Shown here one piece after another: positions 1 to 64,000 of a DNA stretch of 64,000 nt. Source of the stretch: Candidatus Hermodarchaeota archaeon. GTDB taxonomy: Archaea > Asgardarchaeota > Lokiarchaeia > Sigyniarchaeales > SOKP01. The stretch covers positions 13,665-77,664 of the forward strand of contig JBHLLO010000007.1 in the NCBI GenBank assembly GCA_048885535.1, in the 5' to 3' direction. The position numbers and the translations under genes are program-made. Numbering within the stretch: the stretch's first letter is position 1; every line of letters begins with the position of its first letter. The notes beneath the pieces are model-generated. The model had not been told where the DNA came from. It worked only from the letters and a program-made list of their open reading frames with translations, and made no database searches.

Positions 1-1188
1 TTTAAGAAGATACCTAAAGGAAAGATGGATCCGTGGCCAGGGAAAACGGTAGTCCCATTCTTAGAAGCCATAGATATTGAAATTGATGTACAAAAATTCA
101 ATATTGATCCTAAAAATGATTTAGCTTTAATTCAATATACTGGAGGAACAACAGGTCTACCTAAAGGAACTGAAATAGTCCATGCTAATTTGGTTTCAAA
201 CATGCATCAATTTGACACTTGGCTTAATAGAGAAAAAGGAAAAGAAATAACTTTATCAGCATTTCCATTCTTTCATATTGCTGGATACTTTATAGGATTA
301 TTTTTGAATTATATCGGGGGAACGCTGATTTTAATCGCAAATCCAAGAGACACTGACCATATTATTGAAGAAATTATTGATAAGAAGCCTACTAGTTTTG
401 GGAATGTACCAACACTGTTTTTAATGGTACAAAAAAATCCAAAGTCAAAAGATATTCCACCCGAAGTATTAGATAATATCACATTATATGTTAGTGGTGC
501 TGCACCATTTCCGCCTGAAGCTATAAGAGAATTTGAGAAGCAATTTCATTCTGAAAACAAATTTGTAGAAGTATATGGGATGACTGAAACAGCAGTGTTA
601 GCCACTGTAAATCCAATGTATGGAGAGAAGAAGATAGGATCTGTTGGATTACCTTTACCAGATACAGATATCAAACTTATTGACGTAGAAACCGGTGAAG
701 AAGTAGGTATTGGAACACCAGGTGAAATCATAATCAAAGGTCCTCAGGTTACAAAAAGATATCACAATAAACCTGAGGCGACAGAAAAAACTTATGATAA
801 AGATGGATATGTTCATACTGGAGATGTTGGAGTTTTCGATGAAGATGGCTATCTAAAAATCGTAGATCGTACAAAGGATATGCTAATAGTTAGTGGTTTT
901 AAAGTATACAGTGTTCATGTTGAAGAAGTTATGACTAAACATCCTGATATAGCAATCCTAGCAATCATTGGAATACCCAACCCTGATCGCCCAGGGGCTG
1001 AAATTGTAAAAGCAGTTATTCAGTTAAAGGAAGGTGTAAATGCAACTGAAGAAGTAAAAGAAAGTATTAAGAAGTATGCTGAGGAAAACTTATCAAAATA
1101 TGAAGTTCCAAAGATATGGGAATTCCGAGAAGAATTACCTCTTACTACAGTAGGAAAAGTTTTGAAAAGAGCATTGCGTGAAGAATAA
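1..1188 (+). CDS. Long-chain fatty acid--CoA ligase (AMP-binding family), 5'-truncated by the window edge
   Basis: AMP-binding P-loop YTGGTTGLPKG, YGMTET, HTGDVG and hinge DRTKDMLIVSGFKV, C-terminal GKVLKRAL. The frame is open from position 1 (FKKIPKGKM...), so the true start lies upstream. Confidence 0.92.
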   Translation, partial: FKKIPKGKMDPWPGKTVVPFLEAIDIEIDVQKFNIDPKNDLALIQYTGGTTGLPKGTEIVHANLVSNMHQFDTWLNREKGKEITLSAFPFFHIAGYFIGLFLNYIGGTLILIANPRDTDHIIEEIIDKKPTSFGNVPTLFLMVQKNPKSKDIPPEVLDNITLYVSGAAPFPPEAIREFEKQFHSENKFVEVYGMTETAVLATVNPMYGEKKIGSVGLPLPDTDIKLIDVETGEEVGIGTPGEIIIKGPQVTKRYHNKPEATEKTYDKDGYVHTGDVGVFDEDGYLKIVDRTKDMLIVSGFKVYSVHVEEVMTKHPDIAILAIIGIPNPDRPGAEIVKAVIQLKEGVNATEEVKESIKKYAEENLSKYEVPKIWEFREELPLTTVGKVLKRALREE

Positions 1189-1298
1189 AAGATAATTTTA
1201 ATTTTAATTTTTTTATTAATTTTCTCAGAATTAATTTAAAAACATATAAAAATTGGAATATATTTCTTTTTCTAAAAGTTTTATTTTAATCTTAAAAA

Positions 1299-2114
1299 AT
1301 GAAAATTGAAGACATTGAAGATATAATTTATGAAAAAGAAAAAAATGGAATTTGTACAGCAACTATTTCCAGACCTGAGAGAAGAAATGCAGTTTCTCCC
1401 ATATCATTCTTAGAACTATACACAATTTTAGAAGATATGGAAAGAGATGCAAATACGAAAGTTTTAATCATTACAGGAGACCCAAAAGGGAGAGCGTTCA
1501 CTTCTGGAGGTTTCTTCAAACCTGAAATGTTTGAAGAAATTAAAAAGTATCCAGAAATCGATATCATGGACATTGCGCAAAAAAAATTATGTATGAAACT
1601 CTGGGACTTCAATAAACCAGTTATAGTCGCAATTAATGGCATGGCTATTGGAGGAGGTATTACTATGCCACTCTCAGGAGCTGATCTGATTTATATGTCT
1701 GAAGATGCTTGGCTTGGATTCTATTTTGTAAAAAGAGGAATAATTCCCGAATTTGCTAACTCATTTATATTACCATTTTACTTAGGTTTCCAAAAAGCTA
1801 AAGAAATCATCTATTTTGGAGATAAAATAACAGCTCAACAAGCACTTGAATTAGGTTTAGTTAATAAAGTATTACCTCCTAATAAATTAATTCCTTATGC
1901 AAAAGAACAAGCACTAAAATTGATCCCTCCTAATGGTCCATACTTATCAATAAAGTTAATGAAAAAAACCATGCATAATTATTTCAGATCAATACTTTCG
2001 GATACTCTAGATTTGGAAAATAAAGCACTAAGAAAAACTTTCAGATCAAAAGATTTTAATGAATCGATACTAGCACTTAAAGAAAAAAGAACTCCCACTT
2101 TTATTGGGAAGTAG
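1299..2114 (+). CDS. Enoyl-CoA hydratase/isomerase (crotonase) family protein, probably isomerase-type
   Basis: RPERRNA, AFTSGG, KPVIVAINGMAIGGG, GIIPE and C-terminal EKRTPTFIGK. Lacks the usual GGGxE glutamate. Confidence 0.88.
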   Translation: MKIEDIEDIIYEKEKNGICTATISRPERRNAVSPISFLELYTILEDMERDANTKVLIITGDPKGRAFTSGGFFKPEMFEEIKKYPEIDIMDIAQKKLCMKLWDFNKPVIVAINGMAIGGGITMPLSGADLIYMSEDAWLGFYFVKRGIIPEFANSFILPFYLGFQKAKEIIYFGDKITAQQALELGLVNKVLPPNKLIPYAKEQALKLIPPNGPYLSIKLMKKTMHNYFRSILSDTLDLENKALRKTFRSKDFNESILALKEKRTPTFIGK

Positions 2115-2219
2115 TTTAAAACGAAAATTTTTTTTAATTAATCCTAAAACCAAATCCTAAAATGTCAAAATCAGATTTAAATCTATAATTTTAAATGTTA
2201 TCGAATAGAATGATCTTTA

Positions 2220-3773
2220 ATGATAAATAGTAATTATGATGAAAATAGAGTTCTTTCTACATATCCCGTTATTGTTATTGGCGCTGGACTTGGTGGACTT
2301 GGTGCTGCATGTCAATTGGTATTAAGAGGTGAAAAAGTTTTATTACTTGAGAAGCATAACGTTCCAGGAGGTTTTGCAACCTCTTTCGTTAGAGGGCGAT
2401 TCGAATTTGAAGGAGCACTTCATGAAATCAGTGAAATTGGAACAGAAGATAATAAGGGCAGCCTTTATCGCTTTTTAGAAAGATTAGGAATCGTTCCAGA
2501 TAGATTGAACTTCAAACAAGTACCTGAGTTTTATCGAAGCGTTTATCTCGACGGATTTGATGTGATTATGCCTTTGGGCGCAGATAAATATACTGAAAAG
2601 CTAATAGAACTCTTTCCTTCTGAAAAAAAAGGTATAGAAGAATTTATGGAGATGTCTGAAGCTGTTTTAAAAGGAATTGAGTATTTGGCCTCAAAGGGGG
2701 GCAAATTCACGCCTCAAGAAATTCTCAAAGAACACCCCTGGCTACCACGCGTTTCAGGTATTACCTTATCTGAATTATATTCTAAATTCTTTACTGATAA
2801 AAAATTAATGTCGTTAATATCGCAGCTCTGGGGCTACATTGGAATACCCCCTGATCGGATAAATGCATATGCATTCGTTGCTATGCTAATATTCTTTTTA
2901 AAATGGGGTGCCGCATATCCTTTAGGAAGGTCCCATTCATTAGTTAATGCAATGGTAGAAGCTTTTGAGAAATTTGGCGGAGAAATAAGATATAATGCTT
3001 TAGTGAATAGAATATTAGTAGAAAATAGTAGAGTTTTTGGTGTAGAATTAATTAATGGAGATATTTACAAATGTAAAGCAGTGATTTCTAATGTTAATCC
3101 AATATGTACTACAATGAAAATGCTACCCCCTGAAGTAGTCCCTAACGATTATAAAAAAAAAATCTATTCTCCAGAAATTGGACCTTCAGGTTTCTCTGTT
3201 TATCTTGGATTAAACGCGCCTTATCAGGATTTAGGCTTTACTGCTCATGAAACTTTTATCAATGAAAATTATAACATGAATAAAGCTTTTGAAACATTTC
3301 ATAAGCTAGAAGCACCAAAATATCTTGTAGCAGCATGCTATAATCGTATTTATGAAGATATCTCCCCACCAGGGACTACAGAGTTAGTGTTGACAACTCT
3401 ACAAATGGGGAAAATGTGGCAAAATGTACCCCCTGACCAATATTTTTACATTAAAGATGAAATTGCTAATAGCATGATATCTTTAGTTGAAAATACAATA
3501 TGTCCAGAGATTCGAGAATATATAGAAGTCGCTATTGCCGCAACTCCATTAACATATTATCGATATTCTAAAAACATTGAAGGAGCAATTTATGGAACAA
3601 CTCAAGATGTTATCAATGGACCATTATTTAGATTAAAAAGTAGGGGTGCAATTCCTGGACTTTATCAGGTTGGTGCTTGGACTAACTTTGGTGGAGGTTT
3701 TTCTACTTGTATTCTTAGTGGTCGAATTGCTTCCGGTCTTTATTTAAAAGATAAAATTGAGGGGAGATGGTAA
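2220..3773 (+). CDS. Phytoene desaturase/retinol saturase (CrtI-like) FAD-dependent oxidoreductase
   Basis: VIGAGLGGL...LLEKHNVPGG dinucleotide-binding motif, ATPLTYYRYS...GAIYG, IPGLYQVGAW..GGG...SG. Confidence 0.85.
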   Translation: MINSNYDENRVLSTYPVIVIGAGLGGLGAACQLVLRGEKVLLLEKHNVPGGFATSFVRGRFEFEGALHEISEIGTEDNKGSLYRFLERLGIVPDRLNFKQVPEFYRSVYLDGFDVIMPLGADKYTEKLIELFPSEKKGIEEFMEMSEAVLKGIEYLASKGGKFTPQEILKEHPWLPRVSGITLSELYSKFFTDKKLMSLISQLWGYIGIPPDRINAYAFVAMLIFFLKWGAAYPLGRSHSLVNAMVEAFEKFGGEIRYNALVNRILVENSRVFGVELINGDIYKCKAVISNVNPICTTMKMLPPEVVPNDYKKKIYSPEIGPSGFSVYLGLNAPYQDLGFTAHETFINENYNMNKAFETFHKLEAPKYLVAACYNRIYEDISPPGTTELVLTTLQMGKMWQNVPPDQYFYIKDEIANSMISLVENTICPEIREYIEVAIAATPLTYYRYSKNIEGAIYGTTQDVINGPLFRLKSRGAIPGLYQVGAWTNFGGGFSTCILSGRIASGLYLKDKIEGRW

Positions 3774-4963
3774 ACATGATGGAAGATATAAAGAAGTATC
3801 AAAAAGCTGAAAAGCTAAAAAAAATACGTGAAGAAATTCAATCTATACCCTGGTATTATGATGGCTTAGAAAGCTTGTGTGATAGAATACATCCTGGAAC
3901 TCAACTTTTAAAAATAACGGATATAAATAAACTTTCTCATGATACCAAACTATTTCGCTTTATTTCAGCAAGACCGAAAAAGGCTTTAGCACCATTTCGA
4001 GCTGGTCAATATATAGGACTTACTGTAGAAATTGATGGTGTTAGGACATCACGTCCATATTCATTAGCGTCCTCACCTAATCAACTTGCTTATTATGAAT
4101 TAGGTATTAGAAAGAAGGAAGGAGGCTTTGTAAGCCCTTATTTATTTAATCATGCGAAAGTAGGAGATATATTTGAAGCAACAGAACCCTTAGGAAATTT
4201 ATTTTATAATCCTCTTTTTCATGGTGAAAATCTTGTATTTATTGCTGGAGGATGTGGGATAACACCATTTATCTCAATGTTAAGAGAAATTTCTGAGAAA
4301 GTCTTAACTTTAAATGTCTCATTAATTTACGGTTGCTTAACTGAAAAAGACATATTATTTAGAGATGAATTGGAAGATATACAAAAGAGAAGATCAAATA
4401 TTAGCGTAAAGTATATTTTATCAGAACCAGAATCAGATTGGAATGGAGAATGTGGCTTTATTACTAAAGATAAAATATTAAATGAAATAGGCTCAGTTAA
4501 AAATAAATATTTCTATGTAGTGGGAAATCTTCCAATGTATGAGTTTATTAAAGAGGAAATGAAAGTATTAGGAGTTCCCGAGCATAGGGTCTATTATGAG
4601 GCTTTTGGAGTTCCAGAGGATATAACACAGATTATGGGATGGCCAAATGAAATTGAAACCTCAAAAAATATTAAAATTAAAATTGACTACAGAAAAGCAA
4701 GTGGTAAGGAGAGTATCGAAATTTCTGCTTCTTGCGTAGAACCACTTCTAAATAGCATAGAACGTGCAAAAATAACACATATCAATATTGAGAACGGATG
4801 TCGTTCAGGTGAGTGTGCCTTATGTAGAACAAAATTGCTATCTGGTAAAATCTTTGTACCTCCTAGCGTTACTATTCGTGAAGTTGATAAAAACTTTGGT
4901 TTTATCCATCCTTGTATTTCTTATCCTTTAACAGATATCCATCTAGATTTAACCTTAACCTAA
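3767..4963 (+). CDS. FAD/NAD(P)-binding ferredoxin reductase with C-terminal 2Fe-2S domain (PaaE/KshB/Hcr-like)
   Basis: RPYSLAS, GGFVSPYL, IAGGCGITPF and C-terminal CRSGECALC...C. Overlaps the upstream gene. Confidence 0.88.
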   Translation: MVNMMEDIKKYQKAEKLKKIREEIQSIPWYYDGLESLCDRIHPGTQLLKITDINKLSHDTKLFRFISARPKKALAPFRAGQYIGLTVEIDGVRTSRPYSLASSPNQLAYYELGIRKKEGGFVSPYLFNHAKVGDIFEATEPLGNLFYNPLFHGENLVFIAGGCGITPFISMLREISEKVLTLNVSLIYGCLTEKDILFRDELEDIQKRRSNISVKYILSEPESDWNGECGFITKDKILNEIGSVKNKYFYVVGNLPMYEFIKEEMKVLGVPEHRVYYEAFGVPEDITQIMGWPNEIETSKNIKIKIDYRKASGKESIEISASCVEPLLNSIERAKITHINIENGCRSGECALCRTKLLSGKIFVPPSVTIREVDKNFGFIHPCISYPLTDIHLDLTLT

Positions 4964-5040
4964 ACCTTTTTGAAAAACACTATAAAATATTAAATATTTA
5001 AAATACAAAATAAAAAATTATTATTTTTAGGGAGATATGA

Positions 5041-5442
5041 ATGAAAATCTTAACAAAAGAATGGTTAGATGCTTTTGGAAAAGCTATTAACGAAAATCCT
5101 GCATATAAAGAAGCAGCATCTTGGTGGGAAGGTGATATGCTTTGTGTAATTGAACCTAGTGGTCCATTAGATCATGAAGTCCGATTTTTTCTTGGACTTT
5201 ATCATGGAGAATGCACAGGTGTGAAGTTATTGGAGGAAGGTGAAGAGGTTGAAGTAGAATTTACTCTCTCTGGACCATATGATAATTGGGTATTGATTGC
5301 CAAAAAGGAATTAGACACAATTCAAGGTGTAATGTCTGGGAAATTAAGACTTGTAGGGAATATGGCAAAATTAATGCGAGCTACTAGAGCTGCTCAAGAA
5401 ATTGTAAATAGCTTACAAAACGTCGAAACAGAATTTTTATAA
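5041..5442 (+). CDS. SCP2 sterol/lipid-binding domain protein
   Basis: EWLDAF..AIN.NPAY...A..WEGD N-terminus and MSGKLRLVGNMAKLM signature. GGGAGA upstream. Confidence 0.85.
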   Translation: MKILTKEWLDAFGKAINENPAYKEAASWWEGDMLCVIEPSGPLDHEVRFFLGLYHGECTGVKLLEEGEEVEVEFTLSGPYDNWVLIAKKELDTIQGVMSGKLRLVGNMAKLMRATRAAQEIVNSLQNVETEFL

Positions 5443-5514
5443 TCCAAAACCTAAGATTTATCTCTTTTTTAAATTTATAAAGATTTTATAATAATACAGA
5501 AGTGATTTATAGAA

Positions 5515-6714
5515 ATGTGGTACTTTTTTAGTCCAGATATAATTTATGGAGAGGACGCATTAGATTTTTTAGAAAATATCACGGGAAATAGATGTTACAT
5601 CGTAACAGATAAAGTTATTAAAGAATTAGGATATCTAAAGATTTTAACAGATAAATTAAAAAAGTTAGGAAAATCATTTGAGATTTTTAATGAAGTACAA
5701 CCAGATCCAAGAGAAGAACTTGTATTAAAAGTTAAACATTTATGTAACTCTTATGCACCCGACCTAATTATTGCTCTAGGAGGAGGGTCTGTTATTGACA
5801 CAGCAAAGGTTATTTGGGCAATGTATGAATATCCTCAATATGGAATAGACGATCTTCATATCTTTAACAAAGATCTCTACGATTTGGGGAAAAAAGCTAA
5901 ATTTATTGCTATTCCTACTACATCTGGAACTGGAGCTGATGTTACTTATGACGCTATTATTTCAAGATATAATGATGGAGTATGGCAAAAATTGATACAA
6001 GCCCATAGAGGATTAGTCCCCTCATACGCTATATTAGATCCTATTTTCCCTATAGGAATGCCTCCTAGTTTAACATTGGATACAGGTATGGATATAGTAG
6101 CACACGCTATAGAAAGTATGATAGCAAATGGGAAAAATGAATTTAGCAATGCTCTAGCTACTAAAGCAATTGAGTTAAGCTTTAAATATTTACCTATTGC
6201 TTACAAAGATGGAAAAAATAAGGAAGCAAGAGATTATTTACATCAGGCAGCTACAATGGCAGGATTAGCATTTGGTAATGCAAATTTGCACATTGGACAT
6301 ACCACAGGACATTGTCTTGGAGCTGTTTTTACCCTGCCTCATGGAAAATGTGCTGGAATTATGCTAAAATATGCAACACAATATTGTATGAATAATCCAA
6401 ATAAAGATGATAAAACAATTCAAATCTATTCAAAAATGGCAAAACAATTAGGTTGGGCTAAGTGGGAGGACAATGATACAACAGCAGCTAATTCTGTTAT
6501 TGAAAAACTAAAAGAATTGCCCAGAGAAATAGGATTTCCAGAAAAAATTCAAGATTTAGGTATTTCAAAAGAAGATTTAGATAAAAATCTTGAAACATTA
6601 GTCAATTTATGCTTTCAGGATGCCAGTGGCTCAATGAGTCCAAGATTACCGTCTAAAGCAGATTTCGAAAACATTTACAGATATGCATTTGAAGGAAAAG
6701 ATATCGACTTTTAA
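5515..6714 (+). CDS. Iron-containing alcohol dehydrogenase
   Basis: ALGGGSVIDTAK, IPTTSGTG, D..AHAIE, HIGH..GH and PHG metal-binding motifs. Confidence 0.92.
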   Translation: MWYFFSPDIIYGEDALDFLENITGNRCYIVTDKVIKELGYLKILTDKLKKLGKSFEIFNEVQPDPREELVLKVKHLCNSYAPDLIIALGGGSVIDTAKVIWAMYEYPQYGIDDLHIFNKDLYDLGKKAKFIAIPTTSGTGADVTYDAIISRYNDGVWQKLIQAHRGLVPSYAILDPIFPIGMPPSLTLDTGMDIVAHAIESMIANGKNEFSNALATKAIELSFKYLPIAYKDGKNKEARDYLHQAATMAGLAFGNANLHIGHTTGHCLGAVFTLPHGKCAGIMLKYATQYCMNNPNKDDKTIQIYSKMAKQLGWAKWEDNDTTAANSVIEKLKELPREIGFPEKIQDLGISKEDLDKNLETLVNLCFQDASGSMSPRLPSKADFENIYRYAFEGKDIDF

Positions 6715-6745
6715 ACCAGAAGAATAAAAAAAGGAAAATTAAAAA

Positions 6746-7570
6746 TTATTTCCATTTCCATTTTGGTTTTATTTTTTGTAATCTTGCTAAAGCTCCAGAA
6801 ACAGCATCTTTAGTTTGGAGTAATTGAGAGCTTACTAAAGTCTCCAATTCTAATCCAAAAGAAGTATCCTTACCATAACAATCATCAATTAACTTTTTAC
6901 CCAGACCAACTGCGAGTGGAGCACTACTTATAAGCTCATCAGTATACATCTTGATTATTGAATCTAATTCCTGATGAGTTTTAGCAACACGATTTACAAC
7001 TCCTAGTCTATAAGCCTCATTTCCATCAAATCTACGGCCAGTTAGGGCTATATCTTTAGCATTTGGAATTCCAACCAGACGTACCAGCCTTATACAACCC
7101 CCCACATCAGGCGTCATACCGATTTTTGTTTCTAGCATATGAAACTGGGCTGATTCAGTGCAGAATCGAAAGTCACATGCCAGAGCGAGCTCAAATGCCA
7201 TTCCAAAACAATAACCATTGATTTTAGCGATTACTGGTTTTTCTATCTTTTCAATTTTTGTGAAAATTGGTTGTATCCAAGTATTAGCGAAATATCTGAA
7301 ATTTCGAGGAATGCGTAAATCGGGAATCACACCCTCCGGATCTTTTTCTTGTCCTGTTAGAAAGTTCAAATCAATACCAGAGCTAAAGATTTCATCTCCC
7401 CCAGTAATGATGACAACCCTTGTATCTGTACGTTCCACCTTATCTATAGCTTTGAGAAGTCCAAACATTATTTCGTGATTCATTGCATTCTTTTTAGCAA
7501 GTCGATTCATTTTAATTGTGGTTATGGTTTTATCCTCATTTTCTTCTATTAAAATAACATCTTCATTCAC
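6746..7570 (-). CDS. Enoyl-CoA hydratase/isomerase family protein
   Basis: KKNAMN, FSSGIDL, KPVIAKINGYCFGMAFELALACD, ETKIGMTPDVGG. GTG start. Confidence 0.9.
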   Translation of the reverse strand: MNEDVILIEENEDKTITTIKMNRLAKKNAMNHEIMFGLLKAIDKVERTDTRVVIITGGDEIFSSGIDLNFLTGQEKDPEGVIPDLRIPRNFRYFANTWIQPIFTKIEKIEKPVIAKINGYCFGMAFELALACDFRFCTESAQFHMLETKIGMTPDVGGCIRLVRLVGIPNAKDIALTGRRFDGNEAYRLGVVNRVAKTHQELDSIIKMYTDELISSAPLAVGLGKKLIDDCYGKDTSFGLELETLVSSQLLQTKDAVSGALARLQKIKPKWKWK

Positions 7571-7643
7571 ATTAAATCAATTCCAGATTTTTATTATTTT
7601 TAAATTTATAAATAAGATAAAAAAAATAGAAATTAATCTTTTA

Positions 7644-8093
7644 TTATATTGGTTTAAAATACTCAATATCTAAAATTCTTTTTCTTGGTTTTTCCTTAAA
7701 AACAGCTTCAACTTTCATACCAACTTTTAGCTTATTAGGATCACTTTCTTTAATCAAATGTACAAAATCTGTATCTGCTCCTTCTAATCTAATTCTGGCA
7801 TAAGCAAACGGAGGTTCCAATGGCAATACAGGCGTAGAATGGGTGATAATGGTAAAACCTGTTATAGTTCCTATGTTTCCCACTTCAACCCATTCTACCA
7901 TTTTCTCAAAACATTCAAAACATATCATTTTTGGTGGAATAAACACTTTCTTACATTTCGGGCACTTCACTCCCATAATCTTTTGATTTTTACCAATATC
8001 TGTAATAAATTTCTCTACATAAGCGCCTGCGGTATGTTTGTAAGGAACTTTTATTCTACCTTTAAATATTTTCTTTTCTATTTCTTCTCCCAT
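7644..8093 (-). CDS. DUF35 Zn-ribbon/OB-fold protein (thiolase/aldolase partner)
   Basis: CPKC..VFIPP...CFEC, G.I..FT, GMKVEAVF. Start moved from GTG 8102 to ATG 8093 because that GTG lies inside a GAGGTG Shine-Dalgarno motif. Confidence 0.9.
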   Translation of the reverse strand: MGEEIEKKIFKGRIKVPYKHTAGAYVEKFITDIGKNQKIMGVKCPKCKKVFIPPKMICFECFEKMVEWVEVGNIGTITGFTIITHSTPVLPLEPPFAYARIRLEGADTDFVHLIKESDPNKLKVGMKVEAVFKEKPRKRILDIEYFKPI

Positions 8094-8106
8094 TATGCCC
8101 ACCTCT

Positions 8107-8595
8107 TTATTTTTCCTCTTCTATAATTCTAAAATATGGGATATCACCAATATTACCTTCTCTTTCCTCTTTAAATACAGCCTCAACTCGCTGACCAACA
8201 CGCATTTTGGTATGATCGGTTTCATCCAAGAAATGCATAGTATATGTATCCGCACCATCAAGCTTGAATATAGCATACCCATAAGGAAAAGGTCTCATAC
8301 CACCAGTATTAGGATCAATAAAAGGATAATTCACTACAGTAAATCCCATTAACGTACCTTTTGTGGATAATTCCACCATATCATCAAGATTCATTTCAAC
8401 TAAACAATCTGCACATACAGCTCTTGGAGGAAAGTGAACTTTGCCACACTTTGGACATTTACTTCCTAAAATTTTCTTATTTAATTTTAATTCTTCAAAA
8501 AACTTAACTGCAAGTTTTCCTATTGAATATCTATATGGAAGATCAGTTTTCCATTTTATCTCAAATACTTTTTCTTGGTCTTTTCTTTTACTCAT
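8107..8595 (-). CDS. DUF35 Zn-ribbon/OB-fold protein
   Basis: CPKCGKVHFPPRAVCADC, GQRVEAVF...REG.I.DI.YF. Start moved to ATG 8595 downstream of GAGGTG. Confidence 0.9.
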   Translation of the reverse strand: MSKRKDQEKVFEIKWKTDLPYRYSIGKLAVKFFEELKLNKKILGSKCPKCGKVHFPPRAVCADCLVEMNLDDMVELSTKGTLMGFTVVNYPFIDPNTGGMRPFPYGYAIFKLDGADTYTMHFLDETDHTKMRVGQRVEAVFKEEREGNIGDIPYFRIIEEEK

Positions 8596-8600
8596 TAAAT

Positions 8601-9767
8601 TCACCTCATAGGCTCTTTACCTAATATTAATAATTCAGTCCAAAGACTTCCTCCAAATCCCATTGAAAGAGCTTTCTCTACATCTGGGACTTGCCTTTTC
8701 TCACCTCTACCCATTACCTGGATTGCGGCTTCTGCTACTCTTACTAAAGCTGTAGCTCCAATGGGATTAGTACTTAAGACTCCACCTGATGGATTAACGG
8801 GTAATTCACCACTCATCTGGGTAATTCCTTCATCTAATATTTTCCCCCCTTCTCCTTTTTCACAGAACTGTAGGCCTTCTGTCCATGCTAACTCACTCCA
8901 AGAAGTAGGTTCATATATTTCAGCAACGTCTAAATCTTTGACAGCATTTTTAATCCCAGCTTTTTTATAAGCTACTTTTGCGGCTATTGTAGCAGAAGGT
9001 AGATCATACATTAACGTATCAGTTCCATATGTATAATAATGAGCTGTTGCAACAGATTGAACCCAAGCAGGATTATCTGTTATCTTTTTCGTTTCTTCCT
9101 CATTAGCATATATAATCGCACATGCACCCTCACTTTGGGGACAACAATCATGCAATCTTAGAGGAGGTGATATTAATTGAGAACTCATAACATAATCTAC
9201 AGTGATATTGGGCATCTGAAGATGAGCAAATGGGTTATTTGCAGCATTACTTCTATTTTTTACAGTTACCTTCGCTGCTTGTTCTGGTGTAATTCCATAT
9301 TTTGCCGCATAAGTACTTGCCATCAAAGCAAGGGGACCTAAGGCTCCTGCTAAAGAGGGTCTTTCCCAAACAGGATCAAAGGCAGTAATAATTCCTGTTG
9401 TTGCACCCCCTTCATTTAACTTTTCCCAACCAATTACTAATACTTTATTATAAATCCCCGATGCAACATTATAGTATCCACAGATTGCTAAAGAACTCCC
9501 AGTAGTACCTCCTGTTGCTACTTTAACAACTGGTTTCAAATATCCAGGTGCAGCATCAATCCCACACCATAATTCAGAGAAATTAACTCCTTCAAAATGG
9601 TCCATATTACCAATAATTATAGCGTCAATATCTTTAGGCTCAAGTTGAGCATCATCCAACGCCATTTTTGTAGCTTCGTAGATCATTTCAGGTATATTTA
9701 CATCTCTACGTTTACTTCTAAATTTTGTTTGACCAATTCCAACAACTGCAACATCATTTTTAGTCAT
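8601..9767 (-). CDS. Thiolase-fold (SCPx-type) protein, Ltp3-like
   Basis: VAVVGIGQT, NPFAHL, AEIYEP, PVNPSGGVLSTNPIGA. No Cys at the nucleophile position (ATGGTTG). ATG 9767 follows GGAGGTG. Confidence 0.85.
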   Translation of the reverse strand: MTKNDVAVVGIGQTKFRSKRRDVNIPEMIYEATKMALDDAQLEPKDIDAIIIGNMDHFEGVNFSELWCGIDAAPGYLKPVVKVATGGTTGSSLAICGYYNVASGIYNKVLVIGWEKLNEGGATTGIITAFDPVWERPSLAGALGPLALMASTYAAKYGITPEQAAKVTVKNRSNAANNPFAHLQMPNITVDYVMSSQLISPPLRLHDCCPQSEGACAIIYANEEETKKITDNPAWVQSVATAHYYTYGTDTLMYDLPSATIAAKVAYKKAGIKNAVKDLDVAEIYEPTSWSELAWTEGLQFCEKGEGGKILDEGITQMSGELPVNPSGGVLSTNPIGATALVRVAEAAIQVMGRGEKRQVPDVEKALSMGFGGSLWTELLILGKEPMR

Positions 9768-9768
9768 T

Positions 9769-10926
9769 TTATAATTCACCTCCAAAAATTAAAACACAAT
9801 TTCCTTGAGAACAAATCCCATTCATTCCATTTGCTAACCCTAACTTTGCATCATTAATTTGCCTTTCACCTGCCTTACCCATTAATTGTAAAGCAATTTC
9901 TGCCACACGAATTAAGCCATTCGCCATTGTTGGATTACTTGAAAGTACACCTCCAGATGGATTTACTGGTATATTTCCAGTCATTTGAGTTTCACCACTA
10001 TCAATAAATTCGCCACCTTTTCCTTTATTGCAGAAACCCAAAGCTTCATAAATCATTAGTTCATGAACTGAAAAAGCATCATAAACCTCAGCAACATCTA
10101 AATCCTCTGTAGGCTTTTTTATTCCTGCCATTTTATACGCTTCTTTAGCAGCTAGTTCAAGCCCAATTAAATCTGTCATAGACCGATGACCTAAATAATA
10201 TGCATCGGTACAGCTTCCATATCCTTTTAACCAAACAGGATTATCTGTTAACTTCTTCGCCACTTTTTCATTGGTTAGTAGCATTGCTACAGCACCATCA
10301 GAAAAAGGAGGAAATTCTAGCTCTTTTAAAGGATAAGCCATTAATGGAGAATTGAGAACGTCCTCTAAAGCAACTTCTGTCCTTAAATGAGCAAAAGGAT
10401 TGTTGAGAGCATTCTTCCTATTTTTCACTACCACTTTTGCGGCTTGTTCTACACTAACACCATATTTAGTCATATACATATTTGCCATTAAACCTGCAGA
10501 GGATATTTGATCTAAACCTAAATGTCTTTGGTAATAAGGATCAAATATAGTATTATTTACAAGATACTGATTTACCTCTGAACACTTACAATGTGACACA
10601 ACCATAACAGTATCATATTCTCCAGAAAGAATTCTCATTGCTGCATATATATAAGCGAAAGCACCATCACCAGAAACCCTAGACTCTGATTTTCCGACTG
10701 TACCTACAGCATCTTGAATTGCCATATTGGCAATAGTTCTGCCATCATTAAAATCATTTGAACTTGTTATAACAGACCCAACATCATCATTATTTATTCC
10801 TAGATCATTATGTAATTTCTTTACAACTTCAAAGACAAGCTCCATATAAGTCTGATCTATCTTCTCTGCCTCATATTTGGTCTGAGCAACTCCCACTATC
10901 GCAACTTTATCCATCTTAACATACAT
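9769..10926 (-). CDS. Thiolase-fold (SCPx-type) protein, Ltp4-like
   Basis: VAIVGVAQT, ESRVSGDGAFA..A..RILSGEYDTV, AEVYDAFS, PVNPSGGVLSSNP. Confidence 0.85.
   Translation of the reverse strand: MYVKMDKVAIVGVAQTKYEAEKIDQTYMELVFEVVKKLHNDLGINNDDVGSVITSSNDFNDGRTIANMAIQDAVGTVGKSESRVSGDGAFAYIYAAMRILSGEYDTVMVVSHCKCSEVNQYLVNNTIFDPYYQRHLGLDQISSAGLMANMYMTKYGVSVEQAAKVVVKNRKNALNNPFAHLRTEVALEDVLNSPLMAYPLKELEFPPFSDGAVAMLLTNEKVAKKLTDNPVWLKGYGSCTDAYYLGHRSMTDLIGLELAAKEAYKMAGIKKPTEDLDVAEVYDAFSVHELMIYEALGFCNKGKGGEFIDSGETQMTGNIPVNPSGGVLSSNPTMANGLIRVAEIALQLMGKAGERQINDAKLGLANGMNGICSQGNCVLIFGGEL
9777..9783 (-). promoter_or_regulatory. Shine-Dalgarno GGAGGTG for the Ltp3-like gene (cassette 1)
   Basis: GGAGGTG followed by 9 nt and ATG. 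Equivalent GAGGTG motifs precede the other internal genes of both cassettes. Confidence 0.7.
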
Positions 10927-11095
10927 AATTATTTTATGTCATTTAAATTAAAATTAATATATTATTGATTAAATCTTATATAAATAAATTTTTAATTAGA
11001 TAAATAGAATATCATAAATTAATGATAGTTTAATTTCCTGCTAAAAGCTTTAACAGATTTGTTCAAAATAAAAAAAATAAAAAATTTTTCTAACT

Positions 11096-12064
11096 TTAAT
11101 AATTGACCTTATCAAGACCTTTAAGTTTGAGCATTTTTCTTGTTTCATCAGGAGTAGCTATATCACGTCCAAGGTCATTAACTATCCTTACCATTTTCTC
11201 AACTAATTCAGCATTACTTTTTGCCAAAATTCGCTCTTTCTTTTCGACATCATAACCTAAAGATACATTGTCTTCCAAACCAACTCTTATATGCCCACCC
11301 ATTGTTGCTGATATAGCTCCTAGATGGAATTCTCTGGGATATCCTAGTCCAATTACTGACCAAGTAAAACTTTTTTCTCCAAGGAGTCTAAAAGCTTCAG
11401 TATGTAAATGCATCAACTCCCATGGTGTATTTCCAGTTCCACCTAGTACCCCTAAAACAAACTGCATATGAAGAGGAAGTTTTAGCCATCCAAATCTAAC
11501 CATAGCTCCGGCATTCCAGAGACCACTGGTACTATAAATTTCAAGTTCAGGTTTCACATCATTTTCATACATCGTTTTAACAAACTTCTCTAGATCTATA
11601 AAACTGTTCTGAAAAACCAATCCCTTACTCATATTTACTAATGCTTTCTCCCATGGAAATTTCCATTCTTGAATTTTTTCTGCTAATGGAAAGATTGAAA
11701 AGTTCATAGATTCACAATTAAAAGAACACATTTCTGGCTTAAACTCAGGAACAACAGAAATTCTCTCTTCTGCTGTCATTCCAGCACCTCCTCCTGTAGT
11801 GCAACAAACCACTACATCTGTTTTAGCTTTAATTTTTTCGAGAGTTTCCCTCCAAATCCCTAAATCAGAAGAGGGCATAGCAGTTTTAGGATCTCTAACA
11901 TGAACATGAACAACAGCAGCACCTGCATCACAAGCTTTTTTAGCTTCCTCAGCGATCTCATCTGGAGTTATTGGTAAATAAGGAGTTTGAGAAGGTATGG
12001 TAGCTGAACCTGTGAGGGCACATGTAATAATGCATTTATCCCTCCAAGCTGTTAGTACAGACAT
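11096..12064 (-). CDS. Beta-keto acid cleavage enzyme (BKACE/DUF849, Kce family)
   Basis: IITCALTG, LPITPDEIA, GAAVVHVHVRD (Zn ligands), TTGGG, GGHIRVGLEDN. Confidence 0.93.
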   Translation of the reverse strand: MSVLTAWRDKCIITCALTGSATIPSQTPYLPITPDEIAEEAKKACDAGAAVVHVHVRDPKTAMPSSDLGIWRETLEKIKAKTDVVVCCTTGGGAGMTAEERISVVPEFKPEMCSFNCESMNFSIFPLAEKIQEWKFPWEKALVNMSKGLVFQNSFIDLEKFVKTMYENDVKPELEIYSTSGLWNAGAMVRFGWLKLPLHMQFVLGVLGGTGNTPWELMHLHTEAFRLLGEKSFTWSVIGLGYPREFHLGAISATMGGHIRVGLEDNVSLGYDVEKKERILAKSNAELVEKMVRIVNDLGRDIATPDETRKMLKLKGLDKVNY

Positions 12065-12252
12065 TTATCTATCACTCTATTTTTTTTATATATGTTTGAT
12101 AATTCTAATTTCAATTTACTTGTTAATACTATAGGTTTATAATTTATCGGATTTAAAAAATATAAATATTTCTTTAACTTGATTCGAAAATAGCTATTTA
12201 GATTACAAATTTAAAAAAAAAAGATTTTAAAAGTCTTAAAATGAAATAAATT

Positions 12253-13332
12253 TCAAATCTCATTACTACTTTCTTTAAAATAACTAAATACTGTATCAGT
12301 AAATAATTCTAAGGCTTGAAAGTATTTTCCAACTCCCCACACTTCAATTAAAAAATGCTCTACACCAGCTTTAATATACTCATCAATTTGTTCAATACAT
12401 TCTTCTGGACTCCCCGAAATAACCATTGAATCTATAATGTCTTGGGGTATATTTTCTTTAGCAAAGTCAGTAATCTCCTTTTCTTTTTCTTTATTTTCCA
12501 ATTCTTTCATTGTTTCCTTATAATAACGTCCGTGAACAATATTATCTGGTATTTTTATATGCAAATCTTCAAGAATATAGGGATTTACGCTTATTGAAAG
12601 ACCTCCCATTCGAGCCATCTGTCGAGCAAGTTCAGGATTATCTCTACTAATTACTACAAATACTTCACAAGCTTTCTCAATTTCATCTAATCTCCCTGCT
12701 TTTCCTAAGATTTTCAAATTTTTTTCATATAACTTAGCATTATGAGCACTTGGAATCCATCCATCTGCATATTTTCCTGTAAATTCAATTAATCGCGGTC
12801 CATTTGCAGCTAACCAAATTTCGGGGAGTTGCTTTATTGAGTACTGTAGACGAGCATTATTTAGGCTAAAAAATTTACCTGAATAATTAACAGTTATGTC
12901 TCTTGATTGAGTTGTTTTCCATAACTCCTTTATAACTTCCAATGATTCAATCAATCTTGAAACAGGTTTGTTCCAATTTATTCCAAAGTCATTTAAATTC
13001 ATTGCTTCTCCAGCACCTAAACCTAAAATGAATCTGTTCCCTGATAACTTTTGTAATGTTAATGAATCTAAAGCTATTTGAGCCGGATGTCGTCTATGTG
13101 AATCACAAACGCACGAACCTATCTTTATATTCTTGGTTTCCAAAGCAGCAATAGGTAATAAAACATTACAGCTGGGAACTTCTTTAGTATCTGTTGCATT
13201 TAAATGATCCCATATAAAAGTAGAGTCATATCCCATTTTTTCAGCAAAAGCAATTGATTTTATGTAGTCTTTAGTTTTCAATCCTAATGTACCAACATTT
13301 GCACCATGCTGAATCCCAAATTTTACATCCAT
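12253..13332 (-). CDS. LLM-class (luciferase-like) oxidoreductase, probably F420-dependent
   Basis: GYDS.FIWDH, RHPA, SGNRFILGLGAGE, IWLAANGPR..ADGW, GSPEEC. Confidence 0.88.
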   Translation of the reverse strand: MDVKFGIQHGANVGTLGLKTKDYIKSIAFAEKMGYDSTFIWDHLNATDTKEVPSCNVLLPIAALETKNIKIGSCVCDSHRRHPAQIALDSLTLQKLSGNRFILGLGAGEAMNLNDFGINWNKPVSRLIESLEVIKELWKTTQSRDITVNYSGKFFSLNNARLQYSIKQLPEIWLAANGPRLIEFTGKYADGWIPSAHNAKLYEKNLKILGKAGRLDEIEKACEVFVVISRDNPELARQMARMGGLSISVNPYILEDLHIKIPDNIVHGRYYKETMKELENKEKEKEITDFAKENIPQDIIDSMVISGSPEECIEQIDEYIKAGVEHFLIEVWGVGKYFQALELFTDTVFSYFKESSNEI

Positions 13333-13511
13333 GTTTATCTACATATGTATTAATTGGATTATATTTAATTCAAAAATAAATAATAATGTATAATCTATTT
13401 TGTTCCTTAAAACATTTAACACTAATGGAGAAAAAAACTTGAAAACTTGCTGAAAATTACAAAATGGTTTTGAAAAATTATTGAAAAAATAAAATAAAAA
13501 TTAGTTAAAGA

Positions 13512-13991
13512 TTACAATTCTTCCCAATATAAAATATCTTTTAGTGTTCCTTCCCGTTTATCTTTAGATCGTAAAATAGCTTTAACCTTTAGTCCAACAA
13601 AGTCCTTATTAAGGTCGTTAGTCTTAATGATGCCTAGCATTGCACTAGTAGTACCTTCAATATCAATAAAAGCAACAACTTTTGGACTTGCTAAATTAAC
13701 ACCATGAGCATTAAGTTTAGCTACAGTGAATAACCTTATAGTACCTTTAGCAGGTACTTCATTCCAATTGCTATTAGGAATTTCTTCAAAGCAATCTTCA
13801 CAATATAAACGTGGGGGACAATATATTTTACTGCATTTGGTACATTTACACGCTAAAAAGGTATCTTTACTCATAAGATGCTTAAAAAATTTATCACCAG
13901 CAATTCCGCTTGAGTAAAAATAATCCGCTTGCATATCCCCTCGCCAATGCATTGGAGTAGTTGGATCCGTTTGTTTTTCTAAAAATCCCAT
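13512..13991 (-). CDS. DUF35 Zn-ribbon/OB-fold protein
   Basis: CTKC..IYCPPRLYCEDC, REGTLKDILYW. GGAGGTG upstream; TAATG overlap with the previous gene. Confidence 0.9.
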   Translation of the reverse strand: MGFLEKQTDPTTPMHWRGDMQADYFYSSGIAGDKFFKHLMSKDTFLACKCTKCSKIYCPPRLYCEDCFEEIPNSNWNEVPAKGTIRLFTVAKLNAHGVNLASPKVVAFIDIEGTTSAMLGIIKTNDLNKDFVGLKVKAILRSKDKREGTLKDILYWEEL

Positions 13992-14530
13992 TAATCTCCA
14001 CCTCCTTTCAAAGGTTTGAAGTATTTAATATCTGTTATTGAACCTTCTCTTTCATTTTCTGGTTTCCATACAGCTTTAACTTTCATCCCTATTTTAATCT
14101 CATCTTTAGTCATTTCACCAAAATAAGTCATGAATCCATGATGTGGAGGTGTACCATCGAGATCAACCACTCCTACGAGAATTGGTTCTTCAATTCTTCT
14201 TGCATCAGGGTCTAAATACGAGATTGAGAATGTTTCAATAATTCCTGTATCTGGTAATTCTATCCATTCTTCAGTTGGGCCAAAACAGTATTCACAGAAC
14301 ATGCGTGGTGGTACAATAATCCTCTTACATCTTTTACAATGAATTCCATAGATTTTACCTTTTTTCAATCCCTGTAAAAATTTACTCATCGCTGGACCTA
14401 AAGACCAACTATACTGAACCTCAGGTTCCCACCAAGTATATGTAATCTTTTTATCGCTTATATCACTCTCATGAACATGAGTTCCTGGAGCATAGGGAGG
14501 CCATTCCTTATATTTTTTCTTTTCTACCAT
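13991..14530 (-). CDS. DUF35 Zn-ribbon/OB-fold protein
   Basis: CKRC..IIVPPRMFCEYC, GMKVKAVWKP...REGSITDIKYF. ATG 14530 follows GAGGTGA (the ORF track starts at 14554). Confidence 0.9.
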   Translation of the reverse strand: MVEKKKYKEWPPYAPGTHVHESDISDKKITYTWWEPEVQYSWSLGPAMSKFLQGLKKGKIYGIHCKRCKRIIVPPRMFCEYCFGPTEEWIELPDTGIIETFSISYLDPDARRIEEPILVGVVDLDGTPPHHGFMTYFGEMTKDEIKIGMKVKAVWKPENEREGSITDIKYFKPLKGGGD

Positions 14531-14550
14531 TTTTTTATCACCTCTCTTAA

Positions 14551-15714
14551 TCACCCTCTCCTAAGGAGTATCACAGTTCCCATTTGCATAATATCACCCC
14601 AAGCTTGACCTACCCCAATCCTTGGGTCTCCTGGGATTTGCCTTTTACCTGCCACTCCTTTTAATTGCCAATACAATTCACAAACCTTCTGAGCCATCGT
14701 TGCTGCAATTGGATTTCCTACACCTAATAATCCTCCAGAAGGACAAACTGGAAGATCCCCATCCCGCTGCGTAACACCCTCACGTGTAATAATGGGAGCC
14801 TCTCCTTTCTTACAAAGCAAAAGACCCTCAAGGTGATGCAATTCTTTATATGAAAATGGATCATAAGGTTCGGCAAAATCGATTTCCTTTATAGGATTTT
14901 CAATTTTAGCCATCTTATATGCCATTTTGGCTGCTTGTGCAACATAACGTGGAAAATATAAATCTCTATTAGTCCACATTGTACTATCGATACTCCATCC
15001 TGTACCAGCAACATAAATTGGGTCATCTGTAAACTTATGTACAATATCTTTATTACAAAATATTAATGCTGCTGCTCCATCACTAGGAGGACTAATATCT
15101 AATCTGTTCACAGGCCACGCCATTATCTCAGAATTTAAAACATCTTCTACAGTGATGTTTGGATCTGCCAATTGTGCACAAGGGTGACCAACAGCATTTC
15201 TTTTATTCTTAACGGAGACCAATGCAATGTCTTCTTTCTTGATACCATGAACTGTCATATAACGATTCATTTCCATAGCAAATAACCAGACAAGGTTAGG
15301 TGTGAGGGGTCTATCTAAAATTGGATCCCAAATATGCCTGAAAGCTGTTTGAGGATGAGGATAACAATTACCCATCTTTTCTTCACATACAACTAAGCAT
15401 ATATCTGCAACACCAGAGGCTACATGCCACCATCCAGCAATTGGAGCAAAAACACCAGTGCCACCACCATTAAATACTCGAACGTATGGCTTGCCCACAG
15501 CAGCTGAACCATCTATTAGGTTTTCTCCTTTCATATGGATGCCATCGAAGGCATCAGGAGCACTACCCATTACGACCATATCAATATCATCTTTTTCTAT
15601 GCCGGAATCTTCCATTGCCATTTTCGTAGCTAAATAGGAAAGTTCTTTTCCACTTTCCTTTAAATGTCTACGGAAAAGGGTCATCCCGGCTCCTATAACT
15701 GCTACTTCTTTCAC
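14551..15714 (-). CDS. Thiolase-fold protein, Ltp3-like (second cassette)
   Basis: VAVIGAGMT, RVFNGGGTG (no nucleophile Cys), AEPYDPFS, PSGGLLGVGNP. GTG start after GGAGGTG. Confidence 0.85.
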   Translation of the reverse strand: MKEVAVIGAGMTLFRRHLKESGKELSYLATKMAMEDSGIEKDDIDMVVMGSAPDAFDGIHMKGENLIDGSAAVGKPYVRVFNGGGTGVFAPIAGWWHVASGVADICLVVCEEKMGNCYPHPQTAFRHIWDPILDRPLTPNLVWLFAMEMNRYMTVHGIKKEDIALVSVKNKRNAVGHPCAQLADPNITVEDVLNSEIMAWPVNRLDISPPSDGAAALIFCNKDIVHKFTDDPIYVAGTGWSIDSTMWTNRDLYFPRYVAQAAKMAYKMAKIENPIKEIDFAEPYDPFSYKELHHLEGLLLCKKGEAPIITREGVTQRDGDLPVCPSGGLLGVGNPIAATMAQKVCELYWQLKGVAGKRQIPGDPRIGVGQAWGDIMQMGTVILLRRG

Positions 15715-15721
15715 TTTTTTA

Positions 15722-15728
15722 CACCTCC
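15722..15728 (-). promoter_or_regulatory. Shine-Dalgarno GGAGGTG for the Ltp3-like gene (cassette 2)
   Basis: GGAGGTG followed by 7 nt and GTG, immediately after the upstream stop codon. Confidence 0.7.
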
Positions 15729-16973
15729 CTAACCTCTCTTAAATATTGCTACTGCACCACTCCCAGAAGGGATACCTCTCCAAGCTTGAGCAAGGCCAAC
15801 TTCTACATTAGTGACTTGTCTCTTACCAGCATGACCACGAAGTTGCATGATAATTTCAAGAGCTTTTTGCATTCCAGTAGCTTCAAAACAATTTCCCACA
15901 CCTAATGATCCTCCAGATGTGTTCGTAGGAAGTGAACCATTGATTTCTAAAGCTCCCTCCTCTATTAATTGTTTTGCTTCGCCAGGTCTGGCAAGCCCTA
16001 AAGCTTCGAGATGTTGAAGTTCTTTATATGAAAATCTATCATCAACTTCAGCAATATCAATTTCTTCTCTAGGTTCTGAAATGCCAGCCATTTTATATGC
16101 CATCTTCGCTGCTAACCTGGCATATCCAGCATTCATACCTCTTGTACCCAACCAAGGAGTTTCTGAAGAATAACCAAATCCCGCTAAGTATATAGGTTCA
16201 ATTCCTAAGCTTTTTGCGGTTTTACCATCGGCAAGTACAAAACATATAGCACCATCAACATTTGGACTAATGTCTAATCTTTTGACTGGTTTAAAGAGAT
16301 ATTCAGATTTCATTACATCCTCAATTGATATTAGAGCTTCATAATCTGCATATGGATTAAAGAACGCATTTTTTTTATTTTTTACAACGACAGCAGCACA
16401 TTGTTCTTCCGTAGTTCCTGTTGTCTTTAAATAATGTTGCATTTCTATTCCTGCCATAAAATATGGATGAATTCGCTCCTTTTCATCAGAACTTCCTATT
16501 AATGGCTTGGGAGCCTCTGGAGTATACTCCGGACTTCCTCCATAATTAGGTCTTTCAACAGGTCCAGAAACAGGTCGTTCAAATCGTGGATCAAAAGCTT
16601 GTAACACAATATCCCCAAATGTAAGTAAATCAGAAATTTTACTATGTGCTTCTACTGCAACGACATCTAGATGTCCTGTTTTAATTTGCATATAAGCATT
16701 TGCTAACCCGAAAAGGCCATCACCACATACAGTACAACAAGGTCTCAAGACTGCGCCAACTTGATCTGGCACAAACTCATCGAAAATGCTGAAGCCTTCC
16801 CAATAATCTTCTGCACATGTTATGAAACTATTAATGTCCTTTCTAGCATTAATACCTGCATCGACATAAGCTTTCTTACATGCTTCATACATTATTTCTT
16901 TCCATTGTATATCTGGTGTCATGGAATTAAAATTAGTATGCCCAATTCCAATGACACATACTTTTCTCGCCAT
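15729..16973 (-). CDS. Thiolase-fold protein, Ltp4-like (second cassette)
   Basis: VIGIGHT, VCGDGLFGL..A..QIKTG, AEVDDRFS, NTSGGSLGVGN. Confidence 0.85.
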   Translation of the reverse strand: MARKVCVIGIGHTNFNSMTPDIQWKEIMYEACKKAYVDAGINARKDINSFITCAEDYWEGFSIFDEFVPDQVGAVLRPCCTVCGDGLFGLANAYMQIKTGHLDVVAVEAHSKISDLLTFGDIVLQAFDPRFERPVSGPVERPNYGGSPEYTPEAPKPLIGSSDEKERIHPYFMAGIEMQHYLKTTGTTEEQCAAVVVKNKKNAFFNPYADYEALISIEDVMKSEYLFKPVKRLDISPNVDGAICFVLADGKTAKSLGIEPIYLAGFGYSSETPWLGTRGMNAGYARLAAKMAYKMAGISEPREEIDIAEVDDRFSYKELQHLEALGLARPGEAKQLIEEGALEINGSLPTNTSGGSLGVGNCFEATGMQKALEIIMQLRGHAGKRQVTNVEVGLAQAWRGIPSGSGAVAIFKRG

Positions 16974-17138
16974 TATTTTTCACAATATTTTTTGTTAATT
17001 TTTAATCTATTCCTTAATTCGTTTTTGTAGTTAGATTTTTAATAGATTTGATATTTTATTGTTATGTTTTATTTTGATTAAAACATTTCTAATAATTAAA
17101 ATTCTAATTTTAAATTACAAAAATGTTTATGATGTTAT

Positions 17139-18428
17139 ATGGATACAAGAATCAGTGAATTTGAAAAGATTAAAATCCAACGTTATGTTCCTGAGTTAGA
17201 TTTATTGACCAATCCGGTACTGAATGCCAAGGAAAAAGAATTTCTAGCGGAATTTTATGAGTTCATAGAAAATGAGCTAGATGATGATTTAAGAAAATTA
17301 GAGGAACTTAATTATTATATCGAAGAACCTACTGAAGACATGAAGAAAGAAATTGTAATCGGAATTATGAAAAAGCTTGCTGAAAAAGGATATTATTCCA
17401 CTATTTTAAATTCTGAAGATTTTGAAGTAGGAAAAATTACAAGAAATGCCTTAATTGCTTACGCATTATGTGGAGGACGTTGGAGTGAACATAGCGAAAG
17501 ATACATCGCTGGTAACTATAGTATTGAGATGGGAAGACTAGCAGGAGGTACATTATATTGCAATCCTGTTAACTATGCTTCAAATGATTGGCAAAAAGAA
17601 AAATTTCTAGTACCAGTTGCTAAATATGGACAAATTGGGGCCTCAGCTATGACAGAATTCAATGCAGGGTCAGACATCTTTAGAATGGAATTAAACTTGC
17701 ATAATACAGATGATAAGATAATTGCAAGAGGTAAAAAATTGTTTATCACTAATGGGATGATCGCAGATTATATTATATTATACGGTAGACTTGATAATGG
17801 AGAACTTGCTGCTGTGGTTGTTGATACTGAGCAACAACAATTAAAAAATTTTCAAAGTACAAGAATTAGTACTTATGGTATGACTGATGCATTTGTAAGT
17901 CGGTTAATATTTGATGGAACCGAAATTCCGAAAGAAAATCTCCTTAGCGGTCATGGTCTAGATATTGCCTTTCATCAACTAACAGAAGAAAGATTAGTTA
18001 TTAGTGCTGAAGCGTTAGGAGATTCAATGAAAAAGTTATTATATTCTCATGCATATGCACTACAACGTATTCAATTCGAAAAAAGATTACATCAATACCA
18101 AGTTATACGATATCCAATATCAGAAAAAATTCGTGAATTAAATTTACATATTTCTGCACTGATTAACTACGCAAGAGAACTCGATGAACACCCGGAGTTG
18201 GGAAGTTCAAAATTAATGGCAGCTAACGCTATGGGTCTTAAAGTCAGCGCTACAGAATTAGGTTTTGAAAGTTCCATCCACTGTTTCAGAACTATGGGTG
18301 GACGTGGTTTCACAAGGCAATATGCTAATGAAATAGGGCTTCTAGACCCCTACTGCATGGTGCATGGGGGAGGATCGAATTATGTGTTAGAAGATAGTGA
18401 ATCTAGAAGACTTTTTAAGTATAAATAA
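17139..18428 (+). CDS. Acyl-CoA dehydrogenase family protein
   Basis: AMTEFNAGSD, GKKLFITNG, R.QF.K.L..YQ, MGGRGF. Confidence 0.88.
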   Translation: MDTRISEFEKIKIQRYVPELDLLTNPVLNAKEKEFLAEFYEFIENELDDDLRKLEELNYYIEEPTEDMKKEIVIGIMKKLAEKGYYSTILNSEDFEVGKITRNALIAYALCGGRWSEHSERYIAGNYSIEMGRLAGGTLYCNPVNYASNDWQKEKFLVPVAKYGQIGASAMTEFNAGSDIFRMELNLHNTDDKIIARGKKLFITNGMIADYIILYGRLDNGELAAVVVDTEQQQLKNFQSTRISTYGMTDAFVSRLIFDGTEIPKENLLSGHGLDIAFHQLTEERLVISAEALGDSMKKLLYSHAYALQRIQFEKRLHQYQVIRYPISEKIRELNLHISALINYARELDEHPELGSSKLMAANAMGLKVSATELGFESSIHCFRTMGGRGFTRQYANEIGLLDPYCMVHGGGSNYVLEDSESRRLFKYK

Positions 18429-18563
18429 TAACATATGGAATTAGCAAAAAATATTTGGAAGACAAATTTCTAATTTATCTTGTTCAACTTCAACTATTTT
18501 TAGTTTTACTATAAATCTTTAGAGAATTACTTCTTAAATAATCCAGATTAATTAGAACAAATA

Positions 18564-19535
18564 ATGGACTACTATAACAATTTTGAGGACATTAATATAT
18601 CTCCTTTAATTAAGGGCTATGAAGGAGCGAAATTAGAAGATCTATTTCAAAATCATGAAATTATAAATAATTCCATGGGCGAATTCATGGAATTGACATG
18701 GAATGAATCCCTCTGTCTGCCTTGCATCAATCTTAATAAATCAAAAAGCACCTTATTGCAAAATCTTAAAACTGTTTATTATATTGGAGAAAAAGTCGAA
18801 CGGAAACTAATAAGACGAGGGGTAAAATCACTCTATGATTTGAAAATAAATCTTAAATATATGCATTCAGTAAATACACTTTTAAACCTAATTAAGAAAA
18901 AAGATTATACTAGTCTATGTGACAACCGATATATCAACGATTTAGATGTAGCTTTCTGTTTTGAACTAGAGGACTTATTATTTCTCGATATAGAAACAAT
19001 GGGCACATATAGTAGTCCAATCATAATAATGGGTTTAGGATTTTTCAGAAATAAAAATTTTGAAATTCACATCCTATTTGCCCGAGATTTTTCTGAAGAA
19101 ATTTCTATACTTGAGTATTTTCAAAAAGGAATTCTACCTCATTTTAAGTGTTTTGTATCTTATAATGGAAAAAGTTTTGACATTCCCTATATTGCTAATC
19201 GATTTCTTTATTATTTCGACAGTAATCCAATGATTACAGAAAAAGATATTCCCTATGAAACTTCAAATACGAAATATCATCACATTGATCTATACCATAA
19301 TTGTAGAAGGAAATTTAAAGAAGAATTTGGGGGATTTACTCTTACAAATATTGAAAGGAAGATATTAGATATTAAAAGAGAATTTGATATTCCAGGAGTT
19401 TTAGCAGGTTTTTTTTATAGGAAATATCTAGAAGATCCTTTTAGATATGGTGGATTAATCAAAAAAGTTATAGAACATAATTATTATGATATCTATTCAA
19501 TACCATTACTCCTGCACAAATTAATAGAAGAATGA
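18564..19535 (+). CDS. YprB-like RNase H-fold (DEDD) exonuclease domain protein
   Basis: FLDIETMG, SYNGKSFDIPY, HIDLY, HNYYD. HhH-like YIGEKVERKL at the N-terminus. Confidence 0.82.
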   Translation: MDYYNNFEDINISPLIKGYEGAKLEDLFQNHEIINNSMGEFMELTWNESLCLPCINLNKSKSTLLQNLKTVYYIGEKVERKLIRRGVKSLYDLKINLKYMHSVNTLLNLIKKKDYTSLCDNRYINDLDVAFCFELEDLLFLDIETMGTYSSPIIIMGLGFFRNKNFEIHILFARDFSEEISILEYFQKGILPHFKCFVSYNGKSFDIPYIANRFLYYFDSNPMITEKDIPYETSNTKYHHIDLYHNCRRKFKEEFGGFTLTNIERKILDIKREFDIPGVLAGFFYRKYLEDPFRYGGLIKKVIEHNYYDIYSIPLLLHKLIEE

Positions 19536-19565
19536 TTTATTTTTTAAGAAATCTTAAAAAATAAT

Positions 19566-20207
19566 ATGAGAAACAGAATAGATATCATATCATTAAATAA
19601 GAGAGCATGGAATAATCTAGCAGAAAGGTACGAACAAATAGGTTATGGGAAAATTAATCCGTTAGTTGAGTATTTTTGTGAAAAACTTCCCAAAAGTGGT
19701 TATATTTTAGACTTAGGTTCTGGAACAGGAATCCCTTATACTAAATTTATGATAGAAAGAGGTTTCAGAGTACTTGGTATTGATATATCAGAAAAGATGA
19801 TTGAAATCGCACAAAAAAATGTCCCTCAAGCCACCTTTAAACAATTATCTATGACTAATATAAATTTTGAAAATGAATTTAATGGCGTTTTTTCTTCATA
19901 TTCAATGCTTTTACTTAATCCACCCCTTTTTAGGGATGTTGCGAAAAGAATTGTATGCTCACTTAAAAATCGAGGTTTATTTTATCTATCTTTAAATGAA
20001 CCCCGTATAAAAAACATAAATTTAGATGATGAGGTATTTATTGAAATTATGGGAGCAAAAATGTATTCACGTCCGTATACTGAAGAGGAAGTTTTAGAAA
20101 TATTTAAACCATTAGGTATGAATCATCTTAAAATTTATCGAGAAGTTCAAAGCTCTAAAGAATTTGGAGTTGAATATATGATTGCATTTATATTTGAAAA
20201 AATATAA
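19566..20207 (+). CDS. Class I SAM-dependent methyltransferase
   Basis: ILDLGSGTG, GIDISEKM. Confidence 0.9.
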   Translation: MRNRIDIISLNKRAWNNLAERYEQIGYGKINPLVEYFCEKLPKSGYILDLGSGTGIPYTKFMIERGFRVLGIDISEKMIEIAQKNVPQATFKQLSMTNINFENEFNGVFSSYSMLLLNPPLFRDVAKRIVCSLKNRGLFYLSLNEPRIKNINLDDEVFIEIMGAKMYSRPYTEEEVLEIFKPLGMNHLKIYREVQSSKEFGVEYMIAFIFEKI

Positions 20208-20283
20208 TGTTGACTATTAAAAATACAAAATTTTTAAAGATAATATGTCAACAAACTTAATTTATTTTTAAATATTCTAATAG

Positions 20284-21981
20284 ATGATATCTATGAGTGA
20301 TTTAGAGGAAAAACTTTTTGACCAAACTTGGAATCATAAGTCAAGAAATTCAATTTTAAATAAATTGAAACAAAAGAATTATGATATTGTGGTAATTGGG
20401 GCTGGCATTACGGGAGCAGGTGTAGCAAGAGAAGCCGCAATGAGAGGATTGACTGTCGCTATCGTTGATATGCAAGATTTCTCCGCAGGAACATCTTCGA
20501 GAAGCTCAAAATTAGCACATGGCGGTATTAGATATTTAAGTCATGGAGATATGGATTTAGTTAAAGAGGCGACGAGAGAAAGAAATTGGATGAGAGAGCA
20601 CATTCCCCACTTAGTTCGCCCAATTCCATTCCTCTTTGTAACTTTAGAGAATGGGAAATACAAGAAACGTGATATAGTAGGGGCATGCAAAATCTATGAT
20701 TTTCTAAGCGATAAAGACTCAGAATTTAAGAACTTCAAAAAGCATAAATGGTACTCCCCTGAAGAGATTTTTGAAATGGAACCAGAGTATATTAGAGAAG
20801 GAAATTTAGGTGGTGCTGTTTATTATGATAATAATGTTGACGATGCGCGATTAACCCTAGAAATAGTTAAGGAAGCCGTAATTAGGGGAGCTGATGCACT
20901 TAATTATTGCAAAGTAACTGAGTACATTAAAGAAAATGGTCAGATTATTGGGCTCAAATGTAAGGATTTGATAGAAAATGTTGAGTTTAATATAAAAACC
21001 CGATTAGTAGTAAATGCAACTGGAGTTTGGACAGATCAATTAATAGAAAGTTATCCTGAAGAGATTCCAAAACCTTTAATTCGACCTACCAAAGGAGTTC
21101 ATTTACAGTTTAAGAGAAAGCACATAAAAAATAATATGGCATCAATCGTATTTTCGATATCAGATGGAAGAGCCTTTTTTGTATTACCGCGAAATGAGGA
21201 ATTTACTATAATTGGAACTACAGACACGGATTATAAAGAAGATTTAGCAAATCCTTTCTGTAACAAAGAAGATGCTGACTATTTAATTGAATCTGTTAAG
21301 TATTATTTTCCAAATGCAGAATTAGATTACAATAACATTTTATCTACATATGCAGGGATAAGACCCTTAGTTATGCAAAAAGGGAAATCTGAAAGCGAGG
21401 TTTCCAGAAAGCATATAATATTTTTTTCAGATGATGGACTGCTAACTATAACAGGCGGAAAGCTTACTGAATGGCGTGCTATGGCTGAAGATTTATTCAA
21501 CTATATTGAAGAAATGCATATATTTTCAAATATTACGAGACCAAAACACTTCTCTAGACAAAAATTTATTATTGGGATAGAAAGAGAAGCGTGGATTAAG
21601 AGGTTAAAAGAGTCTGAAATAGAGTTACAAGAGGATGTCGCTGAGCATTTATACCAGCAATATGGTAAAGGTGCGATTGAAATACTTGAATTGATAAAAA
21701 AAGATGAAGCACTTAAACAAAGGATCCTTGAAGATTATTATTTCATCCAAGCTGAAATCATCTATATATTAAGATATGAATTAACCACTCATTTAATTGA
21801 TGTATTTTGCAGAAGAACTGAAATGGCATTATGGATAGATCACCGAAGAACTCCAGAAGCAGCAGAAAAAGTTGCAGATATAATGGTAAAAGAATATTTA
21901 TGGGACGATAATAAAAGATCTCAAGAGATAAGGGATTACTTGGATTATATCGCAAAAACAATTGCATTTATGAACGAGTAA
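20284..21981 (+). CDS. glpD: FAD-dependent glycerol-3-phosphate dehydrogenase/oxidase
   Basis: IGAGITG, GTSSRSSKLAHGGIRYL, DDARL, KGVHL, GTTDT, AGIRPL, SRKH, GGKLT.WR.MAE. Confidence 0.93.
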   Translation: MISMSDLEEKLFDQTWNHKSRNSILNKLKQKNYDIVVIGAGITGAGVAREAAMRGLTVAIVDMQDFSAGTSSRSSKLAHGGIRYLSHGDMDLVKEATRERNWMREHIPHLVRPIPFLFVTLENGKYKKRDIVGACKIYDFLSDKDSEFKNFKKHKWYSPEEIFEMEPEYIREGNLGGAVYYDNNVDDARLTLEIVKEAVIRGADALNYCKVTEYIKENGQIIGLKCKDLIENVEFNIKTRLVVNATGVWTDQLIESYPEEIPKPLIRPTKGVHLQFKRKHIKNNMASIVFSISDGRAFFVLPRNEEFTIIGTTDTDYKEDLANPFCNKEDADYLIESVKYYFPNAELDYNNILSTYAGIRPLVMQKGKSESEVSRKHIIFFSDDGLLTITGGKLTEWRAMAEDLFNYIEEMHIFSNITRPKHFSRQKFIIGIEREAWIKRLKESEIELQEDVAEHLYQQYGKGAIEILELIKKDEALKQRILEDYYFIQAEIIYILRYELTTHLIDVFCRRTEMALWIDHRRTPEAAEKVADIMVKEYLWDDNKRSQEIRDYLDYIAKTIAFMNE

Positions 21982-22106
21982 TTGTTTTGTCAAGGTTCAT
22001 TTCTATTCTAATATTATGAATTATTGGACTCCACTAAATATATATTTTAATCAGATGATTATCTATATAATAATAAATCTTAATTCAATTTATGGAGTGA
22101 AATAAA

Positions 22107-22781
22107 GTGTTTTTTGAATGGAATTTTGTTGATAATTTTTTTAGACCTTTGGGTACATACGCTGGTTTTTTTCTCTTGATTTTAGGGATAATGTGGTTGA
22201 TTTATGCTATCTATGAGACTAAAAGAAGAGGTTCCTTTGAAAAAAGAAAGGTAGAAGAGTGGGAGCATGCTGAAGCATCAAAGTTTTTGAAGGTGTTAAC
22301 CTATTTTGGATTTGTAGTTGGAATTTTTAGTTTGTTATGTGGAATTTCTGGTTTAATGTATAATGCTGCACCGAGCCAAGCATATATAAATGTCACAGGA
22401 GATCACGCAAGCACTTTTACTTCAATTTTCTTAATAATATTTGGAATTCTTACATTTTTAAAACCTTCAAGTGATTTACCTATTCCAACTATTATAGGAT
22501 TATTAGCCGCAAGTGCAGTAATTATCATTCTCGTGTCAGTAATGCCTCAGAGTGCTTACCAAGTCGTTGATGTATTTATATCGGCTAAATGGTTTTTTAT
22601 AATATTATTTATCGTCATTTTTGCAGTAGTTGCGCTTACAACAAAATTTTATATTGGAGCATTAATGAAAATTTCAAAAGGAGTATCTTGGCCACCATTA
22701 GCATTTATAATTGCTTCTTTTTGCATACTCCAGGGATTTCTTCTTTTGGTTGTAGGAGTTTCAATTACAGGGCTTTTCTAA
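22107..22781 (+). CDS. Multi-pass membrane protein, unknown function
   Basis: About 6 hydrophobic segments. GGAGTGA upstream of the GTG start. Confidence 0.7.
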   Translation: MFFEWNFVDNFFRPLGTYAGFFLLILGIMWLIYAIYETKRRGSFEKRKVEEWEHAEASKFLKVLTYFGFVVGIFSLLCGISGLMYNAAPSQAYINVTGDHASTFTSIFLIIFGILTFLKPSSDLPIPTIIGLLAASAVIIILVSVMPQSAYQVVDVFISAKWFFIILFIVIFAVVALTTKFYIGALMKISKGVSWPPLAFIIASFCILQGFLLLVVGVSITGLF

Positions 22782-22827
22782 ATTAATTATTCTTATATTT
22801 AGTCTTATTTTTTTCATTTTTAATAAA

Positions 22828-23940
22828 TTAAAAAAAGCTGAATCGATTAGAGGTAGACTTATTGATTTCTCCGATAATTTCCTGGCTTAAGTTATAACCA
22901 CAATTTGAACATTTTTTTTTTTCAGTAATGTTTATATTAGTAAAACTATATCCTCTTCTTCCAATAATCAAATGATTACAGTTTGGACAATAAGTGTTTC
23001 CACCTTTCTCATGAGCAATATTTCCCACATAAACATAATACAAACCCGATTTTTTAGCAACATTGTAAGCAAGATTTAAAGTTTCATACGGAGTTCTTTC
23101 CATTGAAGGCATTTTATAATCAGGATGATAAGCTGAAAAGTGAATGGGTGTATCCTTTCCTAAATTGTTGACTATCCAGTCCGATAATTTCTTAAAATCT
23201 TCTTGAGAATCGTTTAACTTTGGTATGACCAAATTAGTAATCTCTACATGAATTCCATTAGATTTGAAACTTTTTACCGTGTCTAAAACAGGTTGCACGG
23301 ATTTTACTGCACATATTTCTTTATAGAAATCATCAGACATAGATTTTATATCAATATTTGCAGCATCTATACCAACTTCTATCAATTCTTTTGTTGCCTC
23401 AGGTGTGGAATATCCATTACTAACTAGTATTGTCTTAATATTCTGTTCTTTCAAGAGTTTAGCAGTGTCTAAAATCCATTCATGCCATATGAGTGGCTCA
23501 TTGTAGGTGTATGCTAAAGTTTCTGCCCCACTATTTACAACTCTCTTTATTAATTCATCTGGTTTCATTTCTACTAAAGAAATTCTGCGATCTTTATAAC
23601 CTTCGAGCTCAAAATAACCATTTTTTCCATTCTCACCTGGAGTAGCTTGTGATATATTCCAATTCTGGCAATTTTGACATTTAAATGAGCATCCTATAGA
23701 TGCAATTGAGTAAGCTGTAGCTCCTGGCCAAAAATTATAAAGTGGTTTCTTCTCAATTGGATCTAAGCTTCCTTTAGATATCAATGATCCATATATAAGT
23801 GTAAATAGTTCACCGTCGAAATTTTTTCTAGTACGACAAATTCCTACTTTCCCAGGCATTATTAAACATTCATTTGCGCATACATGACACTTAACCTTAC
23901 TATCTCCTATTGATTCCCATAATCGTGCTTTTTTTTTCAT
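22828..23940 (-). CDS. amrS: AmmeMemoRadiSam system radical SAM enzyme
   Basis: N-terminal C..C..EC.....G.C..R, DPIEKKPL, CSFKCQNCQNW (CxxxCxxC), YTYNEP, YVYVGN, TYCPNC. Confidence 0.88.
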   Translation of the reverse strand: MKKKARLWESIGDSKVKCHVCANECLIMPGKVGICRTRKNFDGELFTLIYGSLISKGSLDPIEKKPLYNFWPGATAYSIASIGCSFKCQNCQNWNISQATPGENGKNGYFELEGYKDRRISLVEMKPDELIKRVVNSGAETLAYTYNEPLIWHEWILDTAKLLKEQNIKTILVSNGYSTPEATKELIEVGIDAANIDIKSMSDDFYKEICAVKSVQPVLDTVKSFKSNGIHVEITNLVIPKLNDSQEDFKKLSDWIVNNLGKDTPIHFSAYHPDYKMPSMERTPYETLNLAYNVAKKSGLYYVYVGNIAHEKGGNTYCPNCNHLIIGRRGYSFTNINITEKKKCSNCGYNLSQEIIGEINKSTSNRFSFF

Positions 23941-24031
23941 TTTAATATCATATTATTTACCAATTATTAAATAAATATTAGGTAAGGATTGTTATAATTA
24001 TTTGTTAGGTAAAAAGATTAATTAGTAGTTT

Positions 24032-24964
24032 TTGATTACAATTTATCTTAGAAAAGATATCATGATGAATAAAGAAGAGATTGAAAAATTAGTTAAGGAA
24101 ACAAAAGATAAGCTCGAAGATTTAGAAAAATTTGGCAAAGATTCCAACTATATCAGAGAGTTAAGTAACTTAGCGCTTCTACAGATTGAATTAGAGAATT
24201 ATAGTGAAGCAGAAGATAATTTATTCACATGCTTGCATCATTTTAAGCTTCAGCGTGATAATTTAGGAAAAGCGGCCGTCTATGGAATGCTTGGTGCTTT
24301 ATATTTTAAGAAAGGTGAGTATAATAAATCAATTGAATATTATACAATGGCTTTTGAGATATATAGACCATTAAAACAAATTCAAGAAGAAATTACATGC
24401 CTGAAAGGAATTGGAAATAGTTATATTAAATTGAATCACTTAGATTCGGCATCTGAAATTTTCTTAGAATGTAGCGCTATCTGCTCAGATGCTGAAGATA
24501 TTTATAATCTGTTAGATTGTTTAGGAAATTTGATATATATTTATGAAAAACAAGAAAATTGGGATATTTTAAATGAATTATATTTGAAATCACTAGAAGC
24601 TTTCAAACAGCTGAGAGATAATAAAGGTATAATAGTAACTAATTTCAATCTAGGTATTATTCAAAAGAAAGAAAGTAAGCTTAAGGAAGCATTGAACTAT
24701 TTTAGAGAAGGCACGGATCTGGCGAGTAAAAGTAATTATTCTGAATTAATTATTAAGGGTTTAAGTTATACTGGAGAAATTCTATTTCTTCAAGGTCAGA
24801 TTAGAAAAGCGAAAGACAAATTCATTAAAGCACTCCAGTTAGCGAATCAAGTGAAAGCTAAGAATGCAATTATTCAATTGAAGATTCTCTTAAGATCCCT
24901 CGGCTTAAATGAACAAGAATTTGAGGAAATATTACATAATAACAATAAAAATCTTAATCAATAA
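24032..24964 (+). CDS. Tetratricopeptide repeat protein
   Basis: Repeated LG.LY..KGEY..A..YY..A units of about 40 aa. The true start is probably ATG near 24062. Confidence 0.85.
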   Translation: MITIYLRKDIMMNKEEIEKLVKETKDKLEDLEKFGKDSNYIRELSNLALLQIELENYSEAEDNLFTCLHHFKLQRDNLGKAAVYGMLGALYFKKGEYNKSIEYYTMAFEIYRPLKQIQEEITCLKGIGNSYIKLNHLDSASEIFLECSAICSDAEDIYNLLDCLGNLIYIYEKQENWDILNELYLKSLEAFKQLRDNKGIIVTNFNLGIIQKKESKLKEALNYFREGTDLASKSNYSELIIKGLSYTGEILFLQGQIRKAKDKFIKALQLANQVKAKNAIIQLKILLRSLGLNEQEFEEILHNNNKNLNQ

Positions 24965-25040
24965 TTTAAACAAACATTTAATGAAAAATAGTTAAGATCA
25001 ATAATTATAAATAGAGAAATTATTATTTTTCTAATATCTA

Positions 25041-26462
25041 ATGAGCCATACATGTCCTTACTGCAAAGAATTAGTTGAAAGGCATTGGTTTTATTGCCAT
25101 AAATGTGGAAAACCCTTAATTACAAACTTAGACAATTTTTTAAAAGATGATTCCTCCTCTTCTTACAAAGAAAGTTCATCTTTTTATTCTAATTTTGAAG
25201 AAGAAGAATTGGATCCAAGCCTGATAAAAAACGAAGAACTGGAATACCAACTGATGGATATTGATAATGAGTTACGACAAAAAGAGATTCAAGGGGAATT
25301 AATGGGAAATTTATTGTTAAAGAAAGCAAGCATATATTACAAAGCAAGAGATTTTTCAAATGCTATTTCAAATCTGGAATTAGCATTAAAAAACTTCTTA
25401 GAGGGAAAAGATTTATTACAAGTGGCTATATGTCATAATGAAATAGGTTTGATTCATGAAGAAGGGGGCTATTTTGATCAAGCAATTTATCATTTTGATG
25501 AGGCTTTGAATACCCTTAGACAATTAGAAGACCACATTAAGATAATCCAAGTATTAAATAATTTAGGAAATGTGTATTACATCATAAAAGATTTAGAAAA
25601 ATCCTATGAATATTACCAACAGGCTCTAACATTAGCAGAAGAGCATCATTTTGAATTAGAAGCGGTTAAGTCTGCTAGTAATTTAGTGGAGATACTTTTT
25701 AACTTCAAAGATTATGATAGAATATCGAAAATTTTGAAAAGAAATTTAGAATTTTTTGAAAGGGACCAAGATCTATATGGAGTGATTCAGACACTTGTGA
25801 AATATGGAAAACTAAATTACTTTCTTGGAGAAATTAACTATGAAGAATCTTATCAGTATTTTAATAATGCCTTGAATTTAATCGATAAAATTCAGGATCG
25901 CATTTCTATTTATCTGAAAGCTAAACTAGAATGGGAATGTTATTTTTATAGAGGTAAATTAAATCTTCTATGGGATAATGAAGTATTAGCAGAGGATAAT
26001 TTAGTTAAAGCCTTAGAAGCAATTAGGAAATTTGAAATAGAAGATCATATAAATGAAGGGATAGTTTTAGAAGATTTAGCGGATTTATATTTACTTAAAG
26101 GACAATATAAGAAATCCATTGAATACTTAAATTTTACTGCCGAAATTTTTAAAAAGTATGGAGATAAAGCTAAGATTGCAGAAATAAAAAGAAACATCGC
26201 TAAAATTTATAGTTTCAATCTACAAAATGCCATGAAAGCACGTGTAATTTACGAACAAGCTTTAGAAATATTTGAAAACTTAGATTACATAAAACAAGCA
26301 GCAGAAATTTTAAACAGTTTAGGTGATTTATGTATAAATGAAAATAACTTTCAAGATGCATTAAATTTTTTTAAAAGATCTAAACTTTATTATCAGGATT
26401 TACAGGATCAATACAATATTGATTTATTAACAGAAAAAATTAACTCCTTGAAAGAGTATTAA
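25041..26462 (+). CDS. Zinc-ribbon plus TPR repeat protein
   Basis: N-terminal CPYC...CHKCG followed by many TPR units (NNLGNVYY..KD..K..EYYQQAL). Confidence 0.85.
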   Translation: MSHTCPYCKELVERHWFYCHKCGKPLITNLDNFLKDDSSSSYKESSSFYSNFEEEELDPSLIKNEELEYQLMDIDNELRQKEIQGELMGNLLLKKASIYYKARDFSNAISNLELALKNFLEGKDLLQVAICHNEIGLIHEEGGYFDQAIYHFDEALNTLRQLEDHIKIIQVLNNLGNVYYIIKDLEKSYEYYQQALTLAEEHHFELEAVKSASNLVEILFNFKDYDRISKILKRNLEFFERDQDLYGVIQTLVKYGKLNYFLGEINYEESYQYFNNALNLIDKIQDRISIYLKAKLEWECYFYRGKLNLLWDNEVLAEDNLVKALEAIRKFEIEDHINEGIVLEDLADLYLLKGQYKKSIEYLNFTAEIFKKYGDKAKIAEIKRNIAKIYSFNLQNAMKARVIYEQALEIFENLDYIKQAAEILNSLGDLCINENNFQDALNFFKRSKLYYQDLQDQYNIDLLTEKINSLKEY

Positions 26463-26475
26463 TATTTCAAATAAG

Positions 26476-27636
26476 TCAAATTATTTCTTCAAGATTTTTT
26501 TTACTTATTATTTTTATCAACCATTCAAGGCTAAATTTTGTTTTAATATATCTTTCCCATAAATAGATAATAAATCCAATCGCAATTAAATAAGTTAGTG
26601 AAATTACAATAAATATATCATAATTTAATGATTGATTGAATATTGGTAATAAAAGCCACTGAAAGAACAACAAAGTTATTGCAATTTTTCCAAAAATGAT
26701 TAAAATTTTAGAAGCAATGCCTTTTTTATTTTTATAGTCTATTAAATAAAAAGTTAACCCAATAATTAATAAAGAAATCCCCGTTATGAAAAAAATGTTT
26801 TGAATTGTACCTTTTACAAACGCTTCTGGTATTCCTGGAATATAATAAATATTAGTTCCTCTTAAAATTGGTAAACTATCGATAAATGGATATGTATTTG
26901 GATCATAACTAAATGGTTCAACAAATGGGAGTAATTGAGTAGCAGAATAGATGAAAGCTAAAATAATGAATATAAATGCGTATTTTATAATTGAACGTAT
27001 TGCGTTTAAGTTGGCTACATCCGACTCTAAAAGCGTGGATTCATAGATTAATTCGGCAAAAATAGTAGAAAAAAACCATAAAGATACAAAAGGTAAGAAA
27101 GGATAAATTGGAGTCGAAGATACAAATATGGTATGGAGAATACTGATAATTATATTAGTTTCTTTCCAAATGAATAAAAGCTCTCTAATATATGGCGTAA
27201 TTAATATAATAGTCAAACCAAATACTAATCTTGCCCATCTAACTAGCTTAAATATATAATAACAAATGAATTGACCAAATCCAATAAAAATTAATATATT
27301 CCAACCCCAGAATATTATTGCCCCACTTTCAAAATATTGAAAAATTAAATTATACGCAATACCTAATAAAACCAAGGAAATAGATTGTTTGAAAAGTTTA
27401 TTTCTATTTTTTCTATCTGGACGCTTACCCATTCCTTTCTTTAATGTAAATATAATTGAAAATGAAAATAAAAAAATTAATAGAAAGGCACCAAATATTT
27501 CCAAAAATGTAATTAATATACTGAAGAAAATTCCTAATTCAGAACTAAAATTTAACCAATAATTTAAGGTATTTGTAAACAAAATACAAATTATAGCGAT
27601 CCCTTTACATAATTGAATACTATTAAACCCCTTCAA
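26476..27636 (-). CDS. DUF1624/HGSNAT-like membrane acyltransferase family protein
   Basis: N-terminal IQLCKGIAI (resembles D..RG.A), WNILIFIG, YPFLP, C-terminal SLEWL, about 10 TM segments. Confidence 0.6.
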   Translation of the reverse strand: MKGFNSIQLCKGIAIICILFTNTLNYWLNFSSELGIFFSILITFLEIFGAFLLIFLFSFSIIFTLKKGMGKRPDRKNRNKLFKQSISLVLLGIAYNLIFQYFESGAIIFWGWNILIFIGFGQFICYYIFKLVRWARLVFGLTIILITPYIRELLFIWKETNIIISILHTIFVSSTPIYPFLPFVSLWFFSTIFAELIYESTLLESDVANLNAIRSIIKYAFIFIILAFIYSATQLLPFVEPFSYDPNTYPFIDSLPILRGTNIYYIPGIPEAFVKGTIQNIFFITGISLLIIGLTFYLIDYKNKKGIASKILIIFGKIAITLLFFQWLLLPIFNQSLNYDIFIVISLTYLIAIGFIIYLWERYIKTKFSLEWLIKIISKKNLEEII

Positions 27637-27668
27637 AACAACGGCACCTCTTATTAAAGAACTTACTT

Positions 27669-28325
27669 TTAATTAGATCTATTACTTAATTCAAAATCTT
27701 CACGTTTATAAATCTTAGTGTCAAATTCTTCAAATCCTAATGATTTAATAAAATTATAAGAAACTTTATTTTCTTTATAGACTTCGCATCTTAGCTCTTT
27801 TATCCCTTTTTCTTTTAAATAATTCCAAGCAATCATTCCAATTATAGTCCCTAAACCTTTACGTTGAAATCTTGGAAGTACTCCCAACCCTGCAATAACT
27901 CCATATTCATTATTTGATCCCTCTAAATCAAGTATCACAAATCCGGCATCTATACCATATACTTTTGCGATTAACATCTTAATTTCTGGAAACTTAAACA
28001 GGCTCTTTAAAGATTGAATTGTTAAAGGAGAGAACGGAGTGCAAGAAGTCATCCAACTTCTATTATGTAAGTAGACTATACTTTCTAAATCATTTTCTGA
28101 GGCTTCACGTACTTTTGCTTTAAGAATATTTTGTTCCACTTTTTTTTTAATATTTTCTTCAAAATCAGGTGTGATTTTTTCCACAGGTAATCTCATTTGA
28201 ATATATTCCATTCCATTAGTAATTAATTCATCCTCTATATCTTCTCTAGATATTCCCTTTTTATCTGAAGCCAAAAATAGGCTTCTAACCCTTTTTTTTT
28301 TAAAACTTATCTTCGAATTTGACAT
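27669..28325 (-). CDS. GNAT family N-acetyltransferase (paralog 2)
   Basis: LGVLPRFQRKGLG acetyl-CoA motif, N..S..F..SLGF. Confidence 0.88.
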   Translation of the reverse strand: MSNSKISFKKKRVRSLFLASDKKGISREDIEDELITNGMEYIQMRLPVEKITPDFEENIKKKVEQNILKAKVREASENDLESIVYLHNRSWMTSCTPFSPLTIQSLKSLFKFPEIKMLIAKVYGIDAGFVILDLEGSNNEYGVIAGLGVLPRFQRKGLGTIIGMIAWNYLKEKGIKELRCEVYKENKVSYNFIKSLGFEEFDTKIYKREDFELSNRSN

Positions 28326-28392
28326 AGATTTACTTTAAGAAAATTACTTTTCTGTTTAGATAAAGAATCAGAATTTAAAAAAATTTTATTTT

Positions 28393-29067
28393 TTATGCGT
28401 CTTCCAACTCAAAATCTTCATTATGGTAAACTTTCTCTCCATATATTTCAAAATTAAGCGCTTTTATAAAGTTGAAAGATCTTTGATTTCCTTTATAAAC
28501 TTCGCATCGAAGTTCTTTAACTCCTTTCTTTTTAAAATAATCCCATGCTGCTAAACCAAGTACTGTTCCTAATCCTTTTCTTTGAAATCTCGGTAAAACA
28601 CCTAAACCTGCAATAATACCGTATTCATTATTTTCGCCTTCGAAGTCTAGGATGACAAAAGCTCCATCTATTCCGTATACCCTTGCAATTAAAAATGAAG
28701 TATCAGGATCAGCAAAAATCTTCTTTATGGTCTCAAGAGTTATTGGTCTGAATGGAGTGTTTGCGGTTAACCATGATTTGTTATAGATCTCAACAATACT
28801 CTTAAAGTCTTTTTCTATCGCCACCCTAATATTAGCATGAAAAATATTATGTTCTATTTTCTTTTTTATTTGATCTTCAAAATCTTTTGTTATTTTATCA
28901 ACTGGTAATCTCATCTGAACATATAACATGCCCTCTTCAAGAATTTGGGTTTCAAGCTCACTAGCCTTTCCTTTTTGTTTATCTTTTTCAATGCTTAAAA
29001 AAAGTGATCTTAATAATTTCCTTTTTAAGAAGACTTTCTTACTGAATTTCTTTTTTTTCGGAACCAT
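28393..29067 (-). CDS. GNAT family N-acetyltransferase (paralog 1)
   Basis: LGVLPRFQRKGLG motif; closely similar to the downstream neighbour. Confidence 0.88.
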   Translation of the reverse strand: MVPKKKKFSKKVFLKRKLLRSLFLSIEKDKQKGKASELETQILEEGMLYVQMRLPVDKITKDFEDQIKKKIEHNIFHANIRVAIEKDFKSIVEIYNKSWLTANTPFRPITLETIKKIFADPDTSFLIARVYGIDGAFVILDFEGENNEYGIIAGLGVLPRFQRKGLGTVLGLAAWDYFKKKGVKELRCEVYKGNQRSFNFIKALNFEIYGEKVYHNEDFELEDA

Positions 29068-29087
29068 AATCTTAGAAAAAGTTAGAG

Positions 29088-30719
29088 TTATAATATTAAA
29101 TTGAGTTTCTCTCTTATATTATTCTCAATCTGACTATCTATAACGGCTTTCCCCCTTAAAATTGAAATACCCTGTTGAATTTTTTTAGTGAAACTTTTAT
29201 CCTTAGCTAGATTCTTATTCTCACATGAAAATTCGAAGTTAGATCTTAAGGCCATGTCTTTTTCAATCTTTTCAGAAACAAAAATGTTCAAGTTTTTCAT
29301 TGCGTCTGATATCTCTGCGTAGAGATCTAGAACATCAGCTCTAACATTGCCAGGGAAAATTAACTTTATGTTTTCTTCATTTGTGTTCTCATTTTCAATG
29401 ACTATTCCATATAAAGGCATGTAAACCCATTGAATTGGCCTAGAAAATAACTCTGCTTGAGCATCGTTTAAAGACCATGCAATTAAGTCTTTAGCTTCTT
29501 GTAAGCAAGTTCCTTGCTTTTTCTGAATGATAGCCTTCAATTCTAAGAACAATTTTTCTATATTATCTTTTAAGCTTAGGATTTCAGAGATTTTTTCTTC
29601 TTTTTCTTTCTCAAAAACAGATAGATGTTCATCTCTATCCCTTAATTTTATTTTTAATTCTTCTGAAAATCTTTCTAGCTTCTTCTTAGCTTGTTCGTTT
29701 ACTTGATATGCACGTTCCTTGAATTCCATATATTTAGCAGTAAGAGAATTAACGACCTCTAAAAATTTATTTCCTTCATTTAGTAAAAAACTAAAGTGAT
29801 TTTCAAAATCTTCTGTAATATCCTCAAAAATTCTGCTTTTTAAGGATTCTGTGTTAGTAAAAAATTTATTCTTTTTAAGGATTTCTTCTAATTGTCTCTC
29901 AACTGTTTTAAATAAGACCGAGATGTTTTCAATAACAACCTTTTTCTCATTTACCTTCCATTGATCAATTTTATCACTTTCCAATGCTATTTGTTCTTTA
30001 ATCTGATCAGAATCGATAGTTTGAGACGTTTTAGTTATCTGCGAGCTATATCTAGTTTCGAGATCTTTCAGTTTAACGTTTAAATTCACTAGCCATTTTT
30101 CAACTTCCTTTTCAATAAGTTCAATTTGAGCATTCCATCTATACGCATTACCCTTCATATAATCAATTATATTTCTATACTTGTCTGCAACCTTCAGTGC
30201 TTCTTCAGTGGTTAATCCATAATCTAATGGCATAAAAGGTGAAACTGGTTTATACTCTACTAGGTTAATTAGTTGTACTAATGATTGTAGAAAATTTGGA
30301 TTAATCAACCCATCTATTTGAATTCTTTGGAATTCTGATTCCTCTCCTTCACCAATCTCTTCTGCTTCCACATCTTTATACAATAAAATTTCTTTTACTT
30401 TATTTAATTGTTCAATCTCAGTTCTATTATCAATATTTCTTAGAATATGTCCAATTAGTGGTTGTCGAGGTGGATTAGATAATTTATCTTTTTTATTAAA
30501 CACATTAAGTCCATCTAAAATTATATGGGTACCAATTACTCCTTGAATGCACAAAAATGGCCATAATAGTCTTGAAAAAGATATTATTTTCTCATCAGGC
30601 TGTAAATCTCTTGATAAGAGATAAAAAGCTAAAGCTAATTCATCATTCTCTTTAATTGGAGCAATTGTTGGAGGTGTATTAAATAATGGTAATATATATT
30701 GATTTCCATGAATTGACAT
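29088..30719 (-). CDS. Hypothetical protein with long central coiled coil
   Basis: 543-aa ORF with an E/K/L-rich heptad region (about aa 170-415) between globular ends. Confidence 0.7.
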   Translation of the reverse strand: MSIHGNQYILPLFNTPPTIAPIKENDELALAFYLLSRDLQPDEKIISFSRLLWPFLCIQGVIGTHIILDGLNVFNKKDKLSNPPRQPLIGHILRNIDNRTEIEQLNKVKEILLYKDVEAEEIGEGEESEFQRIQIDGLINPNFLQSLVQLINLVEYKPVSPFMPLDYGLTTEEALKVADKYRNIIDYMKGNAYRWNAQIELIEKEVEKWLVNLNVKLKDLETRYSSQITKTSQTIDSDQIKEQIALESDKIDQWKVNEKKVVIENISVLFKTVERQLEEILKKNKFFTNTESLKSRIFEDITEDFENHFSFLLNEGNKFLEVVNSLTAKYMEFKERAYQVNEQAKKKLERFSEELKIKLRDRDEHLSVFEKEKEEKISEILSLKDNIEKLFLELKAIIQKKQGTCLQEAKDLIAWSLNDAQAELFSRPIQWVYMPLYGIVIENENTNEENIKLIFPGNVRADVLDLYAEISDAMKNLNIFVSEKIEKDMALRSNFEFSCENKNLAKDKSFTKKIQQGISILRGKAVIDSQIENNIREKLNLIL

Positions 30720-30824
30720 GAAACAGACCTCTTGATTTTAAAATGTTTAATAATAGGGGGTTAAAAATACCTAATTAATTATTCCTAAAAATTTTATTTC
30801 TTTAGAATAAATTACATTAGAAAT

Positions 30825-31682
30825 TTATCTTAATTGTTCATAATTATTTGCTATGACAATAATTAGCAATGAGAGTAATATTAACAGAGGGGGTAGAATA
30901 GCTCTCACATGATACCACTCAAACGTGTCAAGAACTCCTTGAAGAATTCGACCGATAAAGTAAATTAGAAATCCAATAGCATTTAAGGCATAAGATCTCC
31001 GTAGAACCCCAAAAGTCCTGATCGCCAGATTTATAAATAAAAATGGAATGATTGCTACAAATAAGGGTAATAAAATAAAATTCAATACAGCTCTCCCTGC
31101 CGGATATCCAAAAACGGTAACTAAACTATTAGGATCAACTCCATATCTATCTACAAAATCAGGATCCATAAAAAGTGAATCTGGTAAGGTCAAAGCAAGT
31201 ATACCTATAACAATTGGGATTAATATTAATAATATTTTAAAAAACATTCTTGCTTTTGTATTTCTTACAAATTTCTTAAATTTAGTTTCACTTTTGATGC
31301 CAGATACTTCTGTTTCTGTTATCGGAGGAAAAATTAAAATTCCAAATACTCCCATTAAACTTGCAATTCCTAACCATGTTGAAAATGTTGCCAAACGATA
31401 TTCTAACATTAAAGTATTTACAAGCTCAGTATTAGAGATAACACCTTCCAGTTCAGGAGCATAAAAATAATAAATTATAAAAAAAACGCGTCCACCTGCC
31501 AAACATAAAAATAATATTGAAAAATATAACCAAAAGTATTTCTTTGAAGTTCTAAACCTCATTAATAAAAAGTATGCAAAAATTAGAAAATAGTATCCTA
31601 CGATCACATAATATAATCCTGATTCAATTGCATCCCAAATATCAAAAAATTGAAAATAATCTTGAAATATCATAATTATCAA
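30825..31682 (-). CDS. Multi-pass (about 7 TM) membrane protein
   Basis: About seven hydrophobic helices; no soluble domain. Confidence 0.7.
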   Translation of the reverse strand: MIIMIFQDYFQFFDIWDAIESGLYYVIVGYYFLIFAYFLLMRFRTSKKYFWLYFSILFLCLAGGRVFFIIYYFYAPELEGVISNTELVNTLMLEYRLATFSTWLGIASLMGVFGILIFPPITETEVSGIKSETKFKKFVRNTKARMFFKILLILIPIVIGILALTLPDSLFMDPDFVDRYGVDPNSLVTVFGYPAGRAVLNFILLPLFVAIIPFLFINLAIRTFGVLRRSYALNAIGFLIYFIGRILQGVLDTFEWYHVRAILPPLLILLSLLIIVIANNYEQLR

Positions 31683-31851
31683 TTTATTATTGTATAGTAA
31701 TAATTATTTTGTAATTTCATCTTAAATTATATTAATACTATCTTTTAGTTATATAAAAATTTATATTATTAGAATAGATATCTTGAATTCTTAAAATACA
31801 AATATAATTAAAAATTTCTAAAATCAATAATAGAAGAGAATAGAGAAAAAA

Positions 31852-33333
31852 ATGAAAATAAATGATAATATAGAAACTTTTAACTCATTATTGAAACGTC
31901 GAGGGTTCATCTGGGGACCAAGTCCTGAAATTTATGGTGGTTTAGCTGGTTTTTACTCATATGGTCCAGCAGGAATGGAATTAAAAAACAATATCTTATC
32001 AATATTTAGAAGAGAATTGAGATATTTTGGATTTGGAGAGGTTGAATGCCCCACCATAATGCCCGAAATCGTATGGAGTGCTTCAGGTCATCTAGACCGT
32101 TTTATCGATCCTGTGATAAAATGTGAAGATTGTAACTCTCTTTATAGGGTAGATAAACTACTAGAGGAAAGCTTTCCTGATATAAAGATTGACGGCTTAT
32201 CTTTCGAAGAAATGGAAGATTTAATCAAAAAAAATAAAGTCTCATGCCCAAAATGTGGTAAAGCTTTCCAAAAAATTGAAAAATATAATTTAATGCTTAA
32301 AACAGTAATTGGAAATGATACTATTGCATATTTAAGACCCGAAACAGCAACGACAACTTATCTACTTTTTAATAGATTAGATCAAGACGCTAGAAGGCAA
32401 TATCCAATAAAGATTTATCAATTTGGTAAAGCTTATAGAAATGAAATCTCTCCAAGACAATTAATACTAAGAATGAGAGCATTTGATCAACTTGAACTTC
32501 AATTATTTATAGGTAAAAAACAAGAAATGGATTTTGAAGATTATTATGAGGTTAAAGATCAAAAATTACCACTATTAGATTGGAGAATTCAAGAAAAAAA
32601 GATAGAAAGGCCTAATTTTATTCCTCTAGAAAAGGCAATCAAAGAGGGGATAATTAAGAAGCAAGCCTTTGCATATTGTCTTTATTTAGGTTATTATTTA
32701 ACAAAGAAAATTGGCATCCCCGATAATTCAATAAGATATAGACAACACTCTCCTCAAGAGAGATCCCACTATGCAGATGATGCTTGGGACTTAGAAATAG
32801 CAACCAATCAATTTGGGTGGATTGAAATCTGTGGAGTACACGATAGAACTGATTACGATTTAAAAAGACATGGGGAATATTCAAAGCAAGATTTCAAGAT
32901 AAGTATGGGAACTGATACAAATTTAAGAGAAATTCCACAAATCCTCGAGATTGCGTTTGGAATCGATAGAATCATGTATACTTTGCTGGAAAATGCTTTC
33001 AATGTAGAAGAAGGCAGAATTAATCTAAAATTAGAAAAGGAGTTGGCACCCAATACTATAGCTGTTTTTCCATTAGTAAAAAATAAGAAAAAAATTAGGA
33101 ACTTAGCATTAAAAATTCATCGATATTTACTTGAACATCGTATTAAATCTTTCTATGATGAGGCAGGTTCTATTGGAAAGCGATATCGTAGACAAGATGA
33201 ATTAGGAACTCCGTACTGCATAACTATAGATTATCAGTCCCTTGAAAATAACACTGTCACTATTCGAAATAGAGATTCTATGGATCAATTTAGAGTTAAA
33301 ACTTCTGAGATTCTAAATACTGTGAATAAATAA
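31852..33333 (+). CDS. glyS: Glycine--tRNA ligase (archaeal/eukaryotic alpha2 type)
   Basis: RRGF..P..EIYGG, ASGH...F.DP, YLRPETA, GKAYRNEISPR, SHYA, anticodon domain SIGKRYRRQDELGTP. Confidence 0.96.
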   Translation: MKINDNIETFNSLLKRRGFIWGPSPEIYGGLAGFYSYGPAGMELKNNILSIFRRELRYFGFGEVECPTIMPEIVWSASGHLDRFIDPVIKCEDCNSLYRVDKLLEESFPDIKIDGLSFEEMEDLIKKNKVSCPKCGKAFQKIEKYNLMLKTVIGNDTIAYLRPETATTTYLLFNRLDQDARRQYPIKIYQFGKAYRNEISPRQLILRMRAFDQLELQLFIGKKQEMDFEDYYEVKDQKLPLLDWRIQEKKIERPNFIPLEKAIKEGIIKKQAFAYCLYLGYYLTKKIGIPDNSIRYRQHSPQERSHYADDAWDLEIATNQFGWIEICGVHDRTDYDLKRHGEYSKQDFKISMGTDTNLREIPQILEIAFGIDRIMYTLLENAFNVEEGRINLKLEKELAPNTIAVFPLVKNKKKIRNLALKIHRYLLEHRIKSFYDEAGSIGKRYRRQDELGTPYCITIDYQSLENNTVTIRNRDSMDQFRVKTSEILNTVNK

Positions 33334-33463
33334 TAGATTGAAATTAAAGTTAAAATATCTCAAAAAAAAAGAGATTTTCAGAAAAAAATTTTAAAGAGAA
33401 GAAAATTTTTTAAAAAAATATAGCTTTAATTTATAAAAATTTAAAATCTAAATAATTATCAAT

Positions 33464-36226
33464 ATGAATCTCACTAACACTTCTACTTTTTGGAAAAAAC
33501 ATAGAAGAACTGCGGGAAAAAAGAAACAATTCATGATTTTGCTTATGATTTTCACCATAATGATAAGTACTTTATTTTTTCTCAAGGATTTCTCTCGATC
33601 TGATGGTAATCTAACCATTCTAGAAAATGAAATTGATAATAGAGAGATTACTTCTCCAAATTCAGCAGATATTGGTTATCTATTTCAAGATCCTTTTAAA
33701 CAAAATTTTGAGGAGATTTGGCAATTTTTTAGGAGTAATTATGTATCCGATTTAGAATTAGATATTGATACTTATTATAGAGAAGGTAATAACGTGGGTA
33801 CAATACTCGATGATAAGGTGTATCCCATCGATAATTTATTACTCTATAAATCTTTATTGAAAGAAGATATTACTCCAACAGAAACATACAATAACTATTT
33901 AAAATTGAAAGAATCTCCTTTATGGTTTGAAGGAAATGTTAATCAGTATAAATATGGGTTTGTTAAATCAGTTGATAATAGCACAAAAGAAGTATTTGAT
34001 GATAATAGATATTTAGTTGATAATTTAATGCCCATTTTTCTATTGATTGAGAATATAGGCGCAGAAATAGACAATATTAATGTTGGAGGAACATATCCGA
34101 AAGATTCCATCGAAGAAGCATTTTTCCTTTTAAATTCTTCGGAATTCTGGGATTATACAAATGAAGGATTTTATCACCATAACTCAACGACAGACAAATA
34201 TACAGAAAGTAATTTATATGCAATTTTAGCAAATTTGGAGCTTAATAAATTATATAAAAAGCTGAATATTGCGCCGACAATTAGAAATAGAGCTTTTGAG
34301 TTAGCAGAAACAACAATGAATAGACTTCTATTAGAAGTATGGGATCAAGTAAATGGTGGATTTGAATATTATGCCTTAAACAATTGGAATACAGGGAGTA
34401 ATTACAAATATTTACATGTTAATGCTTTAGGAATAATAACATTAATCGAATTTTGGAAGGAAACAGGTATGGAAAATGATACATATCTTCAATTAGCTGA
34501 ATACCTTTTTAATAAATTAGAAGTAATGTGGGATACAGGATTTAACGGATATGAATATAATCGCGATGGAGTATGGGATATCTCTGGAGCTAATCCTGTT
34601 ATAGAATTAGAGGCAAATTCAATTATGTTAACTGCATGCTTGAAATTATTCGAAACTACTGGAAATATCACATATTATAATCGAGCTTGGCAATTACACG
34701 AAACTTTTGAAAACGACTTTTATGATGGAGGAGTAAATGCATATAGATTGTCAATAGATTCTCCCATTAATAATAATAAGAATTTTTATGCTAACTTAAG
34801 ATTAAGTGAAGCATACTTGTATGCCTTTGAAATCTATAATAGCACAATTATTAATGCTGAGTACAATGTGTCAGAAACGATTCCAGATTATATATTTAAC
34901 CAAGAGAGTATGAACATAACTAGTAGTTATGCATTTGAAAAAGAAGTTGAATATTTTAATAATACAGAAGGAACATACGAGACATATAAAAGTATTTACA
35001 ACATTGATACTGCTGATATTTCTTATTTATTTAAATTTCCAAACGGTACTCTTCTAGAAAAGAGAGAACGTCAAATATTAGGTGATTCAATTACGTTGAT
35101 ATATAATATAAATGATTCAATGCCCATTGGAAATGGTTACTATCTCCATATCTATGCAAATTCTTCAGTTTTCGCAACTGCTATTACTTTAAAACGTTAT
35201 AATATTATTTCTGGATTAGTAAATATTAGGATTTTAGGCTTACCTAGTACTCTTTACCAAGGACCTACATTAAATGTAACTCTTCAAATAAATAATACAC
35301 GAAAAGATGATGTGACCTTAAATACATCTATGGAGGGATACGATATCTTTAATGAAACAAAGATGGTCTATTTCCCATCTATGGTCATAACTAATATTTC
35401 CTTTAACTTAAGAACAGTACTAGACGCAAATTTAGGACCTAATTCAATAATTTTTCAATTGCAAAAAAATAACGTGCTCTATTTAGAAATTATTCGATCT
35501 ATTAATATTGGATATTCTTTTGATTATTCTAATTTCTTTTATGAAAGCAGCTCTATAAGTGGAGGGAGTATTGATCTCTCTATAACTCTTATAAACTTTT
35601 TACCAAATAGCTCTCAGTATGTTAATATCAGTTTTTCTGGAGACTATCTTACTCAAGAATTAGTAGATGAAATCGGTTTATTGAAAAGCGAGATTAGAAC
35701 TTTATATTATACGCTTAATTTAGCAGAAAATATCACACTCAATACAATAGATGTAGAAATGAATATCAAGAAAGGAGATACAATTTTTTATTCAGAACTA
35801 TTTACCATTCACATTATCAAAAAGTATGAAATTTTAAGCGTTACTTTTCCTGATATAATACCTCAAGGAGAATATGCTTATTTTATCATGGTTATTCGAA
35901 ATAATCAAGAAATTTCTGAATTATTTTCCTTGTATGCTAATGGTGAGAGAATAATAGCTAATATCAATGGATTAAGTCCTGGCGAAAATAGAATTATTGC
36001 TAGAATATTACCCACCATAAATCCCTATGATTTTGAAACAAAATCTTACACTTTTGCCCTAAGAGATAGTTCAAATGAAATAATTGCTCAATATTTTTTC
36101 CAGGTAAAAGTTGAATTAACAGCATTCAATTTTGTTGTTTTTTATTTATTACCTATAATTATTCCGATTAGTATTGTTTTATTCTATAAAAGTAAAGAAA
36201 TAAAACACAAATTGCTAAGGAGATGA
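33464..36226 (+). CDS. Large membrane-anchored surface protein: (alpha/alpha)6-barrel-like domain plus Ig-like domains
   Basis: N-terminal TM/signal, repeated WD...GGF/Y..K...N helical units, beta-rich C-half, C-terminal TM plus basic tail, many N-x-S/T sequons. Confidence 0.65.
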   Translation: MNLTNTSTFWKKHRRTAGKKKQFMILLMIFTIMISTLFFLKDFSRSDGNLTILENEIDNREITSPNSADIGYLFQDPFKQNFEEIWQFFRSNYVSDLELDIDTYYREGNNVGTILDDKVYPIDNLLLYKSLLKEDITPTETYNNYLKLKESPLWFEGNVNQYKYGFVKSVDNSTKEVFDDNRYLVDNLMPIFLLIENIGAEIDNINVGGTYPKDSIEEAFFLLNSSEFWDYTNEGFYHHNSTTDKYTESNLYAILANLELNKLYKKLNIAPTIRNRAFELAETTMNRLLLEVWDQVNGGFEYYALNNWNTGSNYKYLHVNALGIITLIEFWKETGMENDTYLQLAEYLFNKLEVMWDTGFNGYEYNRDGVWDISGANPVIELEANSIMLTACLKLFETTGNITYYNRAWQLHETFENDFYDGGVNAYRLSIDSPINNNKNFYANLRLSEAYLYAFEIYNSTIINAEYNVSETIPDYIFNQESMNITSSYAFEKEVEYFNNTEGTYETYKSIYNIDTADISYLFKFPNGTLLEKRERQILGDSITLIYNINDSMPIGNGYYLHIYANSSVFATAITLKRYNIISGLVNIRILGLPSTLYQGPTLNVTLQINNTRKDDVTLNTSMEGYDIFNETKMVYFPSMVITNISFNLRTVLDANLGPNSIIFQLQKNNVLYLEIIRSINIGYSFDYSNFFYESSSISGGSIDLSITLINFLPNSSQYVNISFSGDYLTQELVDEIGLLKSEIRTLYYTLNLAENITLNTIDVEMNIKKGDTIFYSELFTIHIIKKYEILSVTFPDIIPQGEYAYFIMVIRNNQEISELFSLYANGERIIANINGLSPGENRIIARILPTINPYDFETKSYTFALRDSSNEIIAQYFFQVKVELTAFNFVVFYLLPIIIPISIVLFYKSKEIKHKLLRR

Positions 36227-37926
36227 CCAAATTAATGGTAAAATGCAAAAAATTAATAGTATCTATGTTTGTTCTTTTAATATTTATATCGATAGTCTTC
36301 AACCTTACGATATATCATCAAAAATCTTTAATAAGTCATTCTAGAATCTCAAATGATGAAAGTTTGATAAATTTACGACCTGCTCAAAATAATCATAAAG
36401 CAGTAAATTATTCAGCAATATCTCGGAATGTTTCAGCAATATATCGTCTATTTGAGTCTGTTGAACTAACTGTTAATATATCAGGGTTTACCAATGTAGA
36501 TTATACAATAATGCAAATAGATTTCTCTAATAATACAGTTAGAAATTATAATATGACTTTTATAGGTAATGATGAATATCAGTATGTTTATTCTCCTAAA
36601 TCATATGCGCCCTTAGGTTTTCAGAATGTTAGCTTTTTAATCTATAATACATCGGATCAAGTGATAAATGCTCATACCACATACACAAATTTTACTATAT
36701 ATACGAACTATTTAGCATCTCTTTATAGTTTTGAATATAGTAGAGGTGATATCGTTTATGCTGAATTTATTGTGAATGATTATGATGTATATAATTTCAA
36801 TTGGAATGTAACTGTTGTTGATAGTATATCTGAAACAAACCAGAATAATTTAATTAACCTGGGAAATAACATTCAGCAAGCATCATTTTTATTAGATGAT
36901 CGATTACCTCAACCTGATAAAATTTATTATATTAAACTCAATATGACAGATAATTCTCCATTTATAAGAAAAGCAGCATATGTTCCATTTAAAGTCTTAA
37001 ATTCAGTTCCACAAATAGTCATATCTTCGATTAATTTTTCAAAGACAGAATTTAAAAGAACTGAAGAATGTCAGATCTCTTTAAATGTATCTGATCTCGA
37101 TCCAAATGCGAAAGCAGGGCGTACTAATGTTTCTTTAATATTAATAACTCCTACAGGACAACGAGAGAGTCCTATTATCTTAACAAATAATAAGGATTGG
37201 ACTTTTGATGAAACATTCTCCATAGCTGCTAACAAACCAATTGGAACATACCAAGCTATATTAGAAGCTAAAGATCAATACACTGGAAAAGGAAAATATA
37301 ATACTACTTTAAATATAATAAATAATCCTCCAAAAATTCATAATTTTTGGATAAATGGTAGATCTATTGAAGAGAGTATTGCAATAAATTATGGTCAAGA
37401 TATCAGTTTCACTTTTAACATTTCTGATGTAGAAGATACAATTGCCTATATAACTGTTGGACTATTAGATGAGAATAACAATTGGTACAATACATCAAAA
37501 ATGTATACTAACAATTTGGTGATTACATTGAGTTCGGTCAACTTAATTACGGGAGTGTGGTATGTTTATATATCTGTAACTGATGCTGACGGTGATACAA
37601 CTTATCTTACTTCTGACTACGGATTAGGCCCAAAAGAAATTAGAATTATTCCAGATACTTTAAGTCCAATACTACCGTGGATTACATTGAGTATAGGGGT
37701 AATTTTTGGAGTATTATTGGGAATTGCGTTCTCATATAAACGAATAAAGTCAAAATCCCTAGAAACTCCGAGTATAACTCCAAAGAAAAAAGATATTCCT
37801 CCAAAAAGGAAAAAAGTTAAAAAAACCGAAGAATTAATTAAAGAGGAGGAAATAGAGAAAGCCGAAATCGAAGAAGAACAAGAACGAAAACCTCCTCAAA
37901 GAAAAATTAAAAGAAAATTAAAATAA
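36223..37926 (+). CDS. Membrane-anchored Ig-like surface protein
   Basis: ATGA overlap with the upstream gene; signal/TM, N.PP.I-type Ig repeats, C-terminal TM and charged tail. Confidence 0.65.
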   Translation: MTKLMVKCKKLIVSMFVLLIFISIVFNLTIYHQKSLISHSRISNDESLINLRPAQNNHKAVNYSAISRNVSAIYRLFESVELTVNISGFTNVDYTIMQIDFSNNTVRNYNMTFIGNDEYQYVYSPKSYAPLGFQNVSFLIYNTSDQVINAHTTYTNFTIYTNYLASLYSFEYSRGDIVYAEFIVNDYDVYNFNWNVTVVDSISETNQNNLINLGNNIQQASFLLDDRLPQPDKIYYIKLNMTDNSPFIRKAAYVPFKVLNSVPQIVISSINFSKTEFKRTEECQISLNVSDLDPNAKAGRTNVSLILITPTGQRESPIILTNNKDWTFDETFSIAANKPIGTYQAILEAKDQYTGKGKYNTTLNIINNPPKIHNFWINGRSIEESIAINYGQDISFTFNISDVEDTIAYITVGLLDENNNWYNTSKMYTNNLVITLSSVNLITGVWYVYISVTDADGDTTYLTSDYGLGPKEIRIIPDTLSPILPWITLSIGVIFGVLLGIAFSYKRIKSKSLETPSITPKKKDIPPKRKKVKKTEELIKEEEIEKAEIEEEQERKPPQRKIKRKLK

Positions 37927-37963
37927 AAATAGAAATTTTTTCTTATAAATTAATAAGAAATTC

Positions 37964-38875
37964 TTATCCTAGTATATCATGCAAATGATAGTTAAACTTT
38001 CCTAGATTACCACCATAATTTCCTGCAGAAATTTTATTAACACCGGGAATCATTACAGCTGCATTTATTCCTAATTTCATTGCCTTTCTAATAGCATCTT
38101 CAGTGGCTCCATCCAAGATTACTTCATAAACACAATTATCATTTTCATCTAATTCTGAATTCTCACTTTTCCCTCTCAAAGTAGGACAGAGAGGATCATT
38201 TGTTGATGCTTTAAGAAAAGAATATTTAGAACCTACTTTTGAGCCAGATCTTGCAATACCTCCTGGAAAAGGTGTAATAACGTTCTCAACATCCTTTATT
38301 GCATCAATTGCAGCTTCAGCAGCTTTTAACCCTGCATCTTGATTCTGAGCAAGTATTAGAAAATTTCCTCCAGCAATACCTTTTCCAACCTTAAAATTAC
38401 TCTGAACTATAAATTCTCCGTCCATTACTGGAATTTTCCATACCTCAAATGGATAAAGACCTTCCCCTTGTTCTTCAAATTTGTCACCAAAAAATTTTAG
38501 CTTGTAGCCGGTTTTAATTTCAAATTCTTTATCTGGATCAACTGAACCTTTAATTGCATCAAAACAAGCTGTAGTCGGACATGTCAAAATACATTGTCCA
38601 ATCCTGTTCAGTAGTACATTATCCATCTGATCTTTTTTCGTTTTAAAGAACATTAAAATGACCCCTGGACGTTTATCAGGTGTTTCTTCTGCAGGAACAA
38701 AAACATCAATGCCAGCTTCAGAATCACAGTGAATAGTAGATGTTCCATACCCCGTTGCTACATTTGCGGCAATCTTTACCCATTTCTCATTTTTAGCAGT
38801 TACTAATATTCGTGTAAAAACCGAGGCAAAAGCCTCACAAAATGTATCTACAATCTCAATTCCATTTATTTGCAT
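37964..38875 (-). CDS. ftr: Formylmethanofuran--H4MPT N-formyltransferase
   Basis: INGIEIVDTFCEAF, TPDKRPG, RIGQCILTCPT, PFPGGIARSGSK, SAGNYGG.LG. Confidence 0.96.
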   Translation of the reverse strand: MQINGIEIVDTFCEAFASVFTRILVTAKNEKWVKIAANVATGYGTSTIHCDSEAGIDVFVPAEETPDKRPGVILMFFKTKKDQMDNVLLNRIGQCILTCPTTACFDAIKGSVDPDKEFEIKTGYKLKFFGDKFEEQGEGLYPFEVWKIPVMDGEFIVQSNFKVGKGIAGGNFLILAQNQDAGLKAAEAAIDAIKDVENVITPFPGGIARSGSKVGSKYSFLKASTNDPLCPTLRGKSENSELDENDNCVYEVILDGATEDAIRKAMKLGINAAVMIPGVNKISAGNYGGNLGKFNYHLHDILG

Positions 38876-39045
38876 TTTAAAAACAGCCTTTATTTTTTAA
38901 TAGATAGCATTTATAATTAGACATCGGTTTTATATAAAATTATAAAAGTTATGCATCAGAATTTAAAAAAATATTAAAAATAGTGGGAAATTGTAAGTTA
39001 AATAATAGCTTAAATAAATATTATATTTTAGAAATGTGAATTAAA

Positions 39046-39888
39046 ATGATTGAAGAAGGCAAAATACTAAATATCGGCATTCTTAAAAATGGAACAATTG
39101 GGGCTTCTGTTTTGCTTGCTTTTCTTCTGGATGAGCGTGCTGAGTCAACAAGGATAAATGTTCGCGAAGTCACGTCTGGAGCAAAAATGCATCCACCAGA
39201 AGAGTGTGTGGAAACAATGAAAAAATTATTAGACCTTAATCCAGAATTAATCTTAATGTCAAGTCCTAATGCTGCATTAAAGGGACCAAAAGCTGCTCGA
39301 GAATTAGCAGGGAATATCCCGACTATAATAATATCTGATGCCCCCGCAAAAAAAGCTATTGAAGACTTCAAGGAAAAGAATATGGGTTATATTATTGTAG
39401 GATGTGATTCCATGATTGGGGCGCGAAGACCCTTCTTGGATCCTGTTGAAATGAGTTGCTTTAATGCAGATCTATTAAAAGTTCTCGCTATTACTGGAGC
39501 TTTGAATGTGATTGTAAATGAAATTAATAAAGTAATAATAGATATGTTAGATGGGAGAACTCCTACATTACCTCAGATAGAAATTGATGCTAATATCGCT
39601 ACTGAAGCTGCTGGATTCACAAATCCTTATGCGAAAGCAAAAGTGATTGCTGCTTTTGAAATAGCTGCCTCAGTTTCCAAGATAACAGGAAAAGCTTGTT
39701 TTGTGTTAAAAGAAAGAGAAGATTATATGCCTTTATTAGCTGCTGCTCATGAAATGATGCGTACAGCAGCCATTATGTGTGATCAAGCAAGAGAGATTGA
39801 AAAATCAAATGACACAGTATTGCGAACACCACATCATGCTAAACAGCATATTTTGACGAAGAGAGCGCTTATGGAAAAAGAAGAATAA
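39046..39888 (+). CDS. mtd: F420-dependent methylene-H4MPT dehydrogenase
   Basis: LDERA, SGAKM.P, SPNAAL.GP, DSMIGARR.FLDP.EM..FN.D, NPYAKAK, AAHE, VLRTPH. Confidence 0.95.
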   Translation: MIEEGKILNIGILKNGTIGASVLLAFLLDERAESTRINVREVTSGAKMHPPEECVETMKKLLDLNPELILMSSPNAALKGPKAARELAGNIPTIIISDAPAKKAIEDFKEKNMGYIIVGCDSMIGARRPFLDPVEMSCFNADLLKVLAITGALNVIVNEINKVIIDMLDGRTPTLPQIEIDANIATEAAGFTNPYAKAKVIAAFEIAASVSKITGKACFVLKEREDYMPLLAAAHEMMRTAAIMCDQAREIEKSNDTVLRTPHHAKQHILTKRALMEKEE

Positions 39889-39921
39889 TAATTTTTTTAA
39901 ACATTTTTTTCATACTTTTTA

Positions 39922-40905
39922 TTAAAAATCAGAATTCCCTAAATATTTCTTTAAATTTTCAAAATCCTCTCCTGTTAGAGTTTCCATCACACCTGAAAAA
40001 ACTTCATTAGTTTTATTGTGGGTAACAGCCATCAAGACTGAACCATTACTTACTTCCTTAACGAGGATGTAATTATTCTCACTTTCGTAAATAATAGTTG
40101 TTAATTCTAAAGGAGTAACCGAACTACTCATAAGCTCCATAATTTTCGTAAAAATTTGGTAAATATTAGAATCAAGTGTTCCAATTTCAAATTTCATAAA
40201 TTGAAGAGGTTTTGTTTCAATTTTTCCTAATGTTGATGCAATGAGTAAACCATCAGGCTGATTGAATAATAGATACTCTGATAAAGTATTTATCTTAAGT
40301 TGATCTAATAAATGCCTTATTTTGCCTAGCTTTTGTAAAGCAAGTGTATTTTTCTGGATTTCATAATCTAATATTTCTATTAAACGGTGTTGGGCGCTAC
40401 CTTCTTTTACGGAGACGGGGGTGAATGCCAGCTTTACTTTTATATCGTCTGATATTCCTTTAATTAAATAATTGTAGAGCTGATCTTCTTTTGAATCTTG
40501 TAAATCAATCTTATTTAATAGAACATAAACAGTTTCTATCTGCGGGCTAAATTCAAAAATAAATGTCAGAAATTTCTCAAAAATCTCTTTTACTCGAGAA
40601 TCAATAACAGTAGCCTCCGCCATAAAAATGGCTGTTGAAACCTCGGAAAATATGAGTTCTCGCTGATTTTCGGAAAAATATCTCTCCATATAACGTTCTT
40701 GACCGCCGGCATCCCAGACTTCTCAGAAATCACCGAATTGGCGAGATCAGTTGAGTTCCATGATGCCGCGGAAGATAAAATTCTCTCTTGAAATGCCCTT
40801 GGTAGGTTTGAGATTCAAAACTTTCATAAAGTTATATCCTAAGCATGTCGTCCTCATTAAGCTTGTCTTTCCGGCATTTTGTGGACCAAATAATAAAATC
40901 TTCAT
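39922..40905 (-). CDS. RagA/Gtr1-like small GTPase with C-terminal roadblock domain; split gene join(40905..40750, 40719..39922), 317 aa after splicing
   Basis: Exon 1 (52 codons, missed by the ORF track) reads MKILLFGPQNAGKTSLMR...KPTKGISRENFIFRGIMELN. Exon 2 reads VWDAGGQERYMERYFSENQRELIFSEV...LLNKID...SEYLLFNQPDGLLIAS. G1, G2, G3 and G4 motifs are all in one frame once 30 nt are removed. Confidence 0.9.
40720..40749 (-). other. Predicted 30-nt bulge-helix-bulge (BHB) intron in a protein-coding gene
   Basis: Intron UGAUCUCGCCAAUUCGGUGAUUUCUGAGAA contains two in-frame UGA codons. Central helix CUCA/UGAG; 3-nt bulges AC^U and AA^G. Cutting after the 2nd nt of each bulge joins AAC|GUC and restores ELN-VWDAGGQ. 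Confidence 0.85.
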
Positions 40906-41120
40906 TTTTCAACATTATTTAAAATTGACTATATAATATATTTCTTATAAGATTGTCTTTATATAATTTTTTCTAATTTATCTACAACTAATAGCATTTA
41001 GTAAGAAGACTAAATCTGTACGATTCAATTAAATATCATTTTTAATTACTTTTATTAGTATAAACACTTAAAATTCTATAACAAGATATATTTTAAAATG
41101 AAAATTAAAGGTTTTTACTA

Positions 41121-41648
41121 ATGGATTTAGAGCAGTATATCAGAAACGTTCCAGATTGGCCTAAACCTGGGATTCAATTTAAAGATGTCACAACATTGTG
41201 CAAGGCTACTGCCCCTTTTAAGGAATCTTGTGATCAAATAATTAATTATTATAAAGATAAAAGAATAGATAAAGTAGCAGCAATAGAAGCTAGAGGTTAT
41301 GTATGGGGGGGCGTAATAGCCTATCAATTAGATGCAGGTTTTGTTTTAATAAGAAAACCGGGAAAACTGCCATATAAAACAATTAGCGAGACTTATGAGC
41401 TTGAATATGGTACTGACACTATAGAAATGCATATTGATGCCATTGAAAAAGGGGAAAGAGTTTTGCTATTTGATGATTTACTAGCAACTGGAGGTACAGC
41501 AAAAGCTGCTTGTAGTTTGATTGAAAAATCTGGTGGGACAGTTATTGGAATTGCATTTATAATTGAACTTATTGGAAGTTTACATGGAAGGGATCTTATA
41601 CAAGAGTATGATATTTTATCATTATTAAAAATACCAGTAGAAGAATAG
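41121..41648 (+). CDS. apt: Adenine phosphoribosyltransferase
   Basis: PDWPKPGIQFKD, IEARG, RKPGKLP, YELEYGTD, DDLLATGGT. Confidence 0.96.
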   Translation: MDLEQYIRNVPDWPKPGIQFKDVTTLCKATAPFKESCDQIINYYKDKRIDKVAAIEARGYVWGGVIAYQLDAGFVLIRKPGKLPYKTISETYELEYGTDTIEMHIDAIEKGERVLLFDDLLATGGTAKAACSLIEKSGGTVIGIAFIIELIGSLHGRDLIQEYDILSLLKIPVEE

Positions 41649-41808
41649 TATTCTCATAATTAAATTCTAATCTTCCTATTTTTTTGAAAATTAAGCACAT
41701 ATTTTTCCTGAGATTGTTAAATAATTAATTTAAGGCTGAAAATTTAAATAATTCTTACTACTTTATACTCACAATATTAAATTTAATACACAAAAAGGTG
41801 TAGATCTG

Positions 41809-42906
41809 ATGAAAAATAAGACCGAAAACATAAAAAAAACACCACTTTATGATACACACGTCAAACTAGGTGCAAGAATGGTTGAATTTGCAGGTTTTTA
41901 TATGCCAGTGCAGTTTGAGAGCATTATAAAAGAGCACCAAACAGTACGTTCAAATGCGGGAGTTTTTGATATTTCACATATGGGGGAATTTTTACTGGAA
42001 GGAAAGGATGTAGTACAATTTCTCCAATACATAATGATTAATGATTTAAAATTACTGGAGCCGTCTAAAGGGCAATATTCGATAATGTGTTATGATAATG
42101 GGACCGTTGTTGATGACTTAGTTTACTATGAGGAGACTCCCGAAAAGTTTAGAATGATCGTAAATGCTGGGAATATAGATAAAGATTTGAAATGGTTAAA
42201 CAGTCACATTGAAAATCGAGACGTACAAATTACAAACTTATCTGATAAGCGCTGTAGATTAGCGTTCCAAGGAATAAAGTCGGATGAATTACTCCAACCA
42301 TTACTTGATACTGACTTATCAAAGATCAATAGATTTTATTTTGTTAATTGTAATTTAAGCGATGTACCTATTTTTCTGGCTCGCACTGGATATACAGGAG
42401 AAAAAGGAGTTGAGATATCACTTGAGAACAACCATGCTGAAAAGGCATGGAACGCTTTACTTGACACAGGAGCAAGCGCCATTGGATTAGGAGCCAGAGA
42501 TTCCCTTAGACTAGAGGCATGTTATTCTCTTTATGGTCACGAGATTAGCGATTCAATCACCCCTATAGAGGCAGGTCTTAATTGGCTTGCAAAGCCTAAA
42601 CCAGGGATAAATTACATTGGTAAAGAAATTATAGAGAAACAAAAATCTAAGGGAACCGATAGGATTTTAGTAGGTTTAAACTTGATAGATAGGGGAATAA
42701 TACGAGAAAATTATCGTATTTTCAAGGATGGACAAGAAATCGGTTATGTAACCTCAGGGGGTTTTTCACCAACTCTCGATAAGACAATTGGATTAGGTTT
42801 AGTGAAAACCCAATTCAGCAAAGTAGGTACTGAAATAGAAATCGAAATTCGTGACAAATTATTAAAAGGACATATTGTATCTATACCATTTTTTCGAAAT
42901 GTATAA
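41809..42906 (+). CDS. gcvT: Glycine cleavage system T protein (aminomethyltransferase)
   Basis: TPLY..H, FDISHMG, RTGYTGE.G.E, GLGARDSLRLEA. Confidence 0.96.
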   Translation: MKNKTENIKKTPLYDTHVKLGARMVEFAGFYMPVQFESIIKEHQTVRSNAGVFDISHMGEFLLEGKDVVQFLQYIMINDLKLLEPSKGQYSIMCYDNGTVVDDLVYYEETPEKFRMIVNAGNIDKDLKWLNSHIENRDVQITNLSDKRCRLAFQGIKSDELLQPLLDTDLSKINRFYFVNCNLSDVPIFLARTGYTGEKGVEISLENNHAEKAWNALLDTGASAIGLGARDSLRLEACYSLYGHEISDSITPIEAGLNWLAKPKPGINYIGKEIIEKQKSKGTDRILVGLNLIDRGIIRENYRIFKDGQEIGYVTSGGFSPTLDKTIGLGLVKTQFSKVGTEIEIEIRDKLLKGHIVSIPFFRNV

Positions 42907-42926
42907 TAAGAAGGATGTGTAAATGA

Positions 42927-43322
42927 ATGGAATATAAATTCCTTGATAATCTAAAGTACACCAAAACTCACGAATGGGTTAAAATAGAAGATAATGTGGC
43001 TATAGCTGGGATAACGGATTATGCTCAACACCAATTAGGGGACGTTGTTTTTATTGAGTTACCTGATAAGGGCACTAAAATTGAAAAGGATGGTGCAGTT
43101 GGAGAAATCGAATCTGTCAAAGCTGTAGGAGAAATCTTTATGCCTTTATCTGGTGAAATATTAGAAACAAATCAAAATCTTATTGATAATCCAGAACTCC
43201 TCAATACTTCACCTTATAACGATGGGTGGATTATAAGAATAAAAATATCTAACCCTGATGAGATAAAAAATCTATTATCTGTAGATGATTATAAAGATTT
43301 AGTTAAAAGTGAAGAGAAATAA
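42927..43322 (+). CDS. gcvH: Glycine cleavage system H protein
   Basis: THEWV, GITDYAQ.QLGD, IESVKA lipoyl-lysine motif. Confidence 0.97.
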   Translation: MEYKFLDNLKYTKTHEWVKIEDNVAIAGITDYAQHQLGDVVFIELPDKGTKIEKDGAVGEIESVKAVGEIFMPLSGEILETNQNLIDNPELLNTSPYNDGWIIRIKISNPDEIKNLLSVDDYKDLVKSEEK

Positions 43323-43377
43323 CTTTTTTTTTACCTATTAATTCATTTTTTTATTAAATTGTATGAGTTGTTAAATA

Positions 43378-44718
43378 GTGGATTATATACCACATGATGA
43401 AAAAACAATTGAAAGAATGCTCAAAATTATTGGCTTAAATAATTTAGATGATTTATTTCAAGATATCCCAAACGATTTAAAGATTAATAAATTGAATTTA
43501 CCTTCAGGGTTATCTGAACCAGATTTACTAAAGTATTTGAAAAAATTATCCTCACAAAATAAAGTATATTCAAACTGTTTTTTAGGAGCGGGATGTTATT
43601 ATCATTATATTCCGTCTGTAGTCGATTTTATAATTCAACGTTCAGAATTCTATACCTCCTATACACCTTATCAAGCAGAATCAAGTCAAGGATTCTTACA
43701 GGCTATTTATGAGTATCAAACTATAATTTCCCGAATAACTCAGATGGATATTGCGAATGCAAGTATGTATGATGGTTCAACTGCATTAGCAGAAGCTGCA
43801 ATAATGACTACAACTATTAGTGGTAAAGATTTGATATTATTACTAGAAGGGATTCATCCGGAATATATAGAAGTAGTGAAAACATATTGTTGGGGACAAG
43901 GAATTAAGTACAAAATTATTAAATTTGAAGATTTAAAAGATGAGATTACAGAAGATGTAGCAGGATTGTTATTTCAAAGTCCTAATTTTTTTGGTGAAAT
44001 TGAGAATATTGAGAATTTAGTTGAAATTGTTCGTCAAAAATCAGGAAAGTGTTTAATTGTTCAAGTAATGACTGATCCAACTTGTTTGGGTATATTAAAA
44101 TCTCCTGGAGAATTAGATATTGATATATTCGTGGCTGAAGGTCAGAGTTTTGGAATTCCTCCTTCTTTTGGAGGTCCAGGCTTAGGAATTTTTACAACTA
44201 AAGAAAAATTTATAAGAAAAGTGCCTGGTCGATTAGTTGGAAAAACAAAAGAAATTCATGGAGAAAAAACTGGATTTATATTGACCCTTCAAGCTCGCGA
44301 GCAACATATACGAAGAGAGAAAGCAAGTTCAAATATCTGTACTAATCAAGCTCTATGTTCATTAGCTGCTTTAATATATCTTTTAGCGCTAGGTAAAACT
44401 GGATTAAGAGAGATTGCTACTCAAAATTTTCAAAAGGCTCATTTTCTTAAAAATGAATTAAAAAAAATTTCAGGTTATGAAATTTTAAACAAGAAACCAA
44501 CGTACAATGAATTTCTGTTAAAATGTCCCGACATTGAACGATTAATTAGTGAATGTAAGAAGAAAGAATTACTTCCTCCTTTAAATTTATCAAAATATTA
44601 TCCAAAATTAAAAAATACTGCTTTAGTGTGTGTTACAGAGGCAACTTCTCGAGAAGCAATAGAAAAGTTCATAGATGTAGCAAAATTAATTATCGAAAGT
44701 AAAGAGGAGGAAATCTAA
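43378..44718 (+). CDS. gcvPA: Glycine dehydrogenase (decarboxylating) subunit 1
   Basis: FLGAG.Y, YTPYQAE.SQG, NASMYDG, REQHIRREKASSNICTN. Confidence 0.96.
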   Translation: MDYIPHDEKTIERMLKIIGLNNLDDLFQDIPNDLKINKLNLPSGLSEPDLLKYLKKLSSQNKVYSNCFLGAGCYYHYIPSVVDFIIQRSEFYTSYTPYQAESSQGFLQAIYEYQTIISRITQMDIANASMYDGSTALAEAAIMTTTISGKDLILLLEGIHPEYIEVVKTYCWGQGIKYKIIKFEDLKDEITEDVAGLLFQSPNFFGEIENIENLVEIVRQKSGKCLIVQVMTDPTCLGILKSPGELDIDIFVAEGQSFGIPPSFGGPGLGIFTTKEKFIRKVPGRLVGKTKEIHGEKTGFILTLQAREQHIRREKASSNICTNQALCSLAALIYLLALGKTGLREIATQNFQKAHFLKNELKKISGYEILNKKPTYNEFLLKCPDIERLISECKKKELLPPLNLSKYYPKLKNTALVCVTEATSREAIEKFIDVAKLIIESKEEEI

Positions 44719-44719
44719 A

Positions 44720-46156
44720 ATGAAAACCAATAATCGTTTAATTTTTGAGAAAAATATTGAAAATCCGAATAAGAATTTCATTCCTGAAATGGATATCGAA
44801 AGTAATAATATGGACAAAATTATCCCTCCTAACTATGAACGTACAGAATTAAATATACCAGATGTCCCAGAAATTGAGATAATTAGACACTACATTAACT
44901 TAAGTCTTAAGAATTATGGAGTAGATAATGGAATTTATCCATTAGGCTCTTGTACAATGAAATATAACCCTAAAGTCAATGAATTAGTAGCACGATTACC
45001 TGGTTTTTCTCAAATACATCCTCTCCAAGAAGAAAACCAAGGTTCATTAAGACTTTTAAATCACCTCTCAAATTTGTTAGGTGAAATAACTGGTATGGAT
45101 GGATTTACTTTACAGCCTGCCGCTGGAGCCCATGGTGAATTAGCAGGTTTGTTGATCATTAAAAAGTATTTTGAAAGTAAAAATATTAAGAAAACTAAAA
45201 TAATTGTGCCCGATTCTGCTCATGGCACTAATCCTGCCTCAGCAAAAATGGCAGGGTTTTCAATTATAGAATTAGAATCTAATAGGAATGGAGAAATCCC
45301 ATTAGAACAACTTGAATTTGCTATGAGACAAGACGATGTAGCAGGGATTATGTTAACAAATCCAAATACATTAGGTGTCTTTGATCGCCAAATTAAAGAA
45401 ATAACAAAAATTGTGCATGAAAATGGAGGTCTTTGTTATTATGATGGCGCAAATTTAAATCCAATGTTGGGAATTTGTAGACCTAAAGATATGGGATTTG
45501 ACATAGTTCACCTAAATTTACATAAAACCTTTTCAACTCCACATGGAGGTGGTGGACCAGGATCAGGTCCAGTTGGAGTAGTTGATAGCCTAATTAAATT
45601 TTTGCCTAAGCCATGCCTAGTTAAAACTAATGAAGGTGTCATTTGCCAAATAGACAACGAAGACTCGATCGGAAGAATAAAAGCTTTTTGGGGTAATTTT
45701 GGGGTAATTGTTAAAGCCTATAGCTACATATTATCATTAGGAAGAGAAGGGCTTAAACGGGTAGGTCAAATTTCTGTTCTTAATGCCAACTATTTACGCG
45801 TTTTATTACAAGAAAAGTATAAACTTCCTTATAATCGTATTTGTCAGCATGAATTTGTGTTATCAGATCAAGGGATACCAAATGATATAACAACCGAAGA
45901 TGTTGCTAAGAGAATTCTAGATTTTGGGATTTATGCTCCGACTATTTATTTTCCCTTAATAGTTAACGGAGCGATAATGATTGAACCTACAGAAACAGAA
46001 TCAAAAAATTCTCTTGATAATTTCATTAGTGTTATGTATGAGATATATGAAGAAGCATTCAAAAATCCTGATATTATAAAAAAAGCTCCTCATAATACTC
46101 CTGTTGGACGTTTAGATGCAGTGCTAGCTGCTCGCAAACCCAAATTGCATGATTGA
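44720..46156 (+). CDS. gcvPB: Glycine dehydrogenase (decarboxylating) subunit 2
   Basis: YPLGSCTMKYNP, SAHGTNPAS, HLNLHKTF.TPHGGGGPG (PLP lysine), IEPTETE. Confidence 0.96.
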   Translation: MKTNNRLIFEKNIENPNKNFIPEMDIESNNMDKIIPPNYERTELNIPDVPEIEIIRHYINLSLKNYGVDNGIYPLGSCTMKYNPKVNELVARLPGFSQIHPLQEENQGSLRLLNHLSNLLGEITGMDGFTLQPAAGAHGELAGLLIIKKYFESKNIKKTKIIVPDSAHGTNPASAKMAGFSIIELESNRNGEIPLEQLEFAMRQDDVAGIMLTNPNTLGVFDRQIKEITKIVHENGGLCYYDGANLNPMLGICRPKDMGFDIVHLNLHKTFSTPHGGGGPGSGPVGVVDSLIKFLPKPCLVKTNEGVICQIDNEDSIGRIKAFWGNFGVIVKAYSYILSLGREGLKRVGQISVLNANYLRVLLQEKYKLPYNRICQHEFVLSDQGIPNDITTEDVAKRILDFGIYAPTIYFPLIVNGAIMIEPTETESKNSLDNFISVMYEIYEEAFKNPDIIKKAPHNTPVGRLDAVLAARKPKLHD

Positions 46157-46192
46157 GTCATTTTGGGATAAAAGGATTTTCTTAAAAATAAG

Positions 46193-47191
46193 TTATATTC
46201 TTTCTAATTCTGGTGGAGTATAACCGTAAGTATTGAAGAATCTTCTCCTAATTTGTTCAATTTCAAAGTTTTGAGTTTGAGCTCCACTTGTTTCAATAAC
46301 AAATGAACCCATTATAGAGCCTAATCTACAGGAATCCAAAATAGTCATATTTAAAATCAAACCGCTTAATACTCCTGCTCTATAACCGTCTCCCGCTCCT
46401 GTAGTATCCTCTATTTTTACAGGAGTTGCTATTGGGATACTTATCTTAAAAATCTTATTTTTATCATCTTTATATATCAACTCTGAACCTTTTGAACTCT
46501 TAGTTATAATAATTGCTTTAACAAGTTTAATTATCTCATCTTCAGTCAATTCTGTTTTCTTTTTTATTTGTTCTATTTCATAAATATTTCCAATGATAAT
46601 TTCTGATTTTTTTATAATGTTAATTAAAAGTTCTCTTGGAAAAAGTGGTGTTACTTGACCGGGATCAAAAATTGTAGGAATTTTCAACGTAAATAGTTGA
46701 TCTGCAAAATTACTCATAGCTTCAACACTCTGCGTGGAATTGATAGCATAAGCGAATTCCTCAGGATTTTGAATTTTTTCATTTAACTTAATATCTTTAC
46801 ACTTTTCTAAAGCACCACCATGAAAAACAATCATCTGATTAGATTTAATATCATTTACGATATAACAAGCAGCAGTATATAAATCATCATATTCATCAAT
46901 GGAGAGTTCAATATTTTTAAACTGTTTAACATGATCCTTATAACCTAAACTATCAAAATCCTTTCCTACAGATCCTACTAAGACAACCTTTGCGATATTT
47001 AATAAGCCTAAATTATAAGCTATATTTCCTGCAGTCCCACCAAAATGTAAATTACGGCTATCAGCAGTTATAGTGCTTTGATATTCTTCCTTTTCATGAT
47101 CAATTGATACCGCGTTAACAAAATTTTCTTTAAAGCTCATAATGTAATCAAAAGCCAATGATCCAAGAACTAGAACTTTTGTTTTAGCCAT
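46193..47191 (-). CDS. PfkB-family carbohydrate/nucleoside kinase (adenosine kinase-like)
   Basis: GSLAFD, FGGTAGNIAY, FDPGQ, DTTGAGDGYRAG. Confidence 0.88.
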   Translation of the reverse strand: MAKTKVLVLGSLAFDYIMSFKENFVNAVSIDHEKEEYQSTITADSRNLHFGGTAGNIAYNLGLLNIAKVVLVGSVGKDFDSLGYKDHVKQFKNIELSIDEYDDLYTAACYIVNDIKSNQMIVFHGGALEKCKDIKLNEKIQNPEEFAYAINSTQSVEAMSNFADQLFTLKIPTIFDPGQVTPLFPRELLINIIKKSEIIIGNIYEIEQIKKKTELTEDEIIKLVKAIIITKSSKGSELIYKDDKNKIFKISIPIATPVKIEDTTGAGDGYRAGVLSGLILNMTILDSCRLGSIMGSFVIETSGAQTQNFEIEQIRRRFFNTYGYTPPELERI

Positions 47192-47403
47192 AAAACTTCA
47201 AAAATATGTATCTCAATATATTATATTAAATATTTTCTACTTTTAAATCTTATTTTAAGATGGTTCTAAGGGTAATGAAATAATAGTAATTCTTTTATGT
47301 ATCCTATTTATAGTTCGCTTTATTTTTATGAATAAATTATATTAGAACTAGAGTTTTTAACTATATAATATTATGAATTAAAATCTCAAAATGATGAAGG
47401 ATA

Positions 47404-48153
47404 ATGGTTAAAATAGGAATTATTGGAGGCTCAGGATTAGATAACCCAGATATTTTAAAAGATGCTATGGATTTGGAAGTTAACACTGCTTACGGAAAGC
47501 CAAGTTCGCCTTTAAAGTTAGGAAAAATTCATGATGTCGAAGTAGTACTTATAGCAAGACATGGAAGAGAACATACAATTCCTCCAACGCAAGTAAATTA
47601 TAGAGCAAATATACAAGCACTGAAAGATCAAGGTTGTACTCACATCCTTGCTACAACTGCTTGCGGAAGCTTGAGAGAAAAAATCGGAAGAGGAGATTTT
47701 GTAATTATTGACCAATTTATTGATTTCACACGCCTTCGGAAAGTCAGTTTTTTTGAAGAATTTCCTCCACACGAACCAAAGCATGCTACTATGGCTTATC
47801 CATATTCAGAAAAATTAAGAAAGATCTTAATTGATACTGCTGAAGAACTACATCTAAAATACCATGAGAAAGGTACAGTAGTCACTATCGAAGGACCGAG
47901 ATTTTCAACAAGGGCTGAGTCAGAGATGTTCAGAATATGGGGTGCTGATATTATAAATATGAGTATTGCTCCTGAAACAATTTTAGCAAATGAAGCAGGT
48001 ATCCCTTATGCTGCAATAGCAATGTCAACTGATTATGATTGTTGGAAAGATGATGAAGTTCCCGTTACTTGGGAAGAAATACTTGAGATTTTTGGTAAAA
48101 ATGTAAATAATGTTATTTCTTTATTGACTAATGCTATTAAAAAAATTAAATAA
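47404..48153 (+). CDS. mtnP: S-methyl-5'-thioadenosine phosphorylase
   Basis: IGIIGGSG, RHG..H.IPP, TACGSL, IEGPRFST.AES, TDYDCW. Confidence 0.93.
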   Translation: MVKIGIIGGSGLDNPDILKDAMDLEVNTAYGKPSSPLKLGKIHDVEVVLIARHGREHTIPPTQVNYRANIQALKDQGCTHILATTACGSLREKIGRGDFVIIDQFIDFTRLRKVSFFEEFPPHEPKHATMAYPYSEKLRKILIDTAEELHLKYHEKGTVVTIEGPRFSTRAESEMFRIWGADIINMSIAPETILANEAGIPYAAIAMSTDYDCWKDDEVPVTWEEILEIFGKNVNNVISLLTNAIKKIK

Positions 48154-48287
48154 TCTAGTCACATAATCTTTCTTTTATTTTTTAAAAATAAATCTTGAAT
48201 ATAAAGAAAAAATTGATAACTCTTGAATGTTTTAAATTAGTGAAAATACCCTTGATTTATATAATAACTTAATAATTGACAAGATAA

Positions 48288-49589
48288 ATGGTTAAGATTT
48301 CATTTCTAGGAGGATGCAGGGAAGTAGGCCGTTCCGCAATTGCAATTGAATCTAATAATGGTGAGCAATGCGTATTAGATTATGGTGTAAGATTTAAAGA
48401 AGATGATCGCTTGCCCTATGATTCAAATTTTGCAAATCTTAAAGCTATTGCATTAAGTCATTGCCATATCGATCATTCAGGAGGTTTGCCTTACCTCATC
48501 AAGAAATATAATGTGCCTTTCTTTACTAATCCAATTACTTTGAGAATTTCCGAAATTCTTTTAAGGGATATGATAAAAATCTCAAAATACCCATACCCTT
48601 TTGGATACCGAGAAGTAGAAAAATTAAGACAAAATGCCCAATTCTTGGAAAATGGAGTCAGAAAAAAGATAAACGAAGATTTTTATATAACTTTTTACAA
48701 CGCTGGACATATTCCTGGTAGCGTTTCAATTTTAATTGAAGTTGACAAAAAGAAAATTCTGTATACAGGAGATATAAATTTGATTAATACAAATTTAGTT
48801 TATCCTGCCGAAACTTCAATTAAAACAAAAATTGATGTTTTAATAATCGAATCAACCTATGCTTTAAAAGAACATCCTTCAAGAAAGGAACTTGAACAAA
48901 AATTTGTGGAAGAAATATCAAATGTGAATGAAAATGGTGGTAGAGTACTTATTCCCGCCTTCGGTGTCGCTAGATCACAAGAAATTCTACTTATTTTAAA
49001 TAAATATAATTTAGATAGCCATATTTATATGGATGGATTAGCTAGAAAAGTTGGAGTGACTTATTCAAACTTTCCATTAGCATTTAGAGACTTTGGCATT
49101 TATAAGAGATCCTTAAAAAAAGTTCAGTTTGTATCTGAAAACAATCGGAAAAAAATAGGTAAAAAATCTAAATCAATCATAATATCTCCTTCCGGAATGC
49201 TAAAAGGGGGAGCCGCCATTGATTATCTCAAAATGATCATAAATGATCCAAATTCAGCAATATTTCTTGTCGGATATCAAGTCGAAGGAACACCTGGAAG
49301 AAGATTATTAGATGAAAGGATTTATGAATATCCTAATAAAAACATAAACAATGATTTGAATAGAATAATAAAAAGAGCGGATTGTTTAATCGATTACTAT
49401 GATTTCTCGAGTCATGCTGATAGACCGCATCTATTCAAGTATCTATATAATCAAGAATTTAATGATAATTCAAAATTTATCTTTTGTTTACATGGTGATG
49501 ATAAATCAACTACATTGTTTGCAAAAGATTTGGCTAATGAAGGCTTTAATTCGGTTGCTCCTGAAATTGGAGAAGTATATAAAATATAG
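48288..49589 (+). CDS. Beta-CASP metallo-beta-lactamase ribonuclease (aCPSF-like, no KH domains)
   Basis: GG..EVGRS, SHCHIDHSG, AGHIPGS, YTGD, ESTY, PAFGVARSQE, GYQ..GTPG, FSSHAD. Confidence 0.9.
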   Translation: MVKISFLGGCREVGRSAIAIESNNGEQCVLDYGVRFKEDDRLPYDSNFANLKAIALSHCHIDHSGGLPYLIKKYNVPFFTNPITLRISEILLRDMIKISKYPYPFGYREVEKLRQNAQFLENGVRKKINEDFYITFYNAGHIPGSVSILIEVDKKKILYTGDINLINTNLVYPAETSIKTKIDVLIIESTYALKEHPSRKELEQKFVEEISNVNENGGRVLIPAFGVARSQEILLILNKYNLDSHIYMDGLARKVGVTYSNFPLAFRDFGIYKRSLKKVQFVSENNRKKIGKKSKSIIISPSGMLKGGAAIDYLKMIINDPNSAIFLVGYQVEGTPGRRLLDERIYEYPNKNINNDLNRIIKRADCLIDYYDFSSHADRPHLFKYLYNQEFNDNSKFIFCLHGDDKSTTLFAKDLANEGFNSVAPEIGEVYKI

Positions 49590-49599
49590 ACAATAATAA

Positions 49600-51114
49600 T
49601 TAATGTTCCAGCTGTTTTTTAACTGAAATATTACAGTTCTCTAAAAATTCATCGACTTTATAAGATGGTATTTTTGCACCTGCAGCTAAGGGGTGTCCTC
49701 CTCCAAGAGTATCTATATTTGTTAACTTTAACGTATCTCTTACTACTTCTGATAAATTTAATCCTTTCTTTAATAATATTTCGTTAGCTCTAGCTGAAAC
49801 CTTATATATATCTTCATCAACTCTTTTAGCAAATCCAAATATAGGTTTTGTGTTATCTATCAATTCGTTCTCCTCAAAAATTAACATAGAACAAATGGTG
49901 CCAATTATATTTTCTGGAATAACATCTTCACCGAAAAAATATTGAATGAACTCTTTTTGTTGAATTTTTTTATTTTCATAAATCCATGATAATGCTTTAG
50001 AAATAGATTTTTTATACAAAATTAAGTTTTCCTGAGCTTTTTGAAATGCATTTGTTCTATCACCCATCGCAACGGCAATTCCTAATGCACCGTTATCAGT
50101 TCTTCCACACGAATTCAATAAATTCGAAAATTCACTCAGATCATTAAGTTCTGGTACATTGATTTCATTTTTTAATATATATCTGTTAATTATTAATTTA
50201 GTGATTACTTCATTCGGATCAAGATTTAATTTAACCGATGTATATCTTATAATTGCCGATGAAACTTTTTGTTTTTCACTCTGATTTAACTCATTTAATG
50301 TTTTTATGTTTCCATTTGTGTTTTTCATTAACACACCTAGTTTCTGTAGAAAAATTAAGACCTTATTTGGGTCTCCAGTTAAACCAGGTATGATAAGGTC
50401 TGAAGAATACGCAATAGCTTCGTTTAATGGTTTAATTGGGGAAAAATTTAGGTCACTCACCATTTCAATAAGATCCAATTTATAAGCATCATCTAGAATA
50501 AGCTTGTTGAGCCCAATGAATGATTTTTGAACTCCCTTATTTTGGATGTCTCCTGTTGCACCAACTAAAGCTATGGGAGAGAGATCTACATTTTTTTCAT
50601 TCAAGTGTTTTGCAAAAAAATAACATAATCCTGCTCCAGAAACTTCAATACTGCCATCTATATCATAAAAATAGGGATTCACATGCCATGGCTTAGTTTC
50701 TTGATAAATTTCGTAGATTTGTTTATCGTTCTTATTAGTTATATTTTGAGGGATATGATGATCGATTACAATAAAGGCGTTTAATTTATTATCTACTTTA
50801 AGTTGTTCGATTAACTCTTTATATTGACCACTTCCAAAGTCGCAAAATATCGGAAATATCTCACTTTCCTTTAAAAGAAGTTTAATCTTTAATATTTCAT
50901 TTCTTTCTAACTGTTTTAAAATTGAAATTTGAAATGGTATTCGTTCTCGATACAAGGCTTTACCTAAAATAGCCCCAGCTGCCAATCCATCTGCATCTAA
51001 GTGAGTATAAATATGAATGGATGAAGTAATTTTATTAACTCTTTCAAAAAAGAAATTTTTTGTTTTGATCAAATCTTCATTTAATTTAGTTAATTTTGAA
51101 GTTGATTCATCCAT
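49600..51114 (-). CDS. DHH-family phosphoesterase, archaeal RecJ/Cdc45 (GAN-like)
   Basis: HLDADGL, DFGSG, DHH, GATGD, DHHA1 GGGH..AAG. Confidence 0.88.
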   Translation of the reverse strand: MDESTSKLTKLNEDLIKTKNFFFERVNKITSSIHIYTHLDADGLAAGAILGKALYRERIPFQISILKQLERNEILKIKLLLKESEIFPIFCDFGSGQYKELIEQLKVDNKLNAFIVIDHHIPQNITNKNDKQIYEIYQETKPWHVNPYFYDIDGSIEVSGAGLCYFFAKHLNEKNVDLSPIALVGATGDIQNKGVQKSFIGLNKLILDDAYKLDLIEMVSDLNFSPIKPLNEAIAYSSDLIIPGLTGDPNKVLIFLQKLGVLMKNTNGNIKTLNELNQSEKQKVSSAIIRYTSVKLNLDPNEVITKLIINRYILKNEINVPELNDLSEFSNLLNSCGRTDNGALGIAVAMGDRTNAFQKAQENLILYKKSISKALSWIYENKKIQQKEFIQYFFGEDVIPENIIGTICSMLIFEENELIDNTKPIFGFAKRVDEDIYKVSARANEILLKKGLNLSEVVRDTLKLTNIDTLGGGHPLAAGAKIPSYKVDEFLENCNISVKKQLEH

Positions 51115-51198
51115 TTTTATATAGTTTTAATATGAACTTAATTTAATATATTAAAGTAAGAAATTAATAATAAATACTCAATTAAAATAGTTATTTAA

Positions 51199-52203
51199 GT
51201 GATGATAATGCACCACGTAAAAATTAATAATCTTGCATTAAAGATTGTGAAAGAGATTATTGAAAATAAAGATTATTATAAAGCTGAAATTACCATATTA
51301 AATAATGGATCTACCGTTGTAAACATGACTAATGCATCGTGGTTAGGAGGAAAGTTTGTAGGAGAAATATGTATGGGTGGTTTGGGTGTGTTGAATTTTA
51401 CTTCATTTAATTTAGATAGTCATTATTTACCCGCAGTCAATGTATTTACTTCAGAACCAATAATTTCATGTATGGCTTCTCAATTGGCAGGATGGTCTGT
51501 GAAATTAAAAAAAGAAGTTGAAAAAAATGGAGAGCTGAAAAAAAAAGTATTATTTCAGTCATTGGGTTCTGGACCTGCTCGAGCAAAAGCTAAAACTGAA
51601 AAAATTTTTGAAGAAATAAATTATACAGACGATTCTGATTGTGCTGTAATAGTTTTTGAAACAAGAAAAATGCCTAATGAAGAAGTCATGACTATTGTCT
51701 CAGAAAAATCTAAGGTGAATCCAGAAAATACATATGCAGTTTGCGCTCCTACTGCATGTTTGACGGGATCAATTCAAGTAGCAGCTAGAATTGTTGAAAC
51801 AGGAATTCATAAGCTTCATCAAATTCACTTTCCATTAGATGTAATTATGAATGGGTTTGGGTCTACTCCGATTGCTCCTATAGCACATGATGATTTTGCT
51901 GCAATGGGCACAACTAATGATTCTATAATTGCTGGAGGTAGAACATTCTATACAATCGACGTTGATAAAGAGAAGGAAGAAGATTTATTTGAATTATTGA
52001 AGAAAGCACCTGCTAACCAATCTTTAAGTTATGGGAAACCTTTTAATGAAATTTTCAAGGAAGCAAATTTTGACTTTTATAAGATTGATCCTGGGCTATT
52101 TGCTCCCGCTACTTATACTATAAATAATATCAAAACTGGAAAATCCTTAACTGTTGGATCGTTAAACTATGAATTACTAAAACAATCTTTTGGACTAAAT
52201 TAA
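51199..52203 (+). CDS. mch: Methenyl-H4MPT cyclohydrolase
   Basis: ICMGGLG, MASQLAGW, GSGPARA, APT..L.GS.Q..AR.VETG.HK, MG.TND, DFYKIDP.LFAPA. Confidence 0.95.
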   Translation: MMIMHHVKINNLALKIVKEIIENKDYYKAEITILNNGSTVVNMTNASWLGGKFVGEICMGGLGVLNFTSFNLDSHYLPAVNVFTSEPIISCMASQLAGWSVKLKKEVEKNGELKKKVLFQSLGSGPARAKAKTEKIFEEINYTDDSDCAVIVFETRKMPNEEVMTIVSEKSKVNPENTYAVCAPTACLTGSIQVAARIVETGIHKLHQIHFPLDVIMNGFGSTPIAPIAHDDFAAMGTTNDSIIAGGRTFYTIDVDKEKEEDLFELLKKAPANQSLSYGKPFNEIFKEANFDFYKIDPGLFAPATYTINNIKTGKSLTVGSLNYELLKQSFGLN

Positions 52204-52247
52204 AAATATAGAAATTTTTTTTCTTTTTAAAGTTTCTAAATTAAGGA

Positions 52248-53435
52248 TTAGAAATTAGTTAGCTCATCTTGGTATTTTGATATTTCATCTAACGAAATAT
52301 CTCTATCAAACTTTATTTCTATTTGAAGACCTAAATATGCACATGCTATTTTTGCTGCAGCAACAATCTCCGCCTTTTTAAGTGTTAGAGAATATTCATC
52401 GACAGCTTGGACTTTTTCCTCAAAATCATCTCTTCTTGAATAATTTGGAACAGAATCATCAATATACAATCTTTCTTTAAGGGCAGAATCATATCTCTTT
52501 TCGTGCATTTGTAATGCCCTCTCAGATTTCATTCTATAGAGGAGTGAAGCCATCTTATCGGCAACTTTAAACGGTAATTGATTTTTAATGATTAATCTAA
52601 TAATATGGTTTATATCAAAATAATTAAGACTATCATATTTTGCACGCAAGTAATTTTTCAAATTCTCGGAATTTCTTTGACACTCTATCTCAGTCCAATC
52701 GTGAATAGCTAATTTTCTTCTAAAAAATATTAATTCCCAGTCAATGTCTAATTCCTTTAAGAACTCTAGTAATTTATCATCATTTTCTTTTCTTGATTCT
52801 AAAATGATAAATAATTGTAAACCGTAGTATTTATGTTCTTGTTGTAGAAAATAACCTCTTTGCTGCAAAGAGGCGAGAATAACTATTTTCAAAGAAAAAA
52901 TCTTGTCTGTAACATTTTTTTTCCCACAACTCAAATAAATAACGTTTCCCTCTTCACTGATATATTCACTGTCCAAAAAACCTAAAATACTTTCATTATT
53001 TTCCTTGATAAAATCTCTTAAACCTGTTAGAGTAGGTTCTACATCATATTTTATTAAATCACTTTCTCTAATTGTAACATAGTCATGATAGCTTCCTCCA
53101 ATAGCTAACTTCATCGAATATAGATCTATCTCTTTCTCTTCACCAAAAACATTTTTAAATGCTGTAATTAATGGAAAAACTTCATCTTCCAAAATTTTAA
53201 GGTCAGCAATTGAATTCTCATAAGGTTCAGGGCTTTCTGTCATTTTATTGAGAATTGGAGCTTCTGATGCCTCAACTTCGATTTCATAATCCTTTGCTAG
53301 ATTCTTCTTTATAACACAAATAGACTTTTTCTTTTCATTATACATCGCTAATGACGTTGAACTATCTATTACTGCTCTAAACATCTCCTTTGATTTACCT
53401 TCAGAACTCTCTGTTTTAATTTTTCTCCTTCTCAT
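52248..53435 (-). CDS. Hypothetical protein
   Basis: 395-aa ORF with no recognised motif. Confidence 0.65.
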   Translation of the reverse strand: MRRRKIKTESSEGKSKEMFRAVIDSSTSLAMYNEKKKSICVIKKNLAKDYEIEVEASEAPILNKMTESPEPYENSIADLKILEDEVFPLITAFKNVFGEEKEIDLYSMKLAIGGSYHDYVTIRESDLIKYDVEPTLTGLRDFIKENNESILGFLDSEYISEEGNVIYLSCGKKNVTDKIFSLKIVILASLQQRGYFLQQEHKYYGLQLFIILESRKENDDKLLEFLKELDIDWELIFFRRKLAIHDWTEIECQRNSENLKNYLRAKYDSLNYFDINHIIRLIIKNQLPFKVADKMASLLYRMKSERALQMHEKRYDSALKERLYIDDSVPNYSRRDDFEEKVQAVDEYSLTLKKAEIVAAAKIACAYLGLQIEIKFDRDISLDEISKYQDELTNF

Positions 53436-53629
53436 CGGTTTATCTATTTTCTTTTTACTATAATTAAAGAAATATTACAATCTTATAATCTTAACTATGA
53501 AAATTTTATTGATTCAATAGATTTTAATTATTTAATATATTAGGACCAAACTAATTAAGTAAAAAACTTAAAAATATAACAAGTAGAAATAATCTATGTT
53601 TGTATTTTTCAATTTCAAGCAATACCTTT

Positions 53630-53812
53630 TTACTTTTCTAATTCTTCTGCTAAATAGTAATGTTCTCCTTTCTTATGATAAGTCATTGTTGAACCAAAAT
53701 TATTTCTAACAACAAACTTATCTCCCTCAGCATCCAATATTTCTATTGAATAAGCCAACCTTCTATCTTTTAAAATTTCTTCGACAATTTTTTTTTCTTC
53801 TTCAGCATCCAT
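53630..53812 (-). CDS. Small hypothetical protein
   Basis: 60 aa, protein-like composition, sits alone in an intergenic gap. Confidence 0.6.
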   Translation of the reverse strand: MDAEEEKKIVEEILKDRRLAYSIEILDAEGDKFVVRNNFGSTMTYHKKGEHYYLAEELEK

Positions 53813-54055
53813 GAAAAAAGATAATTAATTCTTAGAAAAAAAATTTATCATTTTTAGTAAGATTACTAATTAATGTAGGAATTTTTCTCGTTGTTTTCTT
53901 TAGAAATGCTTGGCTTTTAGAGTAATTTGATGTATTAAAAAAAATCCCATAAGAGTTTATTAAAAAATATAAGATTTTTTATTAAATAGTTATCTTTTTT
54001 AATAAAAAATTATCTAGATAAATATAATATTTTTGCTTATTCTAGGATTTATTCT

Positions 54056-55306
54056 ATGGTAAAAAACGCGTTAGATATTGGAATCTTTAGTGTCATGTAC
54101 AGCCAAATTAATGGGACTGCACATGCCGTCAGATTTTTAAGTGAAGCCTTAGCAAAGTTAGGACATAATGTGCATATTTTCGCACCAGGTATAAAAGATG
54201 GCTATAAGAAGCCTAAGACACTTTATTTCCATGATATAGGCGGTGTACAAGTTGGACACAAAACAGAGTTTATATTAAGTGTCCCATTTCATAAAATTTT
54301 CCTTTGTCAAGAGGATTATTTAGATATTGCCCATGTACATACACATGAGACAATTGGAGCCATGGCAATTAACTGGGCAAAATATTTGGGAATCCCTCTA
54401 ATTGGTTCACACCATAGTCCAATGGCTTTTTACACAGCGCAGTATATCCCAATCTTTGGTAAATTCTTGGGTAAGCATGATTTCATATGGCGTTATGAAC
54501 GTCATGTTTTAGAGAAATATGATTTAACGCATGTTCCAACGAAAACAAAGAAGGATTTGTTACTTAGCCATAGATTTAAGGAACCAATTGTTGCCTTAAC
54601 AAACGGAATTCACGATTATTATTTTCAAGAATTAAAACAGAACGGAATTAGAGAAAAATATAATCTAGAAGATAAAAAAATAATGTTATATGCATCTAGA
54701 TTATCCCCAGAAAAACATCCAATAAGAATCATAAAGGAATTCGTAAAAAAGATTCATAAAGAAGTCCCTGATGCTCATTTACTTATAGTCGGAAGTCCGG
54801 GACCTTCAACCGATGCTGTGGAGAAAATTATTAAGAAGAAAAAGTATAAAGATTGTATTTCATATGCAGGTAGAGTACCTTTCGATGACTTACTAAGACT
54901 ATATGATACTGCTGATTTAACATGTCTTTGGTCGTGGGTAGAAGCCGAAGGTCTTGTTTTAACGGAGGCAATGGCTCAAGGTACCCCAAGTGTAGGAGCA
55001 AATGCGTGCGGTATTGCTGATGTAATTAGGCATGGAGTTACTGGTTATTTAGCAAATAATCTAGATCAATTCAGTGATTATGTAATAAAATTATTGAAAG
55101 ATGATTCCCTAAGAGAAAGTTTTGGAAAGAATGCAAAAAAAATTGCTCAAGATTATCGAATTGACAAAATAGCAAAAACTTGGTGTAACCTTTATAAGTT
55201 TGCTATTGATGAATTATACCCTTTACGCTATCGTAGAGAAGAGAGACAATATGGAGTAAATCTTGTTAAAAACTTTATCAAACAATTCCCTAATGTCTAC
55301 TTTTAA
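54056..55306 (+). CDS. Glycosyltransferase family 4 (GT-B)
   Basis: GHNVHIFAP, SRLSPEK, EAEGLVLTEAMAQGTP, V.HGVTGYL. Confidence 0.92.
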   Translation: MVKNALDIGIFSVMYSQINGTAHAVRFLSEALAKLGHNVHIFAPGIKDGYKKPKTLYFHDIGGVQVGHKTEFILSVPFHKIFLCQEDYLDIAHVHTHETIGAMAINWAKYLGIPLIGSHHSPMAFYTAQYIPIFGKFLGKHDFIWRYERHVLEKYDLTHVPTKTKKDLLLSHRFKEPIVALTNGIHDYYFQELKQNGIREKYNLEDKKIMLYASRLSPEKHPIRIIKEFVKKIHKEVPDAHLLIVGSPGPSTDAVEKIIKKKKYKDCISYAGRVPFDDLLRLYDTADLTCLWSWVEAEGLVLTEAMAQGTPSVGANACGIADVIRHGVTGYLANNLDQFSDYVIKLLKDDSLRESFGKNAKKIAQDYRIDKIAKTWCNLYKFAIDELYPLRYRREERQYGVNLVKNFIKQFPNVYF

Positions 55307-56026
55307 TTAAAGGTTTGAAGAAATCTTAATTGTTTTTAATTTAACTCTACAATCATTACACAGATAGAAAGACTTTTTATCAACATCTCTAAGATTTTTC
55401 GAATAAGACATAACACAATAATTGTTTACGCAATGAACTAGACCTAATATAATATGCCCAATTTCATGAATCACTTCTTTAATAATTCTATTCTGGATTA
55501 CATTATTGTATTCTTGTGAAGAAATAGGTTCAGATTTTAAATTGTAAGAAGAAATAATCGCACAATTATGCCATAAATGAGCTTCACCATATAAAAATAC
55601 CAAATTATCATTGCTACTTGAATATATTGGTAAATCTGTTATTCCAACTCCTATATTGAAATTATTCATTATTCTTAATTTTAAAATTTTTTCATAAAAC
55701 TGGTTAGTAGGAAATAAAAAAATTTCTTTTGATTCCGCTCTAAATTTCACTCTTTTTCGTTTATCTTCTGAAAAAAATAAGTTATTCTCTACTTTTATCT
55801 CCTTGATTTCAAAGAAATATGACTTATAAATAACATTAATTTCAAACAATAATTCTTCAAATAAAGAACGATTCCCATTACAGAAAAATACAATTCCTAA
55901 ATCGCATGGGTATGATACATTATGAAATGAGTTTATAACATTATTCTCACAATCATCTAGATTGAGTTTCTGAATTTTATTTTCATAGCTTAGATATTTT
56001 GACATAATTTTAAGTAGTTGCACCAA
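55307..56026 (-). CDS. Archaemetzincin-like Zn protease
   Basis: KEVIHEIGH..GLVHC...CVM..S....VD.K...LC..C; ITD..IY..FLYGEA. Confidence 0.82.
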   Translation of the reverse strand: MVQLLKIMSKYLSYENKIQKLNLDDCENNVINSFHNVSYPCDLGIVFFCNGNRSLFEELLFEINVIYKSYFFEIKEIKVENNLFFSEDKRKRVKFRAESKEIFLFPTNQFYEKILKLRIMNNFNIGVGITDLPIYSSSNDNLVFLYGEAHLWHNCAIISSYNLKSEPISSQEYNNVIQNRIIKEVIHEIGHIILGLVHCVNNYCVMSYSKNLRDVDKKSFYLCNDCRVKLKTIKISSNL

Positions 56027-56122
56027 GCTTTTTAGAAGTATTTTCTATAAATAACAGATATTTAAATTATAAATTATATTATAACTTTAAATAATTATTT
56101 CAAAAAAACACAAAAAATCAAT

Positions 56123-57184
56123 ATGTCAGATAGTCTCAAAAGTTTACCGGAGAACGATAAAAGTCAAATCAATCCTCAAAATGGAGAAGAACAAGAAGGT
56201 TCTGAAAAAGAAGTCATAGAAAAAGATTTTGTTCCACATTTTTTACCAACTTATAGAATTAGTTCTAAGTTTTATCCCTTACCAATTATAGCAGTAGTTA
56301 TTATTGCTGGTGTTTTATCTTATCTTACATATGTAATCGCCGAAATTCAAATAGATGGCGGATATATCCCTGAAGCAGAATTTGGAGCCTTAGCTGGAAT
56401 TCTGAATGGTATAATATTTACTACTCTGGCAGCTGTTTCAGCCTTTATAATAATTTATTTCGTAAAAAAACGAGGAATAGAGATTTTAAAATATATTTTT
56501 GGAGGAAGTTTAGCATTCTTAGGATTTTTTTTATCTCTATTTTTCCTATCAATCATAATAGATATAATTTTTTCATTAATACCTGAGTCTGAGGTTTTGG
56601 ATTTGGTTTATTTTGCGATAGGGTACATAACTTTACCAATATTCACTGGAGTTTTTACTATTCTTATAATTTATAAATATTTTACTTCTAAATCAATCCA
56701 AACTAAGAATATTATTGTATTATACATGGGATTATTAATTGGAGCTGCTATGGGTGTATTTATGCCACTTTGGACGACTTTAGCTATCCTAATAGGAATA
56801 TCGATTTGGGATATGTTTGCTGTACTTTATAAGAAAGGACCTATAAAAGAAATGATTGATATAGCTTCAAAGGGAAATGATTTTGAACCTGCAACAAATC
56901 AAGAGATTCAAGAGAAGATTAAGAGAGGGGAAGCTGAATATGATACTTCTAAATTAGAAATTGGAATTGGAGATCTAGCTTTTTATAGCATGCTTACGTC
57001 AAGTGCACTTATTCAATCAAATAATATAATAGTAATGATTTTAACTGCTATTGCGATTTTAGTTGGAACAGGAATAACAATAATGGGACTCAAGCGAAAT
57101 AAAGTTTTACCTGGACTTCCTATTTCTATATTTTTAGGTATAGCTGCAATGTTAGTCTCATGGTATGTAATTTCAATCATTTAA
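56123..57184 (+). CDS. Presenilin-family intramembrane aspartyl protease
   Basis: About 9 TM segments, ISIWDMFAVL..KGP (Asp 1), IGIGDLAFYSML (GxGD), LPGLPISI (PAL motif). Confidence 0.9.
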   Translation: MSDSLKSLPENDKSQINPQNGEEQEGSEKEVIEKDFVPHFLPTYRISSKFYPLPIIAVVIIAGVLSYLTYVIAEIQIDGGYIPEAEFGALAGILNGIIFTTLAAVSAFIIIYFVKKRGIEILKYIFGGSLAFLGFFLSLFFLSIIIDIIFSLIPESEVLDLVYFAIGYITLPIFTGVFTILIIYKYFTSKSIQTKNIIVLYMGLLIGAAMGVFMPLWTTLAILIGISIWDMFAVLYKKGPIKEMIDIASKGNDFEPATNQEIQEKIKRGEAEYDTSKLEIGIGDLAFYSMLTSSALIQSNNIIVMILTAIAILVGTGITIMGLKRNKVLPGLPISIFLGIAAMLVSWYVISII

Positions 57185-57255
57185 ATAGATAACATTGCTC
57201 TTAACAATAAAGAAAATTTTTAAAATATTTTTAACTTTCTTTTACCAATTAAATT

Positions 57256-58461
57256 ATGGAGAATTTCATTTTGGTTGATATCAGTAAGATTAAAAAATTT
57301 GTTGTTATAGGAGCTGGTACTATGGGTCGCGAAATCGCTCAAGTCGCTTTGATGTCTAGATTATTCAAGAATGTTGTATTAAATGACATCAATAATAATA
57401 TCCTTGAAAAGGCAGCAAGTTATATTGAAGATGGAATCAAAAAAATGCAACTTAAAGGATTAATTCCTGAGAATGTGTCGAGGGACTCCTTAATGAGATC
57501 CCTTATTAAAGAAGTGAATTTAGATAAGGCTATTCAAGATGCAGACTTTATAGTAGAAGCTATTCCTGAGGTAATGGAATTAAAACAAGAATTATTTCGG
57601 GATTTAGGAAATTTAGCACCAAAACACGCTATTTTAGCTACAAACACTTCAACAATGAGTATTACAAAAATAGCTGAAGCTTCTAATCGCCCTCAACAAG
57701 TCGTTGGGATGCACTTTTTTATACCTATACCAGTACTTAGATTAATAGAGATAATTAAAGGAGAAAAAACGTCTGATGAGACATTTGAAACTGCCGTTGA
57801 AATAGGTAAAAGATTACCGGCACTAAAAGGCAAAAGATATATAGCCAAAATAGAGAAGGAAAGTCCAGGATTTATCGTAAATCGCCTTACTATTGCTTCA
57901 AGTTTATTATTAAATTGGTTATTGGATTTAGCAACTGAAAAAGGAATTCTTTATGAAAAAGTTGATAATGATTTCGTAACTCCTCCAGAATGGGGGCCAT
58001 TCGCAAAATGGGATTATTTGGGACTTGATGTAATCAGTGATAGTTTGAACTATTTTGCAAAAACTCTTTCTCCTGAATTTGCACCAGGAAAAACACTTTC
58101 AAATCTAATCAAAGAAGGACATTTAGGTAAGAAAACTGGAAGAGGTATCTATGAGTGGAAGGAAGGAAAACCAATTATTAGGACTAATGAAAAGGCAAAT
58201 GTTTCTAATCCCGAGTATTATTATGCTATTCAGTTAAATGAGGGTTGTAGACTTTTAGAAGAAGGCATTGTTTCTAATTACAAAACTATTGACGCTACAA
58301 TCTTGGCAGGGATGGATATGCCGGGACCTTTTGGACCAGGAAAAAATAATTATATCAGATGGACAAAAATGCTTGAAGAGCTTTCAGAGAAAACAGGGAT
58401 CTCTTATATCAAACCTTGTAATCTAATGAAATCAGGTAATTTCGTTAAGCTGAGAAAATAA
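57256..58461 (+). CDS. 3-hydroxyacyl-CoA dehydrogenase
   Basis: GAGTMG, EAIPE..ELK, ATNTST, GMHFF, PGFIVNR, GKKTGRG.Y, plus a second C-terminal dimerisation domain. Confidence 0.92.
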   Translation: MENFILVDISKIKKFVVIGAGTMGREIAQVALMSRLFKNVVLNDINNNILEKAASYIEDGIKKMQLKGLIPENVSRDSLMRSLIKEVNLDKAIQDADFIVEAIPEVMELKQELFRDLGNLAPKHAILATNTSTMSITKIAEASNRPQQVVGMHFFIPIPVLRLIEIIKGEKTSDETFETAVEIGKRLPALKGKRYIAKIEKESPGFIVNRLTIASSLLLNWLLDLATEKGILYEKVDNDFVTPPEWGPFAKWDYLGLDVISDSLNYFAKTLSPEFAPGKTLSNLIKEGHLGKKTGRGIYEWKEGKPIIRTNEKANVSNPEYYYAIQLNEGCRLLEEGIVSNYKTIDATILAGMDMPGPFGPGKNNYIRWTKMLEELSEKTGISYIKPCNLMKSGNFVKLRK

Positions 58462-58581
58462 ATAAAATTTATCTGTTTTTTGTAATGAAATACGAACACT
58501 TTATAATATTAATATTGATATATTAAACTTAATTTAAATTAATTATAAGCTACTTACATATACTACTATTTCTTAAAAAAC

Positions 58582-58872
58582 ATGTCTGAAAAAGACTCCT
58601 CACCTAAAAGTGGGTTAGAAAGAGTGATAGAATTCTTTAATAATGAGTTAGAAATAAATCATCCTATAGCTATCTCTGAAGTTGTCGAAAAAACAGGATT
58701 TTCTTGGAGCTTTATTAAAAAAACCCTGAAGAATATGGTGGGAAATTATCAAGGTTTTAATTTTGAGAAGAGCGGTGGTACTTGGCTAATTTGGAAGGAT
58801 AGAGAACGAATAATTAGAAAATTAGATAATACTTGTAGTCAATTTTTAAAAGATGACGAAAGAGAGTGTTGA
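58582..58872 (+). CDS. Small winged-helix-like DNA-binding protein (putative)
   Basis: ISEVVEKTGFSWSFIKKTL HTH-like segment followed by a beta hairpin (EKSGGTWLIW). Confidence 0.55.
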   Translation: MSEKDSSPKSGLERVIEFFNNELEINHPIAISEVVEKTGFSWSFIKKTLKNMVGNYQGFNFEKSGGTWLIWKDRERIIRKLDNTCSQFLKDDEREC

Positions 58873-58880
58873 TATCAATG

Positions 58881-59318
58881 TTACCAATCTTCCAATAAAT
58901 ATGTGAGATAATTACTCTCAAATTGCTTTCCCATATAATCCTTTTTGGTTTTATTTATTTCTAAAAAGAATTTCTGAAAAACCCTTACATCATTTTCATA
59001 CCTCTTCTTTTGAATTTCAGGAAAAAGTTCAATGAACCTATTAGTAAAATATTCAAGTTCCTCTAATGCTTTATTTCGATTGATATTCATTAATGAAATT
59101 CCAATAAATTGGGTTTCGGCTTTTGTTAAAAAAGTTATTCTAAATTTCGTACCTTCTATTTGATATAAATCATCATTAAGAGATATGTTATAAAAAGAGG
59201 TCAATGCCTCAAGGAAACCACCAAATAACAGTGGATCTTTAATTAAAGTTGAATTTGTAGAAAATACAACCTTCCCTCCTTCCTTAAACACGATAAAATC
59301 CTTTAAATATTCAACCAA
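58881..59318 (-). CDS. Longin/roadblock-like small alpha/beta domain protein
   Basis: FIVF.EGG..VF, DP.LFGGFL.AL..F, three beta strands, then helix L..F...F...F. Confidence 0.6.
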   Translation of the reverse strand: MVEYLKDFIVFKEGGKVVFSTNSTLIKDPLLFGGFLEALTSFYNISLNDDLYQIEGTKFRITFLTKAETQFIGISLMNINRNKALEELEYFTNRFIELFPEIQKKRYENDVRVFQKFFLEINKTKKDYMGKQFESNYLTYLLEDW

Positions 59319-59522
59319 GATATGACTTCCAATAGATAATTTTCACTGGATATTAAGGTGAGTCCCTTCTTATTTAAATTAAGGTAATATTATAATGTTA
59401 TTTGAATAACTTTGATAGTATAAGATTTGAAATCCAAGAAATGAAATTTCACACTAAATTTAATAGCAATCATAAATTTCTCATAATAACTTAAGAAAAA
59501 TGCATTTGAGTGAAAAAAAGAT

Positions 59523-60461
59523 ATGAAGATTGAAAAATCTAGTCAAGATCTTGAAAACGAAGTAATTTATGCTGGTTTATGCATTCATTGTGGCAGTTGT
59601 AATGCTTTTTGCCCACATATGGATTTTGATGAGAAAACTGGAGAAGCTTATGTAGTAGATGAATGTGCTGAAACTGTAGGCTTATGCTATAATGCATGTC
59701 CAAGAAGTTTTTTACCGGTCTCTGAAATTGAAGAGAAATTATTTGGTCAAACAAGAGTTGATTTAGCTGTAGGTGTTTATAAGGATATAATCCAAGTAAA
59801 GTCGAAAACAAAAGATTCTATTCTCTATAATTTAGTATTGGCTGCATTTGAGTCTGGAGTCGTCAAAAATTTCGTTTTGAGCGAAAAAAAGGACAAGAAT
59901 TCCCCTGCATTTCCAGTTATAATTGACAAAATACAAGAAGCTAAAAAATTTATACCAGAAAAGACGAACCAAAATGCTGGTCCATTAATTACCGGTATTG
60001 GAAAAGCATATTTAAATAAAAAGAGAGAAATTGGAATAATAGCTAACCCTTGCCATTTTCAGGGATTAGCAAAAATACTCACAAGTGATTTTAATACAGG
60101 AGCAGAGCGAACCAGTTTAAAAATAGCAATGGCATGCTCAACAGGAGGCATGGATGGTTGTAAATATTGCACTGATTTCTCTGGGGAATTTTCTGATATT
60201 TCTTATAGCCCCTGGGGCGCTCCTAAAGGCACAGGTGAGGCTTTCTTGATAATTCGAACAGAAATCGGCCAAAAAGTAGTTGATCATGCGATAAAGAATA
60301 AGTATCTTGAAATAACCAATAAGGAACCAGATTTAAGTGAAATGAAAAAGTTTCTTAATAACAAGCGCAAAAAGAACTTTAAAACTCTTATAGGCAAAGA
60401 TTTAGTTACAGCAAGATATTTAAAATTAAATTTTGATGAATTTAAGGATTTGTTAGAATAA
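59523..60461 (+). CDS. Coenzyme F420 hydrogenase/dehydrogenase beta subunit (FrhB/FpoF-like) with N-terminal ferredoxin
   Basis: CIHCGSCNAFCP, C...GLCYNACP, NPCH, C..C.DF..E.SDIS, IRTEIG. Confidence 0.8.
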   Translation: MKIEKSSQDLENEVIYAGLCIHCGSCNAFCPHMDFDEKTGEAYVVDECAETVGLCYNACPRSFLPVSEIEEKLFGQTRVDLAVGVYKDIIQVKSKTKDSILYNLVLAAFESGVVKNFVLSEKKDKNSPAFPVIIDKIQEAKKFIPEKTNQNAGPLITGIGKAYLNKKREIGIIANPCHFQGLAKILTSDFNTGAERTSLKIAMACSTGGMDGCKYCTDFSGEFSDISYSPWGAPKGTGEAFLIIRTEIGQKVVDHAIKNKYLEITNKEPDLSEMKKFLNNKRKKNFKTLIGKDLVTARYLKLNFDEFKDLLE

Positions 60462-60490
60462 TTTTAAGGTAAATAACTTTTATTTTTTTA

Positions 60491-61042
60491 TTAATTGCTT
60501 AATTTTTCGATATTTGTTTCATATAATGTCCTACTTAGAATCTCAAATATTATTTCATTCTGATATCCCGTCTTACTTGACGTTTCAAAAAAGTATGGAA
60601 TATTATATTCTTGTTGAAAACTTTTAGCTTCTTCAATAGACACAGTTCTTTTTAACTCTGCTAAGTCATGTTTACAACCTACTAGTATAAAAACAGGTTC
60701 TCCCGCATTCTGTTTAACAATTTCATACCACTCAGGCAAATTCTGAAAGCTAGTGTATCTTGAGATGTCATAACATAATAGACATCCTTTCGCCCCCCTT
60801 GCATAATTCGGCAAGAAAAATCTAAATCTCTTTTCACCCGCAAAATCCCAAACTTGGAGTTTAACTTTATTAGAGTTTACATCTAACTCCTTTGTAGCCA
60901 GATCAGTTCCTATTGTTATCTTCATTGGAACAAATCTTCCTGTTATCAATCTTTGAATCATAGTACTCTTTCCAATGCCGCCATCACCAACTATTACTAT
61001 TTTAAAAAGGTATCTTCGATTCTGATCAGCTACTTGTGTCAT
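60491..61042 (-). CDS. Rab-like small GTPase
   Basis: YLFKIVIVGDGGIGKS, TIG.D, LQVWDFAG..RF, YARGA, GCKHD, FFETSSK. Confidence 0.92.
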   Translation of the reverse strand: MTQVADQNRRYLFKIVIVGDGGIGKSTMIQRLITGRFVPMKITIGTDLATKELDVNSNKVKLQVWDFAGEKRFRFFLPNYARGAKGCLLCYDISRYTSFQNLPEWYEIVKQNAGEPVFILVGCKHDLAELKRTVSIEEAKSFQQEYNIPYFFETSSKTGYQNEIIFEILSRTLYETNIEKLSN

Positions 61043-61098
61043 ACTTCCAGCACATATAAAAGTTTATTAAAAATTATATAGTTTTATACTATAAATTT

Positions 61099-61950
61099 TT
61101 ATTCCATTGATAGAGTATCCTTAAATTTTTTATTTAAATTTTTGAGATTTTTTATTATTTGCTGTTTAATATTTTCTGGGATATCTTTTAATGTCTGATT
61201 TAAATTATCAAGTGTCAAATTGTTAATATCCTTATAAATCAAAAAGAGTAAGAAAGATGTCAATACAGGAGAAATTCCAAGAATAAAAAGTGAAATTATA
61301 GAAATTTGTAATGGTCCAGAAAATTCTATTCCAGTTCCCGGTAAATAAAAATTTATTCCTAAGTTTAAATCATATGAAATTATAATGGAATATAAAATGT
61401 TTAATAGATTCAAAGCTATGAATGTTACTAGATTTAAGATAATAATTCGTCTAGTTCTTTTCCCTTTCAGAAATGAGATGCTATTATCTACTTCTACTCC
61501 TAAATCAATTTTAGAATGCTTCCATACATCAATAATTATCCAGTAAAATCCAAACGAGTAAACAAAGAAAAATAATATATTGAAATAAATATTATAATCA
61601 TCTATTAATTGAGGATGATATAGAGATTCACCACCAATCCACAACAAAAGGATCAATTGAATTAGAGTAGAAAATACAAGCCTATTAGCATGTCTTTTTT
61701 CTAAACCGATAGGGTTATAAATGATTGAATTAGGCTCGTACTTTAATCTCCATTTATTAGTACTGACTATCCTAAAAAATATCGCGTATGCAAAAGTAAT
61801 AATCGGAAATAAAAATAAAAAAATATTATCCCAAGATTGAGCTAGCGTGAATAAAAATAGGATAGTAAAAAGTACAATGTCTCTAAGTAAAATTTCATTA
61901 AACAATTCTCTCAAAAGCAAACTCGGTTTCTCAGAATTATCGTCGGTCAT
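61099..61950 (-). CDS. Multi-pass membrane protein, unknown function
   Basis: About 6 hydrophobic segments. Confidence 0.65.
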   Translation of the reverse strand: MTDDNSEKPSLLLRELFNEILLRDIVLFTILFLFTLAQSWDNIFLFLFPIITFAYAIFFRIVSTNKWRLKYEPNSIIYNPIGLEKRHANRLVFSTLIQLILLLWIGGESLYHPQLIDDYNIYFNILFFFVYSFGFYWIIIDVWKHSKIDLGVEVDNSISFLKGKRTRRIIILNLVTFIALNLLNILYSIIISYDLNLGINFYLPGTGIEFSGPLQISIISLFILGISPVLTSFLLFLIYKDINNLTLDNLNQTLKDIPENIKQQIIKNLKNLNKKFKDTLSME

Positions 61951-62032
61951 TTTTTCACTATAACCTCATTAATAATTAAAATTTTATACTCTCTTACTTA
62001 ATATAAAATTTAAATCATAATGTTATTAAAAT

Positions 62033-64000
62033 ATGACGGATATGACTGCCTTTAATATAAACTATCTTAGCTTTTTTCCTTATGAGAAATTTAGACAACA
62101 GCAGGAAAATATAATAAAAAAAATTGAAAAGGCTTCAAAAAGTAGGAAAATTATTCTTCTTTCAGCTCCAAATGGTACAGGTAAAACAATTATTGCACTT
62201 AGTGCTTTGTTACCCTTAACTTATGAAAAGAATTTGAAAATTATATATCTCTGCAGAACTCATGCCCAAAACTCTAGGATTATTAAGGAGTTAACTAAAA
62301 TTTCGAAGTTATTAGAAAATTCAAAACTAAAAAACAAAGTTAACGGGCTCTCTATTAGAGGTCGCAACGAGATGTGCTTAAATAAAATCTTATTACAACT
62401 TAAATTGAATCCAAGAGAAGCCATGTCAGTATGCAGCGATTTAAGGATAAATGGGAATTGTACGCACTATAATAATTTAATCAGAAAGAAAGATCAGGTT
62501 GAGAATCCTAGATTAATTGCTCTAGAATTAGTAAGTAAACCAGTAGATGCTGAAGAACTTATAGAATTTTGCAAACAAAAAGTATTTTGTCCTTATTATC
62601 TAAGTAAATTTCTCTTAAGTGAAATGAATTTAGTTATCTGTAATTATCAGTGGCTATTTAATCCATTTATTAGAACCAATTTCTTAAATTTTGTAGGCAA
62701 AGAGCTTCAAGATAGTATAGTTGTCATAGATGAGTGTCATAATCTAATAGATGTAGCCACTGAAATTAATTCAGAACATATATCCCCTTATCTATTAAGA
62801 TTATGTTTGAGAGATTTAGAATTGTTTAGTTCTCCCATATCTCTCCAGAATTTTGTTAACTTTACTCTAAGCCATTTAGAAGAAAAATCAAAAGAACTTA
62901 AAAAAAATGAAGTGGAGATTAAACCAGAGCTTTTTCTTCAGCACGTTATAGATAGTCTAGGATTATCAAGTCTTAAAGAGCTAGAGAATTTATTAAAGGA
63001 TTTGAATGATTTCGGAACCTCTATACATGAACAAAGAATAGCTAATGGTGAATTTTCAAGGAATCATATTGGATCTTTGGCAGAATTTTGGATTAAGTTG
63101 TTTCATACTTATTTATTACCTAGTTTCTTTCTTTGTTATAGTTTGCGAGAAATAAAAGGAAAAAAATCAGTTTTCTTAGAAAATGTTGCTTTAGATCCTC
63201 GAGATATTAGTATACCCATTTTAAAAGAGAGTTTTTCTTGTCTTAATCTCTCTGGAACAGTCAATCCATTTGTTTATACAAATTTGATAGGATTTAAAGA
63301 AAGTGGTAAAAAGTATGAAGGAATTATTGCTGACTCCCCTTTCAGCAAAAATAATATTCGTGCATTAATAATTGAAGGTGTAGATACACGTAAAGTAAAT
63401 AGAACCTCACAAATGTATAAAAAAATGATAATGAAAATTGATGAGATTTTATGTTGCACACCAGCAAATATTGGTATTTTTTGTGCTTCTTATAAAGTAT
63501 TAAAAGGCTTAATTTCGAATGGTATAGAGGAAATTGCTAGAAAGAACAATAAAAAATTATTTATTGAAGAATCAGGATTATCTGCTTCTGAAAATTTACT
63601 TTTAGTTAGCAACTATAAAGCAATGGCAAGGAACGCTAATGGGGCAGTATTGCTAGGAGTGTGTGGGGGTAGAAATTCAGAAGGAGAAGATTATCCTGGA
63701 GACTATATGAATTCTGTAGTAATTGCTGGATTTCCTTATCATTTACCATCTCCAAGGGTTGATGCTAAAATAACATATTATGATAAAGTATTTAATAAAC
63801 AAGGCTGGAATTTTGCATATCTATATCCAGCTATTCAAAGAGCAAATCAAGCTTCCGGACGTCCAATTAGAAAGCTAACTGATAAAGGAGCGATAATATT
63901 TATGGATCAACGATTTAAAACTAAATATAATTGGATTCCTAATTGGTTAAGAGAAGAGTTAGAAACTGTACCTGATAAAACTAATGCGATAAAGGAGAAT
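62033..64000 (+). CDS. XPD/Rad3-like Fe-S ATP-dependent DNA helicase, 3'-truncated by the window edge
   Basis: Absent from the ORF track because there is no stop before the window ends. Manual translation gives FPY..FR..Q, SAPNGTGKT, Fe-S cysteines (EMCL..VC..NC..CPYY), IDECHN, SGT, GRNSEGEDY, QASGRPIR. Confidence 0.92.
   Translation, partial: MTDMTAFNINYLSFFPYEKFRQQQENIIKKIEKASKSRKIILLSAPNGTGKTIIALSALLPLTYEKNLKIIYLCRTHAQNSRIIKELTKISKLLENSKLKNKVNGLSIRGRNEMCLNKILLQLKLNPREAMSVCSDLRINGNCTHYNNLIRKKDQVENPRLIALELVSKPVDAEELIEFCKQKVFCPYYLSKFLLSEMNLVICNYQWLFNPFIRTNFLNFVGKELQDSIVVIDECHNLIDVATEINSEHISPYLLRLCLRDLELFSSPISLQNFVNFTLSHLEEKSKELKKNEVEIKPELFLQHVIDSLGLSSLKELENLLKDLNDFGTSIHEQRIANGEFSRNHIGSLAEFWIKLFHTYLLPSFFLCYSLREIKGKKSVFLENVALDPRDISIPILKESFSCLNLSGTVNPFVYTNLIGFKESGKKYEGIIADSPFSKNNIRALIIEGVDTRKVNRTSQMYKKMIMKIDEILCCTPANIGIFCASYKVLKGLISNGIEEIARKNNKKLFIEESGLSASENLLLVSNYKAMARNANGAVLLGVCGGRNSEGEDYPGDYMNSVVIAGFPYHLPSPRVDAKITYYDKVFNKQGWNFAYLYPAIQRANQASGRPIRKLTDKGAIIFMDQRFKTKYNWIPNWLREELETVPDKTNAIKEN

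What the first reader, a model, noticed from the sequence alone, without database searches (positions are those of the whole stretch)
40720..40749. Canonical bulge-helix-bulge intron inside the mRNA of an Asgard Rag-like GTPase
Seen in the sequence (minus strand): ATG 40905 opens MKILLFGPQNAGKTS...FRGIMELN, followed by TGA TCT CGC CAA TTC GGT GAT TTC TGA GAA and then, in the same frame, VWDAGGQERY. Removing these 30 nt restores an intact beta3-G3 junction (ELNVWDAGGQ). Independently, the RNA folds as a BHB: exon-1 CUCA (40755-40752) pairs with intron UGAG (40725-40722), flanked by 3-nt bulges ACU and AAG. There is an inner intron stem (GA..UCGCC/GGUGA..UC, 5-nt loop) and an outer exon-exon stem. 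Established knowledge: archaeal tRNA splicing endonuclease cuts after the second nucleotide of each bulge, and RtcB ligates the ends. Here those cut positions (AC^U, AA^G) coincide exactly with the boundaries needed to restore the protein. BHB introns are common in archaeal tRNA and rRNA but rare in mRNA; crenarchaeal cbf5 is the classic case. Inference: this is a spliced mRNA for a eukaryotic-signature protein, which pipelines would misannotate as a truncated ORF or pseudogene. I cannot confirm from here whether it has been described.
Basis: partly seen in the sequence, partly recalled or inferred. Interest (0 to 1): 0.97.

Follow-up and report, generated by a model that had tools for sequence, protein, structure and literature searches.

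The report
Spliced mini-intron in Asgard GTPase gene
A 30-base insert with two stop codons interrupts a conserved Rag-like GTPase gene in three Asgard archaeal species, and it has the shape that the archaeal tRNA-splicing enzyme cuts, so it is most likely a rare protein-gene intron removed at the RNA level.

Summary
On the minus strand, a 30-nt insert (40749..40720) with two in-frame TGA codons splits a Gtr1/RagA-type GTPase gene. [quoted passage not shown] Cutting after the second base of each bulge removes exactly these 30 nt and restores ...GIMELN|VWDAGGQ..., as in every uninterrupted ortholog.

Two other species-level genomes of the same genus, G045 and G054, carry a 30-nt insert at the same codon boundary. 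It is 25/30 identical to the G000 insert, and all five differences lie in its interior. In total, 3 of 37 full-length genus orthologs and 3 of 137 order-level matches carry it.

The two carrier sisters differ by 34 synonymous and 19 non-synonymous changes (omega 0.13, P=5e-12 against neutrality), so the gene stayed functional with the insert in place. The insert changes more slowly than synonymous sites.

TGA is a normal stop in this genome. Two EndA paralogues and RtcB are present.

No RNA data could be reached, so splicing itself is inferred. Covariation from three sequences is weak: one compensatory pair.

This would be the second kind of archaeal coding-sequence BHB intron after crenarchaeal cbf5, and none was found in print for Asgard archaea. 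Exon 1 plus the intron has a different phylogeny from exon 2, which suggests spread or loss by recombination at the intron.

The parts
40750..40905 (-). Exon 1, 52 codons: ATG at 40905 to AAC at 40752..40750. It holds the P-loop and the strands up to beta3 of the GTPase domain.
   Evidence: Its protein is identical in 10 of the 19 first-fetched orthologs. G000 and G045 differ here by 14 synonymous and 0 non-synonymous changes.
40720..40749 (-). The 30-nt phase-0 BHB intron, with in-frame TGA codons at 40749..40747 and 40725..40723.
   Evidence: It is absent from 34 of 37 full-length genus orthologs and present at the same place in G045 and G054.
39922..40719 (-). Exon 2, 265 codons plus the stop codon. 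It starts GTC TGG GAT GCC GGC GGT CAA, the G3 motif DAGGQ. It continues through the rest of the G domain and the C-terminal part that aligns with Gtr1.
   Evidence: There is no ATG/GTG/TTG in frame between the second TGA and ATG 40689.
40752..40755 (-). Central 4-bp helix, 5' strand CUCA (exon 1).
   Evidence: MFE fold. Invariant in the three carriers.
40722..40725 (-). Central 4-bp helix, 3' strand UGAG (intron).
40749..40751 (-). 5' bulge ACU. The predicted cut lies between C40750 and U40749.
   Evidence: The cut rule (after the second bulge base) is recalled knowledge. It is consistent with the host's own tRNA-Gly(GCC) BHB at position 37/38.
40719..40721 (-). 3' bulge AAG. The predicted cut lies between A40720 and G40719.
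40726..40748 (-). Inner intron hairpin (h'): GA/UC next to the central helix, a 2x2 internal loop, the UCGCC/GGUGA stem and the AAUUC loop.
   Evidence: All five differences between the carrier variants lie here. One is compensatory (C-G to U-A) and one breaks a G-U pair.
40757..40771 (-). Exon-exon closing helix, 5' strand (40771..40762 and 40759..40757).
   Evidence: All 13 of 13 pairs form in G000, against 6-11 of 13 in 19 intronless orthologs.
40703..40718 (-). Exon-exon closing helix, 3' strand (40718..40716, 40713..40708, 40706..40703).
   Evidence: Four G000-specific synonymous changes here each make a Watson-Crick pair.

Best explanation
The 30 nt are an archaeal bulge-helix-bulge intron inside the coding sequence of a Gtr1/RagA-like GTPase gene. 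In the pre-mRNA, the end of exon 1 (CUCA) pairs with the end of the intron (UGAG). A 3-nt bulge lies on each side, an intron hairpin lies inside, and an exon-exon helix closes the motif.

The host's two-subunit splicing endonuclease (EndA alpha/beta) cuts after the second base of each bulge, and RtcB joins the exons. This removes both TGA stops and yields the full-length 317-residue GTPase with an intact beta3-G3 junction. The excised 30-mer is probably circularised.

Shown here: the structure, the exact match between cut sites and ortholog boundaries, retention in three species with the protein under purifying selection, conservation of the intron ends, and presence of the enzymes. Inferred: the cleavage and ligation themselves. 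Also inferred is that the intron with exon 1 has moved between lineages, or been lost, by homologous recombination with a breakpoint at the intron.
For: 1. Structure. The MFE fold is a BHB (-30.4 kcal/mol, z -2.88). 2 of 20,000 insert shuffles give one in register. It is the only one of 9,786 genome-wide candidates to pass the filter.

2. Splice product. Removing 40749..40720 gives ...GIMELNVWDAGGQ..., as in all 19 first-fetched orthologs. The yeast Gtr1 alignment has a 10-residue gap exactly there.

3. Carriers. G045 and G054 come from different MAG records. They are 77% identical to G000 over 16 kb, and they hold a 30-nt insert at the same site. It is 25/30 identical, with CUCAAC, both bulges, UGAG and the first inner pairs unchanged.

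4. Selection with the intron in place.
- G045 vs G054: 34 synonymous and 19 non-synonymous differences, omega 0.127, binomial P=5e-12 against neutrality.
- G000 vs G045, exon 1: 14 synonymous and 0 non-synonymous differences.
- G000 terminal branch omega is 0.034, against 0.031 and 0.058 for its intact sisters.

5. Intron constraint.
- 0/30 differences between G045 and G054 (P=0.003 at their synonymous rate).
- 5/30 between G000 and G045 against pS 0.449 in exon 1 (P=0.001).
- 0/15 at the BHB-forming ends (P=1.3e-4).
- Read as codons, the two variants differ by 4 non-synonymous and 1 synonymous change, so the insert does not behave as coding sequence.

6. Stop codons. TGA is a normal stop. It ends 191 of 1,245 open frames of 300 codons or more, with a median of 6 codons to the next stop.

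7. Enzymes. Two EndA-domain ORFs (99.7 and 70.2 bits) and one RtcB (560.9 bits) are present in G000. Both EndA paralogues are also in G045 and G054. Asgard EndA is reported as the (alpha-beta)2 type with the loop linked to broad specificity (PMC5829648, passages).

8. Host comparator. The host's own tRNA-Gly(GCC) intron at 37/38 has the same geometry.

9. Flanks. All 13 of 13 exon-exon pairs form in G000, against 6-11 of 13 in 19 intronless orthologs.
Against: - No RNA evidence.
- Covariation is weak. With three sequences there is one compensatory pair and one broken pair, and 173 of 500 shuffles score as high.
- In G045/G054 the MFE places the 3' bulge in a 5x5 internal loop. Canonical or offset forms cost +3.8 and +2.9 kcal/mol, and their fold z-scores are only -1.66 and -1.48.
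- G000 has an extra unpaired A opposite the 3' bulge.
- The intron is absent from 34 of 37 genus orthologs, including the nearest relatives of each carrier. It is therefore dispensable, and its history needs at least 2 changes.
- The EndA specificity loop was not examined here.
- In archaea translation can start on nascent RNA, so unspliced transcripts would give a 52-residue product.
Confidence: 0.85

Rival explanations
1. The gene is a pseudogene. A 30-nt insertion with two stops killed it, and the hairpin-like shape is incidental.
For: There are two in-frame stops. Gene callers split the gene. Most relatives lack the insert.
Against: - Apart from the insert, the reading frame is intact in all three carriers.
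- Omega is 0.127 between the two carrier sisters (P=5e-12). Exon 1 shows 0 non-synonymous against 14 synonymous differences between G000 and G045.
- G000's branch omega of 0.034 equals that of its intact sisters.
- The insert is itself conserved below the synonymous rate.
- The chance of an in-register BHB is about 1e-4.
- The gene is single-copy and found in 137 of 154 genomes of the order.
Confidence: 0.04
2. Translational recoding rather than RNA splicing. Either both UGA codons are read through (for example as selenocysteine; the genome has a tRNA-SeC), giving a 10-residue insertion, or the ribosome hops over the insert as in phage T4 gene 60.
For: A tRNA-SeC gene exists on C73. A stop codon followed by a hairpin resembles the gene 60 take-off site (recalled). 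GAA occurs both two codons before the insert and as its last codon.
Against: - The insert does not evolve as coding sequence: 4 non-synonymous and 1 synonymous difference between the variants.
- It would split the beta3-G3 junction, where 34 of 37 genus orthologs and yeast Gtr1 have nothing.
- The codon before the stop (AAC) has no matching landing codon. A GAA-to-GAA hop would delete the conserved L-N.
- TGA behaves as a stop genome-wide.
- Recoding does not explain the exact BHB register.
Confidence: 0.04
3. The gene is split. A 52-residue N-terminal peptide and a 255-residue protein starting at ATG 40689 are made separately and assemble.
For: Both ORFs exist and are called as separate proteins in public data.
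Against: - The ten codons VWDAGGQERY, which hold the G3 motif essential to any GTPase, lie between the second TGA and the first possible start codon. Neither product would contain them.
- Those codons are nevertheless kept at the protein level: 6 synonymous and 1 non-synonymous difference between G000 and G045.
- This reading does not explain the conserved BHB.
Confidence: 0.03
4. The insert is an assembly or sequencing artefact.
For: The genome is a metagenome-assembled genome of 112 contigs. No reads could be inspected.
Against: The insert occurs in three species-level genomes from differently named MAG records, with diverged sequence. The exact 52-aa ORF is on record on 3 contigs from several sources.
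Confidence: 0.01

Closest known systems
The cbf5 pre-mRNA intron of Crenarchaeota (Desulfurococcales, Sulfolobales). Watanabe et al. 2002 and Yoshinari et al. 2006 were seen only as citations. Yokobori et al. 2009 (PMC2738675): abstract and Background read.
   Same: Both are short introns inside a protein-coding sequence with a BHB-like motif at the exon-intron boundaries. Both are cut by EndA of the hetero-oligomeric type. Both lie in a gene with a eukaryotic counterpart, and both show lineage-specific gain and loss.
   Different: This one is in a different gene (a Gtr1/RagA-like GTPase) and a different phylum (Asgard/Promethearchaeota). G000's own cbf5 is uninterrupted. It is much younger and patchier: 3 of 37 genus orthologs carry it. 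It is linked to a recombinant exon 1. cbf5 splicing has been shown experimentally, whereas this one is inferred.
BHB intron in the 5' UTR of Haloferax volcanii HVO_1309 mRNA (Schwarz et al. 2020, PMC7714728; passages read).
   Same: An mRNA substrate of the archaeal splicing endonuclease outside tRNA and rRNA.
   Different: That intron lies in the untranslated leader and does not interrupt the reading frame. That paper states that cbf5 was the only other mRNA case reported up to then.
tRNA introns of Asgard archaea (bioRxiv 10.64898/2026.10.13.758758, passages read; Kaneta et al. 2018, PMC5829648, passages read).
   Same: The same motif and presumably the same enzyme. Asgard tRNA genes are heavily interrupted and their introns were gained repeatedly. 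ARAGORN of G000's 34 tRNA genes as intron-bearing.
   Different: The host RNA is an mRNA. [quoted passage not shown] The preprint's main text has no occurrence of 'mRNA'. Its supplements could not be seen.
Unconventional HAC1/XBP1 mRNA splicing in eukaryotes (IRE1 cut, ligation by tRNA ligase or RtcB; recalled, mentioned in PMC8718801's abstract listing).
   Same: Spliceosome-independent removal of a short intron from a coding mRNA by an endonuclease that reads stem-loops, followed by tRNA-type ligation. The unspliced form ends early.
   Different: A different endonuclease family and a different motif. HAC1/XBP1 splicing is a regulated stress switch. No regulation is shown here.

Membership tests
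Archaeal BHB (EndA/RtcB-spliced) intron | [quoted passage not shown] | tested here: met
   The G000 MFE shows exactly this, with one extra unpaired base opposite the 3' bulge. In G045/G054 the 5' bulge, central helix and inner helix are in the MFE, while the 3' bulge lies in a 5x5 internal loop. That is the relaxed form.
Archaeal BHB (EndA/RtcB-spliced) intron | Cuts after the second base of each bulge give a functional mature RNA. | tested here: met
   The predicted cuts remove 40749..40720 and restore the sequence of all uninterrupted orthologs in frame. The cut rule itself is recalled. It agrees with the host tRNA-Gly(GCC) intron at 37/38.
Archaeal BHB (EndA/RtcB-spliced) intron | The host encodes the splicing endonuclease and the RtcB ligase. 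| tested here: met
   There are two PF01974 ORFs (99.7 and 70.2 bits) and one PF01139 ORF (560.9 bits) in G000. Both EndA paralogues are in G045 and G054.
Archaeal BHB (EndA/RtcB-spliced) intron | The structure is conserved through sequence change among homologous introns. | tested here: inconclusive
   There are three carriers. The central helix and bulges are invariant. There is one compensatory pair and one broken pair, and 173 of 500 shuffles score as high. The ends are conserved below the synonymous rate.
Archaeal BHB (EndA/RtcB-spliced) intron | Observed cleavage and exon ligation (spliced RNA, circular intron). | not testable with these tools
Gtr1/RagA GTPase family (Pfam PF04670) | Profile match above the curated cut-off over the G domain. 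| tested here: met
   62.5 bits against a cut-off of 22, E=5e-17, residues 2-156.
Gtr1/RagA GTPase family (Pfam PF04670) | A C-terminal domain following the G domain, as in Gtr1/Rag proteins. | tested here: met
   phmmer aligns residues 2-294 to yeast Gtr1 3r7w_A residues 5-284, E=1.2e-12. The fold of the C-terminal part was not modelled.
Programmed translational bypass (T4 gene 60 type) | Matched take-off and landing codons, with a stop directly after the take-off codon. | tested here: not met
   The take-off codon next to the stop is AAC, and the codon before exon 2 is GAA. The features of gene 60 are recalled.

The most novel reading that the evidence does not exclude
This is a young BHB intron that is still moving. 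The cassette 'exon 1 + intron' has a genealogy of its own. The three carriers group together for exon 1, although exon 2 and the surrounding 20 kb place G000 with intronless G010/G018. G045/G054 sit beside intronless G047, whose exon 2 is 3% different but whose exon 1 is 22% different.

In two separate lineages, therefore, a recombination breakpoint lies at the intron's 3' end. That would mean an EndA-type mRNA intron spreads, or is erased, between Asgard species by homologous recombination with co-conversion of the upstream exon. After arrival in G000, the downstream exon acquired synonymous changes that rebuilt the closing helix.

If splicing is also incomplete or regulated, it would act as a switch on a Rag-like GTPase in the closest archaeal relatives of eukaryotes.
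Probability: 0.3. Interest if true: 0.9.

Novelty: new member of a known kind. Interest (0 to 1): 0.8.

Why it matters
In the literature I could search, EndA-type splicing of an archaeal coding sequence rests on one gene, crenarchaeal cbf5. A 2020 paper still names it as the only case besides one 5'-UTR intron (PMC7714728, passages).

A second case sits in Asgard archaea, inside a homologue of the eukaryotic Rag/Gtr GTPases. It shows that the tRNA-splicing machinery of the lineage nearest to eukaryotes can be used on protein genes.

The three-species series also offers a natural experiment: the same gene with and without the intron, two sequence variants, and different exon partners for the closing helix. 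That makes the rules of mRNA BHB recognition and intron gain and loss directly testable.

There is a practical consequence too. Annotation pipelines report this conserved gene as a 52-residue ORF plus a truncated protein. Similar cases are probably being missed.

Tried and rejected

- **Second copies of the intron.**
  - blastn-short of the 30-mer and of the 76-nt motif against G000 found nothing longer than 14-15 exact bases, or 16 of 17.
  - Neither variant, with up to 3 mismatches, occurs elsewhere in the 42 genomes of the genus.
  - The exact pattern and a pattern with N at five positions found nothing in metagenome contigs.
  - In genome contigs they found only the two known carrier contigs.
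  - It is therefore not a multi-copy element.

- **Other mRNA BHB introns in G000.**
  - A scan of both strands for loose BHB patterns that join open frames gave 9,786 candidates. One passed the strict MFE filter, the finding itself.
  - With constrained folding of 2,106 candidates, the next best lies in the N-terminal region of an intact 487-aa ORF on C58.
  - With a relaxed filter, 15 of 3,051 passed. The next best by energy (window about 14,870-14,950, minus strand) lies inside an intact 387-aa thiolase-like ORF. The other 13 were not examined.
  - Both candidates were rejected.
  - The scan is insensitive. Only 1 of 34 ARAGORN tRNA loci, 23 of them called with introns, passed the same MFE test. 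Absence of further introns is therefore not shown.

- **Known RNA families.** Rfam gave nothing relevant in 40300..41100, only two sub-threshold chance hits.

- **Genetic code.** TGA reassignment is rejected.

- **More carriers.** A search of the large protein collection for further short exon-1 ORFs found two fragments of no use.

- **Extent of the mosaic.** The upstream intergenic region shows no clear excess similarity between G000 and G045 beyond about 50 nt. An earlier whole-500-nt identity figure was driven by indels. The mosaic tract is thus roughly exon 1 plus the intron.

- **Exon 1 topology.** Exon 1 alone does not reject the species-like topology (AU p=0.137), and the groups were named after seeing the data.

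- **Literature.** Five full-text searches found no paper describing a BHB intron in an Asgard protein-coding gene. Supplements are closed. Those of the 2026 preprint on Asgard tRNA introns might list non-tRNA insertions.

- **Not done.** No covariance model was built: three sequences carry too little information.
Full report
**What is in the sequence.** On the minus strand an ORF opens at ATG 40905 and reads MKILLFGPQNAGKTS...FRGIMELN. It stops at TGA 40749..40747. Thirty bases later, after a second in-frame TGA (40725..40723) and GAA, the same frame continues VWDAGGQERYMERYF... for 265 codons, to a stop at 39924..39922.

Read through with X at the two stops, the product matches Pfam Gtr1_RagA (62.5 bits, cut-off 22). 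It aligns over residues 2-294 with yeast Gtr1 (3r7w_A, E=1.2e-12). That alignment opens a ten-residue gap exactly at the insert, between ...LN and (V/L)WD.GGQ. Source names for members of its 90% cluster, and the titles of two related contigs, read Promethearchaeota, that is, Asgard archaea.

**The RNA shape.**
- CUCA (40755-40752) pairs with UGAG (40725-40722).
- Bulge ACU lies on the 5' side and bulge AAG on the 3' side.
- An inner intron hairpin lies inside.
- A 13-bp exon-exon helix closes the motif.

The one departure from the textbook form is that A40756 is unpaired opposite the 3' bulge. The strictly canonical alternative costs 4.5 kcal/mol.

The rule that EndA cuts after the second base of each bulge is recalled knowledge. 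It fits the host's own tRNA-Gly(GCC). Its intron sits at 37/38, positions 32-35 form the central helix, and 36, 37 plus the first intron base form the 5' bulge. Applied here, the rule removes exactly 40749..40720, a phase-0 intron.

**Chance.**
- I shuffled the 30 nt 20,000 times with the flanks kept. 166 shuffles allowed the central helix in register, and 2 gave an in-register BHB by MFE.
- A whole-genome scan for loose BHB patterns that would join two open frames gave 9,786 candidates. Only this one passed the MFE test.
- That filter is strict. Only 1 of 34 ARAGORN tRNA loci passed it, and 23 of those were called with introns. So it speaks for the quality of this motif, not for the absence of others.
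- The next-best candidates under looser rules lie inside intact genes and were rejected.

**Orthologs.** The gene is found in 137 of 154 genomes of the order at E<=1e-60. In the first 19 same-genus orthologs fetched, the junction is contiguous (ELN|VWD or close variants) and the 30 nt are absent. Searching all 42 genomes of the genus changed the picture. G045 and G054 have 981-nt matches with two TGA inside.

Both carry a 30-nt insert at the same codon boundary. It is 25 of 30 identical to that of G000, with differences at intron positions 5, 7, 12, 18 and 19, all in the interior. The exon CUCAAC, both bulges, UGAG and the two inner pairs next to the central helix are unchanged.

The counts are 3 carriers among 37 full-length genus orthologs and 3 among 137 order-level matches. 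The carriers are different species-level genomes. G000 is 77% identical to G045 and G054 over 16 kb, and the two contigs belong to differently named MAG records. This disposes of an assembly artefact.

**Is the gene alive with the intron in it?** This is the key test, and it comes out clearly.
- G045 and G054 are sister taxa that both have the intron. Their coding sequences differ by 34 synonymous and 19 non-synonymous changes. That gives omega 0.127, with binomial P=5e-12 against the neutral expectation.
- Exon 1 differs between G000 and G045 by 14 synonymous and 0 non-synonymous changes.
- The G000 terminal branch has omega 0.034, like its intact sisters at 0.031 and 0.058.
- No carrier has any other stop or frameshift.

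The ten codons VWDAGGQ(E/Q)RY carry the G3 motif. They lie between the second TGA and the first possible start codon, so they can be translated only as a continuation of exon 1. They differ by 6 synonymous and 1 non-synonymous change between G000 and G045. Both exons are thus kept as one protein, which requires that the two stops be removed or passed.

**Is the insert itself constrained, and as what?**
- It has 0 of 30 differences between G045 and G054. At their synonymous divergence (pS 0.176), about five would be expected (P=0.003).
- It has 5 of 30 differences between G000 and G045, against pS 0.449 in the co-inherited exon 1 (P=0.001).
- It has 0 of 15 differences at the ends that build the BHB (P=1.3e-4).
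- Read as codons, the two variants differ by four amino-acid changes and one silent change, which is the opposite of the exons.

TGA is an ordinary stop in this genome. It ends 191 of 1,245 long open frames, with a median of 6 codons to the next stop. The insert therefore behaves as a structured non-coding element, not as an inserted peptide.

**Structure in the other carriers.** The MFE of G045 and G054 (-24.0 kcal/mol; z -1.66 and -1.48) keeps the central helix, the 5' bulge and the inner helix. One stem pair has changed on both sides (C-G to U-A) and one G-U pair is lost. The 3' bulge lies in a 5x5 internal loop, closed by an exon-exon helix in a different register. Canonical or offset forms cost 3.8 and 2.9 kcal/mol. 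This is the relaxed form of the motif.

With three sequences the covariation statistics are not significant: 173 of 500 shuffles score as high. I do not lean on them.

**Enzymes.** G000 has two ORFs with the EndA catalytic domain (200 and 205 aa; 99.7 and 70.2 bits) and one RtcB. G045 and G054 have both EndA paralogues. Published work assigns Asgard archaea the (alpha-beta)2 enzyme, with the loop associated with broad substrate range (PMC5829648, passages; bioRxiv 10.64898/2026.10.13.758758, passages). It also links archaeal pre-mRNA splicing to the hetero-oligomeric enzyme (Yoshinari 2006, seen only as a citation). I did not test the loop myself.

**Flanks adapted to the intron.** The 13 exon-exon pairs of the G000 fold all form in G000. 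In the 19 intronless orthologs, 6 to 11 of them can form. Four synonymous positions in the first 15 nt of exon 2 are specific to G000 relative to its sisters G010 and G018. Each turns a mismatch or wobble into a Watson-Crick pair with exon 1. By my rough count the chance of that is about 1 in 27. It is supportive, not decisive.

**History.** The gene tree, dominated by exon 2, places G000 with intronless G010 and G018 (support 100/98). It places G045 and G054 with intronless G047 (99/90), so the intron needs at least two changes. The 20-kb neighbourhood agrees: G018 is 80-82% identical, G010 about 80%, and G045/G047/G054 77%.

Exon 1 tells another story.

| Pair | Exon 1 differences (of 156 nt) | Exon 2 differences (of 798 nt) | Fisher p |
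|---|---|---|---|
| G000 vs G045 or G054 | 14 | 168 (G045) | 2e-4 (G045) |
| G000 vs G010 | 34 | 116 | 0.03 |
| G000 vs G018 | 30 | 117 | 0.15 |
| G045 vs G047 | 35 | 27 | 6e-14 |

- An exon-1 tree groups the three carriers (support 80/95).
- Exon 2 rejects that grouping (AU p=1e-8).
- Exon 1 alone cannot reject the species-like grouping (p=0.137), and I named the groups after seeing the data.
- The shared tract does not clearly extend more than about 50 nt upstream of the ATG.

The simplest reading is that a cassette of exon 1 plus intron was exchanged between lineages by homologous recombination, ending at the intron, or was replaced by an intronless one. Which events were gains and which were losses cannot be told from these data.

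**What is known.** Five full-text searches found no description of a BHB intron in an Asgard protein gene. A 2020 study of Haloferax EndA substrates states that, besides its own 5'-UTR case, only the crenarchaeal cbf5 intron had been reported in mRNA (PMC7714728, passages). The cbf5 work describes gain and loss of that intron (PMC2738675, abstract and Background). G000's own cbf5 is uninterrupted. The present case is a new member of that known kind, in a new gene and a new phylum.

**Limits.**
- No RNA or read data could be examined, so cleavage and ligation are inferred.
- Supplements of papers were closed.

**Verdict.**
- I put 0.85 on an EndA/RtcB-spliced BHB intron. The remainder is split among pseudogene, translational recoding, split gene and artefact.
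- Interest is high for specialists in archaeal RNA processing and eukaryogenesis.

Noticed in passing
G000:C42:557-647 (minus strand): ARAGORN calls this a tRNA-Cys(GCA) with an intron at position 35. Removing the 20-nt intron defined by the clean BHB there (CUGC/GCAG, bulges CAU and AAC) gives a 71-nt tRNA-Gly(GCC) with the intron at 37/38. The ARAGORN intron calls in this genome (23 of 34 tRNAs) should be treated with care.
   Followed up: partly
L029 (G047:C98:8178-10128) compared with L027 (G045): G047's ortholog is 3.4% different from G045's in exon 2 (27/798) but 22% different in exon 1 (35/156, Fisher p=6e-14). It also lacks the intron. This is a sharp mosaic with the breakpoint at the intron site.
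   Followed up: partly
G089:C98:3742-4695: The ortholog in this same-family genome has normal length (954 nt) but one in-frame TAA. This is a point nonsense change or a sequencing error, not an insert.
   Followed up: no
L025 (G022:C174:900-3300): G022 (92% complete) shows no full ortholog. Its best match is a 159-aa ORF, 52% identical, that lacks the P-loop end and stops early.
   Followed up: no
G000:C73:9476-9568: A tRNA-SeC(TCA) gene, so this Asgard genome probably uses selenocysteine somewhere.
   Followed up: no
window 14870-14950 (minus strand): A strong hairpin with a BHB-like 3' half (-24.1 kcal/mol in an 85-nt window) lies inside an intact 387-aa thiolase-like gene (14551..15714). 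It was judged a chance structure, because 'splicing' there would break the frame.
   Followed up: yes
L024 (G000:C58:14800-17400), about 780-880: A stable BHB-like fold (-22.6 kcal/mol) lies in the region encoding the N-terminal membrane anchor of a 487-aa solute-binding-type protein. The outer helix is not adjacent to the central helix and the ORF is intact. It was judged a false positive.
   Followed up: yes
window 40906-41120: The intergenic region between the GTPase gene and the divergently transcribed 175-aa phosphoribosyltransferase-like gene (41121..41648) aligns poorly with G010 and G018. The BLAST alignments break there, with indels of tens of bases.
   Followed up: partly
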